From: Spirulina sp.
GTDB taxonomy: Bacteria > Cyanobacteriota > Cyanobacteriia > Phormidesmidales > Phormidesmidaceae
Direction: 5' to 3'
Length of the DNA stretch: 64,000 nt
Assembly: GCA_044070495.1 (NCBI GenBank)
Contig: JBIPSI010000004.1
Span: 64,001 to 128,000, forward strand
Shown: piece after piece, positions 1 through 64,000 of the stretch
How the letters are laid out: each line of letters starts with the position of its first letter
Numbering within the stretch: the stretch's first letter is position 1
Program-made: the position numbers and the translations under genes
Notes under the pieces: generated by a model
Database searches by the model: none
What the model saw: only the letters and a program-made list of their open reading frames with translations
Told to the model about the DNA's origin: nothing

Positions 1-114
1 TATGGTGAGGTCTTTGATCGCAACCTAGGGGCCGATTCTCAGTTCGCCCTAGAGCGCGGCCAAAATGCCCTCTGGACTGAAGGCGGGCTGATGTATTCTC
101 CCCCGTTCCGCTAA
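1..114 (+). CDS. natF: C-terminal end of amino-acid ABC transporter substrate-binding protein (AapJ/NatF family), partial at window edge
   Basis: Frame 1 reads YGEVFDRNLGADSQFALERGQNALWTEGGLMYSPPFR*, the typical AapJ/BztA/NatF C-terminus. It lies upstream of two permease genes. Confidence 0.85.
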   Translation, partial: YGEVFDRNLGADSQFALERGQNALWTEGGLMYSPPFR

Positions 115-177
115 AGGGCATTAACGGAGATAGGTTTTGTAGCGGCCCTGTTCTTTAGGGATGGCTAGATACTTTAT

Positions 178-211
178 GGGTCAGAATCTTTTGAAGATTC
201 TGACCCTTTTT
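178..211 (+). terminator. Intrinsic terminator / stabilising hairpin after natF
   Basis: 13-bp perfect stem GGGTCAGAATCTT/AAGATTCTGACCC followed by TTTTT. Confidence 0.75.
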
Positions 212-319
212 ATAAAACCTTGTAACAAATTGAACTTTTCGTGACATCCACCTTAGATTATTTTGCATACAGCTTAGCCACTCCCGTCGGTGCGGAGTAA
301 TGCTCTATAGGTGGCATAG

Positions 320-1504
320 ATGAATAGTAATAGCAGCAGCGAGTCTTTCCCTCAAAAGCTCAAGGCTTTGCTGCGAGATGAACGGTTTTGGCAAATTGCC
401 TTTCAGGTCATTACCCTGGTGGTGGTGGCCATTTTGGCGGCTTTTTTCCTGGGTAACCTCAACCGTAACTTGGCCCAGCAAGGGCGAGCCTTTGGCTTTA
501 GCTTTTTAACTAACCCAGCGGGGTTTAGCATTGGCGAAAGTTTGATTCGGTACCGCCCCAACGATCCCTACTGGCGGGCGCTGATGGTGGGTCTGGGTAA
601 CACCCTCACCCTAGTGGCGGCGGGGATTGTTCTCACAACGACGCTCGGAACAGCGGCGGGGGTGTCTAGCTTTTCTAAGAACTGGCTGGTCCACAAGCTC
701 AGTCGTTTGTACGTGGGCCTGGTGCGCAATGTGCCGCTGCTGTTGCAGTTGTTCTTTTGGTATTTCGCCATCTATGGCACTCTGCCCCGACCCGAAAGCC
801 AAATTAGTCTGTCCAGTCTGGTCTACCTCAACAATCGGGGGGTCTACATCCCTTGGGCTGGAAGTGCGGTGCTAGCTTTGGTAGGGATTGGCGTCACCAT
901 TGCCGCCGCCGTTGGTGCGCTGTGGCTTTGGCAGTGGCGCACCAAACTCCGCATTGAAACGGGCACTGGGGGCCAAAATCAACTGATGGCCCTGGTAGGT
1001 TTGGGGGTTCTGTGGCTGGCGTTTATGGTATTTGGCCTCAACTGGACGTTCCCCGATGGCGTGGAGGGCGGCGGCGTGACGGGCGGGCTGCGGCTCTCGC
1101 GGGAGTATGTAGCCTCCCTGTCGGCCCTGGTGTTTTATACCTCGGCCTTTGTGGCGGAAATTGTGCGGGCGGGCATTCAGTCGGTCTCCAGGGGCCAGTG
1201 GGAAGCGGCCCGTTCCCTGGGGTTTCAGCCCGGTTTGGTGATGCGGCTGGTGGTGTTTCCCCAGGCCCTGCGGGTGATTATTCCGCCCATGAACAGCGAA
1301 TTCATGAACCTGACCAAAAACACCAGTTTGGCCTTTGCCATCGCCTTTCCTGAAATGTATTCCGTGGCCAACACCACCTACAACCAAACCGGACGCCCAG
1401 TGGAGGTCTTTGTGGTGCTGATGGCCACCTACCTCATTCTCTGCTTGCTGATTACCCTGGCCATGAACCAGCTCAACCGCGCCGTGCAGTTTAAGGAACG
1501 CTAA
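320..1504 (+). CDS. natG: Polar amino-acid ABC transporter permease (AapQ/NatG)
   Basis: Multi-TM protein with RNVPLLLQLFFWY and the EAA loop AEIVRAGIQSVSRGQWEAARSLG. Confidence 0.88.
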   Translation: MNSNSSSESFPQKLKALLRDERFWQIAFQVITLVVVAILAAFFLGNLNRNLAQQGRAFGFSFLTNPAGFSIGESLIRYRPNDPYWRALMVGLGNTLTLVAAGIVLTTTLGTAAGVSSFSKNWLVHKLSRLYVGLVRNVPLLLQLFFWYFAIYGTLPRPESQISLSSLVYLNNRGVYIPWAGSAVLALVGIGVTIAAAVGALWLWQWRTKLRIETGTGGQNQLMALVGLGVLWLAFMVFGLNWTFPDGVEGGGVTGGLRLSREYVASLSALVFYTSAFVAEIVRAGIQSVSRGQWEAARSLGFQPGLVMRLVVFPQALRVIIPPMNSEFMNLTKNTSLAFAIAFPEMYSVANTTYNQTGRPVEVFVVLMATYLILCLLITLAMNQLNRAVQFKER

Positions 1505-1507
1505 GGC

Positions 1508-2725
1508 ATGACCACCGTTACCCCCAAATCCCTCTCCTCGGCCCCGCCTGAGGTATTGGCCCTTGGCCCCGTGGCCTGGGCCAAAAAGAATCTCTTTAGC
1601 GATTGGTTCAATAGCCTACTGACGGTGGTGATTGTCACCATCTTTGGCCTAGGGCTGTTTCGCCTGCTGAATTGGGCCTTCACCACCGCCCAGTGGCAGG
1701 TGATTCCCAACAACTTCGGGTTGTTCATGACCGGGACGTTTCCCTCCGCCCTTTATCCGCGAATTTGGATTCTGCTGGCGATTATCTGTGCCCTAGCGGG
1801 GTTGTCCTGGGGGGTGTTGGGCCGCAATCTCTCCACCCTGTTTAGCCGCAATGTGTTGATTGGTCTGGGGGTAGTCTGTGCCTTCATCGTGCTGTTTCCC
1901 CCCACTCGGCCCCACACCCTAAAGCTGCTGCCCATGGTCGCCATCGTGGCCGGGACAGCGGCGGCAGGTCGCCAAGTGGGGCGCAAATTTCCGGGGGTGG
2001 GCAAGTGGGTCTCCCTCAGTTGGTTTTTGTCCTATTTCGTGGCGATTTGGCTGATTGGCGGTGGCTTGGGTCTCACCCGTGTCTCCACCAACGACTGGGG
2101 CGGCCTAGTGCTCACCCTGTTCACGGCGGTGAGCGGCATTGCCCTGTGTTTTCCCCTCGGCCTCATCCTAGCCCTGGGCCGACGCAGCACCCTGCCCGTG
2201 GTGCGCTGGCTCTCCACGGCCTACATCGAACTGGTGCGGGGGGTGCCCTTGGTGGCCCTGCTGTTCATGGGGCAGGTCATGATTCCGCTGTTTTTACCCG
2301 TGGGGGCGCGGCCCGACCGCGTTTTGCGAGCCATTATCGCCTTGGCCTTGTTTAGTGCGGCTTACCTCGCCGAAAACGTGCGGGCAGGTTTGCAGGCGGT
2401 GCCCCGTGGCCAGCAAGAAGCGGCCATGTCCCTCGGCCTCAACACCCCCATGACCCTCGGCCTGATTGTACTTCCCCAAGCCCTCAAGATCGCTATTCCT
2501 GCCATTGTGGGGCAGTTCATTAGTCTGTTCCAAGACACCACCCTATTGGCTGTGGTCGGCTTGGCGGAACTGCTGGGCATTGGCCGATCTATTCTGGCCA
2601 ACCCCACCTACCTGGGCCGTTACGCCGAGGTCTATCTCTTCCTGGCGGTGATCTACTGGTTCTTCTGCTATGCCATGTCTTTGGGGAGCCGCAAGATTGA
2701 GGAGAAGTTGAACAACGAACACTAG
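1508..2725 (+). CDS. natH: Polar amino-acid ABC transporter permease (AapM/NatH)
   Basis: WAKKNLFSDWFNSLLT, YIELVRGVPL, AENVRAGLQAVPRGQQEAAMSLG motifs. Confidence 0.88.
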   Translation: MTTVTPKSLSSAPPEVLALGPVAWAKKNLFSDWFNSLLTVVIVTIFGLGLFRLLNWAFTTAQWQVIPNNFGLFMTGTFPSALYPRIWILLAIICALAGLSWGVLGRNLSTLFSRNVLIGLGVVCAFIVLFPPTRPHTLKLLPMVAIVAGTAAAGRQVGRKFPGVGKWVSLSWFLSYFVAIWLIGGGLGLTRVSTNDWGGLVLTLFTAVSGIALCFPLGLILALGRRSTLPVVRWLSTAYIELVRGVPLVALLFMGQVMIPLFLPVGARPDRVLRAIIALALFSAAYLAENVRAGLQAVPRGQQEAAMSLGLNTPMTLGLIVLPQALKIAIPAIVGQFISLFQDTTLLAVVGLAELLGIGRSILANPTYLGRYAEVYLFLAVIYWFFCYAMSLGSRKIEEKLNNEH

Positions 2726-3125
2726 CTAGGAGCGCGGGGAGTCGGAATTAGAGCGTCGGGAGTTGGGAGCAATACCCAATCCGAGTTAGAAAATTCCGCA
2801 TTCCCAATCCGACAAACCGTAGGGTCGAGGTCTCCTCGCCCGTTGATATGGAGGTAAGCCAGCCAGATTTGGGGTGAGGAGTTGGGGATAGCGGCCCAGC
2901 AACGCTTAAGCACCGGGCCAAACCATCCTTCACCGATCCCCATCGTGTAACAGTTAACAGTTTGCCGTCCCGAAACCTTTTAGGGTTAAGGCAAAATAGC
3001 AATACCTGGGGTTGCTCCTAGGGGAATTGACAGCATCGGCAGGGCAAATGGGTTAAGCCAAGCTCGCCCAACCCTCAGAATTACAGATACCGAAAACACC
3101 GAACGATATCGATAAGGAAAAGCCC

Positions 3126-3905
3126 ATGACACAGTTTCAAACGGAGCAACCCTCTGCTCACCACATGACCGGCGAACCCGTGATTGTGGCCCGCGACGTG
3201 GAAAAGTGGTACGACAACGGCTTCCACGTGCTCAAGGGCGTCAGCATGACCGTCTACAAGGGGGAGGTGCTGGTGGTGATGGGGCCGTCTGGGTCGGGTA
3301 AATCCACCTTCATTCGCACCTTCAATGCCCTAGAGCCCTACCAAAAGGGCAGCATCGAAGTAGACGGCATCACCATTTCCCACGACCTGAAAAATATTGA
3401 AGCCATCCGGCGCGAGGTGGGCATGGTGTTTCAGCAGTTCAACCTGTTTCCCCACCTCACGGTGCTGCAAAACGTCACCCTCGCACCCATTTGGGTACGC
3501 CGCTGGCCTAAGGCGAAGGCCCAAGATGTGGCCATGCAGCTTTTGGAGCGGGTGGGCATTTTAGAACAGGCCCACAAATTCCCTGGACAACTCTCCGGCG
3601 GGCAGCAGCAGCGGGTGGCCATCGCCCGTTCCCTGGCCATGCAGCCCAAGGTGATGCTATTCGATGAACCCACCTCCGCCCTTGACCCGGAAATGGTGCG
3701 GGAGGTGCTCGATGTAATGCGTACCCTGGCGGATTCTGGCATGACCATGGTGTGCGTCACCCACGAAGTGGGCTTTGCCCGCGAGGTGGCCGACCGAGTG
3801 GTGCTCATGGATGGCGGTTACCTCGTCGAGGAAAACACCCCCCAAGAATTCTTCAGCAACCCCCGCGAAGATCGCACCCAGAAATTTCTCTCCCAGATTC
3901 TTTAA
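3126..3905 (+). CDS. bgtA: Amino-acid ABC transporter ATP-binding protein (AapP/BgtA/GlnQ family)
   Basis: Walker A GPSGSGKS, signature [13 protein letters not shown], Walker [14 protein letters not shown]-loop VTHE. Confidence 0.85.
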
Positions 3906-4000
3906 TCCTAGGAACGATCCTCACGTCGGTTCAAACCCTCGTTTCACCGGTGCTAAGCCTATAAGTTGCTAAGCCTATAAAGGGACTTTGCGCCCCTTTA

Positions 4001-4149
4001 TATAGCGAGTTTCAATCGAGTGAAGTACACCGCGAGGATCCCCCCTGCCCCCCTTATTAAGGGGGGTAAAAGGCTAATCTTCTATAGCTAGAAATCGGGG
4101 GGATCTGAAGCTCGGAAAATATTTACCTCACTGAACCGAGAACCGCTAT
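4001..4149 (+). mobile_element. ~150-bp MITE-like element, family A, copy 1
   Basis: Ends TATAGCGAGTTTC...GAGAACCGCTAT. Internal GATCCCCCCTGCCCCCCTTATTAAGGGGGG and GGGGGGATCT. Homologous to 45582, 49796 and 60705. Confidence 0.7.
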
Positions 4150-4258
4150 CGTTTTTTTGGCGCGTAGAAAAATCTCCCTTGAGAACCAAGTCGCAACACT
4201 TATCCTCTTCGGTTCATCCCTTTAAGTCAGCAACGCCATTCATCAGCCGCTAACCACA

Positions 4259-6100
4259 TTAATCGATGGTCAGACTAAAGGGCATCCGCAGGTAGAGGCC
4301 GCGTGGGTCGTTGAGGGTCTGCACTAGGGTCAGGCTTTCGTTGAGCAGGCGTTGGCCTTGGGCGGTGAGGAGATCCGGCGATGGGGAGGCCTGGGCTTGG
4401 GTGGACAGGAAAGAGGCCCAGAATTGTTGCCAGTCGCTCGGCTGTGGGTAACTTTCTAAACGCCAGTCGTCGCCTAGTTCCGCCAGTTCCGCAGCCTTCT
4501 CAATGGCCACCTGTAGTCCCCCTAATTCATCAACGAGGCCCAAGCCTTGGCTGGTTTGGCCCGACCATACCCGCCCCTGGGCAATGTTGGCTACCTGTTC
4601 GCGGGGCAACTCCCGACCCGACTCAACCCGATCCAGAAAGGCGGTATAGAGGGTATCGACGGTGGATTGGAGGATGGCGAGTTCCTGATCAGTCTTGGGC
4701 CGCGAGATCGAAAAGATATCGGCCAGTTCAGCGGTTTTCACCCCTTCCCAGTTCAGCCCCACGGTGTTGCTGAGATTTTCTAGGTTGAGGAAAAGGCTAA
4801 ACACACCAATGGATCCGGTAATCGTGCCCGGTTGGGCCACAATGGCATCGGCGCTGGCGGCAATCCAGTAGCCCCCAGAGGCCGCCACATCCCCCATGGA
4901 CACCACCACCGGAATGCCCTCGGCCTGGATTAGCTGAATTTCCCGCAGGATCACCTCCGAGGCCAAGGCGCTGCCCCCCGGACTGTTCACCCGCAGCACC
5001 ACCGCCTTTACCTGGTCATCCTGGCGCAGTTGGCGCAGTTGGCGGGCCAGGGTATCGCCTGCAATCAGCCCTGTCCCCAGCCCGTCACCTCCCGCTTCGC
5101 CGTAGACAATCGGCCCCTCGGCGTAGACCACCGCCACCTGGGATTTGGCGTTACGGTTGGCCCAGGCATCCTCCACGGTGGTGGCATAGGTAGGTAGATC
5201 AATCTGTCGAAAGTCGGCCTCATCCGTATCCGGGGATTCTTCTCCGGTGAGTTCTCTCAGGGCGGTCACCACCTCATCTTCGTAGGCCAGTTCGTCCACT
5301 AACCCCTGGGTTTTAGCCGCCTCCCCAAACAGAAACCCTTGGGTATTGGCAATGGTCTGAAGTTGTTGGGGCGAAAGGGATCGGGCGGTGGAAATATCCG
5401 TCAGCAGCCCTTGCCACAGGTCTTGCAATAGGCGCTGGGTTTGCTCCCGTTCTTCGGGACTCATGGTGCTGTTGGTAAAAGGTTCCACCGCCGACTTGTA
5501 GGCTCCGGTGCGGGTGACCTGAACGCCAATGCCCAGTTTATCCAGGGCATCGGCCTGGTATAGGGTTTCGCTGTAGAGGCCGTTCATTTCCAGGTCGCCA
5601 AAGGGATGCAGGTAGAGGGTATCCGCCAGGGCCACCAGGGCATATTCCCGCTCGCTCCAGTCCACATCGTAGGCCAGGATGGGTTTGCCCGATGCCTTAA
5701 AGCGGGTGAGGGCCTGGTAAATTTCCTGCTGATTCGCTAACCCAGTCCCCACCGTCGTGGGGCTTCCCTTGAGGTAGAGGGCGACGATTTGATCATCCTC
5801 GGCGGCGGCATCTATGGCCAAAACCGCCTGCCGCAGGGACACCTGGGGCGGCACCGGGCCATTGACGACAAAATCCCCTGGGCCTTGAAAAATGGGCGAG
5901 TCGGGAACCAAGGTGGAGAGGTCGTACACCAGCACGGAATCCTTTTCCACCGTTGGACTATCGCCGCCGCCCCTGGCAAGGCTGGCCACCAAGGCCCCGG
6001 CCAACCCCACCGCTCCCAGGGTAAGCAAAAAGCCCATCAGCAGAAAGAACAAAATCGATCCGGTGAGGCTGGCCAGGGTGTATTTCAAAAACTGCCGCAT
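4259..6100 (-). CDS. sppA: Signal peptide peptidase SppA (67K type, protease IV)
   Basis: KAVVLRVNSPGGS, SMGDVAASGGYW, TGSIGV, AQGRVWSG motifs, plus an N-terminal TM. Start placed at MRQFLK (6100). Confidence 0.93.
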   Translation of the reverse strand: MRQFLKYTLASLTGSILFFLLMGFLLTLGAVGLAGALVASLARGGGDSPTVEKDSVLVYDLSTLVPDSPIFQGPGDFVVNGPVPPQVSLRQAVLAIDAAAEDDQIVALYLKGSPTTVGTGLANQQEIYQALTRFKASGKPILAYDVDWSEREYALVALADTLYLHPFGDLEMNGLYSETLYQADALDKLGIGVQVTRTGAYKSAVEPFTNSTMSPEEREQTQRLLQDLWQGLLTDISTARSLSPQQLQTIANTQGFLFGEAAKTQGLVDELAYEDEVVTALRELTGEESPDTDEADFRQIDLPTYATTVEDAWANRNAKSQVAVVYAEGPIVYGEAGGDGLGTGLIAGDTLARQLRQLRQDDQVKAVVLRVNSPGGSALASEVILREIQLIQAEGIPVVVSMGDVAASGGYWIAASADAIVAQPGTITGSIGVFSLFLNLENLSNTVGLNWEGVKTAELADIFSISRPKTDQELAILQSTVDTLYTAFLDRVESGRELPREQVANIAQGRVWSGQTSQGLGLVDELGGLQVAIEKAAELAELGDDWRLESYPQPSDWQQFWASFLSTQAQASPSPDLLTAQGQRLLNESLTLVQTLNDPRGLYLRMPFSLTID

Positions 6101-6948
6101 GGGAGGGATCTCACGCAAGGATAGTGGCTACTAATGTACTGCAACGGAGCAGTGGATAGCTGGCACCCAAGGAAAATGGAGATTTACCAGCACTAACAGG
6201 ATTGAGCAGGGCATCTTAGCAAAAACTTCATGGGACGGCCTAGACCTCTTCAACTAAACTTCTTGATCTAGGATGAAAACGGGCTTTATTCTTAAATTTA
6301 GCTTTAATTTTACCGCAGAAACACTGAAAAGGTTATCGGTAGACGACCACACCCACCTGCGTAGATTTGCGTTGCACAGATGCTCTTGCCCCATCATGAT
6401 GATGGAGATGCGCTAGGTATGCTCAGAGTCAGCCCATAACCTAAAAGCCCCGAGATGAGCTGTCAGGCTAAATTTCAATAACATTCCAGATTGCAGCCAT
6501 CGCCAATGCGGTCAGCTTGAGCAAAGACATCTTTACTTTTAGAAGGTATCTATGAATTCTTAAATTTTTGGCAAGTTATTTTTATCGAAATGCTCTGCTA
6601 CCTGTTAGGCAGCTTCATTGTCATTGCCAGATTGCCAACTATGCGGCAACAACATTCCCTTCCTTGATACATCGATAAAAATGAACAATGTTTAGTCGGC
6701 TGTTGATTTTCAAAGAGTACTTGAAGACCGACCTGTTGTAGCTTTAGCCATCCGTCTATTTCCCCTACCCCATTGCCAGCCGGTATTGAGGGGAATACTT
6801 ACTTTAGCTACAGCTAATAGAGCCTGTCAAACATCCTCTCAATCTGTGGATTCAAATGCACAGAAAACAATTTACATATTCAGTTCTTTTCCTTGAATAG
6901 CTTGATTTCCACAGATTAATTTTGTTTAGCCTAAGTAGCGAGGTCTTT

Positions 6949-8151
6949 ATGTTCTACTCTGAACCTCTTTCAGCAAAAACTCTTGGCTTTTCAGTTCGTA
7001 AAGTCAACACCTTAGTAGGTTATTCGTCGTTATACGAATTTGAAGACTTTATTGGGACGGTCAGTAATTTTGATTTGCTCGAGGTTCAAGACTTCAAAAG
7101 TATTGACAGGAGCCGCAAGGTATTTAAGACCCTTCGGAAGTTTGACAAATCAGGAAGACTCAGTCAACTTTTGGCCCCAAGTTTTATTCCTGAGAGAAGC
7201 CGATTTTATCTCGACAAAAAATACGATTTTCTGATTTATACTTTCAATAGCGTTTTCGAGTTATTTCTATTTCGATCCGTGCAGGGATGGCAGGATAAAG
7301 CGCGGCACAAAGCCTGTTTCATCAATGAACTTTGGGAGGCAGAATTAAAGGATAGTGACTATCTGATTGAGCTAGCTAAGGATTTCGACCATATCTTTGT
7401 GGGCCTACATCACTGTGTTGAAACCGTCACCCGTCTTACAGGTAAGCCTTGTACCTACTTGCCCTTAGGGGTTGACGCTCTAAAATTTAATCCCTTTATC
7501 ACTCCGGCCAAGCCCTCGGGTATTGATATTTGTAATATTGGTCGCCGCTCTGAGATTACCCACAAAGTTTTACAAGAGTTGGCCCATCGAAATAACTGGT
7601 TCTATTATTACGACACGATCTCTGCCAAAAGTGTCGTCGATCCTGCACTACACATCACTTTCCACGTGAAAGATCATCAAGAGCATCGCGCTCTATACTC
7701 TAATCTTCTCAAGCGCAGTCGCTACTTCATTGCTAATCGAGCCATGGTGAATCGATTTAAATCCGAAAGTGGCAAAGATGAAATTCCGGCACGCTACTTC
7801 GAGGGTTGTGCTGCGGGTACCATTATGCTCGGTGAGCCTCCCAACAACCCAGTCTTCAGAGACTATTTTGGATGGGAAGACGCGGTCATTGCTGCCCCCT
7901 TTGACGCCCCTCATATTGGCGACATCATTACAGAGTTAGAGGCTCAACCAGAACGATTGGCCACTATCCAACGAAATAATGTCATTCATGCCCTCCGTCA
8001 GCATGACTGGCTACATCGGTTACGGACGATTTATAACGCCTTCGATCTACCTTACACTCCCGCCATGGAGGAACGGGCGGCTCAAATTAATGCGTTAGTT
8101 GACCAAGTGCATCGGTCAGGGGCCTCTGAGGCAGCACTGTATGCCACCTAG
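6949..8151 (+). CDS. Putative glycosyltransferase (CgeB / Glyco_trans_1_2-like)
   Basis: C-terminal ARYFEGCAAGTIMLG and HDWLHRL motifs typical of CgeB-like GTs. ATG at 6949 follows GAGG. Confidence 0.7.
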   Translation: MFYSEPLSAKTLGFSVRKVNTLVGYSSLYEFEDFIGTVSNFDLLEVQDFKSIDRSRKVFKTLRKFDKSGRLSQLLAPSFIPERSRFYLDKKYDFLIYTFNSVFELFLFRSVQGWQDKARHKACFINELWEAELKDSDYLIELAKDFDHIFVGLHHCVETVTRLTGKPCTYLPLGVDALKFNPFITPAKPSGIDICNIGRRSEITHKVLQELAHRNNWFYYYDTISAKSVVDPALHITFHVKDHQEHRALYSNLLKRSRYFIANRAMVNRFKSESGKDEIPARYFEGCAAGTIMLGEPPNNPVFRDYFGWEDAVIAAPFDAPHIGDIITELEAQPERLATIQRNNVIHALRQHDWLHRLRTIYNAFDLPYTPAMEERAAQINALVDQVHRSGASEAALYAT

Positions 8152-8257
8152 CTATCACCCGCCGTTAGCCCCATAGGAAATACCGTACAGCCAAGCTAAC
8201 CGTAAACTCCCATGGAGGACGGTTGGCCAATGATCCCAGGGCTTAATTCATAAACGC

Positions 8258-8677
8258 CTAGCCATGTTGGTGTGCTTGCACCCGCTTAGCCTGCTGAATC
8301 CAGTTACTCACTTGGTCGGGGGTGGGGCAAAGGTCTGATCGCTGCATGGTTTTGACATGGAGACGCTTAATGCGGGTGTAGAGGGTGGGGGCAGCACTGT
8401 CGGCCAATTGCTTCACCGACACAATACCCGCATGGAGCAGTAGCCCGCTGTAGGTGCAGCCCACCGCGGGCAGTCGCGCCAGTTCTGCCAAAATCACCCA
8501 TTTAGCAATGTAGCGTTCTGGCACAGCCAGAGCTGTGGCCAGGGCTTGGCGCTGGGCCGGAGATTGTCCCTGACGACGCAGGTGCTCTGTGGTCGTTAAT
8601 CCGTGGCTTGCCAAGGACTGGGCCTGGGGTGCGCTCAACCCCGGTAGGTTTTGAATGGGAAAATTACTGAGATTCAT
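8258..8677 (-). CDS. DUF4332 domain protein (helix-hairpin-helix)
   Basis: IQNLPGL, LARLPAVGCTYSGLLLHAGI and VSNWIQQAK patterns. Confidence 0.75.
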   Translation of the reverse strand: MNLSNFPIQNLPGLSAPQAQSLASHGLTTTEHLRRQGQSPAQRQALATALAVPERYIAKWVILAELARLPAVGCTYSGLLLHAGIVSVKQLADSAAPTLYTRIKRLHVKTMQRSDLCPTPDQVSNWIQQAKRVQAHQHG

Positions 8678-8775
8678 GATCGCCCTTGTGATTGAAAAAG
8701 CCCCAGGGAAACCACACCGGAGAATGGGGCCATGGGGCAAAAAAGCAAGCTATACTAATGAGGGCCTAGGGCCTC

Positions 8776-8849
8776 CGGGATGTAGCGCAGCTTGGTAGCG
8801 CGCCTGCTTTGGGAGCAGGATGTCGCAGGTTCAAATCCTGTCATCCCGA
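8776..8849 (+). tRNA. trnP: tRNA-Pro (anticodon UGG), CCA not encoded
   Basis: CGGGATG acceptor stem pairs with CATCCCG. D-arm GCGCAGCTTGGTAGCGC, anticodon arm CCTGC-TTTGGGA-GCAGG, T-loop GGTTCAAATCC. Confidence 0.97.
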
Positions 8850-8920
8850 TTATCCATCTTTTTGACTGTCACACTCTCCACCCCTCCCCTGTCCTACCCT
8901 CACTAGGATAGAGGTGCGGT

Positions 8921-9700
8921 ATGGTAAAATCCCTCAAAAATTTGGAAGGCGTTATGCGCAAACTGTTCCCCCGTGCTGGTTTATCCGTTTCTTTGGTTGG
9001 TGCTGTAACCGGTGGGTTATTGCTCGGTATGTTTGGTTTGGCGCAGCGGGCCTGGGCCTTAACTGCCGAACAAATTGCTAGCAGGCTCACCCAAGTTCCG
9101 GTTTTTGTCATTTTGGATGCCCAGGGGGAAAGGCTCAAGGCCGTCAGTGAGTCCGATGAAAATGTCCAGGCTCCGGTCGTCTTTTTGGATGGCCAAACGG
9201 CGGCGACAGTGCTGTCTCAGGTGGAGGCCGGTGGACAGCAGGCTCAAATTGAAGTCATTGACCTAGCCAGTCTCTATCGGGAAGTGGTGGACAGCGAGGG
9301 TGTTGCGCCCCTGCTGTATTTTCCCATCCGAGACGAACTGGCGGCGGCGGTTGAGTTGGAACCGGAATTCCAGGGAGTGCCCCTGTTTATTCCGCGCCGG
9401 GGCGACAGCGATGCCTATCTGCCCTTTGTCCAGGGGGATGAGGTCTCGTTGCCGATGTTCTTTTCCCGCGAAGACCTGCAAACCTATGTAGACTGGGTCT
9501 TTGAAGAAAACCCCGCCGGGGCCGAGGAAATTACGGTGGAGGTGGTGTCCCTAGAGTGGCTCTTGGCCTCCATGGCCGCCAGCGAAGATACCACCACCGA
9601 TAACCAATTCAGCCAGGTGCGTCTCTTCCCCTCCAGCGATGTACTGGAATTCATCAACATGATCCGCGAACGGCAGGGTCAACCTGCCCCCGCCGAGTAG
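8921..9700 (+). CDS. Tic22 family periplasmic protein
   Basis: Signal peptide ...AWALTAEQIASRLTQVPVFVI, FQGVPLF, PMFFSREDL. The start could also be 8954. Confidence 0.8.
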   Translation: MVKSLKNLEGVMRKLFPRAGLSVSLVGAVTGGLLLGMFGLAQRAWALTAEQIASRLTQVPVFVILDAQGERLKAVSESDENVQAPVVFLDGQTAATVLSQVEAGGQQAQIEVIDLASLYREVVDSEGVAPLLYFPIRDELAAAVELEPEFQGVPLFIPRRGDSDAYLPFVQGDEVSLPMFFSREDLQTYVDWVFEENPAGAEEITVEVVSLEWLLASMAASEDTTTDNQFSQVRLFPSSDVLEFINMIRERQGQPAPAE

Positions 9701-9771
9701 GACAGTATTCCTAGGCGATGGTATCCGTCGCCCAAGACTAGAAGCCCCGCCTAGAGATTGAACCATCATTG

Positions 9772-9809
9772 TCCCTCTCCCGTGGGGAGAGGGATTTAGG
9801 ACGAGGGGA
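9772..9809. repeat. Small palindromic dispersed repeat CCCTCTCCC-N-GGGAGAGGG...AGGG
   Basis: Nearly identical copy at 38939-38975. Confidence 0.65.
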
Positions 9810-9884
9810 ACTCCGGGTGTGAAGCTGGGCAAGGTTTAGATACTGATGGTGTAGACGATTATCGCGATATCCGCCCAACACCGA

Positions 9885-11162
9885 CTATAGATATTCACGG
9901 CCCAGGTAGGGTTGGAGCACCTCCGGCACCCGCACGGAGCCGTTAGCCTCTTGGTAGTTTTCCAAGATGGCCGCCATGGTGCGACCAACGGCGAGGCCAG
10001 AACCGTTGAGGGTATGGAGGTACTGGGTGCCCTTTTGGCCAGGGGATTTAAACCGAATGTTGGCGCGGCGAGCCTGGAAATCGAGGCAGTTGGAGCAGCT
10101 CGAAATTTCCCGGTAGCGCCCCGCCGAGGGCATCCACACCTCTAGGTCGTAGGTTTTGCAGCTTGAGAAGCCCAGATCGCCGGTACAGAGGGCCAGCACT
10201 CGGTAGGGCAGCTTCAGCTTTTGCAGAATGTCTTCGGCATCAGCTACGAGGGCTTCCAGTTCATCAAAGGAGGTATCGGGGTGGACGAACTTGTACATCT
10301 CCACCTTGTTGAACTGGTGCAGCCGAATCAGGCCACGGGTATCTTTGCCGTAGCTGCCCGCCTCGCGACGGAAGCAGGGGGTATAGGCGCAGTAGTGGAT
10401 GGGTAGATCCTCGGCGGAGAGGATGTCATCGCGATGGAGGTTGGTGAGGGGCACCTCGGCGGTGGGGGTGAGCCACAGATCATCGTCGCTGCACCGGAAG
10501 CTTTCTTCGGCAAATTTGGGCAGTTGCCCCGATGCCGTGAGGGCTGCCGAGTTGACCAGGTAGGGCGGCATGATTTCCTGGTAGCCCGCCTGGGTGTGGC
10601 GATCTAGCATGAAGGAAATCAGGGCGCGTTCTAGGGCGGCTCCGGCTCCTATCAACGTCACAAAGCGGCTCTGGGCAATTTTCTCGGCGGCGCGCTTAAA
10701 GTCTAGGATGCCAAGGGTTTCGCCGATCTCCCAGTGAGGCTGGATGGGGTGCTGAGGTTGCAGATCGTCGCCCCAGCGGCGCACCTCCACATTCTCGGTT
10801 TCGTCAGAACCCACGGGGGTGGTTTCACTGGGAAGGTTGGGTAGGGTGAGTAGAAACGCCTCAATTTGGGCCTTCAGATCCCGCTCCTGGGGTTCTAGGG
10901 TTTGTAGTTCCGCCTTCACCTGGTTACCGGATTCCTTCAGGGCCGACACCTCTGGGCCATTGGGGGCGGCCCCGGCTTTGATGGCTTGGCCCACCTGTTT
11001 GCCAATGTCGTTGCTGCGGGCCTGAAGTTGGGATCGCACCGTTTCAATCTGGCGCTGTTGTAGATCCAACGCCAGCAGGGGGGCAAGGTCGTAGCTACCC
11101 CGCTTGGCCAGGGCTGCCTGTACCTGATCTGGGTTTTCCCGTATTTGCCTTAAGTCCAGCAC
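9885..11162 (-). CDS. serS: Serine--tRNA ligase
   Basis: [51 protein letters not shown]. Confidence 0.98.
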
Positions 11163-11330
11163 CGCCGTTCCTTAGAATTCGCCCACTAGCGCCCCCTGGG
11201 CCTAGCCAATAGTTCAGAATATCAGGAAATGAGCGGGGAACGCCTTCCCCTGGGGCCTAGGAACACAGCCATCTCACCCCACCAATCCGACCGAGGACTT
11301 CGCCTAAATTCTATGGCCACAGGAAAATCC

Positions 11331-11405
11331 ATGGCTTCCATCAACATCGTGCTCGATGCTGTGATGCAAGAGATTGAGCAAACGCCCGCTGAGTACCTTC
11401 TTGTG
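11331..11405 (+). pseudogene. Probable remnant of a small antitoxin-like gene
   Basis: MASINIVLDAVMQEIEQTPAEYL resembles the N-terminus of small cyanobacterial 'EIEQTPEEYL' proteins, then runs into unrelated sequence. Confidence 0.3.
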
Positions 11406-11537
11406 CCAATGGGGCTGGCCATGGCCGTGAGGTTTCGATTCCAGTCTCCCCCGTTGCGAGCGCTGCTCATTCCTTAACGGCTTAGGGGCAATCGCCTAGG
11501 GCATGTAGACAGGCCAGAGGGCGAGGCAGGTTCATGA

Positions 11538-11876
11538 TTAGAGGACGCGGGTAAGGGCGGCAATCTTGGACAATTTTGAAGCCTCTAGCCCCGCCAAATC
11601 CTCTGCCCCTAGCCAACCGTCTTTGGTGAGTTGGGCTAGCGCAAACAGAATTTCCTCGTCGTTGTCGCTGTCGTCGTACTTGCCGTCTAGGTCAAAGCGG
11701 CGGGCACTGAGGAAGTCATTCAACTGCCACACCTCCTCCAGGGAGGTGATTTCGCTGGAGCGTTGGCGCACCACTTGAATAATGGCGTCTACCTCGCGGC
11801 TGCGGGCGTTGGCCAAAGCGGCCTTAACGAGACTGATCTCTTGGACAGTCCACTGAGATTCGGTAACCTGCTTCAT
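11538..11876 (-). CDS. frp: Fluorescence recovery protein
   Basis: WTVQE...A..RE, VWQLNDFLSARRFDLDGKYD, KLSKIAALTR. Directly downstream of ocp. Confidence 0.93.
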   Translation of the reverse strand: MKQVTESQWTVQEISLVKAALANARSREVDAIIQVVRQRSSEITSLEEVWQLNDFLSARRFDLDGKYDDSDNDEEILFALAQLTKDGWLGAEDLAGLEASKLSKIAALTRVL

Positions 11877-11929
11877 TGAGTATTGGGAGAATCAATCTAC
11901 TGGTTTAATATCTCTCAATATTAAAGTAT

Positions 11930-11947
11930 TTTACATAACTTCACATT
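11930..11947. promoter_or_regulatory. HLR1-like (RpaB) direct repeat upstream of frp
   Basis: TTTACATA-AC-TTCACATT versus consensus (G/T)TTACA(T/A)(T/A)-N2-(G/T)TTACA(T/A)(T/A). Confidence 0.5.
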
Positions 11948-12113
11948 TTTATCAGAAAGACAGCCAGAGTCCTTGGGGTGAGGTCTCCGGCTGTGGTGTT
12001 TTCCTAAAACCCGATGGATGACCCCTGGTTTAGGTGGGCTAGGAGACCTCGCCCCTACCGTTTGGTGGGTCGGGGCGAGGGAACTCGGATTGGGTCTCAA
12101 ATCGGCGGTTAAG

Positions 12114-13073
12114 CTAACGGGCGAAGTTGAGCAGTTCTTTGGGAGAGGCTAGGAGGTCAATGGCGACGAAGAAAATCTTGCCCTCAGGATTCAGCAAAAA
12201 CCGCCAGGCAATATTCATGCCCACTCCGGCTCCAAACCAGGGGGTTTGCACTTTCCCGGTGACTTTGATCTGCGTGAAGCCATCATCTGCGGGTTCGGAG
12301 ACGCCCCGTTCTGGCAACAGCCGCAGGTTTTGGCACTCTTCCTTGAAGAACCGCAAAATGTTCTCTTTACCCACAATGGGGCGGCGGAAGGGGGGTTGTA
12401 GACCACCATCGGAGGTGAACAGTTCAATCAACGCCTCAAAGTCATTGGCGTTGAGGTTGTTCATGTACGACAGCACCGTCGGGTTATTGATGTCGGCAAT
12501 GGTGACCTGGGTGCGCTGGCCCATATCCTGGGGCGGCACCACAGGCTCGGCTACCCGCTGGGAGGAATCAAGCTTGCCCGTGTCAAAGCCCATGTCTACC
12601 ACGGAATTACGCAGCACCGTAATTTGCTGGCCTGCGTCGAGGTTGCGAATGGCTTGTAGCACGGAGGAGGCATTGGCGGATAGTTTATAGCCCTCCGGGA
12701 TGGGGGCCACGGAGCCTTCTTCCATCCATTGGCCGAGGCGATACCAGAACCCTAGCTTGATGTTGGGCGACCAGGAGGCATAGGTGCGGCAGATGGGGGT
12801 GTCGGCCCGGTTGGCCAGGTCGCACATAACCTGGGACTGCTGCTGGAAAGGCATGGCCTTAATCTCGGCCAAGGTTGGCTCGGCAAATTGCATACTGGCC
12901 GCACCGGGGGCGGCGATGGTGATGGCGTTGCCCATTTCGAGGTAGGCAAACCAGATTAGGGCAAGCTGATCTTCGGCACTGAGTTGATTAAAGCGGGCAA
13001 TGGTCGCAGGTACCGCATCAGCACTGAGAGTACTCGGAAAAATGGAGCGGGCAGAATCAATGGTAAAAGGCAT
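12114..13073 (-). CDS. ocp: Orange carotenoid protein (OCP1 type, paired with FRP)
   Basis: MPFTIDSARSIFP, DQLALIWFAY, KLGFWY, KVQTPWFG, IDLLASPKELLN. Confidence 0.98.
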   Translation of the reverse strand: MPFTIDSARSIFPSTLSADAVPATIARFNQLSAEDQLALIWFAYLEMGNAITIAAPGAASMQFAEPTLAEIKAMPFQQQSQVMCDLANRADTPICRTYASWSPNIKLGFWYRLGQWMEEGSVAPIPEGYKLSANASSVLQAIRNLDAGQQITVLRNSVVDMGFDTGKLDSSQRVAEPVVPPQDMGQRTQVTIADINNPTVLSYMNNLNANDFEALIELFTSDGGLQPPFRRPIVGKENILRFFKEECQNLRLLPERGVSEPADDGFTQIKVTGKVQTPWFGAGVGMNIAWRFLLNPEGKIFFVAIDLLASPKELLNFAR

Positions 13074-13418
13074 ATTAAGCCTCCAATATCAGGTTTTTGG
13101 CGAATCTTAACCTTTGGCATGGAAAAGGCTCCTACGACCTAGAGTACGGAATAGCGGCCCCTTTTCTTGTGAAGAAGTTCAAAGGGGTATGGTCTATGGA
13201 TACGATTAGTTTTCACCTCGTTTTCATTGCTCTTGGGCTATCGCCATCGGGTAGGCCGCTCAGCCCGTCACTCCCTTGGTCAAGGCCCCCCGCCCGCCAA
13301 CGACGCTTGCGGCCTTGGCCTATCCGCGCAACAAGGTCAATGCCGCCGCCTTTGCGCTGGCACATTAAAATAGGGACGCTGGCCTTTCGGCGTTTTTCCT
13401 TCCTTTGGTGCCCATCCC

Positions 13419-16064
13419 GTGCCTGATCTTGCCCAACTGTTCCCGTTTCCCTTAGATACCTTTCAGCTTAAGGCCGTTGCCGCCCTGGATGCCGGGAAGT
13501 CGGTGGTGGTCTGTGCGCCCACGGGATCGGGCAAAACCCTGGTGGGAGAATACGCCATCCATCGTGCTCTAGCCCACGGCAAGCGGGTGTTTTATACCAC
13601 GCCATTGAAGGCGCTGTCGAACCAAAAGCTGCGGGACTTTCGGGAGCAGTTTGGCCATGAACAGGTGGGACTGCTGACCGGGGATATTTCCATCAACCGG
13701 GACGCGCCCATTGTGGTGATGACCACGGAAATTTTTCGCAACATGCTCTATGGCACCCGCATCGGCGAAACCGGGACGACCCTACAACAGGTGGAGGCCG
13801 TGGTGCTAGACGAGTGCCACTACATGAACGACCGCCAGCGGGGCACCGTTTGGGAGGAATCCATTATCTACTGCCCCCCCGAAATTCAGCTTCTCGCCCT
13901 CTCCGCCACGGTGGAAAATAGCGGCCAGCTTACCGACTGGCTGCAAAAGGTCCATGGCCCCACGGAGTTGATCTATTCCAACTTTCGCCCGGTGCCCCTG
14001 GAGTTCCACTACTGCACCACCAAGCGCCTGGTGCCCCTGCTGGATAGCAGCAACAAAAAAATGCACCCCCAGCTCAAAAAGCAGCGCCCCCCCCAGCGTC
14101 AGCCCGGTCGCCGCAACCAAAACCGGGTGGGCCTCGCCTTTGCGGTGGGACAGCTTCAGCAGCGGGATATGCTGCCTGCGATTTACTTCATCTTCAGCCG
14201 CCGGGGCTGCGACAAGGCGGTGGATGAGGTCAGCGGTCTGTCCTTGGTGAACGAGGAGGAATCACGCCGCCTGAAAGAACGCATCGACATTTTCCTCGCC
14301 CACAACCCCGATGCCGGACGGGCCGGACAGGTGGAGCCGCTGTATCGAGGCATTGCCGCCCACCACGCCGGAATTTTGCCCCTGTGGAAGGGCTTGGTGG
14401 AAGAACTGTTCCAGGAAGGCTTAATCAAAGTGGTGTTTGCCACCGAAACCCTGGCGGCGGGGATCAACATGCCCGCCCGTACCACGGTGATTTCCAGTCT
14501 GTCTAAACGGACAGACATGGGCCATCGGCTGCTGACCGCCTCGGAATTTTTGCAGATGGCGGGGCGGGCCGGACGGCGGGGCATGGACTTGCAGGGGCAC
14601 GTCGTCACCGTGGAAAGCCCCTTTGAGGGATCGCGAGAGGCGGTGCATTTGGCCACCTCAGGGCCGGATCCTCTGGTCAGCCAGTTCACCCCCAGCTATG
14701 GCATGGTGCTCAACCTGCTGCAAACCCATAGCCTGGAGGAAGCCAAAGATCTCATCGAGCGCAGCTTTGGCCAATACCTCGCCACCCTGCACCTACAACC
14801 CCAGCAGGAGGAAATCGCCCGTCTAGAAAAAGAAATCGCCCACCACCAGGCCCAGTTGGACACCGTGGACGAGGCCATCCTCGCCGACTACGCCAAGCTG
14901 AAGGAGCGCATTAAAGAAGAGCGGCGGCTCTTGAAGATTCTGCAACAGCAGGCCACCACCGTCCTTGCCGAAGACGTGGCCAAGATGGTGCCCTTCGCCA
15001 TCGCCGGAACCCTACTCTCTCTCAAGGGCAAGCATATCCCCGTCCCCCAGCCCGTTCCCGCCGTGCTGGTAACGAAGTTGCAGGGATCGGGCCAATTCCC
15101 CTACCTGGTGTGCCTCACCCACGACAACCACTGGTACGTGGTCACAGCGGGGGATGTGGTGGGTCTCCATGCCGAAATTCCCCGCCTGCAAGCGGTGGAT
15201 CGCCTTGCCCCGCCCACCGACCTGCCCCCCACCCCCGGCCAACACCGCCGAGGGGATGCCGATAGCGCTGCCGTGGTTTCCCGCATGGTGCAGCCGCCCA
15301 GCCTGGAGGAACTGGCTCCCGAAGTCAAAGAACAACTCGACCGGATGCAGCAGGTGGAAATCGCCCTAGAGAACCACCCGGCCCGCCAGTGGGAAAACCC
15401 CACCGGGTTACTAAAGCGGCAAAAGTACCTGCAAAACCTGCGTAACGAACGGGCCGACCGCACCGACAAGCTGGCCCAATACACCGGGCGCTACTGGCAG
15501 GAATTTCTTGACATTATGGACGTGCTGAAGCACTTTGGTGCCCTCGCCGACAACCAGCCCACGGAACTGGGCGAAATGGCCGCCGCCATCCGGGGCGACA
15601 ACGAACTGTGGCTGGCCCTGGCCCTGGCCTCCGGGGAATTTGACCATTTGGGTACCCCCCAATTTGCCACCGCCTTTGCCGCCCTGGTGACGGAAAACTC
15701 CCGCCCCGATAGCTGGTGTCGCTACAAGCTTTCTGGAGCGGTAGAAGAGGTGCTCGGTGGCCTCCATGGCCTGCGCCGCCAGCTCTTTCAGCAACAGCAC
15801 CGCCGCCGCATCGATGCCCCGATCTGGCTGGAGTACGACCTGGTGCCCATCGTCGAACAGTGGGCCTTGGGGGAAAACTGGGTCACCCTCTGTGCCAACA
15901 CCAGCCTCGACGAGGGCGACATCGTTCGCATCCTGCGCCGCACCCTGGATGTGCTGTCCCAAATTCCCCATGTGCCCTACCTGCCGGATCATTTGCGCCA
16001 AACCGCCCGTGCCGCCAAGGATTTGCTCAACCGCTTCCCCATCAACGAGGATGTAGAGGGCTGA
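13419..16064 (+). CDS. Ski2/HelY-like DExH RNA helicase
   Basis: APTGSGKT, DECH box, LSAT, ATETLAAGINMPA, QMAGRAGRRG, DSHCT-like C-terminus (DEGDIVR). Confidence 0.92.
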   Translation: MPDLAQLFPFPLDTFQLKAVAALDAGKSVVVCAPTGSGKTLVGEYAIHRALAHGKRVFYTTPLKALSNQKLRDFREQFGHEQVGLLTGDISINRDAPIVVMTTEIFRNMLYGTRIGETGTTLQQVEAVVLDECHYMNDRQRGTVWEESIIYCPPEIQLLALSATVENSGQLTDWLQKVHGPTELIYSNFRPVPLEFHYCTTKRLVPLLDSSNKKMHPQLKKQRPPQRQPGRRNQNRVGLAFAVGQLQQRDMLPAIYFIFSRRGCDKAVDEVSGLSLVNEEESRRLKERIDIFLAHNPDAGRAGQVEPLYRGIAAHHAGILPLWKGLVEELFQEGLIKVVFATETLAAGINMPARTTVISSLSKRTDMGHRLLTASEFLQMAGRAGRRGMDLQGHVVTVESPFEGSREAVHLATSGPDPLVSQFTPSYGMVLNLLQTHSLEEAKDLIERSFGQYLATLHLQPQQEEIARLEKEIAHHQAQLDTVDEAILADYAKLKERIKEERRLLKILQQQATTVLAEDVAKMVPFAIAGTLLSLKGKHIPVPQPVPAVLVTKLQGSGQFPYLVCLTHDNHWYVVTAGDVVGLHAEIPRLQAVDRLAPPTDLPPTPGQHRRGDADSAAVVSRMVQPPSLEELAPEVKEQLDRMQQVEIALENHPARQWENPTGLLKRQKYLQNLRNERADRTDKLAQYTGRYWQEFLDIMDVLKHFGALADNQPTELGEMAAAIRGDNELWLALALASGEFDHLGTPQFATAFAALVTENSRPDSWCRYKLSGAVEEVLGGLHGLRRQLFQQQHRRRIDAPIWLEYDLVPIVEQWALGENWVTLCANTSLDEGDIVRILRRTLDVLSQIPHVPYLPDHLRQTARAAKDLLNRFPINEDVEG

Positions 16065-16068
16065 TGGG

Positions 16069-16752
16069 CTAGACGGTACGGAGTAAGCTTAAAACCGCTT
16101 CGGCGGTCACTTCCGAAGATGCAGGATTTTGCCCAGTTACCAAGTTACCATCACTGACCACGTAGGGTTGCCAGTTGTCGGCCTTAGAGTAGGTGCCGCC
16201 GTTACGTTTGAGCATGTCTTCCACCAAAAACGGCACCACCGCCGTCAGGCCCACAGCTTCTTCTTCGCTGTTGCTGAACCCGGTGACGGCTTTGTTGCTG
16301 ACCAAGGGCGATCCGTCGGCGTTTTTGGGGTGGCGCAGGGTGGCCGGGGCATGGCACACCGCCCCCACAGGCTTGCCCGCTCCGTAGAACGCCTCAATCA
16401 GGGCAATGGAGTGGGCATCTTCGGCCAAATCCCACAGCGGGCCATGGCCACCGGGATAGAACACGGCATCGTAGTCCTCGGCGGATAGGCTGGATAGCAC
16501 CACCGTATGGGCCAGGGCGGCTTGGGCCTCTGGGTCTTGGCGAAAGCGCTCCGTGGCCTCGGTTTGGGCATCGGGGGCATCGCTTTTGGGATCGAGGGGC
16601 GGTTGACCTCCCAGGGGCGAGGCAAGGGTGATCTCGGCCCCGGCATCTTTGAACACGTAGTAGGGCGTCGCAAATTCCTCTAGCCAAAATCCGGTTTTTT
16701 GGCCCGTGCTGCCAAGCTGATCGTGGGAGGTCAGAACCATCAGAATTTTCAT
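16069..16752 (-). CDS. DJ-1/PfpI family protein (Hsp31/glyoxalase III-like)
   Basis: TGFWLEE, PGGHGPLWDL, AVCHAP nucleophile, VTGQNPAS. SD AGGAG before the ATG at 16752. Confidence 0.9.
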   Translation of the reverse strand: MKILMVLTSHDQLGSTGQKTGFWLEEFATPYYVFKDAGAEITLASPLGGQPPLDPKSDAPDAQTEATERFRQDPEAQAALAHTVVLSSLSAEDYDAVFYPGGHGPLWDLAEDAHSIALIEAFYGAGKPVGAVCHAPATLRHPKNADGSPLVSNKAVTGFSNSEEEAVGLTAVVPFLVEDMLKRNGGTYSKADNWQPYVVSDGNLVTGQNPASSEVTAEAVLSLLRTV

Positions 16753-16818
16753 GGACAACTCCTGGGGTATGAGGGCGTGTGGGATATCGTCAAGTCAGCG
16801 GGCTTTGTTGCTGGATCG

Positions 16819-17133
16819 CTAGGGCACCGTGGCAGTACCCACCACGATCTCGGCCTGGTCGGGGGTAGCGGCGCGAATCACCACGGTATTAAACAGGCTG
16901 ATATCGGTGCCTGGGGGCACCGCCAAGTCAAAGGCAGATTGCTGAGCGGGAATTAGGCCCAGGGGAATGTGGCGTTTGGACAGGTTTCCGTTAATGGTCA
17001 AGACCGCCTCTAGGGCAAGATCGTCGGCACTGGTGCTGAAGTTTTGAAAGGAAAGCGTGGTGTGGTGATTCACGATAGCAGCCCCTACATAGCCGCTGGC
17101 GCTAAAATTTCCCTCTCCGGCCACCGTACCCAT
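16819..17133 (-). CDS. Small hypothetical protein, DM13-domain-like
   Basis: NFSTS...IPLG...VPPGTDISLFNTVVI...GTATV pattern resembles DM13. Confidence 0.45.
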   Translation of the reverse strand: MGTVAGEGNFSASGYVGAAIVNHHTTLSFQNFSTSADDLALEAVLTINGNLSKRHIPLGLIPAQQSAFDLAVPPGTDISLFNTVVIRAATPDQAEIVVGTATVP

Positions 17134-18166
17134 AGCATCGATCTCCTATCTATACTGTTCTGCTTACGTTGTTTTGTGTTGCCTGGATTCCTACGCTATC
17201 CCAGGGTGGGAGAAAAGGCAAAAGGTGCACCCACCGCCGTCCTAGACCAATCGGTTTGGCCCTAGTCACACCCTATCAGTCGCCTGAAGACGCACTGCCA
17301 TATCTCTGCCACAAAACTGTCATTGCTGCGAAATATGACCTTGCTAAGGTCTAAATCGTTACCAGTTGAGCGTTCGTCGAAGTAGGGACGGTAGGAGAAG
17401 GGAATGGCAACAAAACTGAAGCCCCATCGGCGAGGGACAACGAAAAACAACGGGAGAAATAGCGCAAACTTAACAACTCCCCTCCAGATGGTACGGTTCT
17501 CCGATGGGGAAACCCCCCTTGGGTGAACGCCCCAAACCCCAGATAATGTAGACATTGATAGGGGCTAAGGCCTAGGCATAGTGATAACTTTGCCGTGGAT
17601 AAAAAGGATCAAGGAGGTAGGAATTTTTAACGCTTGAAAGATCTCTTATCGGGGGCCTAAAGAGATCTTCCTAAAAAGGCCCGCTAGAAGTGGAAACTAA
17701 TTCCATGATCCGTACGTCATAAAGTTTTGTAAAGTCGAGCCTGCCCTTTACGCAACAGAGCGGTTGTTATATCCTGGAAGGAGAAACTCATAGTGATTAC
17801 GAGTTTACGCCGATGGCCCTGCCCATCCACCCAGGCCACCATAGAAGAGAAGTCTTCGTGAAGGGAAACCCTAGGGCACAGCATCTAGTTTGACTACGAG
17901 GGGCGACGTTGAGACGAGCCGGGTTGTCGCCCAACCCATCCTGCGAAGGCTAGTTTTGGCAAAAAAGGATAGCCATTAAAGCCAGTATCACCCCAAAACC
18001 GAGGCCAGCTCAGCATTGTGCGAGGCCGACGAGTTTTTATCCGGATAGTGTCCGCTGAGCGGAGATCCCTACGATACGATCCCCAGATTTTTTAAGACTT
18101 TCTTTGTTTGCAGAGCCATCAGAGTCAGGGCGTTACCAGCATTGTCAGTGGAGGAGAGGTCAACCG

Positions 18167-19150
18167 ATGACGAAAACCAAAACCCGTACTTTAAAAAACA
18201 AACCCCTCTATAGCGCCGATGCGGTGCGGACCTATCTCCATGAGATCGGGCGGGTTCCCCTGCTGACCCACGAAGAGGAAATTATCTTTGGCAAGCAGGT
18301 ACAAGCCTACATGGCGCTGCTGGAGCTAAAGGAATCCCTCACCGCCAGCCTAGATCGCGAACCCACCCGCAGCGAGTGGGCGGAAGCGGCTCAGATTGCC
18401 CCTGAGATGTTGGCTAAACAACTGCGCCAGGGCGAACGGGCCAAGCATAAGATGATCGAGGCCAACCTGCGCCTGGTGGTAGCCATTGCCAAGAAGTATC
18501 AAAAGCGCAACCTAGAATTTTTGGATCTGATCCAAGAAGGCACCCTGGGCCTAGAGCGGGGCGTGGAAAAATTTGATCCCACCAAGGGCTACAAGTTTTC
18601 GACCTACGCCTACTGGTGGATTCGTCAGGCCATTACCCGTGCCATTGCCCAGCAAGCACGCACCATTCGGTTGCCCATTCACATCACTGAAAAACTCAAC
18701 AAAATTAAGCGGGTGCAACGGGAGCTATCCCAACAGTTGGGTCGTGCCCCCAACGCCGCCGAAATTGGTGAAGCCCTGGAGCTTGATCCCAAGCAAATTC
18801 GGGAATTTTTGGTGCTGTCTCGCCAGCCTATTTCTCTGGATGTGCGGATTGGCGACAACCAAGACACCGAGCTACAAGAGCTGCTGGAGGACGATGGCAT
18901 TTCGCCGGAAACCTTCACCGCCCAAGAATCCCTTAAGCAGGACATTCGCAACCTGCTGTCGGAACTGACTCCGCAGCAAAAGGAAGTGATCACCCTGCGC
19001 TACGGCCTAGAGGACGGCAACGAGCTTTCCTTGGCCAAGGTGGGCAACCGCATGAACATCAGCCGCGAACGGGTGCGCCAGCTTGAGCAGCAAGCCCTCA
19101 AACACCTGCGTCGCCGCAAAGGGGCGATGCACGGCTACATTGCTAGCTAG
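18167..19150 (+). CDS. sigB: Group 2 RNA polymerase sigma factor (SigB-like)
   Basis: [71 protein letters not shown] before the ATG at 18167. Confidence 0.8.
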
Positions 19151-19163
19151 GTTCATCGGATCG

Positions 19164-19271
19164 TCTTATCTGGGGTGGATTGTTTCGCGAAGTCATCCAC
19201 CCCAGATAAGAGTCGCTAAAACTCGGACACAGGATCCCCGCACACCAGAGTTGTTTCTGGTGTGCGGTTTT
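19164..19271 (+). terminator. Double hairpin after the sigma gene; the second is an intrinsic terminator
   Basis: 17-bp perfect IR 19164-19180/19195-19211. 12-bp IR CCGCACACCAGA/TCTGGTGTGCGG at 19238-19267 followed by TTTT. Confidence 0.75.
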
Positions 19272-19514
19272 ATTTTATTGGGTCTTTATCCCATTCGTTA
19301 GGGTGCATTCGCGTAGCCCAGCCATGCCCCCAGGAATCGTGACCTCTGCCCCGATTCTGTTAAGTTTGGTGAACCAATGCCCCTAGTTTTTGGGGTTTGA
19401 GCTATTAGTTTGTCGTTTCCGTTGCCCAGGCGTTTCCGTTGGGGGCTGCCCCCGTCACAACCCTGGGTCGGATCGCGCAGATCCCGACTGGTTCACCTCC
19501 CACAGGTTCCGCCA

Positions 19515-21515
19515 ATGCGTCCTCGTTTTCTCCCACTCCAACGGCTTTCTAGCACAGCCCTATGGGCGGCTCTGGCTCTGATGGCTACGCCAGCCCTGGC
19601 CCAAACCGCCGCACCGGGCAGCCTACAACCAAGGGTTTCGGCCCCGACGGAACCTCCGACCTACACCCTCATCCATGTCAACGCGAGTTCCGGTAGCAAC
19701 ACCAGCGGCGACGGTAGCCAACTACGGCCCTACCAAACCATCACCCATGCCCTGGGGATCGCCACGGCTAACTCCATCGTGCTGTTGGCACCGGGGGAAT
19801 ACAGCGAGGCTAGCGGTGAGCGCTTTCCGATCCAACTGCGGACGGGGGTGACGGTGCAGGGATCGCCCAACAGCGGCCTAGGCGAAACGGTGATTCGCGG
19901 CAGCGGCATTTTTGCGAGTACGACGGCGGGCATGGTGCAGGCGACCTTGATTGGGGCCGATGGCGCAGGCCTAGGCCATGTGACGGTGACCAACACCAGT
20001 ACGGCAGGCTATGGACTGGTGATTGAAGCGGGACGTCCGGCCATTCGCCAAAACCAGTTTGTGGGTAGTGGCTATGGTGGCGCGTATGTGTCGGGGAATA
20101 GTGCCCCGGTGCTGGAGGGTAACCAGTTTAGCCGCAACGGGGTGGTGGGTCTGGTGTTGGAGGGGCACACCGCCGCTGAGGTGCGGGGCAACCGCTTTGA
20201 GCAAACGGGCATTGGCATTCGGGTGGCCCCTGGTGCCCAGCCGCAGATTATTAACAACACCATCGTTCAAAACCAGGAGGGGTTGCTGCTGGACGGCAAT
20301 GCCAATCCGCACCTTCAGGACAATGTGATCGCCCAAAATCGTCGCAATGGGGTGGTGGAGTTTCAAACCGCCCTCAAGGCCGAGGATTCCGCCCCAGAGG
20401 CGATCTTGCCTACGATGCCCGCCGTTCCCGCCGTGTTGCAAGCCCCGCCGACCACGGGTACCCCCCTGGCGATGGTGCCCCAAGCGCTAACGGCGGCCCC
20501 TCCGGCCCAGGTTTCGCCCATGCTTCCAGGATCTTCTCCCCAGGGGGCTGTTGCCACTGCCATGGTGGAGCCGCCGCCCCGTGCCCCTGCGCCTGCGTCG
20601 TCTGTGGCCCCCCCGCCAGAGGCCGCAAGTCCTACGGCGACAGCGGTTGCCAGTCCCGTGGCGATGACGTCTGCCCCGGCAGAGGCCAATCCCCCCGTTC
20701 TGGCCAGCCGATCCGCCACCCCCCTGCCGGATTCCCTGCCCTTAGCACGGCTGACGTCGTCGGCCAGCCCCCAGCCCGCCCCCGCAGCAGCCCCAGCCCG
20801 CCCCAACGCCCCGACCCTGGCCACGGAGACGACTGCCCTTGCGGTACCCGTCCCAGGGGCGACGGCATCTCCATCGGCCAGTGCAGCCCAGCCCAGCGCT
20901 ACCGTAGTGGCCGCCAGGGAAAGCCTACGACGGTGGCGGCAGTCGTCCCAAGCCGCCCAAGGCACCGCCGCCACCCCTGAAACGACCTCGGAGGCTAGTT
21001 CTGAAGCCGTCCCCATTGCGGTGATTCCGCCCCCGGTAGATACCGTCGCCAGGGCCAGCGAACTGCCCGGTCGTCCAGCCGCGCAGCTTGTGGCGGCGCA
21101 AAGCTCCCGTCCAGTGGCCTCGGCCCAGCCCGCCTCGGTATCTTCTCCTAGCGCCGCTCGTCCCACTAATCCTGACCTCTTGCCCGTGCCCAGCCGCACC
21201 ATTCCCGTTGGCAGTGGCGGCAGTGCGATCCCTAACCTGGCCCCTCCTAGCACGGTGACAGCCCTCAACGGTGCGCCCCCGGCTCCGCCCTCCTATGGGG
21301 GATTGTTGGGATTGGTCTACAAAGTGGTGGTGCCCGCCGCCGACTCGACTAGCCAAGCCCAGGTGCGTGCCGCTGTGGCGGATGCCTTCCGGGTCAACCT
21401 GGGCGGTCAAACTATGATGCAGGTAGGAGCCTACGCCGATGAAGCCACTGCCGAAGCCAGGGCCAATGAGCTAATTGCCCAGGGCTTTGAGGCCCGTGTG
21501 GAGTACCGCCCCTAG
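19515..21515 (+). CDS. Secreted DUF1565 beta-helix protein with Pro/Ala linker and C-terminal SPOR-like domain
   Basis: Signal peptide (PALA-Q), GDGSQLRPYQTITHAL, GEYSEASGERFPI, Asn-ladder repeats, C-terminal MQVGAYADEATAEARANEL. Confidence 0.8.
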   Translation: MRPRFLPLQRLSSTALWAALALMATPALAQTAAPGSLQPRVSAPTEPPTYTLIHVNASSGSNTSGDGSQLRPYQTITHALGIATANSIVLLAPGEYSEASGERFPIQLRTGVTVQGSPNSGLGETVIRGSGIFASTTAGMVQATLIGADGAGLGHVTVTNTSTAGYGLVIEAGRPAIRQNQFVGSGYGGAYVSGNSAPVLEGNQFSRNGVVGLVLEGHTAAEVRGNRFEQTGIGIRVAPGAQPQIINNTIVQNQEGLLLDGNANPHLQDNVIAQNRRNGVVEFQTALKAEDSAPEAILPTMPAVPAVLQAPPTTGTPLAMVPQALTAAPPAQVSPMLPGSSPQGAVATAMVEPPPRAPAPASSVAPPPEAASPTATAVASPVAMTSAPAEANPPVLASRSATPLPDSLPLARLTSSASPQPAPAAAPARPNAPTLATETTALAVPVPGATASPSASAAQPSATVVAARESLRRWRQSSQAAQGTAATPETTSEASSEAVPIAVIPPPVDTVARASELPGRPAAQLVAAQSSRPVASAQPASVSSPSAARPTNPDLLPVPSRTIPVGSGGSAIPNLAPPSTVTALNGAPPAPPSYGGLLGLVYKVVVPAADSTSQAQVRAAVADAFRVNLGGQTMMQVGAYADEATAEARANELIAQGFEARVEYRP

Positions 21516-21530
21516 GTTGGCATCAGGTCA

Positions 21531-22133
21531 TCAGCGTTTGCGGGCAACAATGTTGAACAGGTGCCAGTGCTTTGCTTCGCCCAGGGCGGTTTGGCCAGGG
21601 TGATTTTCCTCCTCTAGCCATTCCACGGTGAAGGGGGCGAGGAGCGCATTCACCTGATCGCGGCGGTGGTGGGTGATGTGGGGATAAGCCGCCCAGGAAT
21701 CTTGATCGCCAAACAGTTGGCCGCAGAAGCGCCCCCCGGTCGCAAGGGCCACCACAATCTCTTCCCACAGGTGAGGGAACTGATCGGGCGGGCAGAAGGG
21801 CAGGCAAAAGCTGGCGTTGATCAGGCTGATATCGGGGGGCAGGGTGAGATCCTCAAACCGCTGCACGCGGGTTTCTAGGTAGGTGCGATCACAGTCGTCC
21901 CGTTGCCGCAATCGAGCAATGGCCTCCGCTTCCCCATCAATGGCCAGCACTCGCCAACCCTGGCGCAGCAGTTCCACCGTATCGCGCCCATCGCCGCAGC
22001 CCAAATCCACCGCCAAGGGCGGCAGGGGGTCGGCATCGGCGGCACAGCATTCCAGTGCCCTGGTCAGGGTGGATCGGGGTGGTCGGCCCTCCACCGCTTG
22101 GTAGTACTGGCTCCATCTCGCTTCAAAATTCAT
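21531..22133 (-). CDS. Class I SAM-dependent methyltransferase (TehB-like)
   Basis: VDLGCGDGRD motif I, GWRVLAID, GGRFCGQLFG. Confidence 0.85.
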   Translation of the reverse strand: MNFEARWSQYYQAVEGRPPRSTLTRALECCAADADPLPPLAVDLGCGDGRDTVELLRQGWRVLAIDGEAEAIARLRQRDDCDRTYLETRVQRFEDLTLPPDISLINASFCLPFCPPDQFPHLWEEIVVALATGGRFCGQLFGDQDSWAAYPHITHHRRDQVNALLAPFTVEWLEEENHPGQTALGEAKHWHLFNIVARKR

Positions 22134-22229
22134 GGTTCCTCCCACTGGCTCTGGACTGTTGGCATGGGGCCAGCGGTTTAAAAAGTCACACATTAGGGTT
22201 GGGCTAGGCTAGCCCCTCCGTGGGTTGGG

Positions 22230-22655
22230 TTAGGCAGGTTTGGAGTGCGGGCAAGTTTCTAGGTCGGGTCGTTCCTTGGCTTGATGTAGAGCTAGGGCGG
22301 TTTTGAGGCCGATCCACTGCTCCATGAAATCCAGATCAAACCCGACATGGCACTCTTTACCGACCTTCATTAAAGGGCGACGAATCAAAATCGGGTCGAG
22401 CAGCATCAGTTCTAGGGCGATTTCAGCATCCAAATCCTGGGGCACAATTAATCCGCTGGTAATGGCGGGGGCAGTGGTGTTGAACCATTGCGCTACGGGG
22501 AGATCGCCAAAGAAGGGGCGCAGGCGGTTTCGGGTCCAGGGCTCTAGCAATAAACTGCGGGCAATGACCCGATGGCCCGCCGCCTTAAGTAGTTTTTTCT
22601 GCTTGGTATTGTTGATACAGCCTGCCTTTTCGTAAAAAATTACCGTAGTCATCAT
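22230..22655 (-). CDS. Nitrogenase-associated ArsC/Spx-family protein
   Basis: FYEKAGCINNTKQK and PILIRRPLM; last gene of the nif run. Confidence 0.85.
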   Translation of the reverse strand: MMTTVIFYEKAGCINNTKQKKLLKAAGHRVIARSLLLEPWTRNRLRPFFGDLPVAQWFNTTAPAITSGLIVPQDLDAEIALELMLLDPILIRRPLMKVGKECHVGFDLDFMEQWIGLKTALALHQAKERPDLETCPHSKPA

Positions 22656-22662
22656 TCGTCTC

Positions 22663-23289
22663 TCAGAAGGGTTTTGCGATCAAGGTCTCGGAATCAAACT
22701 GAAAGCGAGCGTTGGGTTGCGTTTCTCCATAGAGTTGAAAGGTGACGGCTGGCTCTGTGCCAAGGGTTTCCACTTGGTGGATAGCCGCAGGCATAAAGCT
22801 GATAATTTCTCCGGCGTTTAAGATGCGTTGCCCCGTTGATTCGATACGATCACCATCGCGGTTTTTTCGCCAAAAGGTGTGTCGTTCCTGCCCATCCAGT
22901 AAAGCAACAACTCCCCAGGATCCGTGGTTATGAATAGGCGTAGTTATGCCAGGGGCCGTAATCACATTTTGCACCGTTAATGGATAGCCTAATTCATCGT
23001 AAAGGGGAATAACCGTTGTTCCTATTTTCGGATCTGGTTTATCTCGTTTTGTACCTAGCCAATAGGAATTAAGAATTAATTTTCGCACCTTGCGGCGAAT
23101 ATGAGGCAGATAGTCCCACTGGTCAAACTCGTTGGGTGCGTAATCCAGAATATGTAGGATATCGCTCAGAAATTGGTGTAGATAATAGTGATCTTGCAGT
23201 AAGTCCCAAGGCCGGGGGGTGGGGCGCAGTTGGCACCTGCCCACCTCATCTACAAACCAATCTTGATGGAGCAAATCCGTGGTCATCAT
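22663..23289 (-). CDS. Cupin (cysteine dioxygenase-like metal-binding) protein
   Basis: TPIHNHGSWGVV and AIHQVE His motifs. SD GGAGG before the ATG at 23289. Confidence 0.75.
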   Translation of the reverse strand: MMTTDLLHQDWFVDEVGRCQLRPTPRPWDLLQDHYYLHQFLSDILHILDYAPNEFDQWDYLPHIRRKVRKLILNSYWLGTKRDKPDPKIGTTVIPLYDELGYPLTVQNVITAPGITTPIHNHGSWGVVALLDGQERHTFWRKNRDGDRIESTGQRILNAGEIISFMPAAIHQVETLGTEPAVTFQLYGETQPNARFQFDSETLIAKPF

Positions 23290-23358
23290 CGGCCTCCATA
23301 GCCTGATCGAAAGCGGTTCGGCGGTAGAAGGGAGCGATTCCACCGCCGAGGAATGGGA

Positions 23359-23952
23359 CTAAGCCAGGACTGGCTCAGGGGTAGAGGCATCCTCCACCGC
23401 ACTTTGTTCAGGAACTTCGCCTTGGCAGAAGGCAAGTTCCGCTTCTAGTTCGGCCACAGCGGCCCAGGCTTCCTTCCCGGCATTAGAGTAGGGGCCTTTT
23501 GCCGCAGAAACACCGCGTGCATGGGCGACCTGGGCCTGGAGTGCCTTTTGCAGCAGAGGCACCCTAGGATTTTCCACAAAGTCACTCTTTTGCAGAATAT
23601 CGGTGTTAGAAATGATGCCGATCAAATCATTTTGGATCACTGGGGCGCGGTCAATACCAAAATGAGCAAACAAACGGGCCACATACTCAACACCCAGATC
23701 AGGGTTAATCACTAAGCAAGGTTTATTCATAATTTCGTAAACCTTGATAGTCTTGGGATCGGTGCCGTAGGCCACCACTTTATTCACAATGTCGGTATCT
23801 GTAACAATACCGTAGGCATCTTCAGAATTGCGACGCTCAACAATCAAAGAATGGAGCTTTTTGAATTTCATCAATTGAACAGCTTCGGCTACAGTCGCAG
23901 ACCCCTTAATAGTCGCGACTTCCTCGGTCATAATATCTCTTGCAGTAGCCAT
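23359..23952 (-). CDS. CBS-pair protein with degenerate C-terminal CP12-like segment
   Basis: Two CBS domains (ARDIMT..., YGIVTDTDIV, VYEIMNKP, GIISNTDIL), then EAWAAVAELEAE resembling the CP12 AWD.VEE core. Confidence 0.8.
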   Translation of the reverse strand: MATARDIMTEEVATIKGSATVAEAVQLMKFKKLHSLIVERRNSEDAYGIVTDTDIVNKVVAYGTDPKTIKVYEIMNKPCLVINPDLGVEYVARLFAHFGIDRAPVIQNDLIGIISNTDILQKSDFVENPRVPLLQKALQAQVAHARGVSAAKGPYSNAGKEAWAAVAELEAELAFCQGEVPEQSAVEDASTPEPVLA

Positions 23953-24239
23953 AATTAACCTTCTCCTTACATGGATCAAAACAGTTTGGAAAGATCCTCC
24001 TAATGGTCTTTTGTGATTCCAAGCTAACTAGTTCAAGGGCATCACCTCCTGTAGGGATCGATAGATGATTAGATGCGCGTTAAGCGATGGATTGGGTAAA
24101 AAGAGATTGAGGAAAACGTAGTAGAACCCAACATCAGATTGTGCTTGCTTGGCAGCGGTCTTGTTAGGTTCTGCTATCGCGCTACTCAATCTAGACGGAA
24201 GTAGGCTGGATGGATCTGCCGATTGATCTGTTCCATGGG

Positions 24240-24770
24240 TTAGACGGCAATGGCTGGGAAATCTGGCTTGAGGATTTCTAGCCAATCAGCAATTCGCTGG
24301 TCGGTTTTGTCGCTTTCATTCACCTCATCAAGGGGTAACCCCACAAACTTGCCGTCTTGAATCGCCGATGATTGCTCAAAGGAATAGTCGTCCGCAGAAA
24401 CCGATCCTACCAGGTTGGCTCCCAGGGCTTTGAACTGTTTGTACAGAATGCCCAGGGCACCGACAAAATGCTTGCTGTGACCTTCACAGTCCCCAGGGCC
24501 AAAAAGGGCAATGGTTTTGCCAGAAAAGTCGGGCTTGTCCATCTCTATGTCAAAGAGGGGTTCTCGCCAATCGTTTTGGAGTTCCCCTGCGCCCCAGGTA
24601 GAACAACCGAGAATTAGGTAGTCGTACTTGAGTAAGTCATCCACATCATCGAAATCCTCTTCCATGCTGTAGAGGTCGCAATTATCTTCACCAATGGCCT
24701 CCTGTATTTTCCCTGCAATTTCTTCCGTGACGCCGGAGGTGCTGCCGTAGAAAAGTCCAATCTTTGTCAT
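24240..24770 (-). CDS. Long-chain flavodoxin in the nif cluster
   Basis: IGLFYGSTSGVT, CSTWGAGELQNDW, GKFVGLPLDEVNESDKTDQRIADW. Confidence 0.92.
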   Translation of the reverse strand: MTKIGLFYGSTSGVTEEIAGKIQEAIGEDNCDLYSMEEDFDDVDDLLKYDYLILGCSTWGAGELQNDWREPLFDIEMDKPDFSGKTIALFGPGDCEGHSKHFVGALGILYKQFKALGANLVGSVSADDYSFEQSSAIQDGKFVGLPLDEVNESDKTDQRIADWLEILKPDFPAIAV

Positions 24771-24831
24771 GGGTCTTGCTCCCAGTAATAGGAAAATAGT
24801 CGTCGATCTAGGCGATTTCGTATGCCAATCT

Positions 24832-25131
24832 TCAAACGAGATAGGCTTCCATGTGGGTCTTAATCGTGCAGTCTGAGCGAGGATAGGCCGTACACAGCAG
24901 CACAAACCCCTTCGCCATTTGTTCGTCATCTAGGAATGACTGTTCGGACTGATCAATTTCACCTTCCACCAACTTGCCTACACAGCTTGAACATCCCCCG
25001 GAACGGCAGGAGAAGGGAAGCTCAATGTCGTTTTCTTCCGCCGCATCAACAATATAGGTGTCGTCATCAACTGGAATAGTGATGTCGATATTGCGTTTTT
25101 TGTTGATTAAATGAACCTGAAAAGTAGCCAT
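24832..25131 (-). CDS. fdxH: Nitrogenase-linked [2Fe-2S] ferredoxin FdxH
   Basis: CRSGGCSSC...C plant-type motif, N-terminal INKK dilysine characteristic of FdxH, downstream of hesB. Confidence 0.92.
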
Positions 25132-25329
25132 GATGAGTCTCCTACTGAGAGAGATGAAATTAGGAAAGAAAGAGGATGGGGCGTTGGTATTTGGTTATTG
25201 GTTATTTGACCCTTACTCCTTCTGTCTGGTTCAACCTTGGATTCTGCTTCGCGCTAGCTGGTATCCGATATTTCTGACCAAAAACTGAGTATTGGGTTCT
25301 GCTTGATAGCACCCAACCTACGGCATGAA

Positions 25330-25695
25330 TTAACTACAGGGCACTCCGGTGGGGCTGCATTCTCCGGCCTGGAAGGACTTGCCGCAGCTACAGGTATCGG
25401 TTGCATTGGGGTTGCTAAATTTAAAGCCACTTTCTAGTAGGCTATCCACATAATCCACCACAATTCCCTCCAGCAGGGGCGCACTTTTCGGGTCAATAAA
25501 AACCTTTAATTGGCCCGATTCCACCACCTGATCATCGGCCTTGGGCGCATCGGAAATTTTGATGTCGTACTCGTAGCCGTTGCAGCCGCCATCTTTCACC
25601 GCAAGGCGTATGCCCCGACTGGGGGTGTAGTTGGGGGTGCCCCGCAAAAAGGTACGCAGGCGGAGTTCGGCAATGTCGGTGAGGGTGATAGTCAT
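25330..25695 (-). CDS. hesB: HesB/IscA Fe-S carrier
   Basis: GGCNGYEY and NPNATDTCSCGKSF. Confidence 0.93.
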   Translation of the reverse strand: MTITLTDIAELRLRTFLRGTPNYTPSRGIRLAVKDGGCNGYEYDIKISDAPKADDQVVESGQLKVFIDPKSAPLLEGIVVDYVDSLLESGFKFSNPNATDTCSCGKSFQAGECSPTGVPCS

Positions 25696-25709
25696 GGGTT
25701 TAGGGGGGA

Positions 25710-25785
25710 TTGGTTACTGGTTATTGGTTATTGGTTACTAGTTATTGGTTCTAGTTACTGGTTGCTGATTACTGGTCACTGGTTA
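25710..25785. repeat. Heptamer tandem repeat (STRR-like, TGGTTA[C/T]), about 11 degenerate units
   Basis: TTGGTTACTGGTTATTGGTTATTGGTTACTAGTTATTGG...; the last unit contains the hesA stop codon. Confidence 0.8.
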
Positions 25786-26574
25786 CCTGCTGGCTAGGGT
25801 TGGGAGGGCCAGGGGCTTTTCCGGCAGGGGTTTTTCCTGGGGGCCACCGCAGATAGGACAGTCGGGATCGTGGTAGGTGCGGCGTTTGGCGAATTCGGCC
25901 CTGGCCAAATCCATGGTGAGAAGCTGGCCCAGCAGGGGTTCGCCCAGTCCGGTGATCAGCTTCACGGCTTCCAAGGCGGCGAGGCAGGCGAGGGTGCCCG
26001 ATACCGCCCCCAGTACCCCAAAGCCCCAGCGATCCCACTCCGGCTTTTCGGGGAAAAGACAGGATAAACAGGGGGTTTTGCCCGGAATAATGGTAGTTAG
26101 ATAGGCTTCCATGGCGTTCATGGCGGCTTCAACCATGGGCTTGCCAAATCGCACACAGGCGGCATTCAGCAAGTCCCGTTCTTTAAAGTCAAAGGCGCAA
26201 TCCAGGGCAATGTCCGCCCGCTGCACCAGGGTGTCAATGTTGTCCGCCGTGACGTAGTCGCATACCGCTTCGATCTCGATATCCGGGTTGAAAGCGGCTA
26301 GGGTTTCCTGGGCTTTAAACACCCTGGGTTGGCCCACCCAGGCATCGGTCATCAAAATCTGGCGGTTCATGTCGTCCCGCTGAAGGTTGCCCCCCCGCAC
26401 CAGGATCAACCGTCCCACCCCCGCCGCCGCCAGGTATAGCGCGGCAGTGCCCCCCAATCCACCGACCCCCGTCACCAGGGCCGTGGTGGCTTTCAGTCGC
26501 TCCTGCGCTTCCCGACCAAAGCCGGGGAGTTGCATTTGACGACGATAGCGTTCGAGTTCGGTGGGGGAGAGCAT
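25783..26574 (-). CDS. hesA: HesA (MoeB/ThiF family)
   Basis: ELERYRRQ, GVGGLG, CLSC and CPIC Zn motifs; nif context. Confidence 0.93.
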   Translation of the reverse strand: MLSPTELERYRRQMQLPGFGREAQERLKATTALVTGVGGLGGTAALYLAAAGVGRLILVRGGNLQRDDMNRQILMTDAWVGQPRVFKAQETLAAFNPDIEIEAVCDYVTADNIDTLVQRADIALDCAFDFKERDLLNAACVRFGKPMVEAAMNAMEAYLTTIIPGKTPCLSCLFPEKPEWDRWGFGVLGAVSGTLACLAALEAVKLITGLGEPLLGQLLTMDLARAEFAKRRTYHDPDCPICGGPQEKPLPEKPLALPTLASR

Positions 26575-26614
26575 GGGAACAAGGGGTTAGCAACTGGAAG
26601 GTGTTGTGGGGGTG

Positions 26615-26730
26615 GATCCCCCCTAGCCCCCCTTGGGAAGGGGGGAATAGAGGCTAGGGGGGAGGCAAAATCCTCGTGGAAAGGAATTGGGTTTCAAAGT
26701 CCCCCTTCTCAAGGGGGATTTAGGGGGATC
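26615..26730. repeat. Paired CCCCCCTT-N-AAGGGGGG palindromic dispersed repeat
   Basis: GATCCCCCCTAGCCCCCCTTGGGAAGGGGGG ... CCCCCTTCTCAAGGGGGATTTAGGGGGATC with inverted ends. Confidence 0.7.
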
Positions 26731-26760
26731 CCCAGGAGCATGGACAAAGAAAGGCAAGCC

Positions 26761-27078
26761 CTACTCCATGGCGATTTCCGACATTAAAACGACGTTGCTG
26801 GGTCGTTGGTTGAAGACCTTAAACAGCTTTTCCGACTGGGGTGAGGAGGTTTGAAAGATGCTGTAGGCTTCCTGCAAAAATCCGCGATAACGGCTGAAGG
26901 TGGCATCATCGTCAAAGTCGGGCATCAGTGCGCCCCTTTCCCGCATTAGGTGGGCAAACTTTTGCAGAATATGTAGGCGATTAACGTTGAGAAAGCTGGG
27001 ATCGTAGGGCAGTTCAAAAAAGGCAAAATAGTCTTCGGCCTGGGTGATTTGGTTGAAGGCTTGGGTTTTAGTAGTCAT
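26761..27078 (-). CDS. nifW: Nitrogenase-stabilising protein NifW
   Basis: AEDYFAFFELPYD, VNRLHILQKF, KLFKVF. Confidence 0.95.
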   Translation of the reverse strand: MTTKTQAFNQITQAEDYFAFFELPYDPSFLNVNRLHILQKFAHLMRERGALMPDFDDDATFSRYRGFLQEAYSIFQTSSPQSEKLFKVFNQRPSNVVLMSEIAME

Positions 27079-27293
27079 TGGGCTTGCTCCAGAGTTTTCA
27101 ACTGTTGTCTGAGGTCGCGTAGTTGGCAGTAGATCTCGTAGGTACGAGCCGCAGCTTCGGGCAATAGGTCTAGGTCGGTGGGCAGTCCTTCGGCAATATC
27201 ATGGAGATCCATCTTGAGCTGACCCGCTTTACTATTTAGTTTTTTGATTTGGGTCTTCAGCTCGTCGATAGTGAGGGTTTCGGTGGTTAACAT
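27075..27293 (-). CDS. CCE_0567/DUF683 family nif protein
   Basis: KKLNSKAGQLKMDLHDIAEGLP; position between DUF269 and nifW. Confidence 0.85.
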   Translation of the reverse strand: MLTTETLTIDELKTQIKKLNSKAGQLKMDLHDIAEGLPTDLDLLPEAAARTYEIYCQLRDLRQQLKTLEQAQ

Positions 27294-27383
27294 TTGAGTC
27301 GAGAATTGAGGGTGATGGCTAGGGCCGGGGTCGGGGCCGGGGTTGGGGCGCACAGCAGTGCGCCCGTACGGAGGATTGAGGGT

Positions 27384-27860
27384 TCACCACTGGCTAACTT
27401 CTGGGAATCGGGTGGCCAGTTCGAGCCCTTTTTCGACTAGGCGTTCTCCTTCTTCGTTGAGTTTTTCGAGGGAAACAAAGCCAAATCGTTGGGCATCGCG
27501 TAGGGTTTTAGATACCAGCAGTAGGCGGCCAGAAAACACCAGTGCCCAGCCAAATCCTTCGTGGCTAAGGTCAATCACCACCTGGGAGAGCATTCCCGTT
27601 TCCTGCTCAATCCGGTAGGCTACGGCTCGAAAAAAGGCTGTGATGCGGGATTGGGTAATGGGATCGACTGCGCCTTCCACGGAAATTTCCCGCTTTTGGG
27701 CTTTGGTGAGAATGTAGGGCTTCAGCAGTAATTCATCGGCCCAGTGGCGATAGGTGCCAAAGCTATCGTTGGCGCGAATTTGTTGCACAATGGCCTGTAA
27801 AAAGGGTGAATCAGCAACGGTTATCGTAGCAACTGGGGTAGGGGTTTCAGCGGTGCTCAT
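27384..27860 (-). CDS. NifX-associated protein (DUF269)
   Basis: IDLSHEGFGWALVFSGRL and LRDAQRFGF. Confidence 0.88.
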   Translation of the reverse strand: MSTAETPTPVATITVADSPFLQAIVQQIRANDSFGTYRHWADELLLKPYILTKAQKREISVEGAVDPITQSRITAFFRAVAYRIEQETGMLSQVVIDLSHEGFGWALVFSGRLLLVSKTLRDAQRFGFVSLEKLNEEGERLVEKGLELATRFPEVSQW

Positions 27861-28282
27861 ACGGTGACCTCCTCCTCAATTTCAAGGTAGGCTTCATCGA
27901 AACGGGGAGCTTGATCTTGCTGTAGTGCTTTACGCAGCCAGGGCGGAGGACTGCCTTGCAGAGTGTGCATCAGTTGACCCAAAATAGTCTCAATTTCTTC
28001 GTCTTCGGAATGGGATTTCATCGGGGTGATGCGCTTGCCAATTAACCGCGCTGCCGCACTACCGCCAATGTCGGCCACATAAACAATGGTGCAGCCCTTA
28101 AGCGCTTTCAGTTTGGCATCTATTTTGTCTTCGTTGCCGTCTTCTTTCAAATTGCCGCCAAACTTTAGCGTTTCTGAGAAGGTATAGGCATCGGCGGTTA
28201 GCTCATAGACATCCATGGTGCTGGCTGAGCCAAAGTGGGCGTTAATGTGAATTGAGTCTTTGGTAGCGAAGGCTATTTTCAT
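27857..28282 (-). CDS. nifX: NifX
   Basis: MKIAFAT, INAHFG, EDGNEDKI, IGGSAAA, PPPWLRKA. SD AAGGAGA before 28282. Confidence 0.95.
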   Translation of the reverse strand: MKIAFATKDSIHINAHFGSASTMDVYELTADAYTFSETLKFGGNLKEDGNEDKIDAKLKALKGCTIVYVADIGGSAAARLIGKRITPMKSHSEDEEIETILGQLMHTLQGSPPPWLRKALQQDQAPRFDEAYLEIEEEVTV

Positions 28283-28367
28283 GGTGAATCTCCTTGGGAG
28301 GGTGGGGGAAGGTGTGAAGGTGTGAAGGTTGGGAGGTTGGGAGGGGAAAGGGTTGGGGGGGAGGTTT

Positions 28368-31163
28368 TTAGCCACTGCTTTCTCGCCACTGATGAACCAA
28401 TTTATCGGTGCGTTCTTCGTCGGCTTCGAGCAGAATGTTGCCGATGGCGAACAGCAGGTCTAGGGTGCCGCGATAGCCGACGGTGCAGCGGTGGCCGTTG
28501 CCTAGGTGTTCCAGCATGGGGAAGCCGTGTAGGTAGAGGGGGATGCCGAGGCGGCGGGCGATGGGGCGAGCTTTAGAGTTGGTGATCCAGAGGTCGGCAG
28601 TGGCGGCCAGATCCTCTAAGTCCTCAAAATCACCGATATAGGTTTGGGCGATGGGGAGATCCTTCAGCAGGGGTGAGGGGGCAGTGGTGACGGCGGCCTG
28701 GAGTTCGGCCCCGGTGCTGTGCAGCCACCAGGCGACGTTGTGCAGCAGGTCGGGTTCTAGGGCCAGCCCCACTTTTTTGCGGCCAAAGAAGAAGTGGGTG
28801 TCTAGCATGGCGTCTTGCACCTGGCGGCGTTGGCGCAGGTACTTGGCGGGGACGGGCTGTCCGCTGATTTGGGTCAATGCATATAACAAGTCATCCACCG
28901 CCCCCAGGCCCGTCAGTTGGGTGAAGGTTTGGGCTGGGGTGCCGAAGCGTTCGGTCAGAATTGCCGCCGCCTTGGCCATACTGCCGCCCAGGGCCAGGGT
29001 GAGGGCCGAGCGTCCTACGGCCTTGAGTTCCGCGACCGTGGTGCCTCCGGTGGCGGTGGTGTAGTGGTCGGCATCGTCCAGGTGGCCATCCAGCGAGGTG
29101 GAGAGGTCGGGTAGCACGATGGGGGTGAGGCCAAAGGCTTCGACAATTTCCTTCAGTTCCGCCACATCCCCAGGGCCAAGGGCGGCACTGGCCAGCAGGG
29201 TGATTTGCTTCGGGTTGATCTCCCCCGGTTCAGGCATGGTCTGCACCAGGCTTTCCACCGCCGCCGCAAAGCCGTCCTCCAAACTGCCCTTATAGTCTGG
29301 GGTGGAGGCAAAAACGATGGGCACCGTGACCTCCGGGTTGGCGGCGTGGAAGTCTCGCAGAATTCCCTGCATATCGTCGCCGCGAGTTTCCGTTAGCCCG
29401 GTAGTGAACAGCCCCACCAGTTCCGGCTGAGTGTTTTGAAGCACCGTCAAAATGCCTTGGTGGACGTTGTCATCGCCGCCCAGCACTGTACTCACCTCGC
29501 TCATGGCCGTGGTGGCCAGGGGAATTGCCTCCTGGAAGTGGTTCACCAGCAGCACCTTGGCAAAGGCCGTACACCCTTGGGAACCATGGAACAGCGGCAT
29601 CGCCCCCTGAATGCCCAAGAACGCCAGGGCCGCACCGAGGGGTTGGCTTTGCTTGAGAGGGTTGACGGCCACGGCCTTGCGGCGGGCGATGATTTTGGTG
29701 GGGTGGTGGGGTGGTGGGGTGGTGGGCTGCTCGGCCTCGCCATCTCCCCATCTCGCCATCTCACCACCTTCTGCCTTCTGCCTTCTGCCTTCTGCCTTCT
29801 CCCAAGGCGCTTCCCTTCTCACCTCGGCCCACACCGGACTATGCAGGGTTTCGTCCAGTTCCTTCGCCATTTCCAGCAGACCACCGTAGCCAGAATAGGG
29901 ATTGTGGCGTTCCTGGTTGATGTGCAGAAAAGGAATGCGGGCCTTGAGGGCGGTGTATTGGTTGCGGCCCCCGGCAATTAGCATATCGGCGTTGGTCTTT
30001 TCGATGACTTTTAACAGTTCCGCCGCGCCGCCTTTTTCCAGCATGATGCCCTCTTGACCCAGCAGGGTTTTGATGCGGGCTTTATCTTCTTCGGTGCTCT
30101 TTTTGCTGCTGGTGGCGACTACGGTAATACCCAAATCCTGAGCCGCCGAAATGATTGACCAACTCTTCACCCCCCCGGTATAGAGGACAACGCGCTTGCC
30201 CTGGAGTCGTTCCCGGTAGGGGGCCAATTGTTCGTTGAGTTTTTCTGTTTCTTCGGCAATCACCGCTTCTACTTTGGCCTGCATCGCTTCATCGCCAATT
30301 TTGGCGGCAATGGTGCGTAGGCAGTGGTTCATATCCGCCACACCGTAGAAGGATTCTTCGATGTAGGGAATGCCATAGCGCTCTTCCATTTTGTGGGCCA
30401 GATTGATCAGCGCCTTGGAGCAAATCATCACGTTCAGTTTGGCGCGATGGGCGTAGGCCACTTCCCGGTAGCGGGAATCACCCGTAATTTTAGATAGGAC
30501 TCGAATACCGACTTTCTCCAACAGCGGTAATACGCCCCACATTTCCCCAGCAATGTTGTACTCGCCAATTAAGTTGATGTCGTAGGGGGTGGTAAATTCT
30601 GGTTCTGCGGTGCCGATAACATGGTCTAAAAGGGCTTCCCCGGCTAGGCGATTACCGAGATTTTTGCTGCCTACAAAGCCAGGGGACTGAATCGGGACTA
30701 CGGGCAGGCTGAGGGTCTCGCTGGCAGCCTTGCATACGGCATCTAGGTCATCGCCAATTAGCGCCGTTACGCAGGTGGAATAGACAAATACAGCGGCGGG
30801 ATGGTAGCGTTCCTGCACATCCTGAATGGCCCTATAGAGCTTTTTCTCACCACCAAAAATAATGTCGTTTTCGCTGAGGTCGGTGGTAAATCCCATTTTG
30901 TAGAGGGTCTCACCCGACGATAAACTGCCCCGTCCCCCCCAGGAGTTGCCCGCACAGGCAATGGGGCCATGAACCAGGTGGGCCACATCGGTAATCGGCA
31001 CTAGGGCAATACTGGCTCCATCAAAGGCGCAACCACCCTGGGCGGCCCCCGGTTTGGCCTGTTGTTGGCACACCTTATTATGACCTTTGCCATTTTTTTT
31101 ATGGTTATGCTCACAACCCGGCTGGGTCAAAAGCTCGCTCATTTTGGCTTTGGTAGAAGACAT
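28368..31163 (-). CDS. nifEN: Fused FeMo-cofactor scaffold NifEN
   Basis: N-half NifE (GGCAFDGA, YTGGVKSWS, INQERH...APW) is joined in frame via a 35-aa linker to NifN (VNPLKQSQPLGA, HGSQGCTAF, DAMLDTHFF). Confidence 0.95.
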   Translation of the reverse strand: MSSTKAKMSELLTQPGCEHNHKKNGKGHNKVCQQQAKPGAAQGGCAFDGASIALVPITDVAHLVHGPIACAGNSWGGRGSLSSGETLYKMGFTTDLSENDIIFGGEKKLYRAIQDVQERYHPAAVFVYSTCVTALIGDDLDAVCKAASETLSLPVVPIQSPGFVGSKNLGNRLAGEALLDHVIGTAEPEFTTPYDINLIGEYNIAGEMWGVLPLLEKVGIRVLSKITGDSRYREVAYAHRAKLNVMICSKALINLAHKMEERYGIPYIEESFYGVADMNHCLRTIAAKIGDEAMQAKVEAVIAEETEKLNEQLAPYRERLQGKRVVLYTGGVKSWSIISAAQDLGITVVATSSKKSTEEDKARIKTLLGQEGIMLEKGGAAELLKVIEKTNADMLIAGGRNQYTALKARIPFLHINQERHNPYSGYGGLLEMAKELDETLHSPVWAEVRREAPWEKAEGRRQKAEGGEMARWGDGEAEQPTTPPPHHPTKIIARRKAVAVNPLKQSQPLGAALAFLGIQGAMPLFHGSQGCTAFAKVLLVNHFQEAIPLATTAMSEVSTVLGGDDNVHQGILTVLQNTQPELVGLFTTGLTETRGDDMQGILRDFHAANPEVTVPIVFASTPDYKGSLEDGFAAAVESLVQTMPEPGEINPKQITLLASAALGPGDVAELKEIVEAFGLTPIVLPDLSTSLDGHLDDADHYTTATGGTTVAELKAVGRSALTLALGGSMAKAAAILTERFGTPAQTFTQLTGLGAVDDLLYALTQISGQPVPAKYLRQRRQVQDAMLDTHFFFGRKKVGLALEPDLLHNVAWWLHSTGAELQAAVTTAPSPLLKDLPIAQTYIGDFEDLEDLAATADLWITNSKARPIARRLGIPLYLHGFPMLEHLGNGHRCTVGYRGTLDLLFAIGNILLEADEERTDKLVHQWRESSG

Positions 31164-31270
31164 AGGAGTGAGGGGATGAGGGGTTGCGAAAAGAAAATCC
31201 GTAGGGTGCATAGCGCCAGGGCGAGGCTAGCGCCAACGCGAAGCAATGCACCATTCCAGAAATCAAGCTA

Positions 31271-31603
31271 TCAACAGATATATTGGGTGACATCCTCACC
31301 ACACACATCCGTGAGGTAGGCCAAAGATCGAAAACGTAAACCCACAAATTCGTCATACAGCGGGTTGAGTTTGCACATCGCCGGAATATGGAATGTGCGA
31401 CCCAGAATGGTGACATCCCGCTCGAAGGGGCAACAGCAGGGAATGAGGCGACAAACTAGGTGGGCAAAGCGTCGGTTGGGGACTTCAAGGTTATCAATCC
31501 AGCGGCGCAGGGGAGTGAGAAGGCCAATTCCAGGAGGAGCGGGCAGGGCTTGGCCGTGGGTGTGATGATGCGAGGGATCGGGGGAGTGTAGGAGAGTAGC
31601 CAT
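31271..31603 (-). CDS. Mo-dependent nitrogenase C-terminal domain protein
   Basis: LVCRLIPCCCPFERD...IPAMCKLNPLYDEFVGLRFRSL. Confidence 0.85.
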   Translation of the reverse strand: MATLLHSPDPSHHHTHGQALPAPPGIGLLTPLRRWIDNLEVPNRRFAHLVCRLIPCCCPFERDVTILGRTFHIPAMCKLNPLYDEFVGLRFRSLAYLTDVCGEDVTQYIC

Positions 31604-31882
31604 GGTGGAAATGTGCTGGGTGGGAAAGGCCAAGAACGGAGCTATTCTGGTTTTCCTCTTGCGGTGGAAGAGGAGTTCGAGACGAGGGTCAAGCGGTGAA
31701 AATAAAGGGGGATGGTGGGCGGTGCCCACCCTACGGCTGTTGTATGGTTACTCGAAGTTCAACGGTTTAAAATTTCAACGGTTTACCAGGACGGTAGGTT
31801 GGGTGGCGCGAAGCAAAACCCAACAAGCAAGAATTAAGGGAAAAAGAAAAAGGAAAAATCAGAATCTAAGCCTCAGCATTCC

Positions 31883-32176
31883 TTACCACTTGGCTTGGGC
31901 AATGAGGGGAGCTAGTTCCTCAGCCTGTTCAAGTTCAATACTGAGACAACCTACAACCTGGTTGCTTTCTAGGAAATGAACTGAGTAAATATAGGCCCGT
32001 TGGAGGTAGGTACCGATGCCGATGACGTAGCCAATGTCGTCTTTTTCAGCTAGCTTTTCTCCGATATTTTTGCCAGGAAAGGTGCCATCGTTACGGATTA
32101 CCTTGAGTACCCGCACGCGATCACCCAAATCAAAAATAGGTGGAGAGTCAATTTCTATGGTGTCAGGAAGTTTCAT
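31883..32176 (-). CDS. nifZ: NifZ
   Basis: RVRVLKVIRNDGTFPG, GYVIGIGTYLQ, YSVHF. Confidence 0.93.
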   Translation of the reverse strand: MKLPDTIEIDSPPIFDLGDRVRVLKVIRNDGTFPGKNIGEKLAEKDDIGYVIGIGTYLQRAYIYSVHFLESNQVVGCLSIELEQAEELAPLIAQAKW

Positions 32177-32225
32177 CGTAGAAAATGGAATCTATGGTCA
32201 ACAAGAATAGGCACTAAAACGGGGA

Positions 32226-32260
32226 TGGGCGGATAGATGAAACAGGCATCTACCCGCCCA
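32226..32260 (-). terminator. Stem-loop just 3' of nifK
   Basis: 14-bp stem TGGGCGGATAGATG/CATCTACCCGCCCA. The single mismatch is a G-U pair on the minus (nif) strand. Confidence 0.65.
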
Positions 32261-32266
32261 ATCGGG

Positions 32267-33838
32267 TTAGCGAATCAGGTCGAAGGAGATGTCTTGACCG
32301 ACAACGCCAGTCTTGGCATCGGCTTCTTCTAGGAAGGCATTCACCAACCAGGTGATCTGATTCAGGGCACCCTGGTAGCCCAGGGTGGCGTAGCGGTGCA
32401 TGTGGTGGCGATCAAAGATCGGATAGCCAATGCGCAGTAGCGGGGTGTTCGTATCGCGGGAAAGGAACTTGCCGTAGGAGTTGCCAATCAGCAAATCCAC
32501 AGGTTCCGTGAACAGCAGGGAGCGCAGGTGCCACAGATCTTTGTTGCACCACACCGTGGCATCTTTGCCGTAAGGACTAGCCTCCAAAATGGCGCGGGCT
32601 TCCGCTTCAAAGGCATCGTTTTGGGTGCCAATTAAGACATGAACAGGCTCAGCGCCAAATTCCAGCAGCAGGTTGATCAGGGTAATCACATGATCGGGAT
32701 CGCCGTAGACCGCCACCCGCTTGCCATGCACCCAGGATTGGGAATCGGTCATGGCATCAATGGCCCGTCCCCGTTCCACTTGTAATTCCTTGGGAATTGG
32801 CTTGCCCGTAATGGTGGATAGGTTCATCAAGAACTCATCGGTACCGCGAATGCCAAAGGGCCGGAAATTGTAGGTCTTTTGGCTCCCTTCCTTGGTCAGG
32901 AATTCCTGGCTCTTGGGTGTGGTGTACTTCTGGAAGAAGAAGCTACCTTCGGCATTGATGCTATCCGCCGCGTCCTCTAGGGTGGTTAGCCCATTGTACA
33001 TTTTGAATTCGCCCGTATTGGGAGAATCAAAGGCATCGGAGTTGTCGGAGAGAATGGTGTAGTCAATCCCAAAGAGATCCAGAATCCGCTTCAGTTCGCG
33101 AGTGTTGCCCACGTAGGGATCAAAACCCAGGTTGAAGTTGTATTTGCCGTTGGTGGTTTCGGCTTTTTTGTCCTTGGTCAGCGCCACTAAAATGCCCTTC
33201 AGCATATTGTCGTAGCCCGTGATGTGGGAACCCACAAAACTAGGCGTATGGGCAAAGGGCACCGGGAAGTCTTCAGGGATATGTCCCTCATTTTTGGAGG
33301 TCGTAATAAACGCCCCTAGGTCATCCCCAATTACCTCGGCCATGCAGGTGGTGCAGAGGGCGATCATCTTGGGTTTGTAGATGGTGTAGGCGTTTTCTAG
33401 ACCCTGCTTGAGGTTGCTTAATCCCCCAAATACTGCCGCGTCTTCTGTCATGGAAGAGGAAACCGCCTGGAAGGGTTCTTTGTAGTTCCGGGTCAGGTGA
33501 CTACGGAAGTAGGCGACACAACCCTGGGAACCGTGGCTATAGGGGAGGGTTTCTTCAAAGCCAGCGGCCACAAACAGGGCACCCAGCGGTTGGCAGGCTT
33601 TAGCGGGGTTAACCGTGAGGGCTTCACGGGCAAAGTTCTTTTCCCGGTATTCCCAGGTCTTTGTCCATTCCTCAACTTCAGCAATTTTTTCGTGGCTATG
33701 GGCACCTTCAAACTGGCGCTTATAGGCGAACAATTCCTTATATTCTTCGGTTTGGAATAGCTCGAAGTGATCCTTAACTCGGCCTGGGTCTTCGGTGCCG
33801 CAGGGTGTCGGGATAGTGTTGTCAAGATTGTCAGTCAT
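32267..33838 (-). CDS. nifK: Nitrogenase MoFe protein beta chain
   Basis: NPAKACQPLG, HGSQGCVAYFR, TTCMAEVIGDD, TPSFVGSH, C-terminal FDLIR. SD AAGGAGAG before 33838. Confidence 0.98.
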   Translation of the reverse strand: MTDNLDNTIPTPCGTEDPGRVKDHFELFQTEEYKELFAYKRQFEGAHSHEKIAEVEEWTKTWEYREKNFAREALTVNPAKACQPLGALFVAAGFEETLPYSHGSQGCVAYFRSHLTRNYKEPFQAVSSSMTEDAAVFGGLSNLKQGLENAYTIYKPKMIALCTTCMAEVIGDDLGAFITTSKNEGHIPEDFPVPFAHTPSFVGSHITGYDNMLKGILVALTKDKKAETTNGKYNFNLGFDPYVGNTRELKRILDLFGIDYTILSDNSDAFDSPNTGEFKMYNGLTTLEDAADSINAEGSFFFQKYTTPKSQEFLTKEGSQKTYNFRPFGIRGTDEFLMNLSTITGKPIPKELQVERGRAIDAMTDSQSWVHGKRVAVYGDPDHVITLINLLLEFGAEPVHVLIGTQNDAFEAEARAILEASPYGKDATVWCNKDLWHLRSLLFTEPVDLLIGNSYGKFLSRDTNTPLLRIGYPIFDRHHMHRYATLGYQGALNQITWLVNAFLEEADAKTGVVGQDISFDLIR

Positions 33839-33928
33839 GATGCTCTCCTTATGGGGAGGTGGAGATGGGTCGATGGGCTGAGGTTTGGGGGGATAGGGGC
33901 ACAGGGTCATGCACCCCTATCCGTAGGG

Positions 33929-35377
33929 CTAGGCGTTTTCCCAAGGGGTTTTCACCAGACCCCAGGTGGGGTTATTGATGGCCAAATCCATGTCACGGGC
34001 AAAGACTTCAAAGCCTTCATAGCCGTGGTAGGGGCCAGAGTAATCCCAGGAGTGCATTTGGCGGAAGGGAACAGCCATTTTCTGGAAGACGTACTTCTCT
34101 TTCACCCCAGAGGCAATCAAGTCGGGCTTGAGCTGTTTGGCAAATTCTTCAAACTCATAGCCGCTGACATCGTCGTAAATAACGGTGCCGTCTTTCACGT
34201 AATCGAGGGTGCGTTTGTAGTCGTCACCATGGCCAAATTCATAGCCCGTGCCGATCACGTTCATGCCCAGATCTTCAAAGGCAGGAATGACGTGGCGAGG
34301 ACGGAGTCCACCCACCATAATCATCACCGTTTTGCCTTCCAAACGAGGCCGATATTTGGCGATAATTTGATCCATCCGGGCTTGGTTCGCAGCGATCACT
34401 TCTTCCGCTTTGGCCTGAATCGTATCGTCAAATTGTTCGGCAATCTTCCGCAGGGACTTGGCAATTTGGGTGGGGCCGAAGAAGTTGTACTCTAGCCAGC
34501 CAATGCCGTATTTTTCCTCCATGAATCGGCAGATGTAGTTCATCGACCGATAGCAGTGGATCAGGTTCAGTTTGGCCAGGGGGGTCATCACCACTTCGTT
34601 GAAGGTGCCATCTCCAGAGAAGTGACACAGCACCCGTAGGCCCATGGCTTCTAGCAGTTTACGGCTGGGCCAAGCATCTCCACCAATGTTGTAGTCACCG
34701 ATGATGTTGACATCGTAGGGGCCGGGTTCAAAGCCTTCGGGCAGTTTGCGATACTCATCGGCCTTGGGCAGCACCCAGTCGCGCACGGTGTCGTTGGCAA
34801 TGTGGTGGCCGAGGGATTGGGAAACGCCCCGGAATCCTTCACAACGTACCGGAATAACGGGCTTGCCCGTATCCTTAGCCTTGGCGCGGGCGACGGCTTC
34901 AATGTCATCCCCAATCAAACCCACAGGACATTCCGATTCAATCGTAACGCCTTGGTTGAGGGGGAAGAGATCTTCCACTTCATCAATCAGTTGGGCCAGC
35001 TTTTTGTCACCCCCAAAAACGATATCGCGCTCTTGGAAATCAGAGGTGAATTGCATCGTACCAAAGCTATCTACCCCGGTGGTGCCTACATAGTAGTTGC
35101 GGCGACCTGCCCAGGAATAGTAACCACAACCCACAGGCCCATGGCTGAGGTGAACCATGTCTTTAATTGGCCCATAAACTACCCCTTTTGCCCCTGCAAA
35201 AGCGCAGCCACGGGTGGTCATCACACCAGGAACGGATTTTTTGTTGGACTTTGCACCACAGTCAGATTCGCCTTCAGCGTGAACATCGAGGTGCTTTGCC
35301 CGAAGTTTTTTCGCCTTTGCAGGATAGGCTTCTAGAACCTCCTGAATCAGCGCCTTTCTGTCTTCTACGGTAGTCAT
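33929..35377 (-). CDS. nifD: Nitrogenase MoFe protein alpha chain (uninterrupted)
   Basis: [56 protein letters not shown]. Confidence 0.98.
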
Positions 35378-35422
35378 GATGCCCTCTCAGATAGGGTGAA
35401 ATGGGTCTTGGGTTGAGTGTGT

Positions 35423-35485
35423 AGATCCCAGGGTTCTGCTGGGGTAAGTCAGGGTTTAGGAGGCTAGACAAGAACCCTGGGATCT
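35423..35485 (-). terminator. 15-bp perfect inverted repeat between nifH and nifD
   Basis: AGATCCCAGGGTTCT (35423-35437) / AGAACCCTGGGATCT (35471-35485). Confidence 0.65.
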
Positions 35486-35498
35486 GGCTTAAAGGAAC

Positions 35499-36440
<942 letters not shown>

Positions 36441-36536
36441 TCAGGCAAGGGCCTGGAATAAAAGTGAAGCGGGCCGGGGGATCTCGTCCGGCGTGGGGAA
36501 TAGGTAGGGGATACATGGTGGAGGGAGGAGGGGAAT

Positions 36537-36596
36537 AATTCAAAGTTCAAAATTAAAAAGGAAAAATTTTGAACTTTGAACTTTGAACTTTGAATT
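36537..36596. repeat. Inverted heptamer repeat (TTTGAAC)n hairpin in the nifU-nifH gap
   Basis: AATTCAAAGTTCAAAATT ... AATTTTGAACTTTGAACTTTGAACTTTGAATT. Confidence 0.7.
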
Positions 36597-36599
36597 CGA

Positions 36600-37547
36600 C
36601 TAAATTGCTTCAACCACGAGGGTTGGTAACACCAGATCCTTTAATTTCGCCTCAATGGCATACTTCAAGGTGTCGGTGCTACTGGCGCAGGAACCACAGG
36701 CTCCTTGGAGTTTGACCAGGACGCGATCACCGTCTACATCGTGCAGTTGTAAATCGCCGCCATCAGCGATTAGAATCGGACGAATTTCTTGATCCAAAAC
36801 AGTTTGGATCATCATAATTTTCTGCAAATTGGTGAGGACAGGAATTGTGACCGATTCGGGATCGTCTGAAGCTTGAACAGTGAGCACAGGATTAGCGTTA
36901 GGCTGACTCCGTTGTTTCTGTTCAACCGCTAGTTCTGCGGCAGCCTTAACGGTTTCGGCAGACTGTTTGGCATCTGAGATAATGTCTTCAATATTGGCTA
37001 AACAAGATCCACAGCCGCCGCCCGCTTTCACGTAGTTGGTGACTTGTTCAACGGTGTCGAGATCGTTTTCGGCAATGGCGCGACGGATTTTCTTTTCGGT
37101 AATACCGTAGCAGGCGCAAACTAGGCTACCTTCGTCATCATCATGGGCTTCGATGGTAATGCCACGATACTTGTAGATGGCAGCTTCGAGGGCTTCCTGT
37201 CCCATTACTGAACAGTGCATTTTGGCTTCGGGTAATCCGCCCAGGAAATCAGCGATGTCGTGGTTGCTGATGTTCAGGGCTTCGTCCAGGGTTTTGCCCT
37301 TGATGATTTCCGTCAATGCCGAAGAAGAAGCAATGGCGCTGGTGCAACCAAAGGTCTGAAATCGGGCATCCAAAATGCTGTCCGTTGCGGTTTGAATCTT
37401 CAGGTGTAGTCGCAGGGCGTCGCCGCAGGCAATGCTGCCCACCTCCCCAAACACCACTGCCACATCCGGCTGATTCGGGTCTTCAATTGTGCCCTGGTTG
37501 AGGGGGTTGTAGAAGAGTTCGAGTACTTTTTCGGAGTAGTCCCACAT
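36600..37547 (-). CDS. nifU: Fe-S scaffold NifU
   Basis: MWDYSEKV, ACGDAL, TFGCTSAIAS, KMHCS, CACYG..GGGCGSC, GACGSC. Start at 37547. Confidence 0.97.
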   Translation of the reverse strand: MWDYSEKVLELFYNPLNQGTIEDPNQPDVAVVFGEVGSIACGDALRLHLKIQTATDSILDARFQTFGCTSAIASSSALTEIIKGKTLDEALNISNHDIADFLGGLPEAKMHCSVMGQEALEAAIYKYRGITIEAHDDDEGSLVCACYGITEKKIRRAIAENDLDTVEQVTNYVKAGGGCGSCLANIEDIISDAKQSAETVKAAAELAVEQKQRSQPNANPVLTVQASDDPESVTIPVLTNLQKIMMIQTVLDQEIRPILIADGGDLQLHDVDGDRVLVKLQGACGSCASSTDTLKYAIEAKLKDLVLPTLVVEAI

Positions 37548-37671
37548 GGCGGTTTCGGGGGGTGAAGGATGGATGGTGAGGCAGGGTGGGGCGGGGTGGT
37601 GGGGTGGTGGGGTGGTGAAGGGGGGCTTTCTGGCCTCGCTATCTCGCCATCTTGCTACCTCACCATCTCCC

Positions 37672-38865
37672 CTAGGTCGCAACAGCCAAATCTCGCTCCT
37701 GCAACCACTCGGCTTGGTCGTTGTTGAAGGGGGACATGGCCCGCAGGCGGTCTACGATGTCGGGCATGACGTTGAGGACTTCGCGGACTTCGGCTTCGGT
37801 GGTGTAGCGGGAGAGGCTAAACCGGATGGAGCCGTGGAGGATGGTGTAGGGCAGGCCCATGGCGGTGAGAACGTGGGAGGGGTCGAGGCTGCCGGAGGTG
37901 CAGGCGGAACCGGAGGAGGCGCAGATGCCGTATTTGTTGAGCATGAACAGGATGGCCTCGCCTTCGATGTATTTGAAGCCGATGTTGGTGGTGTTGGGCA
38001 GTCGGGCCGCGCCGCCGCCGTTGACGACGGTATCGGGGATGGTGGCCAGAATGCCGTATTCCAGCATGTCCCGCAGTTCCGCTTCCCGTTGGGTGTGGGC
38101 GAGGCTGAGTTGGGCCAGTTCCGCCGCTTTGCCCAGGGCCACAATGCCGGGGACGTTGTGGGTGCCTGCCCGACGACTACGCTCTTGGTGTCCGCCCAGG
38201 AGAAAGGGCCGGAAACGGAAGCCTTTCCGCACATAGAGGGCACCGATGCCCTTGGGGGCGTGCAGCTTGTGGCCGGACAGAGTGAGCAGGTCGATGGTGC
38301 TGGTGGCCAGGTCGATGGGGAGTTTGCCCGCCGCTTGGACGGCATCTACATGGAAGGTGGCTCCGTAGGCTTTGGCGATTTCACCGATTTTTTCGACCGG
38401 GAAAATCACCCCGGTTTCGTTGTTGGCCACCATGGTGGTGACGAGGGCCGTTCCCCCGGTCATGGCCGCTTCCAGTTCCGCCAAATCCAGTTCGCCACGC
38501 TCGTTCACCGAGAGGTAGGTGACGGTGTAGCCCTTTTTCTCCAGGTGCTTGCACACTTCCAGGATGGCTGGGTGCTCCACCGCCGTGGTGACGATGTGGC
38601 GCTTGTCGGGCTGGGCTGCGAGGGCGGCATGGATAGCGGTATTGTTGCCTTCACTGCCGCAGCTATTGAAGATAATCTCCGTCGGTTTGGCCCCCAGCAG
38701 GGTCGCCACCTGGTCGCGGGCCTCCTCAATCACCGCCCCCACTTGGCCACCAAAGCTGTGCATGGATGAGGGATTGCCGTACAACTCGCTCAGGTAGGGC
38801 AGCATTGCAGCCAAGACATCGGGGTCGGTGCGGGTGGTTGCGTTGTTGTCGAGATAAATAACCAT
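37672..38865 (-). CDS. nifS: Cysteine desulfurase NifS
   Basis: YLDNNATT, SGHKLHAPKG (PLP Lys), SSGSACTSGS. Confidence 0.97.
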   Translation of the reverse strand: MVIYLDNNATTRTDPDVLAAMLPYLSELYGNPSSMHSFGGQVGAVIEEARDQVATLLGAKPTEIIFNSCGSEGNNTAIHAALAAQPDKRHIVTTAVEHPAILEVCKHLEKKGYTVTYLSVNERGELDLAELEAAMTGGTALVTTMVANNETGVIFPVEKIGEIAKAYGATFHVDAVQAAGKLPIDLATSTIDLLTLSGHKLHAPKGIGALYVRKGFRFRPFLLGGHQERSRRAGTHNVPGIVALGKAAELAQLSLAHTQREAELRDMLEYGILATIPDTVVNGGGAARLPNTTNIGFKYIEGEAILFMLNKYGICASSGSACTSGSLDPSHVLTAMGLPYTILHGSIRFSLSRYTTEAEVREVLNVMPDIVDRLRAMSPFNNDQAEWLQERDLAVAT

Positions 38866-38882
38866 GGCGGGTAGGGAAGGTG

Positions 38883-38975
38883 GGGAGTCGGGAGTCGGGA
38901 ATCGGGAGTCGGGAATCAGGCGTCGAAACTTTCCGGTTCCCCTCTCCCACGGGGAGAGGGGCTAGGGGTGAGGGC
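38883..38975. repeat. Heptamer (GGGA[G/A]TC)x5 plus CCCTCTCCC palindrome filling the nifB-nifS gap
   Basis: GGGAGTCGGGAGTCGGGAATCGGGAGTCGGGAATC then CCCCTCTCCCACGGGGAGAGGGGCTAGGGGTGAGGG. Confidence 0.75.
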
Positions 38976-40462
38976 TACCGCTTCAGCACATGCTGGTCAT
39001 AGAAGCGACGGGCGACGGTTTCGATCACGTCGTAGTCTTCCATCACCACCAGACCCGCTTGGTGCAATTGCTTGCTGGGGCAGGGGCCAATTTTGGCGGC
39101 GAGGACGGCTTTGCAATCGGAAATGGTGTCGATGATGCCTTGCAGCATGGCCTCTTCGCCGTAGCCGCCCTGGCAGTAGTCCGCCACTTTGCGGTGGCTA
39201 ACAAAGGTCGCTCCAGCGGCGTCCACTTCGTAAATCATGAATTCCTTGGCATGGCCGAAGTGTTGATTCACAATGCCGCCGCCCTTGGTGGCTACGGCAA
39301 CCAGAACCTTGGGCGAATCCTCCGATAGCGTGCCGGGAACCCGGGCAGCAGATTCCCGCTTGGCGGCCACGGCGGCCCGTTCCTGCTCAATGCTGAGGTG
39401 AACGGCTTGGCGGGTTTCCAGGCTATAGTCCACGGGCATTTCCATGAACTTCTGCTTGGTGAATTCCTGGCTGCGGTCTTCCCCTAGCAGACCCACCGCA
39501 TCGGCGCGGCATTGGCGGCAGTGGCGCATCAGCTTCATGTTGCCCGCACAACTGTCCTGCACCGCTTTCAGTTCCTTCGGTTTGGGGCCGCGCTGCCCGT
39601 TGAGGCCAAAGTAGGTGCCGTGCTCTGGGGCCGAAATCAGGGGCATGATGTTGTGCAAAAAGGCTCCCCGTTCGCGGATAGCGGCGTTCACCTCCGGCAT
39701 GTGTTCGTCGTTGATGCCGGGAATCAGCACCGAGTTCACTTTGCACAGAATGTCCGCGTCCTTCAGGGCTTGCAACCCCTCCATCTGCCGTTCATGCAGA
39801 ATGCGAACCCCTTCAATGCCCCGGTAGCGCTTGCGGCGGAAGTGCACCCAGGGGTAGATTTTGGCCCCAATTTCCGGGTCGATCATATTAATGGTGATCG
39901 TCACGTGGTCGATGTTGAGGGCTTTGATGCGATCCACATAGTCCGGCAGCATCAGGCCATTGGTGGAGAGGCAGAGCTTGATGTCGGGAGCCTGTTCGGC
40001 AATCAGTTCAAAGGTGCGGAAGGTTTTTTCGGGGTTGGCCAGGGGGTCGCCAGGGCCAGCAATGCCCAGCACCGTCATCTGGGGAATCTTGCCCGCCACC
40101 ACTAAGACTTTGTGGGCCGCTTCCTCTGGAGTCAGCAGTTCGCTCACCACTCCGGGGCGGCTTTCGTTGGCGCAGTCATACTTGCGGTTGCAGTAGTTGC
40201 ACTGAATATTGCAGGCTGGGGCCACCGCAACGTGCATCCGGGCATAGTGGTGGTGGGCCGCTTCGCTATAGCAGGGGTGCTGTTCAATCCGGGCTCTCAT
40301 GCTGTCACTGAGGCCATCGGCGGTTTCCGTGGTGCTACATCCAGCGGTGCTAGCGCAACCACCCGCAGATTTCACCACCGTTTTCGTCTTCGTCAGAGTA
40401 ATGTCCAGATCGGGCGTCGCGGAGGGCGCGGAGGTCAGGGCAGAGGCTGGCAGTGGCGTCAT
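38975..40462 (-). CDS. nifB: FeMo-cofactor biosynthesis radical SAM protein NifB (with NifX-like C-domain)
   Basis: [38 protein letters not shown]. Start at MTPLP (40462). Confidence 0.97.
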
Positions 40463-40921
40463 GGGTTTTGGGAGGTAGGGGTGAGTGCGATAGCGGGTGG
40501 TTGGGTGGGTGGATCGGCTAAGTCGTAGGGTGGGCACTGCCCACCAAAGGTTTGACAGGAGGAATTTGACGGCAGGCCAAAACCCTCGATGTTCCGCCAA
40601 TGGCCGATGGGTGGTTCCCAAATCAGGGGAACAGAACCCATCAACCACGGCACCGCTTCGTCGCTCCCGAAAGTGATTTCCTAGGGTGGTTGGGGTGCAG
40701 AAATCGCTTTTGGTCTCAAGATCTGAGGGAGACCTTCTCAGGACTTGGCAAGGCGTCGAGGTAAAGGGGCTTAACTAGCCAGGGTTGACGTTGCCTGTCC
40801 TGGGGAGATGCTCACTTCAGCGCTTGAGTAACGCTGGGTGCTTGGCGTTGAAAGAGTTATAGCAACGGGGTTATTACGGACTTGCCACAACGGCCCGCTA
40901 GGGATGATTGAATGATTAGGG

Positions 40922-41057
40922 CTGTACTCGAAGCCCGGTACCCTTGACTCCGCAAGGGTTAGAATTTTTTTTGAAGATAGAGGTACAGGTCTTTTCCTGC
41001 ACTCGGCCTGACATTAAGGATAGGCAAATCTTTATTTCTGTACTCAGGTTAAACCTG
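40922..41057 (-). promoter_or_regulatory. Repeated YGAGTRCAG motifs upstream of nifB, candidate CnfR (PatB) boxes
   Basis: Plus-strand CTGTACTCG 40922-40930, CTGCACTCG 40997-41005 and CTGTACTCA 41038-41046. Confidence 0.5.
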
Positions 41058-41577
41058 CATTTTGCCTAGCTTTTGGACAATTTTTATCGCCCAAAAAAAG
41101 GGATTCTGCTGACCACTCAAAAACGCAGATTAGGCATCCTCTGATACAAAATGAGGCGCTACCTTGCCCTAGCCAAATATTAAACTGTATCGGCTCTAGC
41201 GGTTTCAAAGTCGTAAAAGTAGTTCACGTAACAATTATGAATTAAGAAACGTTACAGCCGTCTCCGCGCAACCCTGCAACCCCAAAGCAGCACCACGGTA
41301 GTCTTAGCTGACGAACCACACTGGCGTTGCTAAATCAAGGGATAAATCGGAGATTGACACCCTTCCGATTTCGTTCAGAATTCCGCGAAATCATCCAGCT
41401 ATCCAGCCATGACGCAAAGCTGACCAGACCTCGGATCCATCCAAGGATCAGAGAACCTGCCCCCTACCATATCCACAGGATGTAGGGGCGCGGTTGCCGC
41501 GCCTGGTGCAACATCTTTCGTCAATCAACCAGGGGTGACGATGCTGTTGATTGCGATACCGCTGGGGGCGCTGGCCT

Positions 41578-41853
41578 TTAAAAATCCCCGGTCAAACGCC
41601 GTTCAAATTCTTGGCGTACGCCTTCAACAATCTCCAAGGCTTGGGGATAGATATCGCTATGGGTGTCCTTCAACCAAGCCAGCAGGCGACTGAACTGGGC
41701 ATTGCGTAGGTCCAGATCGGCCTGAAAAATGGTGGCCGTGGCCATGTGCTTGGCGTACTGAATGGGATGCCCCTGGCGCACAAACTCGCTGGTCAACGCC
41801 AGCAGCGCATCCTTGCGAATGTCGTCTTGGTCGGGGGTGGGGGGAAAATTCAT
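41578..41853 (-). CDS. Hypothetical protein (91 aa)
   Basis: Clean ORF with protein-like composition and a GAGG SD; no recognised motif. Confidence 0.65.
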   Translation of the reverse strand: MNFPPTPDQDDIRKDALLALTSEFVRQGHPIQYAKHMATATIFQADLDLRNAQFSRLLAWLKDTHSDIYPQALEIVEGVRQEFERRLTGDF

Positions 41854-42084
41854 GACAAAGCAGCCTCACGGTACATCGGGAGGGGAAAAGGGTCTCGAAT
41901 TGTGTTTAGGATGCCCAAGAGCGACCTAAGGGACGATACCTAGGCCACCCCTGTTACAAAAATCAACCACACCAATCAACGGTGGACTCGCCTAGGCGTT
42001 CGGATACTTTGGATTAGCCGCAAATGAATGAGCCACAATGCAGCCCTGGGGAATCGGGGGATCCAAGCAGGATTTGGTCTTGGG

Positions 42085-42945
42085 CTAGCCGTGCTCCTGG
42101 GATGGTGCTTTAACCAAGGTGATGAGGGTGACTTCTGGCGGGCAGCGCCAGCGCCCTGGGGCATAGGTGCCCAGCCCCCGGTTAACGTAGAGCCAACTGG
42201 GGCCAGTCTGATTTTGGGGCACCGCATGGAGGCCTGAGGCCCATTCCCAATGCTGCAAAGTATGGGCACTCCTGCGCTTGAGGGGGGGCAGGGGCAAGAG
42301 GGTCGCCAATCCTCGCCGGAACCGATCCATCCAAGCGGGCACAATGCCCAGCCCCGGCACCACAATTTGTCCGCCATGGGTGTGGCCAGAAAGCTGAAGA
42401 TCCACCCGCCAGGGCGCAAGCCGCACGGCGCTATCGGGGTTATGGGACAACACCAATCGCGGTGTTTCTGAAGGGATGGATGGGAAAATCTTATCCGGCG
42501 CAAAGTCTCGCGACCACAGTTCTGCCAGCCCCACCACCGGGAAATTTGACCCCAGGGGATAGACCACCTGGTTCCACAGGGCTTGGATGCCGACTCGACC
42601 CAGTTCACGCAGCACCACGGATCGATTCCCAGAGCGATGGTTATCGTGATTACCTAGCACCGCCACCACCCCACATCGGCTCTGCAGTTGACGAAGCTCT
42701 TCCGCTAGGCGAGCCATGGGAGATGGGCTGTGGGTGATGTAGTCGCCGGTGAGGGCAATGAGGTCGGGCTGGAGGGCGTTCACCTGGGCAATGGCCTCCT
42801 GGAGGAGGGGCATGGCCAGACGCTGACCATCGTAGTGAAAGTCGGAAAGCTGGGCAACGCGGCACCCCTCCAGGGCCGAAGGGAGGCCGCGAATGGGCAC
42901 GGTGACGGTTTCGAGGGTGAGGGGGCCAACCCAGAGAGGACGCAT
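42085..42945 (-). CDS. Metallophosphoesterase (YkuE/YaeI-like)
   Basis: QLSDFH, TGDY, LGNHD, LSHNPD, LSGHTHGGQ, YVNRGLG. Confidence 0.92.
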   Translation of the reverse strand: MRPLWVGPLTLETVTVPIRGLPSALEGCRVAQLSDFHYDGQRLAMPLLQEAIAQVNALQPDLIALTGDYITHSPSPMARLAEELRQLQSRCGVVAVLGNHDNHRSGNRSVVLRELGRVGIQALWNQVVYPLGSNFPVVGLAELWSRDFAPDKIFPSIPSETPRLVLSHNPDSAVRLAPWRVDLQLSGHTHGGQIVVPGLGIVPAWMDRFRRGLATLLPLPPLKRRSAHTLQHWEWASGLHAVPQNQTGPSWLYVNRGLGTYAPGRWRCPPEVTLITLVKAPSQEHG

Positions 42946-43037
42946 AGAGTATGGGGCCGTAGGGATTTAGGCGATATCCAAGGGCCGCTGATCTGGAGCA
43001 CAAACACCCTGTCCAGGGATGGCCTTGGGCATGGGCA

Positions 43038-44972
43038 TCAGCCGCTCAGCAGGGCTTCAACGAACTCGTAGCTGGAGAAGGGGCGCAGATCTTCGATGCC
43101 CTCCCCGGCACCGATAAAGCGGATGGGCAGGCCCAGTTGCTCCACCACCGCCAGGGCCACGCCGCCCTTGGCCGTACCGTCCAATTTGGTCAGCACCACG
43201 CCGCTGAGGTTGGCGGCTTCAGCGAAAACTTCGGCCTGACGCAGCCCGTTTTGGCCGAGGGTGGCATCCAAAACCAGCAGGGCTTCAATCTTGGCGTTGG
43301 GAGCGTTTTTATCGACGATACGGCGAATTTTAGCCAGTTCGTCCATCAGGTTTTTCTTGTTTTGCAGGCGGCCTGCGGTATCCACCAGCAGCAGGTCAAT
43401 TTGGCGAGAATTGGCGGCGGCGATGGCGTCGTAGACCACGGCGGCGGGGTCGGTGTTCTTGCCCGGATTGGCGATTACCTCCACTTCGCTACGGGCCCCC
43501 CAGGCTTTGACCTGCTCCACGGCGGCGGCCCGGAAGGTATCGGCGGCGGCAATCAGGGTGTTGTAGCCGGATTTCTTCGCCACATGGGCCAACTTACCGA
43601 TGGTGGTGGTTTTCCCGGCCCCGTTCACCCCGGTCATCAGCCAAATGTTGAGGGTTTCTTTTTCGGGCACAAACAGCAGGTTGTGGGAGTCTCCCAGGGG
43701 GGCATCCAACATGTCGCGCAGAATGGTTTTTAGGTAGGCAATGGCCTGATCCGGTGGCAATACCTGGTCGCGCATCCGGTCTTGCAGGGCTTCAATCACC
43801 TTATCCGTCGCCGCCACGCCCACATCCGCCTGGAGCAGCAGCGCCTCAATTTCCATCACCGCATCGTCGTTCAGCGGCCCTTGGCCCACGATGGCCTTCA
43901 GTTGGTTTACCAAACTCAGGCGGGTTTTGCTCAGCCCCTGCCGCAGGCGCTTCAGCCAGGTAATTTCCTCGGCAGAAATCTCGTCCGGTCGCCGCCCCTG
44001 GGCCGCCAACACCTCCGCCGACCACAGGAAGGCTTCGTCCAAATCAATGTCTGGCAGAACCAGCTCTGGCTCGGATACGGTGGCCACAGGCTCCGGTTCC
44101 GGCTCCGGCTCCACGATGGCGGTTTCCTGCAATCGTTCCAACCGCTGCAAGCGTTCTTCCTCGGCCCTCGCCCAAAAGGGAACACTGGCCTGGGGTTCCG
44201 GTTCCGCAACAGGTTCGGCCACGGGTTCAATCACAGAGGCTTCTGCGGCTGCGACGGGTTCGACCACGGACTCAGCGGCCACTTCCGCTGCGGGTTCTTC
44301 AAGGGACTCCGTAACGGGGATTTCTGCCTCAGAGGAAATTTCTGCAACAACAGCAACGGGTTCTTCAGAAGCAACCTCTTCCAGGACAGCAACGTCTACT
44401 TCGGTTGCTTCGGCAGTGGATTCCTCAATGGCAGATTCCTCCGGGATTAAGTCCTCTGAGGTCGTCTCTTCTGGTGCCGCTTCTTCAAAGACGGATTCCT
44501 CCGCCATCGCTGCCGATTCAGAGGCGACTTTTGGCTCAACCTCGGCGGTAACAGCGGATTCCGTCACGGGTTCTACAACAGCCGTTTCGGTGACGGCCTC
44601 TTCGACCAAATTCTCAACGGATTCAGTCGCGACAGATTCAGCCAATTCAGCGGGCGCTTCCACCTCAGGTTCCACCGCTGCGGGTTCTGGGGCTGGCTCG
44701 GTCGGAGTCTCGACCGCTTTGGTTTCAGCTTGTTGTTTTTGAATATCCTGTTGTTTTTGAATATTCTGCGCCGCCGCCTTGGCCCAGGCCAGCTTTTCCT
44801 CTGGGGTCATCTCAGCCAAGGACTTCGGCGCGGCTGAAGGCTCGGCCTCAGATGGCTTGGGGGCGGGTTGATCAGGGGATTTTTCTGACGTTACCGATTC
44901 AGTGGGTTGCGGCTCGGCCTGTTTGGAAGCCTCGGACTTTTCAAAACCACGCCGAAACCAGTTGAACACCAT
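43038..44972 (-). CDS. ftsY: Signal recognition particle receptor FtsY with long acidic N-domain
   Basis: GVNGAGKTTT, DTFRAAA, DTAGRLQN, TKLDGTAKGG. Confidence 0.97.
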   Translation of the reverse strand: MVFNWFRRGFEKSEASKQAEPQPTESVTSEKSPDQPAPKPSEAEPSAAPKSLAEMTPEEKLAWAKAAAQNIQKQQDIQKQQAETKAVETPTEPAPEPAAVEPEVEAPAELAESVATESVENLVEEAVTETAVVEPVTESAVTAEVEPKVASESAAMAEESVFEEAAPEETTSEDLIPEESAIEESTAEATEVDVAVLEEVASEEPVAVVAEISSEAEIPVTESLEEPAAEVAAESVVEPVAAAEASVIEPVAEPVAEPEPQASVPFWARAEEERLQRLERLQETAIVEPEPEPEPVATVSEPELVLPDIDLDEAFLWSAEVLAAQGRRPDEISAEEITWLKRLRQGLSKTRLSLVNQLKAIVGQGPLNDDAVMEIEALLLQADVGVAATDKVIEALQDRMRDQVLPPDQAIAYLKTILRDMLDAPLGDSHNLLFVPEKETLNIWLMTGVNGAGKTTTIGKLAHVAKKSGYNTLIAAADTFRAAAVEQVKAWGARSEVEVIANPGKNTDPAAVVYDAIAAANSRQIDLLLVDTAGRLQNKKNLMDELAKIRRIVDKNAPNAKIEALLVLDATLGQNGLRQAEVFAEAANLSGVVLTKLDGTAKGGVALAVVEQLGLPIRFIGAGEGIEDLRPFSSYEFVEALLSG

Positions 44973-45316
44973 ACCAGCACTACCTTAAGGGACGTTACGC
45001 TTCTTCAATATTGATACTCTATCGCAGCACCGACGGTAGGTATGATGACCGTACCTTTGCCATGGCCTAGGCGAGCCATGCGGGATCCAAGCCAAAGCGG
45101 TAGGCCAGCCACAGCAGGGTCAGCAGCGTAAAACCCAAAATCCATAGAGGCCAGCGAGGGGGCGGTGACGGCGGGGACGACATGGCAACCGTTGGGATAG
45201 ACAGTTGGGATGAATCGGTGCAATGCGGGTAAGAGGGACGGGTTAGGTTGTTACAATTTTTTAAGTCAGAATACCGATATTACGATTAGTCGCATTCAGC
45301 AGGAGAACGAAGCACC

Positions 45317-45520
45317 ATGGCCATTAACTGTGCGGTAGATTGCAAGGACGGCTGCATTTTGGGCGACGACTGCCCCAACCTGAAATACACCGAGGAAGCC
45401 AGCAAATTTATTGCCGACACCTCCCTCGACAAAATGTTAGAAATGGCTGAAGAAGCCGTGCGCCGCAAGATGATGGAACGGGCCTCTCAGCCGCCCAAGT
45501 GGGTGCTTCCTGAGGATTAG
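45317..45520 (+). CDS. Small Cys-rich hypothetical protein
   Basis: NCAVDCKDGCILGDDCPN; AGGAG upstream; sits alone in the gap between ftsY and the YlqD gene. Confidence 0.75.
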   Translation: MAINCAVDCKDGCILGDDCPNLKYTEEASKFIADTSLDKMLEMAEEAVRRKMMERASQPPKWVLPED

Positions 45521-45581
45521 TCTTGTTCAACACTGCCCAGAGGCAAGGGGCTTAAGCCCTTTGTTTACGGAACCCTTCACC

Positions 45582-45724
45582 ATAGCGAGTCCTAATTTCA
45601 CGGTCTCAAAGGATCCCCCCTGCCCCCCTTGGTAAGGGGGGTATGGAGTAAGTTTGGGCCGCTAGGTACTGGGGGGATCTAGAATTCAGCAACGGTGGAT
45701 CTCATGCTATTGAGAACCACTCTA
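45582..45724 (+). mobile_element. MITE-like family A, copy 2 (degenerate)
   Basis: ATAGCGAGT...GATCCCCCCTGCCCCCCTTGGTAAGGGGGG...GCTAGGTACTGGGGGGATCTAGAA...GAGAACCACTCTA. Confidence 0.65.
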
Positions 45725-45743
45725 AACAAACCCTAGGTGATTC

Positions 45744-46199
45744 CTAAAGTTCGCCTCGAATGGCTTCAATAACACCATCGCGGATCAGGATTTCCACCTG
45801 AAGCTTTTGCACCAGGTTATCGCCCACGGCAACATTGAAGAAGCTCTCCACTTTGCCTTGTTCCACTTCCACATCCATCTCCAGGGTTTGCACCTGTTGA
45901 AGTTGCTGAAGGTTTTGGTTTTTTTGCTGAAGTAGCTTGCTCTTATCTTGGTTCAGGCGGTTTTGCACCTCGGCAATTTGTTGCTGAATGCCCGCATTGC
46001 CAGGCTGAGCTTCGGCCTGTTTTTGCAGTTCGCTCAGCACCCGTTGCCCCTGCATTTCTAGCTGTTGCAATTGGCCATCAACCTGGTTGATTTGGCTTTG
46101 CAGTTGCTTTTGGGCCTCTTCTTTCCACAGTGGTGTGACCACTGCTTTGATATTGACAACCCGCTTCAGCAGCAATGATTTACTGTCATCCATAGCCAT
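45744..46199 (-). CDS. YlqD family coiled-coil protein
   Basis: LLLKRVVNIKAVVTPLWKEE and VEILIRDGVIEAIRG. Confidence 0.85.
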   Translation of the reverse strand: MAMDDSKSLLLKRVVNIKAVVTPLWKEEAQKQLQSQINQVDGQLQQLEMQGQRVLSELQKQAEAQPGNAGIQQQIAEVQNRLNQDKSKLLQQKNQNLQQLQQVQTLEMDVEVEQGKVESFFNVAVGDNLVQKLQVEILIRDGVIEAIRGEL

Positions 46200-46295
46200 T
46201 AGACGTACTCAACAAGAATTGTTACCAACTCCGACGGGGGGAACCGCCGCAGGATAGAGCCTGGAAAAACCAGATGCCCCTACCCTCAACCCCAC

Positions 46296-48263
46296 CTATA
46301 CAAACATCGCGTCAATCATATCGCGATACCGTTCAGTCACCACGGGGCGGCGAACTTTTAAGGTTTGCGTAAGCAGACCATTTTCGATGGAGAAGGGCTC
46401 TAGCACCAGGCGGAAGGGGCCAATGCGGTCGTCGGGCCGATATCCGGGGCGATCCTTGACTTGGCGGGTCATTTCGTCGCGCAGCAGCTTTTGAAGCCGG
46501 TCGTCCTCTAGGGTGATGGTACCCATGCCTGCCGGGACGGGGGTTTCGTCCCCAGGAATGGCGATAAAGAGAGACTGACCAGCGGCCCAGGCTTGCAGGG
46601 CATCCACATTGGGCACCACGATGGCACCGAGGGAGCGCTGATCTTGCCCCACCACCATGATTTGGTCAATGTAGGGGCTGCGGATGCAGGCATCTTCGAT
46701 GGGCTGGGGTTCAATGTTTTCGCCGTTGGTGAGGACGATGGTGTCCTTGGCCCGCCCGGTGAGCACCACGTTGCCGTCTTTGCTAATCCAGCCCAGGTCG
46801 CCCGTGTCGAACCAGCCTTCGGGGTCGATGGCCTTTTGGGTAGCTTCGGGGTTGCGGTAGTAGCCCTCCATAATTTGCGGCCCCCGTGCGAGGACGAGGC
46901 CCTGGGCACCCTGGGGCACCTCCTGGCGGGTTTCTAAATCCACCACCTTAATTTCGGTGAAGGGGATGGGTTGTCCGGCGGCACCGCGCAGGTTGCTCCA
47001 GGGGCGGCGGGCGGAGAGCACCGGGGAGGTTTCTGTGAGGCCGTAGCCCACCAGCAGGGGCACGCCAATGATTTCAAAGAAGCTATCGATGTGCCTTGCC
47101 AGGGAACCGCCGCCGCTGATTAGTTGCTTCACCTCGCCCCCGGTGGCTTGGCGCACCTTGCCGTAGACCAGGGCTTTGCCCACCTGGTGCAGGGGCCACA
47201 GGGCCAGGGCCGCAAGGCCAGAGGTCAGCCGCTCCACGGTGGACAGGTTGGGGGCGTCGATTTTCATGTCTTGGTAGCGCCAGAGGTGGGTGACGTAGCG
47301 CTCGCTGAGGCCAAAGCAGGTGAAGATCAGCTTTTGTTTGCCCGCGCTTTGCTCCCGAAACTGCCGCTGCGCCCCTTCGTAGATCGATTCCCACAGGCGG
47401 GGCACGCCAACCATGTACTGGGGCTTGGTGCTCTTCAGGTCGGTTTTGAGGTGGCGAATGTTGCTGTAAATTTGGCTGCACCCATTGGCCAGCAGAAAGT
47501 ATTCCGCCGTGCGCTCAAAGCTGTGCCAGGAGGGCAAAATCCCCACCACCCGATCCCCCGGTTCCGGCTGCACCACCGACCGCAGGGTGTTGATCTGGTG
47601 CAGCAGGTTGCGGTGGCTAAGCATCACCCCCTTGGGCTGGCCCGTGGTGCCGGAGGTGTAGATCAGCGTCGCTAAGTCCTCTGGCTTAATGGTGACGGGG
47701 CTGTAGGAATGCTCCTTCCCTAGGGCCATCAGTTGACTGAAATTCAGGATTTTCAGCCGTTCATCGGCGGCGGGTTCCTCATCGGAAAGCAAAATCACCA
47801 GGGGAATCGGCAGATTGTCCAACCGTTGACGCAGGCGCTTCAGCAGGGCGACGTTTTCCACCACCAGCACTGTGCTTTCGCTGTGTTCGGCGATGTAAAG
47901 CAACTCCTCGGTTTCGGCGGTGCCACTCCGCACAGCGTCCATGCCCCCGGCGGTCATAATCCCCTGGTCGGCAATGAACCAGCGGTGGCTATTATCGGCA
48001 AACAGGGCCACATGGGTACGGTTTTCTATCCCCAACGCCTGCAAGCCACTGGCAAAGGTACGAATGGCCTCCCCCAGTTGCCGATAGGTGAAGGTGGCAG
48101 CGGGTTTGTAGTGGGGGTCGTTCAGGGCCACAATGTCGCCGTACTTTTCCGCTACGATGGGCCAAATTTCGTGGATGGCCTGGAGGTGTTCGTAGGGATT
48201 TTGGGCGGCCAAAAAGGCCCGGTCACGCTGGCGAACCTCATGCAGAGCGTCACTAACGGTCAT
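46296..48263 (-). CDS. aas: Long-chain acyl-ACP/CoA synthetase (Aas)
   Basis: YTSGTTGQPKG, GYGLTE, WFDTGDLG, GRAKDTIVLTNGENIEP, LTQTLKVRR. Confidence 0.88.
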   Translation of the reverse strand: MTVSDALHEVRQRDRAFLAAQNPYEHLQAIHEIWPIVAEKYGDIVALNDPHYKPAATFTYRQLGEAIRTFASGLQALGIENRTHVALFADNSHRWFIADQGIMTAGGMDAVRSGTAETEELLYIAEHSESTVLVVENVALLKRLRQRLDNLPIPLVILLSDEEPAADERLKILNFSQLMALGKEHSYSPVTIKPEDLATLIYTSGTTGQPKGVMLSHRNLLHQINTLRSVVQPEPGDRVVGILPSWHSFERTAEYFLLANGCSQIYSNIRHLKTDLKSTKPQYMVGVPRLWESIYEGAQRQFREQSAGKQKLIFTCFGLSERYVTHLWRYQDMKIDAPNLSTVERLTSGLAALALWPLHQVGKALVYGKVRQATGGEVKQLISGGGSLARHIDSFFEIIGVPLLVGYGLTETSPVLSARRPWSNLRGAAGQPIPFTEIKVVDLETRQEVPQGAQGLVLARGPQIMEGYYRNPEATQKAIDPEGWFDTGDLGWISKDGNVVLTGRAKDTIVLTNGENIEPQPIEDACIRSPYIDQIMVVGQDQRSLGAIVVPNVDALQAWAAGQSLFIAIPGDETPVPAGMGTITLEDDRLQKLLRDEMTRQVKDRPGYRPDDRIGPFRLVLEPFSIENGLLTQTLKVRRPVVTERYRDMIDAMFV

Positions 48264-48535
48264 GGGGGGGCACCAATAACAACGATGGAGTCATGATAAA
48301 GAAGTTGGGCTAATCCTACCGCAGGCTAGGGTTAGCGGAGTTAACCGTAGCCTAGCGATCTGGGGTAGCGGCTAGAACCTTGGGAGAACCAGATTTTGAA
48401 CCGGCTAGGCCAGCAGCCCCGCTGCTGATAGGTCATCCGCATTCCGCACTGCCAAGACTCCTCTCCTATCAGCGCCCATATCAGCGGGGAATGGATAGGC
48501 CGGTAGAACAAGTTTGGTAAGCTGACGAGGGCTGA

Positions 48536-49705
<1,170 letters not shown>

Positions 49706-49795
49706 GCTTCCCCAGAGGACTGTCTGAAAACTCGGTTTCTCGTTTGGAATCATGCCCATGACATTGAAGTAGTCGCGAAGAAACCGGGTTTTTGA

Positions 49796-49940
49796 TGTAG
49801 CGGATTTCACTTGTGTGAAGTTTCTTGCGATGATCCCCCCTGCCCCCCTTGGTAAGGGGGGTGTAGAGGGAAACTGAAACAGCTAGGTACTGGGGGGATC
49901 TAGAACTCAGCAATGGTGTATCTTACCCTCTAGAATCCTA
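49796..49940 (+). mobile_element. MITE-like family A, copy 3 (right end degenerate)
   Basis: TAGCGGATTTCAC...GATCCCCCCTGCCCCCCTTGGTAAGGGGGG...GCTAGGTACTGGGGGGATCTAGAA. Confidence 0.65.
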
Positions 49941-50018
49941 TGGAGTAAGGCTGAAATGACCATAGCTAAAATCGAAATGAGTTAAGCTAACGATATCTGC
50001 GGCAAGGCATGAGAGGCT

Positions 50019-50399
50019 ATGGATATGACTTCCGTATCCCACAACCCAACAGCTATTATTCGTACCGAACGAGGATTGTCAATTTCTGGGACACGCATCA
50101 CCCTATACGATGTGATGGACTACCTGATAGCCCAATATCCACCACAGTTTATTCGTTCCCTGTTCGACTTAACAGAGGATCAGATGACTGCGGCTTTAGC
50201 CTACATTGAGGCAAATCGCGCTGAAGTTGATGCAGAATATCAATCCGTTCTGACCCAAGCGGAGGAAAGCCGACGCTATTGGGAAGATCGAAGTCGTGAG
50301 CACCTAGCCCGTGCTGCCAACATACATCCTAATCCGGATCAAGCCGCGCTTTGGGCGAAACTTCAGGCTCAAAAAGCTAGGCATGGGATTGATGCATGA
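50019..50399 (+). CDS. DUF433 family antitoxin
   Basis: IIRTERGLSISGTRITLYDVMDYL...AALAYIE. Confidence 0.85.
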   Translation: MDMTSVSHNPTAIIRTERGLSISGTRITLYDVMDYLIAQYPPQFIRSLFDLTEDQMTAALAYIEANRAEVDAEYQSVLTQAEESRRYWEDRSREHLARAANIHPNPDQAALWAKLQAQKARHGIDA

Positions 50400-50791
50400 A
50401 CTTTTTGATTGATCACAACTTGGGAGGACATGCTGAGTTGCTATTGGGTAATATTGCGAGTCAAGGTTGGCTAGAACTAATTCCAATTCGCTTTGTTACT
50501 TTTCAAGAAATTGGTTTGCCGATTGATAGTAGCGATCAAAGAGTCTGGCAATTCGCCCAGTTAAATCAGATGATTTTGCTAACGGCAAACCGAAGCATGA
50601 AAGGAGAAGATTCGCTGGAGAAAGTGCTTCGGGAAGAAAATACTCTGAATTCCTTTCCTGTCGTTACCATTGGAGATGCCAATCGTTTTTTGGCCGACCG
50701 CGTCTACCGAAACCGTTGCGCTGACCGTATCCTCGAAATCCTGTTAGAGATTGAAAACTGGATGGGTGTTGGTCGTCTTTTTGTTCCGTAA
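50396..50791 (+). CDS. DUF5615/PIN-like (VapC45-type) putative toxin
   Basis: MNFLIDHNL, DSSDQRVWQFAQ, ILLTAN. Overlaps the DUF433 stop (ATGA coupling). Confidence 0.75.
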   Translation: MNFLIDHNLGGHAELLLGNIASQGWLELIPIRFVTFQEIGLPIDSSDQRVWQFAQLNQMILLTANRSMKGEDSLEKVLREENTLNSFPVVTIGDANRFLADRVYRNRCADRILEILLEIENWMGVGRLFVP

Positions 50792-50807
50792 ATAGGGTTA
50801 AACCAAC

Positions 50808-51665
50808 ATGCCATCCTCCTTCCTCACCCTTCAGAGCCAACACGCCTGCTTTGGCGGCACCGTGGGCTACTACAGCCACTTTTCTAGCCAGTGCCAGTGC
50901 GAAATGCGGTTTGCGGTCTTCATTCCGCCCCAGGCCCAGGCTGGCCCGGTACCCGTGTTGTATTACCTATCGGGGCTAACCTGCACCGAGGAAAACTTTA
51001 CCGCCAAGGCCGGAGCCCAGCGCTATGCGGCGGAGCAAGGGCTGATGCTGGTGGCCCCCGATACCAGCCCCCGTGGGGAGGAAATCCCCGACGAAGCCGA
51101 TGCCTGGGACTTTGGCACCGGGGCCGGGTTCTACGTCAACGCAACCCAAGCCCCCTGGAGCCAGCACTACCGCATGTATAGCTACGTGGTGGAGGAACTG
51201 CCGGAACTGATCGCCGCCAACTTTGCCATAAAACCGGATCGCCAGGGGATTTTTGGCCATTCCATGGGCGGGCACGGAGCCTTAGTCTGTGGTCTGCGGA
51301 ATCCCCAGTTGTTTAAGTCGATTTCGGCCTTTGCCCCCATCGCCGCCCCCAGCCAATGCCCCTGGGGGCAAAAAGCTTTTAGCGGATACCTCGGCCCCGA
51401 TCAAACCCTGTGGCATGGCTACGATGCCAGCCACCTAGTGAAAACCCAACCCCAGCCCGACCGGATGATCCTGATTGACCAGGGCAACGCCGATCCTTTT
51501 TTGGGCCAGGGCCAACTCTTGCCGGAGGTGTTTGAAGCGACCTGCAAGGAAGCAGGACAACCCCTAACCCTGCGAATGCAACCGGGCTACGACCACGGCT
51601 ACTACTTCATTGCCACCTTCATGGCCGACCATATTCGCCACCACGGGGCCATCCTTACGACCTAG
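50808..51665 (+). CDS. frmB: S-formylglutathione hydrolase
   Basis: [18 protein letters not shown] nucleophile, GYDHGYYFI. Confidence 0.95.
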
Positions 51666-51803
51666 GACATTGCGCCCCTGCTTGCCCGCCCCATCCCCAA
51701 TCCTGCCCCATCGATGCTGGAAGTTAGGTGCAGCGATAGTCGCTACGGTGCCGTGGTAGCGGCATGAGGCGCGGGCCATGACCGATTTGGCGGTGCCGCG
51801 TCG

Positions 51804-52260
51804 TTCATGGACGATCCCCAGCATCAGGATGTTGAAATGAACCGAGCCAAACGACCCATTCGTGCGGTCGAGACTCAATGTCCAGGGTTGAGGTATCTGG
51901 CTCCAACTCACCATCGTCCGGGCAATATCATCAAAATCCACCGGAAACTCCCGCAAAAACCGGGTCAGACGCTTGTGGCTCGACTCTGGTTTTGCCCGAT
52001 TGGCAAACACCGACGACAGCTTATCCAGGTTCACCGTCTCCACCCGGAATAGGGCCACCAGAAACAGGGCTAGAAACGTCAGACGGGCACCATGCCACGG
52101 CAGATGAGGGCGCAGGGCCGCTTGAAGTCGGTTAATCTGAGTCATGGAGAGGGTCTAGCTAAGGTTGTGCTAATCTCTAGCTCACCTCCCTCTTCCTCAG
52201 TCTGTCAACCCCTCCACAGGGAAGGCTTTCAGCCCCTCACCCCAAGTTTTGTCCCTGTAC
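51804..52260 (-). pseudogene. Truncated IS4-family transposase (N-terminal 114 aa, ATG at 52145) with its left end
   Basis: WHGARLTFL, VNL.KL, SSHKRL.RF, LSLDRTN(G for the usual W).FG..NILMLG; homology stops at about 51804. IS-end-like TTTTGTCCCTGTAC at 52247-52260. Confidence 0.75.
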
Positions 52261-52379
52261 CGTGGCCCACACCTGGGGTGCCCCCTGAACTGCCGCTTCT
52301 TTAGCAACACACCGTGAGTCATGTAGATGAGCGTAATCATTTGTAGGGTTTGTCAGCTTGATCTCGTCACAATCAGGTA

Positions 52380-52408
52380 TTGACATCTAGATTTTTGTAC
52401 ACTAACTT
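52380..52408 (+). promoter_or_regulatory. Sigma70-type promoter for the NYN-RNase III unit
   Basis: TTGACA (52380-52385) - 17 nt - TAACTT (52403-52408). Confidence 0.65.
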
Positions 52409-52455
52409 TATACCAAGCTCTACATTAAAGCGCTAGCGCTTCTGGCCAGCTAGGT

Positions 52456-52659
52456 TTACAAAGCTGCCGCTTCCAAAATTTGCAGGTAAAGCTGTACAGG
52501 GTGGATGCGACAACTTTGTAAGGTTAGCTGAATCGAAAAATAACTAAAAATTCTGTAGTTAAGTCTACGGAAATTTTAGCTATTCTTCAGTTCAGCCACA
52601 TCATCAGCCGCAAGAAACGCTACAGAAGACGTAGAGCCCGTACTTTATTGGAGGCTCTA
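52456..52659 (+). ncRNA. Highly structured leader / candidate regulatory RNA upstream of the NYN gene
   Basis: IR 52456-52475/52502-52521 (17/20), IR 52527-52558/52565-52596 (26/32), and TAGAGCC/GGCTCTA stem overlapping the GGAGG SD. Confidence 0.5.
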
Positions 52660-52661
52660 AC

Positions 52662-53138
52662 ATGAGTGCTCAAGTTGTTTCAATTCACCGCAATTGTCCT
52701 ACGGTAGCGGTAGCTGTTGATGGCCAAAATGTTGGCCTTTTGAAAAATGGTGAGGCTATTTTGAGGTTTGCATCAGGTTTGGGTAATGTTTCTATTCAAT
52801 GGGCTTACTACAATTATCGAAACCTGAAGCCTCGCCATGAAGCCCGACTACAGGAGCAGGAGTGGCAATGTGTAGATGTGGCAGTTTGTACGAAAAACGA
52901 ACTGGATCATCGAATGATGACGGCGGTGAGAAAGTTGTGTTCCTGTCAACCACCTAATATTTTGGTGATCGTCACCAATGACAAAGACTTTGCTCCCCTC
53001 ATTGAGTATGCCTGTAGTCAGGGAATCAAGGTCTTTGTCATTGGTCGGCGTAATGGGATGAGCAAGGATCTCAAGCGTCTTCTCCCCAATGGCATCGTTT
53101 ATATTGAAGACCTGAAACAACTGCCTTTAGCGAGTTAA
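52662..53138 (+). CDS. Stand-alone NYN (LabA/DUF88, PIN-fold) ribonuclease
   Basis: VDGQNV, KNELD, IVTNDKDFAPLI, G.KVFVIG; acidic catalytic motifs intact; GGAGG SD. Confidence 0.85.
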   Translation: MSAQVVSIHRNCPTVAVAVDGQNVGLLKNGEAILRFASGLGNVSIQWAYYNYRNLKPRHEARLQEQEWQCVDVAVCTKNELDHRMMTAVRKLCSCQPPNILVIVTNDKDFAPLIEYACSQGIKVFVIGRRNGMSKDLKRLLPNGIVYIEDLKQLPLAS

Positions 53139-53157
53139 CGCGACTTTAGAATGGTCT

Positions 53158-53208
53158 GACTTTGCCCTTGAGAGCTTCTACAAAATAGACTTCATCAAGG
53201 GTAAAGTC
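53158..53208 (+). other. Long hairpin between the NYN and RNase III genes
   Basis: GACTTTGCCCTTGA / TCAAGGGTAAAGTC (14 bp, one G-U) with inner TCTA/TAGA stem. Confidence 0.6.
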
Positions 53209-53235
53209 TTTCCAAAGCCCTGTTTAGTATTGATC

Positions 53236-54099
53236 ATGAGAATTCCTGACTTCAAAAATAAAGAACTGCTTCAACAAGCACTGACTCATAGCTCCTATGC
53301 TAGGGAAAATGTCACGACTGACAACGAGCGTCTAGAATTTCTCGGTGACAGTATTATTGAGTTTGTAGTACGTTTTTTGCTTTTTACCCAATATCCAAAG
53401 ATGGATGAGGGCGAAATGTCGAAACGCTCTGATTTAATCGTCGATCAATCTCAATTAGCCGACCTTTCAGTAAAGCTAGGTTTGCCAAATCGTCTGCGAT
53501 TGGGAAGTGGCTCCCAGCAGGAACGTGATAACCCTAGCGTCCAGGCTGACGCCTTTGAAGCCCTGATTGGAGCCTATTTTTTAGATTCTGGCATTAATGC
53601 TGCTTACGATTATGCCAAATCCTTATTTAGCCCATTAATTGCTCAATCTATCAATCTCACGCCTACCGATCCAGTCAGTGCTTTTCAAGAGTATGTACAA
53701 GCTCACTTTGCTGGTCAGCTTCCCGACTATCGAGAGCTTAGCGCTATTGGTCCAGATCATGCCAAAACCTTTGAGATTGCGGTTTATATCAATCATGAGC
53801 GTTACGGTACAGGCAAGGGCAATAGTAAGAAAGAAGCACGAAAGCAAGCGGCCTTGGATGCACTCAATCACCTTCAACCCGATCCCGTAAGCAAATTACA
53901 GGAGTTGGTACTGACTCGTTTTGGCGAACCACCCGAATATCGAGAACTCAGTACGGTAGGTTCCGTACCTAATCAAACATTTGAAATTGGGGTGTATATC
54001 AACCACCAATGCTACGGTGTTGGTAAAGGAAAACGTAAAAGGGAAGCCCGCAAGCAAGCCGCATTAGAAGCAATCAGTCGATTAAAGGCTAAAAAGTAG
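53236..54099 (+). CDS. rnc: Ribonuclease III with two tandem dsRNA-binding domains
   Basis: ALTHSSY, NERLEFLGDS, ADAFEALIGA, then two dsRBDs (DPVS..QE...G.G..K.EARKQAA each). Confidence 0.9.
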   Translation: MRIPDFKNKELLQQALTHSSYARENVTTDNERLEFLGDSIIEFVVRFLLFTQYPKMDEGEMSKRSDLIVDQSQLADLSVKLGLPNRLRLGSGSQQERDNPSVQADAFEALIGAYFLDSGINAAYDYAKSLFSPLIAQSINLTPTDPVSAFQEYVQAHFAGQLPDYRELSAIGPDHAKTFEIAVYINHERYGTGKGNSKKEARKQAALDALNHLQPDPVSKLQELVLTRFGEPPEYRELSTVGSVPNQTFEIGVYINHQCYGVGKGKRKREARKQAALEAISRLKAKK

Positions 54100-54176
54100 A
54101 CTAGCGGCTAGATGGCCTAGCGTTCCACTGCTAAGCTGCCTACACTAAAAGAGCCGTATTCAATAGAACTCACTCT

Positions 54177-55544
54177 ATGACCACCTTTAGCGCACCATTG
54201 CACATCAACTGGGATACCTTCGCCAGTGCCCTGGGTGAGATTGAGGTGGTGCGCGAGCCGGGGCAGGTTGAGAAGCTCTCCAAGGACTACTACCACTTCA
54301 GCCCGGTGCTTCAGGGGCAGTTGGCAGACTATAGGGCGGATTTGGTTGTGCGTCCCAAAACGGAGGCCGAGGTGCTGCAAGTGGCCCAGCGCTGTGTGGC
54401 GGAACGGGTGCCGCTGACGGTGCGAGGTGCGGGGACGGGCAACTACGGCCAGTGCATCCCCTTGGCGGGGGGTGTGGTGCTGGATTTGAGCCTGATGAAT
54501 CAGGTGAAGTGGATGAGGCCGGGGGTGGCGTGCGTGGAACCGGGGGCTAAAATGGCTGCCATTGACCGAATTACAAGGGAAACGGGCTGGGAACTGCGGA
54601 TGGCTCCTTCTACCTACCGGACGGCCACCATTGGCGGCTTTATTGGCGGCGGCAGCGGCGGCATGGGGTCAATTACCTACGGCCAACTGCGGGATCGGGG
54701 CAACCTGAATGCCGTGCGGGTGGTGACGATGGAGGATCAGCCTCGCGTCCTTGAACTACGGGGCGATGCGGTGCAGCAGGTGAACCACGCCTACGGCACC
54801 AACGGCATCATCACCGAGTTGGAGGTGCCCCTGGGGCCAGCCTACCCCTGGGCCGAGACCATTGTGGTGTTTGACGACTTCATGACGGCGGCTCGATTTG
54901 GCCAGGTGCTTGGCGAAGCGGACGGGCTGATTAAAAAGCTGATCACCGTGTTTGCATGGCCTGTGCCGAACTACTTTATGGCGCTCAAATCCTATCTGCC
55001 GGAGGGCAAGGCGGCGGTGTTTGGGATGGTAGCCGAGCCGTCCCTAGAACTATTTGGCGAACTGGTGCGGGAATTTGGCGGTGCCGTAACCTACCAAAAA
55101 TCCGCCCAGGAGGCCAGTAAGGGTACCTTGTTGGTGGAGTTTACCTGGAACCACACCACCCTTCATGCCCGCAGTGTGGATCCAACCATCACCTATCTGC
55201 AAACGCTGTTTCCCTACGATGCCGACCTCAAAGGTGTCGAGCATTTCTACCGCCACTTTGGCGATGAGGTGCTGATGCACCTGGAATTTCTACGCATCGG
55301 GGGGCGGGTTTGTCCCGCAGCGCTGCAACTGGTGCGCTACACCACCGAGGAACGGCTGAACGAGATCATCCGCTACCACGAAGACCGTGGGGCCTTCATC
55401 GCCAACCCCCATACCTATCTGCTCGAAGATGGCGGCATGAAGCAGGTGGATCACGCCCAGGTAGACTTTAAGGCCCAGGTGGATCCCTACGGATTACTCA
55501 ACCCCGGCAAAATGCGCGGCTGGCTAGAACGGCAAACACCGTAG
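54177..55544 (+). CDS. FAD-binding oxidoreductase (FAD_binding_4, GlcD-like)
   Basis: RGAGTGNYG, ATIGGFIGGGSGG, YGTNGIITE, DPYGLLNPGK. Confidence 0.88.
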   Translation: MTTFSAPLHINWDTFASALGEIEVVREPGQVEKLSKDYYHFSPVLQGQLADYRADLVVRPKTEAEVLQVAQRCVAERVPLTVRGAGTGNYGQCIPLAGGVVLDLSLMNQVKWMRPGVACVEPGAKMAAIDRITRETGWELRMAPSTYRTATIGGFIGGGSGGMGSITYGQLRDRGNLNAVRVVTMEDQPRVLELRGDAVQQVNHAYGTNGIITELEVPLGPAYPWAETIVVFDDFMTAARFGQVLGEADGLIKKLITVFAWPVPNYFMALKSYLPEGKAAVFGMVAEPSLELFGELVREFGGAVTYQKSAQEASKGTLLVEFTWNHTTLHARSVDPTITYLQTLFPYDADLKGVEHFYRHFGDEVLMHLEFLRIGGRVCPAALQLVRYTTEERLNEIIRYHEDRGAFIANPHTYLLEDGGMKQVDHAQVDFKAQVDPYGLLNPGKMRGWLERQTP

Positions 55545-55839
55545 GGTGGGCACTGCCAGCCCTGTCAAAGGGAGGCAGGTTTTGGGGTCGATCCCTAGGA
55601 TTGGCTGCTGAGCCAAGGACTAGAAGTCCCAGGCTCAATGCAGAAATCCTCTGAAGAGGATTGACAGCCGAGTGCCCCAGTCTGCTTTAGCAGACTTCTG
55701 CGATGAGCCAGGGAGTTTACTCCCTGGTGGTCGTGGCCGGAGTTCCTTATTCTATGGGCATTTGGGGAATGGTTGGCCCACCTTGTCATCCCTTTGGAAA
55801 TCGGGGCTATAGGCTGCGGATCTGTAGGATGCGACGATG

Positions 55840-56583
55840 CTATGGGGTCACCACAGGAGCCGCTACGACGGGATACAGCGGTTCCTGGCCATTTAAGCGC
55901 CAAAGGCTAATGCACAGGGCGGTGGCCACTGTCAGCCATACCAGAGACGGCAGAATGACCCAACCCGCCAAGGGCAACACCTGGAAGTAGCCGATAGTCA
56001 GCGTTACCACCGACAGCAGCGGCCCCCCAATGACCATGGGCACAGCGGCCCCCAGGCGACCCTCCACGGTAAAAATCGTATTCCAGGTGTCGCCCAAGCT
56101 GAGGTGAATGACGTAGAGCACTAGGGGCCAAACCAGAAACGTTTGCCCCAGAGCCGACCAAACTAAATAGGCCGAGGTCACCCGCAGCACCGCAATGCTC
56201 ATCCACACAATGGGGAACGCCAGGGGCGGCGGTGCCCAACCCGGCCTTTGCAGCGATTGGTAGCGACCACTGTTGCGGGTATTATCCAGCCAGGAAAACA
56301 GGCGCGATCTCAGGGTGATAAAGGCGAAAAATCCACAGACCATCGCTGTAATGCCCCAGGGCGGCAGGGCCAATCCTGCCAACAGGGGCATTACTCTATC
56401 CATGCCCCACAATAGCCCCGTCATCACGGCCACCTGGGTCACCGTAGCCGCCAGGTAAGTGAGTGTTCCGGTGATGTCCCAACGGGGGTTGGTCAAATCC
56501 GTCGAAACTTTCGTATCGGTGGCGGTTTCGTTAACACCCATCACGGTGTTAACGCTCTGTTTGACCCAGTTTTTGCGGTTCAT
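55840..56583 (-). CDS. TspO/MBR tryptophan-rich sensory protein with N-terminal extension
   Basis: LQRPGWAPPPLAFPIVW, WNTIF, P..VWL..A.AL...LWRLN. Confidence 0.85.
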   Translation of the reverse strand: MNRKNWVKQSVNTVMGVNETATDTKVSTDLTNPRWDITGTLTYLAATVTQVAVMTGLLWGMDRVMPLLAGLALPPWGITAMVCGFFAFITLRSRLFSWLDNTRNSGRYQSLQRPGWAPPPLAFPIVWMSIAVLRVTSAYLVWSALGQTFLVWPLVLYVIHLSLGDTWNTIFTVEGRLGAAVPMVIGGPLLSVVTLTIGYFQVLPLAGWVILPSLVWLTVATALCISLWRLNGQEPLYPVVAAPVVTP

Positions 56584-56767
56584 GGTGCTTGGTAGAAAAT
56601 AGGTCTATGGGTGGCTCTGCCTAGGATATACCGCGCCCCTAGCGGATTTCCAGGACAGCAGCTTCCTATGGCTTTGCTAAACCATAGCCTCCAGCCACAA
56701 AAAATGCAGAACTGATGAGCCATTCTGGGTAGTCTAGAGCGAGGTGATGCTTGCAGGCTCAACGGCG

Positions 56768-58111
56768 ATGGCAAATCAAGAACAGGTCGCTTTGCTAAAG
56801 CAGGGAATTAAGGTTTGGAATGCCTGGAGGGATGGAAATCCTGACGTTGAGATAGATCTTAGATTCGCCGACCTAACCGCCGTCGGCCTAATCGCCGCCA
56901 AACTCAGCTACGCCGACCTCAGCTACGCCGACCTCAGCTACGCCAAACTCAGCTACGCTAACCTCAGCGAGGCCGACCTCAGCTACGCCGACCTCAGCTA
57001 CGCCGACCTCAGCTACGCTAACCTCAGTGAGGCCGACCTCAGCTACGCCAAACTCAGATCCGCCAACCTCAGCGAGGCCAACCTCAGCGAGGCCAACCTC
57101 AGCAAGGCCAACCTCAGCGAGGCCGACCTCAGCGAGGCCAACCTCAGCGAGGCCGACCTCAGCTACGCCGACCTCAATGCGTCTCAGGTACTTGGTGCTA
57201 ATTTTACCCAGGCAACACTCACAGGAGCCTGTATAGCCGACTGGCAAATCGGCATCTCAACCATCCTTAAAGATGTCCAATGTGACTATATTTTTCGCAC
57301 CTACAACTATGAGAGTCAACAATTCTCAGGTCGTCTTCCTATGGATCCTGAAAACCCCTTTGCCCTAGATGAATTTAGTCAACGATTTCAAATTATTGCC
57401 AGTGCCCTAGAAACTATCGACATCACCTTCACCGAGGGTATCGACTGGCAAGCCTTTTTCCAGTCTTTCCAGGAATTACGGCAGCGTTATCCCCAACATA
57501 ATATTGGCATTCAAGGCATTGAGGAGAAGGATGGAGCCTTGATAGTGCGCTTGAAAGTAGAAACAGAAGAGACAGGCGCAGCGCTAGAGGAGCTTAAAGG
57601 CCGGATCGAAACCACCGAGAAGCAGTTATATTCAGTTCAACTCTCATTGCGGGAAGCAGAAGGGCAACTGAAGGTGTACCGAGAGATGATGGGAGTAGTT
57701 CAGACGTTAGTGTTAAGACCTATGGGTGACCAAAATTTCTATGCTCCAGTTGGCAATGTGGCGGGTACCAACCAAGGGCAAATGACAGCCTACATCAACC
57801 AAAATAATGAGGCTATCAGCCAACTCATCGCCACACTTCGGTCTACTGTTCAGGCTTTTCCATCCGAGCAAAAAGACGATGTGTTGATGGAGCTAGACGA
57901 CCTAGAAAGCGACCTCAGCAAGACAGAGAAGCCAGAACCAAAGCGCATCGGTAAGCGACTTCAAAGAATCTTGGCCGCAGGAACTGCCGCTGCCACCCTA
58001 GCAGGAGGTGCCGCTACCTTTACAGGCGATCTCAACGAATTCACCCAAAACGTGCTGGAGTTGGGAGAAAAAATTGGTCTAGATCGAGGTTCGATCCAAG
58101 GCAACCCATAA
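56768..58111 (+). CDS. Pentapeptide repeat protein
   Basis: WNAWR N-terminus, A(D/N)LS(Y/E) repeats, LTGACIADW, helical C-domain. Confidence 0.9.
   Translation: MANQEQVALLKQGIKVWNAWRDGNPDVEIDLRFADLTAVGLIAAKLSYADLSYADLSYAKLSYANLSEADLSYADLSYADLSYANLSEADLSYAKLRSANLSEANLSEANLSKANLSEADLSEANLSEADLSYADLNASQVLGANFTQATLTGACIADWQIGISTILKDVQCDYIFRTYNYESQQFSGRLPMDPENPFALDEFSQRFQIIASALETIDITFTEGIDWQAFFQSFQELRQRYPQHNIGIQGIEEKDGALIVRLKVETEETGAALEELKGRIETTEKQLYSVQLSLREAEGQLKVYREMMGVVQTLVLRPMGDQNFYAPVGNVAGTNQGQMTAYINQNNEAISQLIATLRSTVQAFPSEQKDDVLMELDDLESDLSKTEKPEPKRIGKRLQRILAAGTAAATLAGGAATFTGDLNEFTQNVLELGEKIGLDRGSIQGNP
56896..57177 (+). repeat. 15-bp near-perfect tandem DNA repeat encoding the pentapeptides
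   Basis: GCC(G/A)ACCTCAGC(TAC/GAG) units, about 19 copies. Confidence 0.85.
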
Positions 58112-58117
58112 GTGCTA

Positions 58118-58218
58118 GTAGGGGGGGCACTGCCCCCCTTGTCATCCTTGTGGAAGTCAGGGCTATGGGATGCGGATGGGTCTTATCCGGCGATGCAGGT
58201 GGGCAGTGCCCACCCTAC
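58118..58218. repeat. GTAG-type REP inverted pair (REPIN-like)
   Basis: GTAGGGGGGGCACTGCCCCCC ... GGTGGGCAGTGCCCACCCTAC. Single units also at 31714, 40525 and 55541. Confidence 0.75.
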
Positions 58219-58233
58219 AACGAGACAACTCCC

Positions 58234-59919
58234 TCACGGCACGGCGGCGTAGGCGATCAGTTGCAGGAGGCGCTGACGCAGGGTATCTAGGCCCAGGCGT
58301 TCGGTGGCGGAGATAAACAGGGCGTGGGGGTACTCTTCCCTGGCTTTGATCAGGACATCGCTGCTGATTTCGTCGGATTTGTTGAACACCAGCAGCATTG
58401 GCCCCGGCGCGATGGGCATTTGGTTGAGGATCCGCATCACCCAGTGGATTTGGTCGGCCCAGGCGGGGTGGGAGATATCCACCACATGGAGTAGGGCGTC
58501 GGCCTCGGTGACCTCCTCTAGGGTGGCCCGAAAGGCGTCCATCAAGGAGGCGGGCAGTTCTTCGATGAAGCCCACGGTGTCGGTGAGTACCAGGTGGGTG
58601 GTGGTGTGGGTGTCGGGATCGGTGATGGCGAGGCGGCGGGTGGTGGGGTCTAGGGTGGCGAAGAGCTGGTCGGCGGCATAGACCTCGGAATTGGTGAGGG
58701 TGTTGACCAGGGTGGATTTTCCGGCGTTGGTGTAGCCCACCACGGCGATGGAGGGCAGGCTGTCGTCCTGGCGACGCTGGCGCAGACGGGCACGGTGGGC
58801 CTGGAGTTGGTTCACCTCTTGTTGGAGTTTGTTGATGCGGCGCTGAATCGCCCGTCGCTCGGTTTCTAGCTTGGTTTCCCCAGGGCCACGGGTGCCAATG
58901 CCGCCCCCCAGCCGCGACATGGCCTTGCCCCGTCCGGTCAGCCTGGGCATTTGGTATTCCAATTGGGCCAGTTCCACTTGCAGCTTGCCAGCTCCGGTTT
59001 TGGCCCGCTGGGCGAAGATGTCGAGGATCAGTTCGGTACGATCTACTACCCGCAAGCCGATTTGAGCTTCTAGGTTCCGCACCTGCACGGGGGATAGATC
59101 TCGGTCAAACACGACCAAATTGGCTCCCACGGTTTGAGCCGCCAGGGCCACCTCATGCACCTTCCCCGAACCCAGCACCGTTTGCGGATGGGGTCGAGGT
59201 CGCCGCTGCACTAGGGTATCCAGCACCTCACCACCCGCACTGTCCACCAGACGCTTGAGTTCCTGTAGGCGTTGTTGAAAATGGTCGGCGTTGTGATCGT
59301 GGGTGTGCAGCCCCACCACCAGCACCCGATCCTGGTCGGTGTCTACCTGACGGGCGGTGAAGGCACGGCGGAAGTCCTCCTCCAGTTCCTCCACCCGTTC
59401 TAGGAAATGCTGATTGGCCAAGTCCTCCACATCCAGCGGTTCCGACACCAGCCAGCGCTGTTCTGGGTGGGGCACCAGATGGGCCAGGTAGGCCGATTGA
59501 ATGTAGCCCGTGGATTGTCCGCCCCGCCGCTTAAAGCCACTGCCCGTCAACACCAGGGAGGCCAGCATATCCAGCCGTTGCAGGGCCATGGTAGTAAGGA
59601 TGGCGTCCGTTGGCGGGTCGGCCTCGGTTTGGGTGGCAATGCAGCGAATGCCGCAGAGGCGATCATCGCCGTAGCGGGGCAGTTCCGTCAGGGGAATTTG
59701 GGTCTGCCGCAGGGTGCCCACCCCCACGCGGATTACCTGTCCGCGCCGATTTACGTAGGCACAAACCGGGTTGCCCACCTCCGTACTGGCCGCCGCCAAC
59801 CGCTGGGCAAACTCCGGCGTGACGATGCAATCCCCCGGTAGCCGCTGGTGATACAATCGCTGCAACTGCTTAAGCTGGCTGGGTTTCAGACCCTTGAGAT
59901 TTCCGTAAACCGTTTCGAT
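58234..59919 (-). CDS. hflX: GTPase HflX (cyanobacterial long form), probable ATC start
   Basis: GTRGPGETKLE, GYTNAGKS, LFATLDPT, DTVGF, NKSD. N-terminus IETVYGNLKGLKPSQLKQLQRLY extends in frame to an ATC at 59919. Confidence 0.93.
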   Translation of the reverse strand: METVYGNLKGLKPSQLKQLQRLYHQRLPGDCIVTPEFAQRLAAASTEVGNPVCAYVNRRGQVIRVGVGTLRQTQIPLTELPRYGDDRLCGIRCIATQTEADPPTDAILTTMALQRLDMLASLVLTGSGFKRRGGQSTGYIQSAYLAHLVPHPEQRWLVSEPLDVEDLANQHFLERVEELEEDFRRAFTARQVDTDQDRVLVVGLHTHDHNADHFQQRLQELKRLVDSAGGEVLDTLVQRRPRPHPQTVLGSGKVHEVALAAQTVGANLVVFDRDLSPVQVRNLEAQIGLRVVDRTELILDIFAQRAKTGAGKLQVELAQLEYQMPRLTGRGKAMSRLGGGIGTRGPGETKLETERRAIQRRINKLQQEVNQLQAHRARLRQRRQDDSLPSIAVVGYTNAGKSTLVNTLTNSEVYAADQLFATLDPTTRRLAITDPDTHTTTHLVLTDTVGFIEELPASLMDAFRATLEEVTEADALLHVVDISHPAWADQIHWVMRILNQMPIAPGPMLLVFNKSDEISSDVLIKAREEYPHALFISATERLGLDTLRQRLLQLIAYAAVP

Positions 59920-60028
59920 AGCGCTAATCCTTTACGTACGTCATTAGTCGGGATATTCATTATAAAAAAACGACTCAGTTTTGTTGATGGGAAGTGGTGT
60001 AGTGCTGATTGCCTGACACCTCTCCCGT

Positions 60029-60113
60029 GTAGGTTGGGTGCAGCGAAGCGAAACCCAACACTCGCCGAGGATTTCGGGCTTGTTGGGTTCTGCTATCGCG
60101 CCACCCAACCTAC
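60029..60113. repeat. GTAG-type REP inverted pair, second family
   Basis: GTAGGTTGGGTGCAGCGAAGCGAAACCCAAC ... GTTGGGTTCTGCTATCGCGCCACCCAACCTAC. Related units at 25292, 31794 and about 24120-24195. Confidence 0.75.
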
Positions 60114-60156
60114 GAGTTATGAGGGGTGTTTGGGGATGATGGGGTGAGATTTGCGG

Positions 60157-60636
60157 CTAGACGGGCGCTTGAATCGCGATCTGCCCCACCATGCCTGCCT
60201 CTGCATGGCCCGCAATGGAGCAATGCAGCTCGTAGGTGCCTGGTTTTTGGGGAATAAACGTCCAGTTAGCCACCGCCCCCGGCTTGAGTTCTAGTTCGTG
60301 AATAGCGCCCTTGATCTCAACGTTGCCCGCCTTTACGTTTTGCGTCCACAGGGCATCCGCAAAATCCTTGGCGGTGAAGTAGTGCTTTTCGGGGCTGGGA
60401 TTATCTAGCACGAGGGTATAGCGTTGTCCAGCAATAAAAGTGAATTGATCCGGTTCAAAGCGCAGTTCCCCCGCCGCTGTTCCCAAGTGAACCGTGACGG
60501 TTTCTGCGGGTTGCTGGGTGGGTGCCATGGCCCAGGCTGGACTCATCCACAAAACCACCGTGCAAAGGATGATCCAAAGTCCTAGCCATTGCCATCTTCG
60601 TTGATTCCCGATTTTTTGCGCACCGCCAAATACCAT
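60157..60636 (-). CDS. Secreted cupredoxin (plastocyanin/azurin-like copper-binding protein)
   Basis: Signal peptide, LRFEPD, KHYF, C-terminal CSIAGHAEAGM copper motif. Confidence 0.85.
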   Translation of the reverse strand: MVFGGAQKIGNQRRWQWLGLWIILCTVVLWMSPAWAMAPTQQPAETVTVHLGTAAGELRFEPDQFTFIAGQRYTLVLDNPSPEKHYFTAKDFADALWTQNVKAGNVEIKGAIHELELKPGAVANWTFIPQKPGTYELHCSIAGHAEAGMVGQIAIQAPV

Positions 60637-60704
60637 GGTGGTTCTCTCCTTATCACAACCTAGTTTTCCTAATCATTTTCCCTCAGAAGTACCGCCCTTA
60701 GTGA

Positions 60705-60854
60705 TATAGCGGTTCTCGATAACGTGAGGTACACCATGGCTGGGTTCTAGATCCCCCTAATACATAGCTGTCTAAGGTTCACTCTGTATCCCCCTTATTA
60801 AGGGGGGCAGGGGGGATCATCGCAATATACTTCACTCGAGTGAAATCCGCTATA
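60705..60854 (-). mobile_element. MITE-like family A, copy 4 (most intact, 150 bp)
   Basis: Terminal IR TATAGCGG...CCGCTATA; internal CCCCCTTATTAAGGGGGGCAGGGGGGATC. Confidence 0.72.
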
Positions 60855-60925
60855 GATCAGGCCATCTTAGGAAACGGGCCAAAACCATTTTTCAGAGTAG
60901 CGAATAGGCGAAGATAGCCCTAGAG

Positions 60926-61546
60926 CTAAGCCAGTACACCATTCAGAAAAATATCGGTCAAGCATTCCGCCAGTTCCTTCATAGATTGGGCCGAACCAGC
61001 GGTATCGCCGAGGGTTTCTTGGCTAAAGCCAGCCACCGTAAACATGCCCAAAAACACCCTAGCCACCATGCGCGCATTCATAGGGCGATACACCCCACGA
61101 TCCATCGCCGTTTGGAAAAAGGCTTCGGCCACATCGATCATTTTTCCGATGACTTCGGTTTGAATTTGCTCCCGCAATTCGGGATGAAACTGCGCTTCCA
61201 TAAAACACACCCTCATTAGGGCCGAATTACGCTGTAAGTTTAGCATTCGCCGCTGCATTACCTGCCCGATGGCTTTATAGCTGGCCATCTCGCTGAGTTC
61301 GGTCAGCAAATCCGTTAAAATCTCGACCCAGCCCTGGCTCGCCACCGCCACTAGGATGGCTTTTTTATTTTCAAAATGTCGAAATAACGTACCCTCCGCC
61401 ACCCCCGCCGCCTTAGCTAAGTCGCGGGTGGTGGTGCCACTATAGCCCCGCTGGGCAAAGAGCTTGAGCGCAGCCTGCAAAATTTTGGCTTCGGTGTCAG
61501 TTTCTGTGGCGGCTTTTTCTGCGGCGGCTTTGAAGAACGGCACCAT
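60926..61546 (-). CDS. TetR/AcrR family transcriptional regulator
   Basis: ILQAALKLFAQRGYSGTTTRDLAKAAGVAEGTLFRHFENK HTH. Confidence 0.93.
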   Translation of the reverse strand: MVPFFKAAAEKAATETDTEAKILQAALKLFAQRGYSGTTTRDLAKAAGVAEGTLFRHFENKKAILVAVASQGWVEILTDLLTELSEMASYKAIGQVMQRRMLNLQRNSALMRVCFMEAQFHPELREQIQTEVIGKMIDVAEAFFQTAMDRGVYRPMNARMVARVFLGMFTVAGFSQETLGDTAGSAQSMKELAECLTDIFLNGVLA

Positions 61547-61932
61547 GGCAAATCACCTGCGTTGTGGCGAAAGAGAGACCATGCCCTCAAAAGAAATGGC
61601 ACAATACCCTATTCCGCATTGTGCCCCCTGCAACTATAGAGCGGCGGCAAGATTTACATAACCACACAAAACCTGAAATAACTACTCACTCTTAATCCAT
61701 AAACGCCACAACCCATGGCCAAAGGTCAAAACATCGATTATTGATAGTTGCAATGGACTATTTTCAGAATTATCTTTTTGTCCTATGGCCGTGATCCCTA
61801 GGGTCAGATATATCGTCTATATCGTCGTTGGGTTCTACTGAGCGCGTCGCCCATGGGAGACCCCAAAATGCGTTGTATACTTAACGATGAAAAGAACGAC
61901 ACCATCAGCAGTAGTTGGTCTGCCTCATTCCT

Positions 61933-62679
61933 ATGGTTGTTGCGTCCCCTCAAATCTCACGCCCCTGTCCGCTAAGCATCTCCTGGGAGAAGCTGCCGGA
62001 CGACTTTCAGCTACCCGATGATCCCGTGGATAATGTCAATCAACCAGCCCTAGCAGCGGCCCTCACCGATAGTTTGTATCAAGCGGGCCTGGTCGCAGAA
62101 ACAGCATTTACGATGACCAACTACGGCATCTGTGCCACCATTAACGGTCAAATGGTGGTGAAGGCTCCTGACTGGGCCTATGTGGCTAACATCACGGTGC
62201 CCCGCAGCGACATCGAACGCAGCTACACCCCCAATTTGCAGGGGCCAGTGCCCAGCATCGTGATGGAATTTATCTCAGAAACGCCAGGGGACGAGTATTC
62301 CAGCAAGCCAACCTATCCCCCCGGTAAATGGTTCTACTACGAGTCCATTCTGCAAGTTCCTTACTACGCGATTTTTGAACCCAGTTCAGGGGATTTGGAA
62401 CTGTACCATCTCCAGGAGGAGGGGCGCTACACCCTGCAAACCATGGCCGAAAACGGGTTGTATTGGGTGGATTCCATGCAGCTCTTTTTAGGGGTCTGGC
62501 AGGGGGATCGCGAAAATCGAACCGGGTACTGGCTACGGTGGTGGGATGCCGAGGGCAACCTGCTGCTATGGGGCCTTGAACGAGTACAGCAGGAAGCCCA
62601 ACGCGCCGAGCAGGAGGCCCAAAAAGCTGAACGATTGAGGGCACAACTCCGCGCCGCAGGCATCGAGCCAGAGGATTGA
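61933..62679 (+). CDS. Uma2 family (DUF820) endonuclease-like protein
   Basis: WEKLPDDFQLPDDPV, KAPDW, VMEFIS, PGKWFYYE, WLRWWD, C-terminal coiled coil. Confidence 0.88.
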   Translation: MVVASPQISRPCPLSISWEKLPDDFQLPDDPVDNVNQPALAAALTDSLYQAGLVAETAFTMTNYGICATINGQMVVKAPDWAYVANITVPRSDIERSYTPNLQGPVPSIVMEFISETPGDEYSSKPTYPPGKWFYYESILQVPYYAIFEPSSGDLELYHLQEEGRYTLQTMAENGLYWVDSMQLFLGVWQGDRENRTGYWLRWWDAEGNLLLWGLERVQQEAQRAEQEAQKAERLRAQLRAAGIEPED

Positions 62680-62703
62680 CTGATTCCCCGACACCTTTAA
62701 CGA

Positions 62704-63798
62704 TTACCGAGCCACCAAATCAGGAAACACGCCCTGCACTGCCGGATGTACTAGCCGTCCCTTGGCCACGTTTAGCCCCGCCTTCAGCCCCGCATCGGTA
62801 ATCAAGGCCCCCATGCCCTGGTTGGCTAGCTTGAGGACGTAGGGAGCGGTGGCGTTGTTGAGGGCTTGGGTGGCCGTCCAGGGCACGGCACCGGGCATAT
62901 TGGGCACCCCAAAGTGAACCACGCCCGACTCGATGTAGGTGGGCTGGCTGTGGGAGGTGGGCCGCAGGGTTTCAATGCAGCCACCCTGGTCTACGGCCAC
63001 GTCGATAATCACGGAACCGGGCTTCATCTGGGCCACCAGTTCCTTCGACACCAGCAGCGGGGCCTTGCGACCGGGCACCAGCACTGCCCCAATCAACAAA
63101 TCCGCCTGGGGTACGGAGATTTCGATGCGGCGGGGGCTGCTGTAGAGCAGTTCCACCCGTGAACCAAACAGGGTTTCTAGGTAGGAAAGGCGATCGACGT
63201 TGATGTCGATGATTTGCACCCTGGCTCCCATACCGACAGCCATCTTGGCGGCCTCGGTGCCCACTACGCCGCCGCCTAAGATCACCACGCACCCAGGGGC
63301 CACGCCAGGAATGCCCCCTAGCAACACGCCCCGCCCGCCCTGTTGTCGTTCTAAATAACGCGCCCCAAACTGCACCGAAAGCCGTCCGGCAATCACGCTC
63401 ATGGGCGTGAGCAAGGGCAGGCGACCGTCGCCCGTAGTCACCGTTTCGTAGGCGATGGCGGCCTGGATGCCGCTGTTGAGAAGGGCTTCGGTGAGGGCAC
63501 GCTCGGCGGCGAGGTGCAGGTAGGTGAACAAAATCAAATCGGGCCGAAAGTAACCATACTCCGAAGGCAGTGGCTCTTTTACCTTCACCACCAACTCCTG
63601 CGCCCAAGCTTCGGCGGCATCCTCAACTAGGGTGGCCCCCGCTGTTTGGTAGGCTTCATCGGTTAGCCCAGACCCCGCCCCGGCCCCCGCTTGCACCACC
63701 ACCTGATGCCCCTGCTGACACAGGGTATAGACCGTCGCTGGGGTAAGCCCTACCCGAAATTCTTGGTCTTTGATTTCCTTAGGGATTCCGATGCGCAT
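62704..63798 (-). CDS. ald: Alanine dehydrogenase
   Basis: MRIGIPKEIK..E.RV, KVKEP, FTYLHLA, PMSVIAGR, GGGVVG, DVAVDQGG, NMPGAVP. Confidence 0.97.
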   Translation of the reverse strand: MRIGIPKEIKDQEFRVGLTPATVYTLCQQGHQVVVQAGAGAGSGLTDEAYQTAGATLVEDAAEAWAQELVVKVKEPLPSEYGYFRPDLILFTYLHLAAERALTEALLNSGIQAAIAYETVTTGDGRLPLLTPMSVIAGRLSVQFGARYLERQQGGRGVLLGGIPGVAPGCVVILGGGVVGTEAAKMAVGMGARVQIIDINVDRLSYLETLFGSRVELLYSSPRRIEISVPQADLLIGAVLVPGRKAPLLVSKELVAQMKPGSVIIDVAVDQGGCIETLRPTSHSQPTYIESGVVHFGVPNMPGAVPWTATQALNNATAPYVLKLANQGMGALITDAGLKAGLNVAKGRLVHPAVQGVFPDLVAR

Positions 63799-64000
63799 GG
63801 TCGTGCCTTTTTTGGGTCGGTGGATGGGTGGCAAAGCGAAGGTGCCTACCCCACATCAGCCAGAATAGGCCAGAACCCAACCCTCTGGGACAATTTCCCC
63901 ACAAACCTTGCCCAAGTTCTCCCCAAGAGGCTAGCGGTTCCCCTCTACCAAGGCCCGAAAGCGCGAATTGTTGCGAATAGAATCAAAGTTGGCAACACAG

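Follow-up and report, generated by a model that had tools for sequence, protein, structure and literature searches.

A small gene cassette consisting of a predicted NYN-type ribonuclease gene with a highly structured leader, followed by an RNase III gene (rnc), was found in the window (i.e., the 64,000-nucleotide stretch of Spirulina sp. contig JBIPSI010000004.1 that was analysed). Nucleotides 52380-54099 of this window carry, in order, a conserved promoter, a non-coding leader of about 250 nt, the NYN gene, a hairpin and the RNase III gene. Since it recurs elsewhere among related genomes and its base pairs covary, this arrangement goes beyond chance. We propose, as a reading with an even chance of being correct, that it represents a mobile Nodosilinea-type cassette in which RNase III would cut the stems of the leader and NYN would be produced solely at low RNase III activity.

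The AT-rich two-gene unit noticed in an earlier, sequence-only reading of this DNA was readily confirmed, with a GC content of 0.42-0.46 over nucleotides 52500-54000 versus 0.56-0.62 in the flanks, and with GC3 values of 0.43 (NYN) and 0.38 (rnc) versus 0.71-0.76 in four neighbouring genes. The IS remnant and the toxin-antitoxin (TA) pair mentioned in that reading were likewise recovered nearby as an IS4 transposase remnant and a DUF433/DUF5615 gene pair (Table 1), the latter having a GC3 (0.42) near that of both cassette genes. The remaining neighbours were of the housekeeping type (FtsY, ADH, esterase, HflX, TspO and alanine dehydrogenase), and a search with PADLOC-DB v2.0.0 retrieved no catalogued defence system fitting the cassette proteins: NYN was a weak and partial match to PDLC01154 (E 1.3e-5, residues 95-152 only), RNase III had no match, and the neighbouring genes gave only generic radical-SAM and GTPase matches. 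Given these surroundings and the lack of a matching PADLOC system, the defence island whose proximity had been put forward as a check was rejected for this locus. A Type III (ToxIN-like) TA layout was rejected as well, since direct repeats were absent from the leader and tandem repeats from nucleotides 52300-54200. As in the sequence-only reading, which had not recognised a named system, we found no account of such an NYN-RNase III pair in the literature, suggesting that no named system fits the cassette and that the module looks undescribed.

Table 1. Features of the cassette and its surroundings (window coordinates).
Feature	Position	Strand	Basis or remark
DUF433/DUF5615 pair (neighbouring TA pair)	50019-50791		Domain searches
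IS4 transposase remnant	51564-52145	-	Domain searches
Promoter: -35 TTGACA (52380-52385), 17-nt spacer, -10 TAACTT (52403-52408)	52380-52408	+	Sequence and conservation
Leader segment A (GCTCTACAT)	52417-52425	+	Near predicted 5′ end; predicted to pair with segment B as long-range helix P0
Leader stem P1, long imperfect dsRNA hairpin	52447-52531	+	MFE and consensus folds, covariation; candidate RNase III site
Leader stem P2, second long AU-rich hairpin	52531-52596	+	MFE and centroid folds; RNAalifold columns 194-243
Leader segment B (ACGTAGAGCC), putative anti-SD	52629-52638	+	Predicted to pair with A (P0) or with C (SD/start region)
Shine-Dalgarno (SD) GGAGG (52650-52654) and segment C (GGCTCTAA, 52653-52660)	52650-52661	+	Directly 5′ of the NYN ATG
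NYN-domain (LabA-type, minimal) predicted ribonuclease, 158 aa	52662-53138	+	Pfam, AF2, Foldseek, invariant acidic residues
Hairpin within the NYN ORF, 26-nt arms, 88% complementary	52974-53045	+	Formed by the TNDKDF and KVFVIG codons
Intergenic hairpin directly 3′ of the NYN stop	53158-53208	+	Between the NYN and RNase III genes
RNase III, 287 aa from ATG 53236 (alternative TTG 53230)	53236-54099	+	TIGR02191 and two dsrm
dsRBD1	53665-53880	+	dsrm
dsRBD2	53881-54096	+	dsrm

The promoter had previously been described as near-consensus, which holds for its perfect -35 box and for the conservation of the motif TTGAC(A/G)-17/18-TAnnnT in five of the six aligned loci (the sixth row begins downstream of the motif), but not for its -10 box; because the latter agrees with the consensus at only 3/6 positions, the promoter was missed by a consensus scan. 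When the spacer between both genes was viewed by eye for a promoter of rnc itself, only weak and unconserved motifs were seen (TAGTAT in the window). The long stems claimed for the leader were well supported, its fold reaching -80.4 kcal/mol (z = -4.05) with 0/200 shuffles as good. No plus-strand ORF of at least 20 aa that might encode a leader peptide was present in it, and Rfam yielded no match to it except sub-threshold miRNA-precursor-like ones that reflect the long hairpins only. The apical part of P2 (52551-52572) was flagged as terminator-like, with a T-run that is unconserved in relatives.

Comparison with related loci pointed to three helices of interest. The basal helix of P1 has a conserved sequence (ACTAG..TACAnAGC / GCTnTGTA..CTAG), and over 11 loci its 20 pairs were paired in 91% of cells and changed on both sides in 11/20 cases, with 0-1 of 500 shuffles reaching the observed values (a control that, here and below, overstates the signal because the covariation is drawn from only 6-11 sequences that are related to each other) and with slid controls pairing at 19-40%. 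Helix P0 was part of the RNAalifold consensus (columns 39-47 with 287-295), 94% of its cells pairing and 3/9 pairs showing both-side changes, while for P0 and P1 together 93% of cells paired and 12/31 pairs had changed on both sides, as reached by 0/500 shuffles. The B-C hairpin, finally, was present in the MFE fold of the leader and paired in 92% of cells, with weak covariation (both-side changes in 2/8 pairs, and 22/500 shuffles reaching the observed value); the motif AGGCTCT was invariant in 6/6 aligned leaders. Although the sequences are related, so that some conservation will be inherited rather than selected, the compensatory changes in 11-12 helix pairs, together with an adjacency of both genes that is held between loci with saturated synonymous sites (dS above 1) and across different genomic contexts, make it highly improbable that adjacency and hairpins arose by chance or hitch-hiking and have no joint function.

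In the mechanism that we favour, stems P1 and P2 would be RNase III substrates. As long as the transcript is uncut, A would pair with B and leave the SD and start codon of NYN free, while an RNase III cut in P1 or P2 would sever A from B and allow B to close on the SD via the B-C hairpin. The downstream RNA would then carry a 5′ monophosphate, so that NYN translation would be switched off and the mRNA would decay. NYN output would in this way be inversely coupled to cellular RNase III activity, and with rnc on the same transcript a classical negative feedback on rnc would result. NYN itself might then be an RNase on a tight leash, produced once RNase III activity drops and serving as either a growth-arresting toxin or a back-up or partner nuclease. 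We infer both the choice between A-B and B-C pairing in vivo and the direction of the cleavage effect; the structures would agree just as well with the reverse polarity, in which cleavage activates NYN. Moreover, the sequence conserved at the foot of P1 could serve as a site for a protein other than RNase III, NYN itself included.

E. coli RNase III is described to cleave a structure in its own 5′UTR, leading to negative feedback (PMC5371410), and the cassette resembles this rncO arrangement (rnc-era-recO) in that long dsRNA stems structure a 5′ leader whose transcript probably extends into rnc. It differs, however, in that a nuclease gene stands between leader and rnc, that the leader stays with NYN even where rnc is not a neighbour, and that this leader contains a putative SD switch of three segments. 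The two leaders share no similarity in sequence or by Rfam, and cleavage is only predicted for the cassette.

The hairpins had been presented as a joint feature of the two-gene unit, and while the leader indeed proved structured and conserved, it goes with NYN and not with rnc. Using nhmmer, it was retrieved from NYN loci only and from 0/27 NYN-less rnc loci examined. P1 was kept in all 11 alignable NYN loci (stand-alone copies included), SD-sequestering hairpins were found in stand-alone NYN loci too, and the one NYN locus with a leader that could not be aligned (L079) has a long hairpin of its own at the corresponding position. Because it is confined to NYN loci, also stand-alone ones, and displays compensatory pair changes, the leader appears to be the control element of NYN rather than of rnc. 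The idea of a general rnc leader was rejected, as nhmmer gave no match in NYN-less rnc loci and the region upstream of these was mostly unstructured (z near 0). Four NYN-less genomes in the genus have another long hairpin directly 5′ of rnc (z = -3.4 to -6.1), which provides independent support for the reading of an RNase III-controlled leader.

The further hairpin reported between both genes was confirmed as well, the 111-nt intergenic stretch that holds it folding at -32.3 kcal/mol (z = -3.1). Loci L028, L029, L030 and L067 keep this hairpin (L030 with GAA/TTC instead of GAC/GTC), and a hairpin of other sequence follows NYN in L031 and six more loci (L073-L077 and L079), stand-alone ones included, leaving L010 as the sole exception among the loci viewed. 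This post-NYN hairpin could be a terminator, and co-transcription of NYN and rnc is an assumption. The hairpin within the NYN ORF was excluded from the conserved design, since it is strong in the window only (-42.1 kcal/mol for the 90-nt segment 52968-53057, versus -14.8 to -26.4 kcal/mol in six relatives).

The NYN protein was examined by domain and structure searches, and its earlier description as an NYN RNase with intact acidic motifs was found to be accurate. It matched Pfam family NYN (PF01936) over residues 15-139 (52.8 bits versus a cut-off of 24.2, E 8.1e-14), and its AF2 model (pLDDT 84.6) displayed a PIN-like alpha/beta fold without a helical insert. Its best Foldseek matches in the PDB were VPA0982 (2qip, TM 0.76) and the MARF1 NYN domain (5yaa/6fdl, TM 0.72-0.78), so that it shares fold (TM 0.72-0.78) and Pfam family with LabA and these proteins, but it is only 14-19% identical to 2qip and MARF1 and has no extra domains (OST-HTH/LOTUS or RRM). 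Residues D20, D72, D107 and D109 were invariant among 10 sequences, and the presence of four conserved acidic residues in the family description (PMC5499597) suggests that the catalytic role lies among them. According to the same source, a 2017 survey of the PIN superfamily, nuclease function had been studied for no PF01936 NYN member. Assignment to NYN_YacP/Rae1 (PF05991) was rejected, as only PF01936 and a sub-threshold PIN7 were matched and the motif after D20 reads DGQN instead of GYN. NYN forms a narrow clade of only 8 clusters in a word-based protein search. No relatives were found in IMG/VR contigs or phage records, and the nearest matches in a plasmid collection were Vibrio genes of only 27% identity; a viral or plasmid origin thus received no support from these three sources.

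The RNase III, in turn, matched TIGR02191 (246.3 bits versus a cut-off of 166.25), Ribonucleas_3_3 (E 1.5e-31) and dsrm (twice), in line with the intact catalytic motifs and two dsRBDs previously attributed to it. It carries the ERLEFLGD signature and the DAFEA acidic motif in addition to its dsRBDs, and E34, D38 and E108 were invariant, and D105 nearly so, among 25 sequences. Because its orthologs begin with M-x-L/I-P-x-F, the ATG is the more likely start codon. With dN/dS values of 0.09-0.25 for NYN and 0.03-0.13 for rnc, both genes are under purifying selection, from which, together with their intact motifs, both proteins are predicted to be functional. The dsRBDs, two in tandem with 59% identity between them, do not match the canonical class 1 architecture with its single C-terminal dsRBD and about 220-230 aa. 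They are, however, a feature of only part of the pairs: NYN-rnc pairs recur as such, but the double dsRBD included in the earlier claim was seen in only 4/9 NYN-linked family genomes, and the NYN-linked enzymes of G027, G032, G113, G119 and G064 have a single one. The doubling is a lineage-specific duplication. While RNase III proteins with 2-3 dsrm domains exist elsewhere (P0040, P0052 and P0041), only 6 clusters span both dsRBDs in a search of 5.8 billion proteins, and the literature that we searched described no bacterial RNase III carrying its dsRBDs in tandem.

The sequence-only reading considered this RNase III to be dedicated to the unit, which was not sustained. An ortholog of 56-70% identity was present in 30/36 same-genus genomes, and in an RNase III tree (from which L035 and L040 were omitted as duplicates of L010 and L031) the cassette rnc nested inside the core-paralog clade, the root of this tree being unsure with a 29%-identical paralog on a very long branch as outgroup. 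Cyanobacteria such as Synechococcus sp. PCC 7002 are described to have two full-length RNase III enzymes and a Mini-III (PMC5829567), and the genome of the window similarly holds two full-length genes (i.e., the sole copy of the cassette paralog and the 29%-identical one) and one Mini-III-like gene; the copy in the window lineage differs from other cyanobacterial paralogs by its location on an NYN cassette, its AT-richness, its duplicated dsRBD and its length of 287 aa. The cassette RNase III is therefore an AT-rich allele of the core paralog, and not a separate enzyme type. The concern that it might simply be the housekeeping rnc was thus partly justified, in that it is the only copy of a core-paralog ortholog, but it is carried as an AT-rich cassette allele.

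NYN (E ≤ 1e-20) was found in 13/173 family genomes, and in the 12 with readable downstream DNA, rnc was directly downstream on the same strand in nine and absent in three; one further metagenome contig holds the NYN-rnc pair. Co-occurrence elsewhere, which the sequence-only reading had proposed to check, is therefore real, and linkage is not obligatory, three genomes keeping leader and NYN without an adjacent rnc. Linked rnc genes of two subtypes stood at two or more chromosomal contexts (an epimerase locus and an FAD-oxidase/ABC-2 locus), and across loci the GC content was 0.38-0.50 for NYN and 0.44-0.51 for linked rnc, versus 0.52-0.65 for unlinked orthologs. In Nodosilinea sp. FACHB-131, the cassette displaced the resident rnc: what is left of the latter's 5′ part (93% DNA identity to a relative) is followed by a 1.1-kb insert with leader and NYN, and then by a full rnc of another subtype. 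G064, from another genus, has a cassette rnc (65% identity) as well as a resident paralog (43%), although this case could be a binning artefact of a MAG with about 590 contigs and about 5% contamination; the gene that flanks it is sporadic too, matching at 74% at best in another genus and at 47-64% in the genus of the window. Taken together, the cassette is sporadic, AT-rich and horizontally exchanged. Promoter, leader, NYN and 3′ hairpin would then form a self-contained unit that also occurs alone, that mostly sits directly 5′ of an rnc allele (AT-rich, and belonging to one of the two conserved full-length RNase III paralogs of cyanobacteria), and that may be transferred together with this allele, which could replace the resident gene on arrival. 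Regarding the question of whether linkage to rnc was ancestral, the backbone of the NYN tree was without resolution (this tree omitted L067, L078 with its NYN cut by the contig end, and L070-L072, which are the same records as L028-L030).

The strict linkage of the leader to NYN, even without an adjacent rnc, might alternatively indicate that NYN itself recognises and cuts the leader, and that rnc merely marks a preferred insertion or recombination site. Regnase-1-type PIN/NYN RNases do cut stem-loops in their own mRNAs, and conservation at the foot of P1 extends from structure to sequence (7/20 pairs invariant in 11 loci), as would fit a sequence-specific protein site. However, the presence of rnc next to NYN in 9/12 readable genomes, at two or more contexts and with two subtypes, is hard to explain without a function, and stems of 25-45 bp are a classical RNase III substrate, whereas MARF1, the structurally closest characterised NYN protein, is reported to cut single-stranded RNA. 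We consider such autoregulation by NYN very unlikely.

Both enzymes could also act, jointly or one after the other, on the same cellular RNAs (e.g., rRNA or tRNA precursors, mRNA decay intermediates) and share an operon for co-expression, with the leader doing no more than setting the expression level and providing RNase III autoregulation. Bacterial NYN genes have been tied to tRNA and rRNA processing by their neighbourhood, and the gltX-cysE-cysS-mrnC(Mini-III)-yacO-yacP(NYN_YacP) operon, conserved in almost 300 Firmicutes genomes, offers a precedent (PMC5499597). Like the cassette, the latter combines genes for an RNase III-family and an NYN-superfamily RNase (Rae1); the sole-copy status of the RNase III in this genome and the purifying selection on both genes would also agree with such a partnership. 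Nevertheless, an NYN relative of at least 47% identity is present in only 2/36 same-genus genomes versus 30/36 for the RNase III ortholog; NYN is missing from most genomes with this ortholog and is therefore not needed for the core role of the enzyme. Moreover, the leader is retained by stand-alone NYN, AT-richness and cassette replacement suggest an accessory element, and the NYN protein is of the LabA type (PF01936) and not of the YacP family (PF05991). The cassette further departs from mrnC-yacP by its full-length RNase III with one or two dsRBDs instead of Mini-III, its reversed gene order, its conserved structured leader, and its sporadic, AT-rich and mobile nature as opposed to a core operon. 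We therefore regard this partnership as unlikely.

A type V-like TA or abortive infection system, with NYN as RNase toxin, RNase III as antidote acting via the leader, and titration by phage dsRNA or an inhibitor releasing NYN, seems similarly doubtful to us. In type V system GhoT/GhoS, the antidote endoribonuclease cuts the toxin mRNA, and mRNAs of hok-type type I toxins are tightly silenced and combine a strong promoter with SD sequestration and fold-back of the 5′ end, as does the NYN transcript according to its predicted structure. B. subtilis cannot do without RNase III, as the enzyme silences the toxin mRNAs of its prophages (PMC5371410; PMC3531473). GhoT/GhoS and the RNase III silencing of the type I toxins txpA/RatA and yonT/SR6 would share with the cassette the concept of an endoribonuclease that neutralises a harmful gene by mRNA cutting. 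The sporadic distribution (13/173 genomes), a GC3 resembling that of the DUF433/DUF5615 TA pair, horizontal transfer of a cassette in which NYN brings its own rnc, and the mobile-element-like contexts of stand-alone NYN units, which adjoin ParB_N and LPD29 genes, all agree with a TA nature. Moreover, G005 and G019 (sister to G027) have lost NYN and leader and retained rnc, and the converse (a decayed adjacent rnc beside an intact NYN) was not seen among the 12 readable family genomes and these two. On the other hand, toxicity of NYN is an assumption, PADLOC offered no defence system beyond the partial NYN match, the locus in the window has a housekeeping neighbourhood, and phage records and viral contigs held no relatives. 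Most hosts have no other copy of the core paralog than this RNase III, which is thus needed for ordinary work too, and three genomes have NYN without a linked rnc. In addition, the putative toxin is a soluble RNase of 158 aa and not a small membrane peptide, there is no known antisense RNA, and the neutraliser would be a general RNase III in cis.

Extended to a mobile and RNase III-leashed nuclease module, this scenario would amount to a new TA or abortive infection type in which the cassette-borne allele of the cell's own RNase III, as antidote, cuts the riboswitch-like leader (a three-way switch of 5′ end, anti-SD and SD between two dsRNA stems), and in which inhibition or loss of RNase III, or its titration by foreign dsRNA, frees NYN. 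The normally dispensable rnc would thereby become addictive, and the cassette could replace resident rnc alleles through recombination, as in FACHB-131. We deem this version improbable too, but if NYN were toxic, it would bring a TA or defence logic with a general housekeeping-type enzyme as cis-linked antidote. Should the leader instead be the RNase III-operated translational switch of our favoured mechanism, it would be a compact, covariation-supported case of one nuclease's output reporting the activity of another, a design that we did not find described for NYN proteins in the literature, and that could account for RNase III redundancy in cyanobacteria, where alleles of the enzyme are tolerated, exchanged and duplicated. 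For enzymology, the cassette also supplies a naturally occurring tandem-dsRBD RNase III of bacterial origin. The locus is small (1.7 kb), and a version of it is present in the public record of a named strain, Nodosilinea sp. FACHB-131.

Base composition, Pfam and TIGRFAM matches and RNA folding bore out the two-gene unit of the sequence-only reading: a structured leader, an NYN gene, a further hairpin and an RNase III gene (rnc) were all present in an AT-rich stretch at 52380-54099 (GC 0.42-0.46, versus 0.56-0.62 in its surroundings). GC3 was 0.43 for the NYN gene and 0.38 for the RNase III gene, versus 0.71-0.76 for four neighbouring genes. The promoter had been described as near-consensus, and its motif is indeed conserved in relatives, but the TAACTT –10 element matches at only 3/6 positions, which is why a consensus scan did not call it. 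The leader contained no plus-strand ORF of 20 aa or longer, and its predicted fold of –80.4 kcal/mol lay well beyond that of shuffles (z = –4.05).

Features of the NYN-RNase III cassette in the window (A and B are leader segments)
Feature	Position	Strand	Basis
Promoter TTGACA-17-TAACTT	upstream of leader	+	motif also kept in relatives
Leader, ~250 nt, non-coding	between promoter and NYN gene	+	fold versus shuffles
Helix P0, long-range	A 52417-25 with B 52629-38	+	RNAalifold
Stem P1, long	52447-52531	+	RNAalifold
Stem P2, second stem		+	RNAalifold
NYN-domain protein, minimal, 158 aa	52662-53138	+	Pfam PF01936
Intergenic hairpin, 51 nt	3′ of NYN stop	+	folding
RNase III	53236-54099	+	TIGR02191, dsrm x2

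The three leader elements P0, P1 and P2 were predicted from an RNAalifold consensus of six leaders. For P0 and P1 together, 93% of cells paired and both sides had changed in 12/31 pairs, although such pairing statistics overstate independence because the leader sequences are few and related. None of 500 shuffles did as well, and slid alignments paired in only 23-42% of cells. The basal helix of P1 (20 pairs) could be followed through 11 loci, including stand-alone ones (NYN without an adjacent rnc), with 91% of cells pairing and both sides changed in 11/20 pairs, while a twelfth locus (L079) carries its own hairpin of ~45 bp at the P1 position. A real leader structure is nevertheless favoured by the slid controls and by the recurrence of changes on both sides of a pair. 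A third segment, C, shares bases with the Shine-Dalgarno sequence and adjoins the NYN start codon. The alternative pairing of B with C was present in 92% of cells, with weak covariation (22/500 shuffles were as good), and the stand-alone NYN loci also show hairpins sequestering the Shine-Dalgarno sequence. Downstream, all loci except L010 have a hairpin 3′ of the NYN stop codon. In one relative with a double dsRBD the spacer between NYN and rnc measures 234 nt instead of the usual ~90 (L030:5478-5711); its stop-to-start stretch of 240 nt holds an extra large fold (–80.8 kcal/mol) and looks like an insertion 3′ of the conserved hairpin.

A profile search with the leader matched NYN loci only, and did not find it in 27 NYN-less rnc loci. 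The leader is single-copy in the window's genome (G000) and had no match among Rfam families. It is a well-defined new RNA element and belongs to NYN.

The RNase III is not the dedicated enzyme that had been proposed. The window protein matched TIGR02191 at 246 bits (cut-off 166) and carries two dsrm domains; since orthologs begin M-x-L/I-P-x-F, ATG 53236 is preferred over TTG 53230 as the start. A copy 56-70% identical to it was found in 30/36 other genomes of the genus, and in 21/29 of the loci fetched from genomes other than its own this rnc, with a normal GC of 0.52-0.65, lies directly upstream of, or overlaps, an NAD-epimerase gene. In a phylogenetic tree the window enzyme nests within this orthologous group of a core paralog, within a well-supported clade that it shares with three more double-dsRBD genes, then G027, G005, G019 and G010. 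The gene is under purifying selection (dN/dS 0.03-0.13). G000 holds three RNase III-type genes, namely the cassette copy, a full-length paralog sharing only 29% identity with it and a Mini-III-like gene, a set described as usual for cyanobacteria (PMC5829567). Its epimerase gene has no rnc beside it, and no second copy of the core paralog was found in the NYN-linked genomes checked (G000, G027 and G032). Judged from these sequence comparisons, the window RNase III is a core-gene allele and no separate enzyme. Its double dsRBD (59% mutual identity) is a duplication limited to a narrow clade around it, and both domains were covered by only 6 clusters in a search of 5.8 billion proteins. RNase III proteins bearing two or three dsrm domains occur elsewhere in a 1.84-billion-protein library (P0040, P0052 and P0041; 295, 360 and 409 aa).

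The NYN protein matched PF01936 at 52.8 bits (cut-off 24.2), and its AlphaFold2 model (pLDDT 84.6) was closest to the LabA-like protein 2qip (TM 0.76) and the MARF1 NYN domain (TM 0.72-0.78). Residues D20, D72, D107 and D109 are invariant among ten relatives, and the gene is under purifying selection (dN/dS 0.09-0.25). Membership of the YacP family failed the Pfam test. Inside the NYN ORF, a hairpin with 26-nt arms (52974-53045) arises because the TNDKDF codons are the reverse complement of the KVFVIG codons; the surrounding 90-nt segment (52968-53057) folds at –42.1 kcal/mol in the window versus only –14.8 to –26.4 in relatives.

Relatives of NYN are scarce. A word-based search returned only 8 related clusters, and at E <= 1e-20 the gene was present in 13/173 genomes of the family, in 4/19 genera. 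The predicted co-occurrence with RNase III held beyond the window: rnc lies directly downstream on the same strand in 9/13 of these genomes (G000, G126, G118, G121, G027, G032, G113, G119 and G064) and on one metagenome contig. Three lack an adjacent rnc (G093, G107 and G128), and G098 was left unscored as its NYN lies at a contig end. No RNase III was found beside more distant NYN genes (~30% identity), nor were NYN relatives found in the viral contigs or phage records searched. The linked pair occupies at least two contexts in the chromosome, either between an ABC-2 permease and an FAD oxidase gene (the window, G126, G027 and G121) or at the epimerase locus, which is the ancestral one (G032, G113 and G119). 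The tree places G005 and G019 as sister to G027; these two genomes carry rnc but lack both NYN and the leader.

All NYN-linked rnc genes have a GC of 0.44-0.51, compared with 0.52-0.65 for unlinked orthologs. Since synonymous sites are saturated between the linked copies, this low GC has been maintained and does not reflect recent import. How a linked rnc may replace a resident one is illustrated by Nodosilinea sp. FACHB-131 (L031), in which a 115-aa ORF (L031:4226-4573, in the place of L011:729-1076) begins with ~68 residues of a resident-type RNase III N-terminus whose catalytic D has become N (EFLGNG). This remnant and its own leader share 93% DNA identity with a relative. It is followed by a 1.1-kb insert of leader plus NYN, then by a full-length rnc belonging to another subtype (nearest to G002/G011) and by a resident-type epimerase gene, a layout that we read as cassette replacement by recombination, with the resident rnc displaced. 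G064, from another genus, carries both a cassette rnc 65% identical to that of the window (L081, C350) and a resident paralog at 43% (L086, C144), the level found in other genera. This would fit inter-genus transfer or else a binning artefact, G064 being a metagenome-assembled genome of ~590 contigs with ~5% contamination in which the flanking gene did not settle the binning. Stand-alone units of leader plus NYN were seen at L077:1180-1950 (G093), L075 (G107) and L079:2800-3460 (G128), the last in a 3-contig genome, on a contig of 107 kb. A ParB_N-like gene next to the unit in L077 and an LPD29-domain gene in L079 suggest carriage on a plasmid or mobile element.

Stems of 25-45 bp are a classical RNase III substrate. 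In the mechanism that we propose, RNase III would cut P1 and/or P2, parting segment A from B; B would then close on the Shine-Dalgarno sequence, and the downstream RNA would carry a 5′ monophosphate. With B on the Shine-Dalgarno sequence after cleavage, NYN would therefore be made only at low RNase III activity, and rnc, if co-transcribed, would come under negative feedback. We infer that RNase III rather than NYN would act on the leader and that the switch would have this polarity. The cassette, which is small and testable, would then resemble in its action an rncO-type autoregulatory leader to which a translational switch has been added, E. coli RNase III being described as cleaving a structure in its own leader and so destabilising the mRNA (PMC5371410). 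Four NYN-less genomes of the genus show a ~35-bp imperfect hairpin that immediately precedes the resident rnc or covers its start (L056:1395-1500 in G007, L055, L057 and L062; z = –3.4 to –6.1). Its sequence has no relation to that of the NYN leader, and upstream of it, as in FACHB-131, come a DnaJ-domain gene and one of 337 aa without Pfam match. This hairpin is a candidate separate RNase III autoregulatory leader, and as such would independently support RNase III-type leaders in the genus.

Two readings of NYN's function suit the evidence about equally. The sequence-only reading took it for a toxin or guard, which would be type V-like, and the unit is sporadic, AT-rich and mobile, brings its own rnc and seems to place NYN under very tight translational control; in B. 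subtilis, moreover, foreign toxins are silenced by RNase III. However, the wider neighbourhood in the window is housekeeping (FtsY, an acyl-CoA synthetase, a class III ADH and its esterase, an FAD oxidase, TspO, HflX and alanine dehydrogenase), with no defence island. No catalogued PADLOC system matched the cassette, and no description of it or its leader was found in the open-access literature searched, in keeping with the sequence-only reading, which did not recognise a named system. A type III toxin-antitoxin system was rejected because there are no repeats. NYN might equally be a partner or back-up RNase, the linked RNase III being the host's sole copy of the core paralog, and a Mini-III/YacP operon has been described in Firmicutes (PMC5499597), although the likeness goes only as far as "NYN plus RNase III family". 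Yet in most genomes the enzyme does its work with no NYN present: its ortholog is in 30/36 same-genus genomes, a close NYN relative (at least 47% identity) in only 2/36.

The IS remnant and gene pair noted near the unit are both real and lie upstream. The IS4 ORF (51564-52145, minus strand, 193 aa) is transposase-like only over its first ~117 residues (model positions 1-83 of 340), and the rest extends into the esterase gene at its 3′ end. It marks a rearrangement, since an ABC-2 permease gene fills that cassette flank in G027 and G121. The DUF433/DUF5615 pair (50019-50791), with overlapping stop and start codons, had no PADLOC match and is AT-rich like the NYN-rnc unit (GC3 0.42). At 56744-58111 (plus strand), a 455-aa pentapeptide-repeat protein combines a long ADLSY/ANLSE decapeptide-like run with a coiled C-terminal half, and the long antisense ORF over its gene is a repeat-derived artefact.
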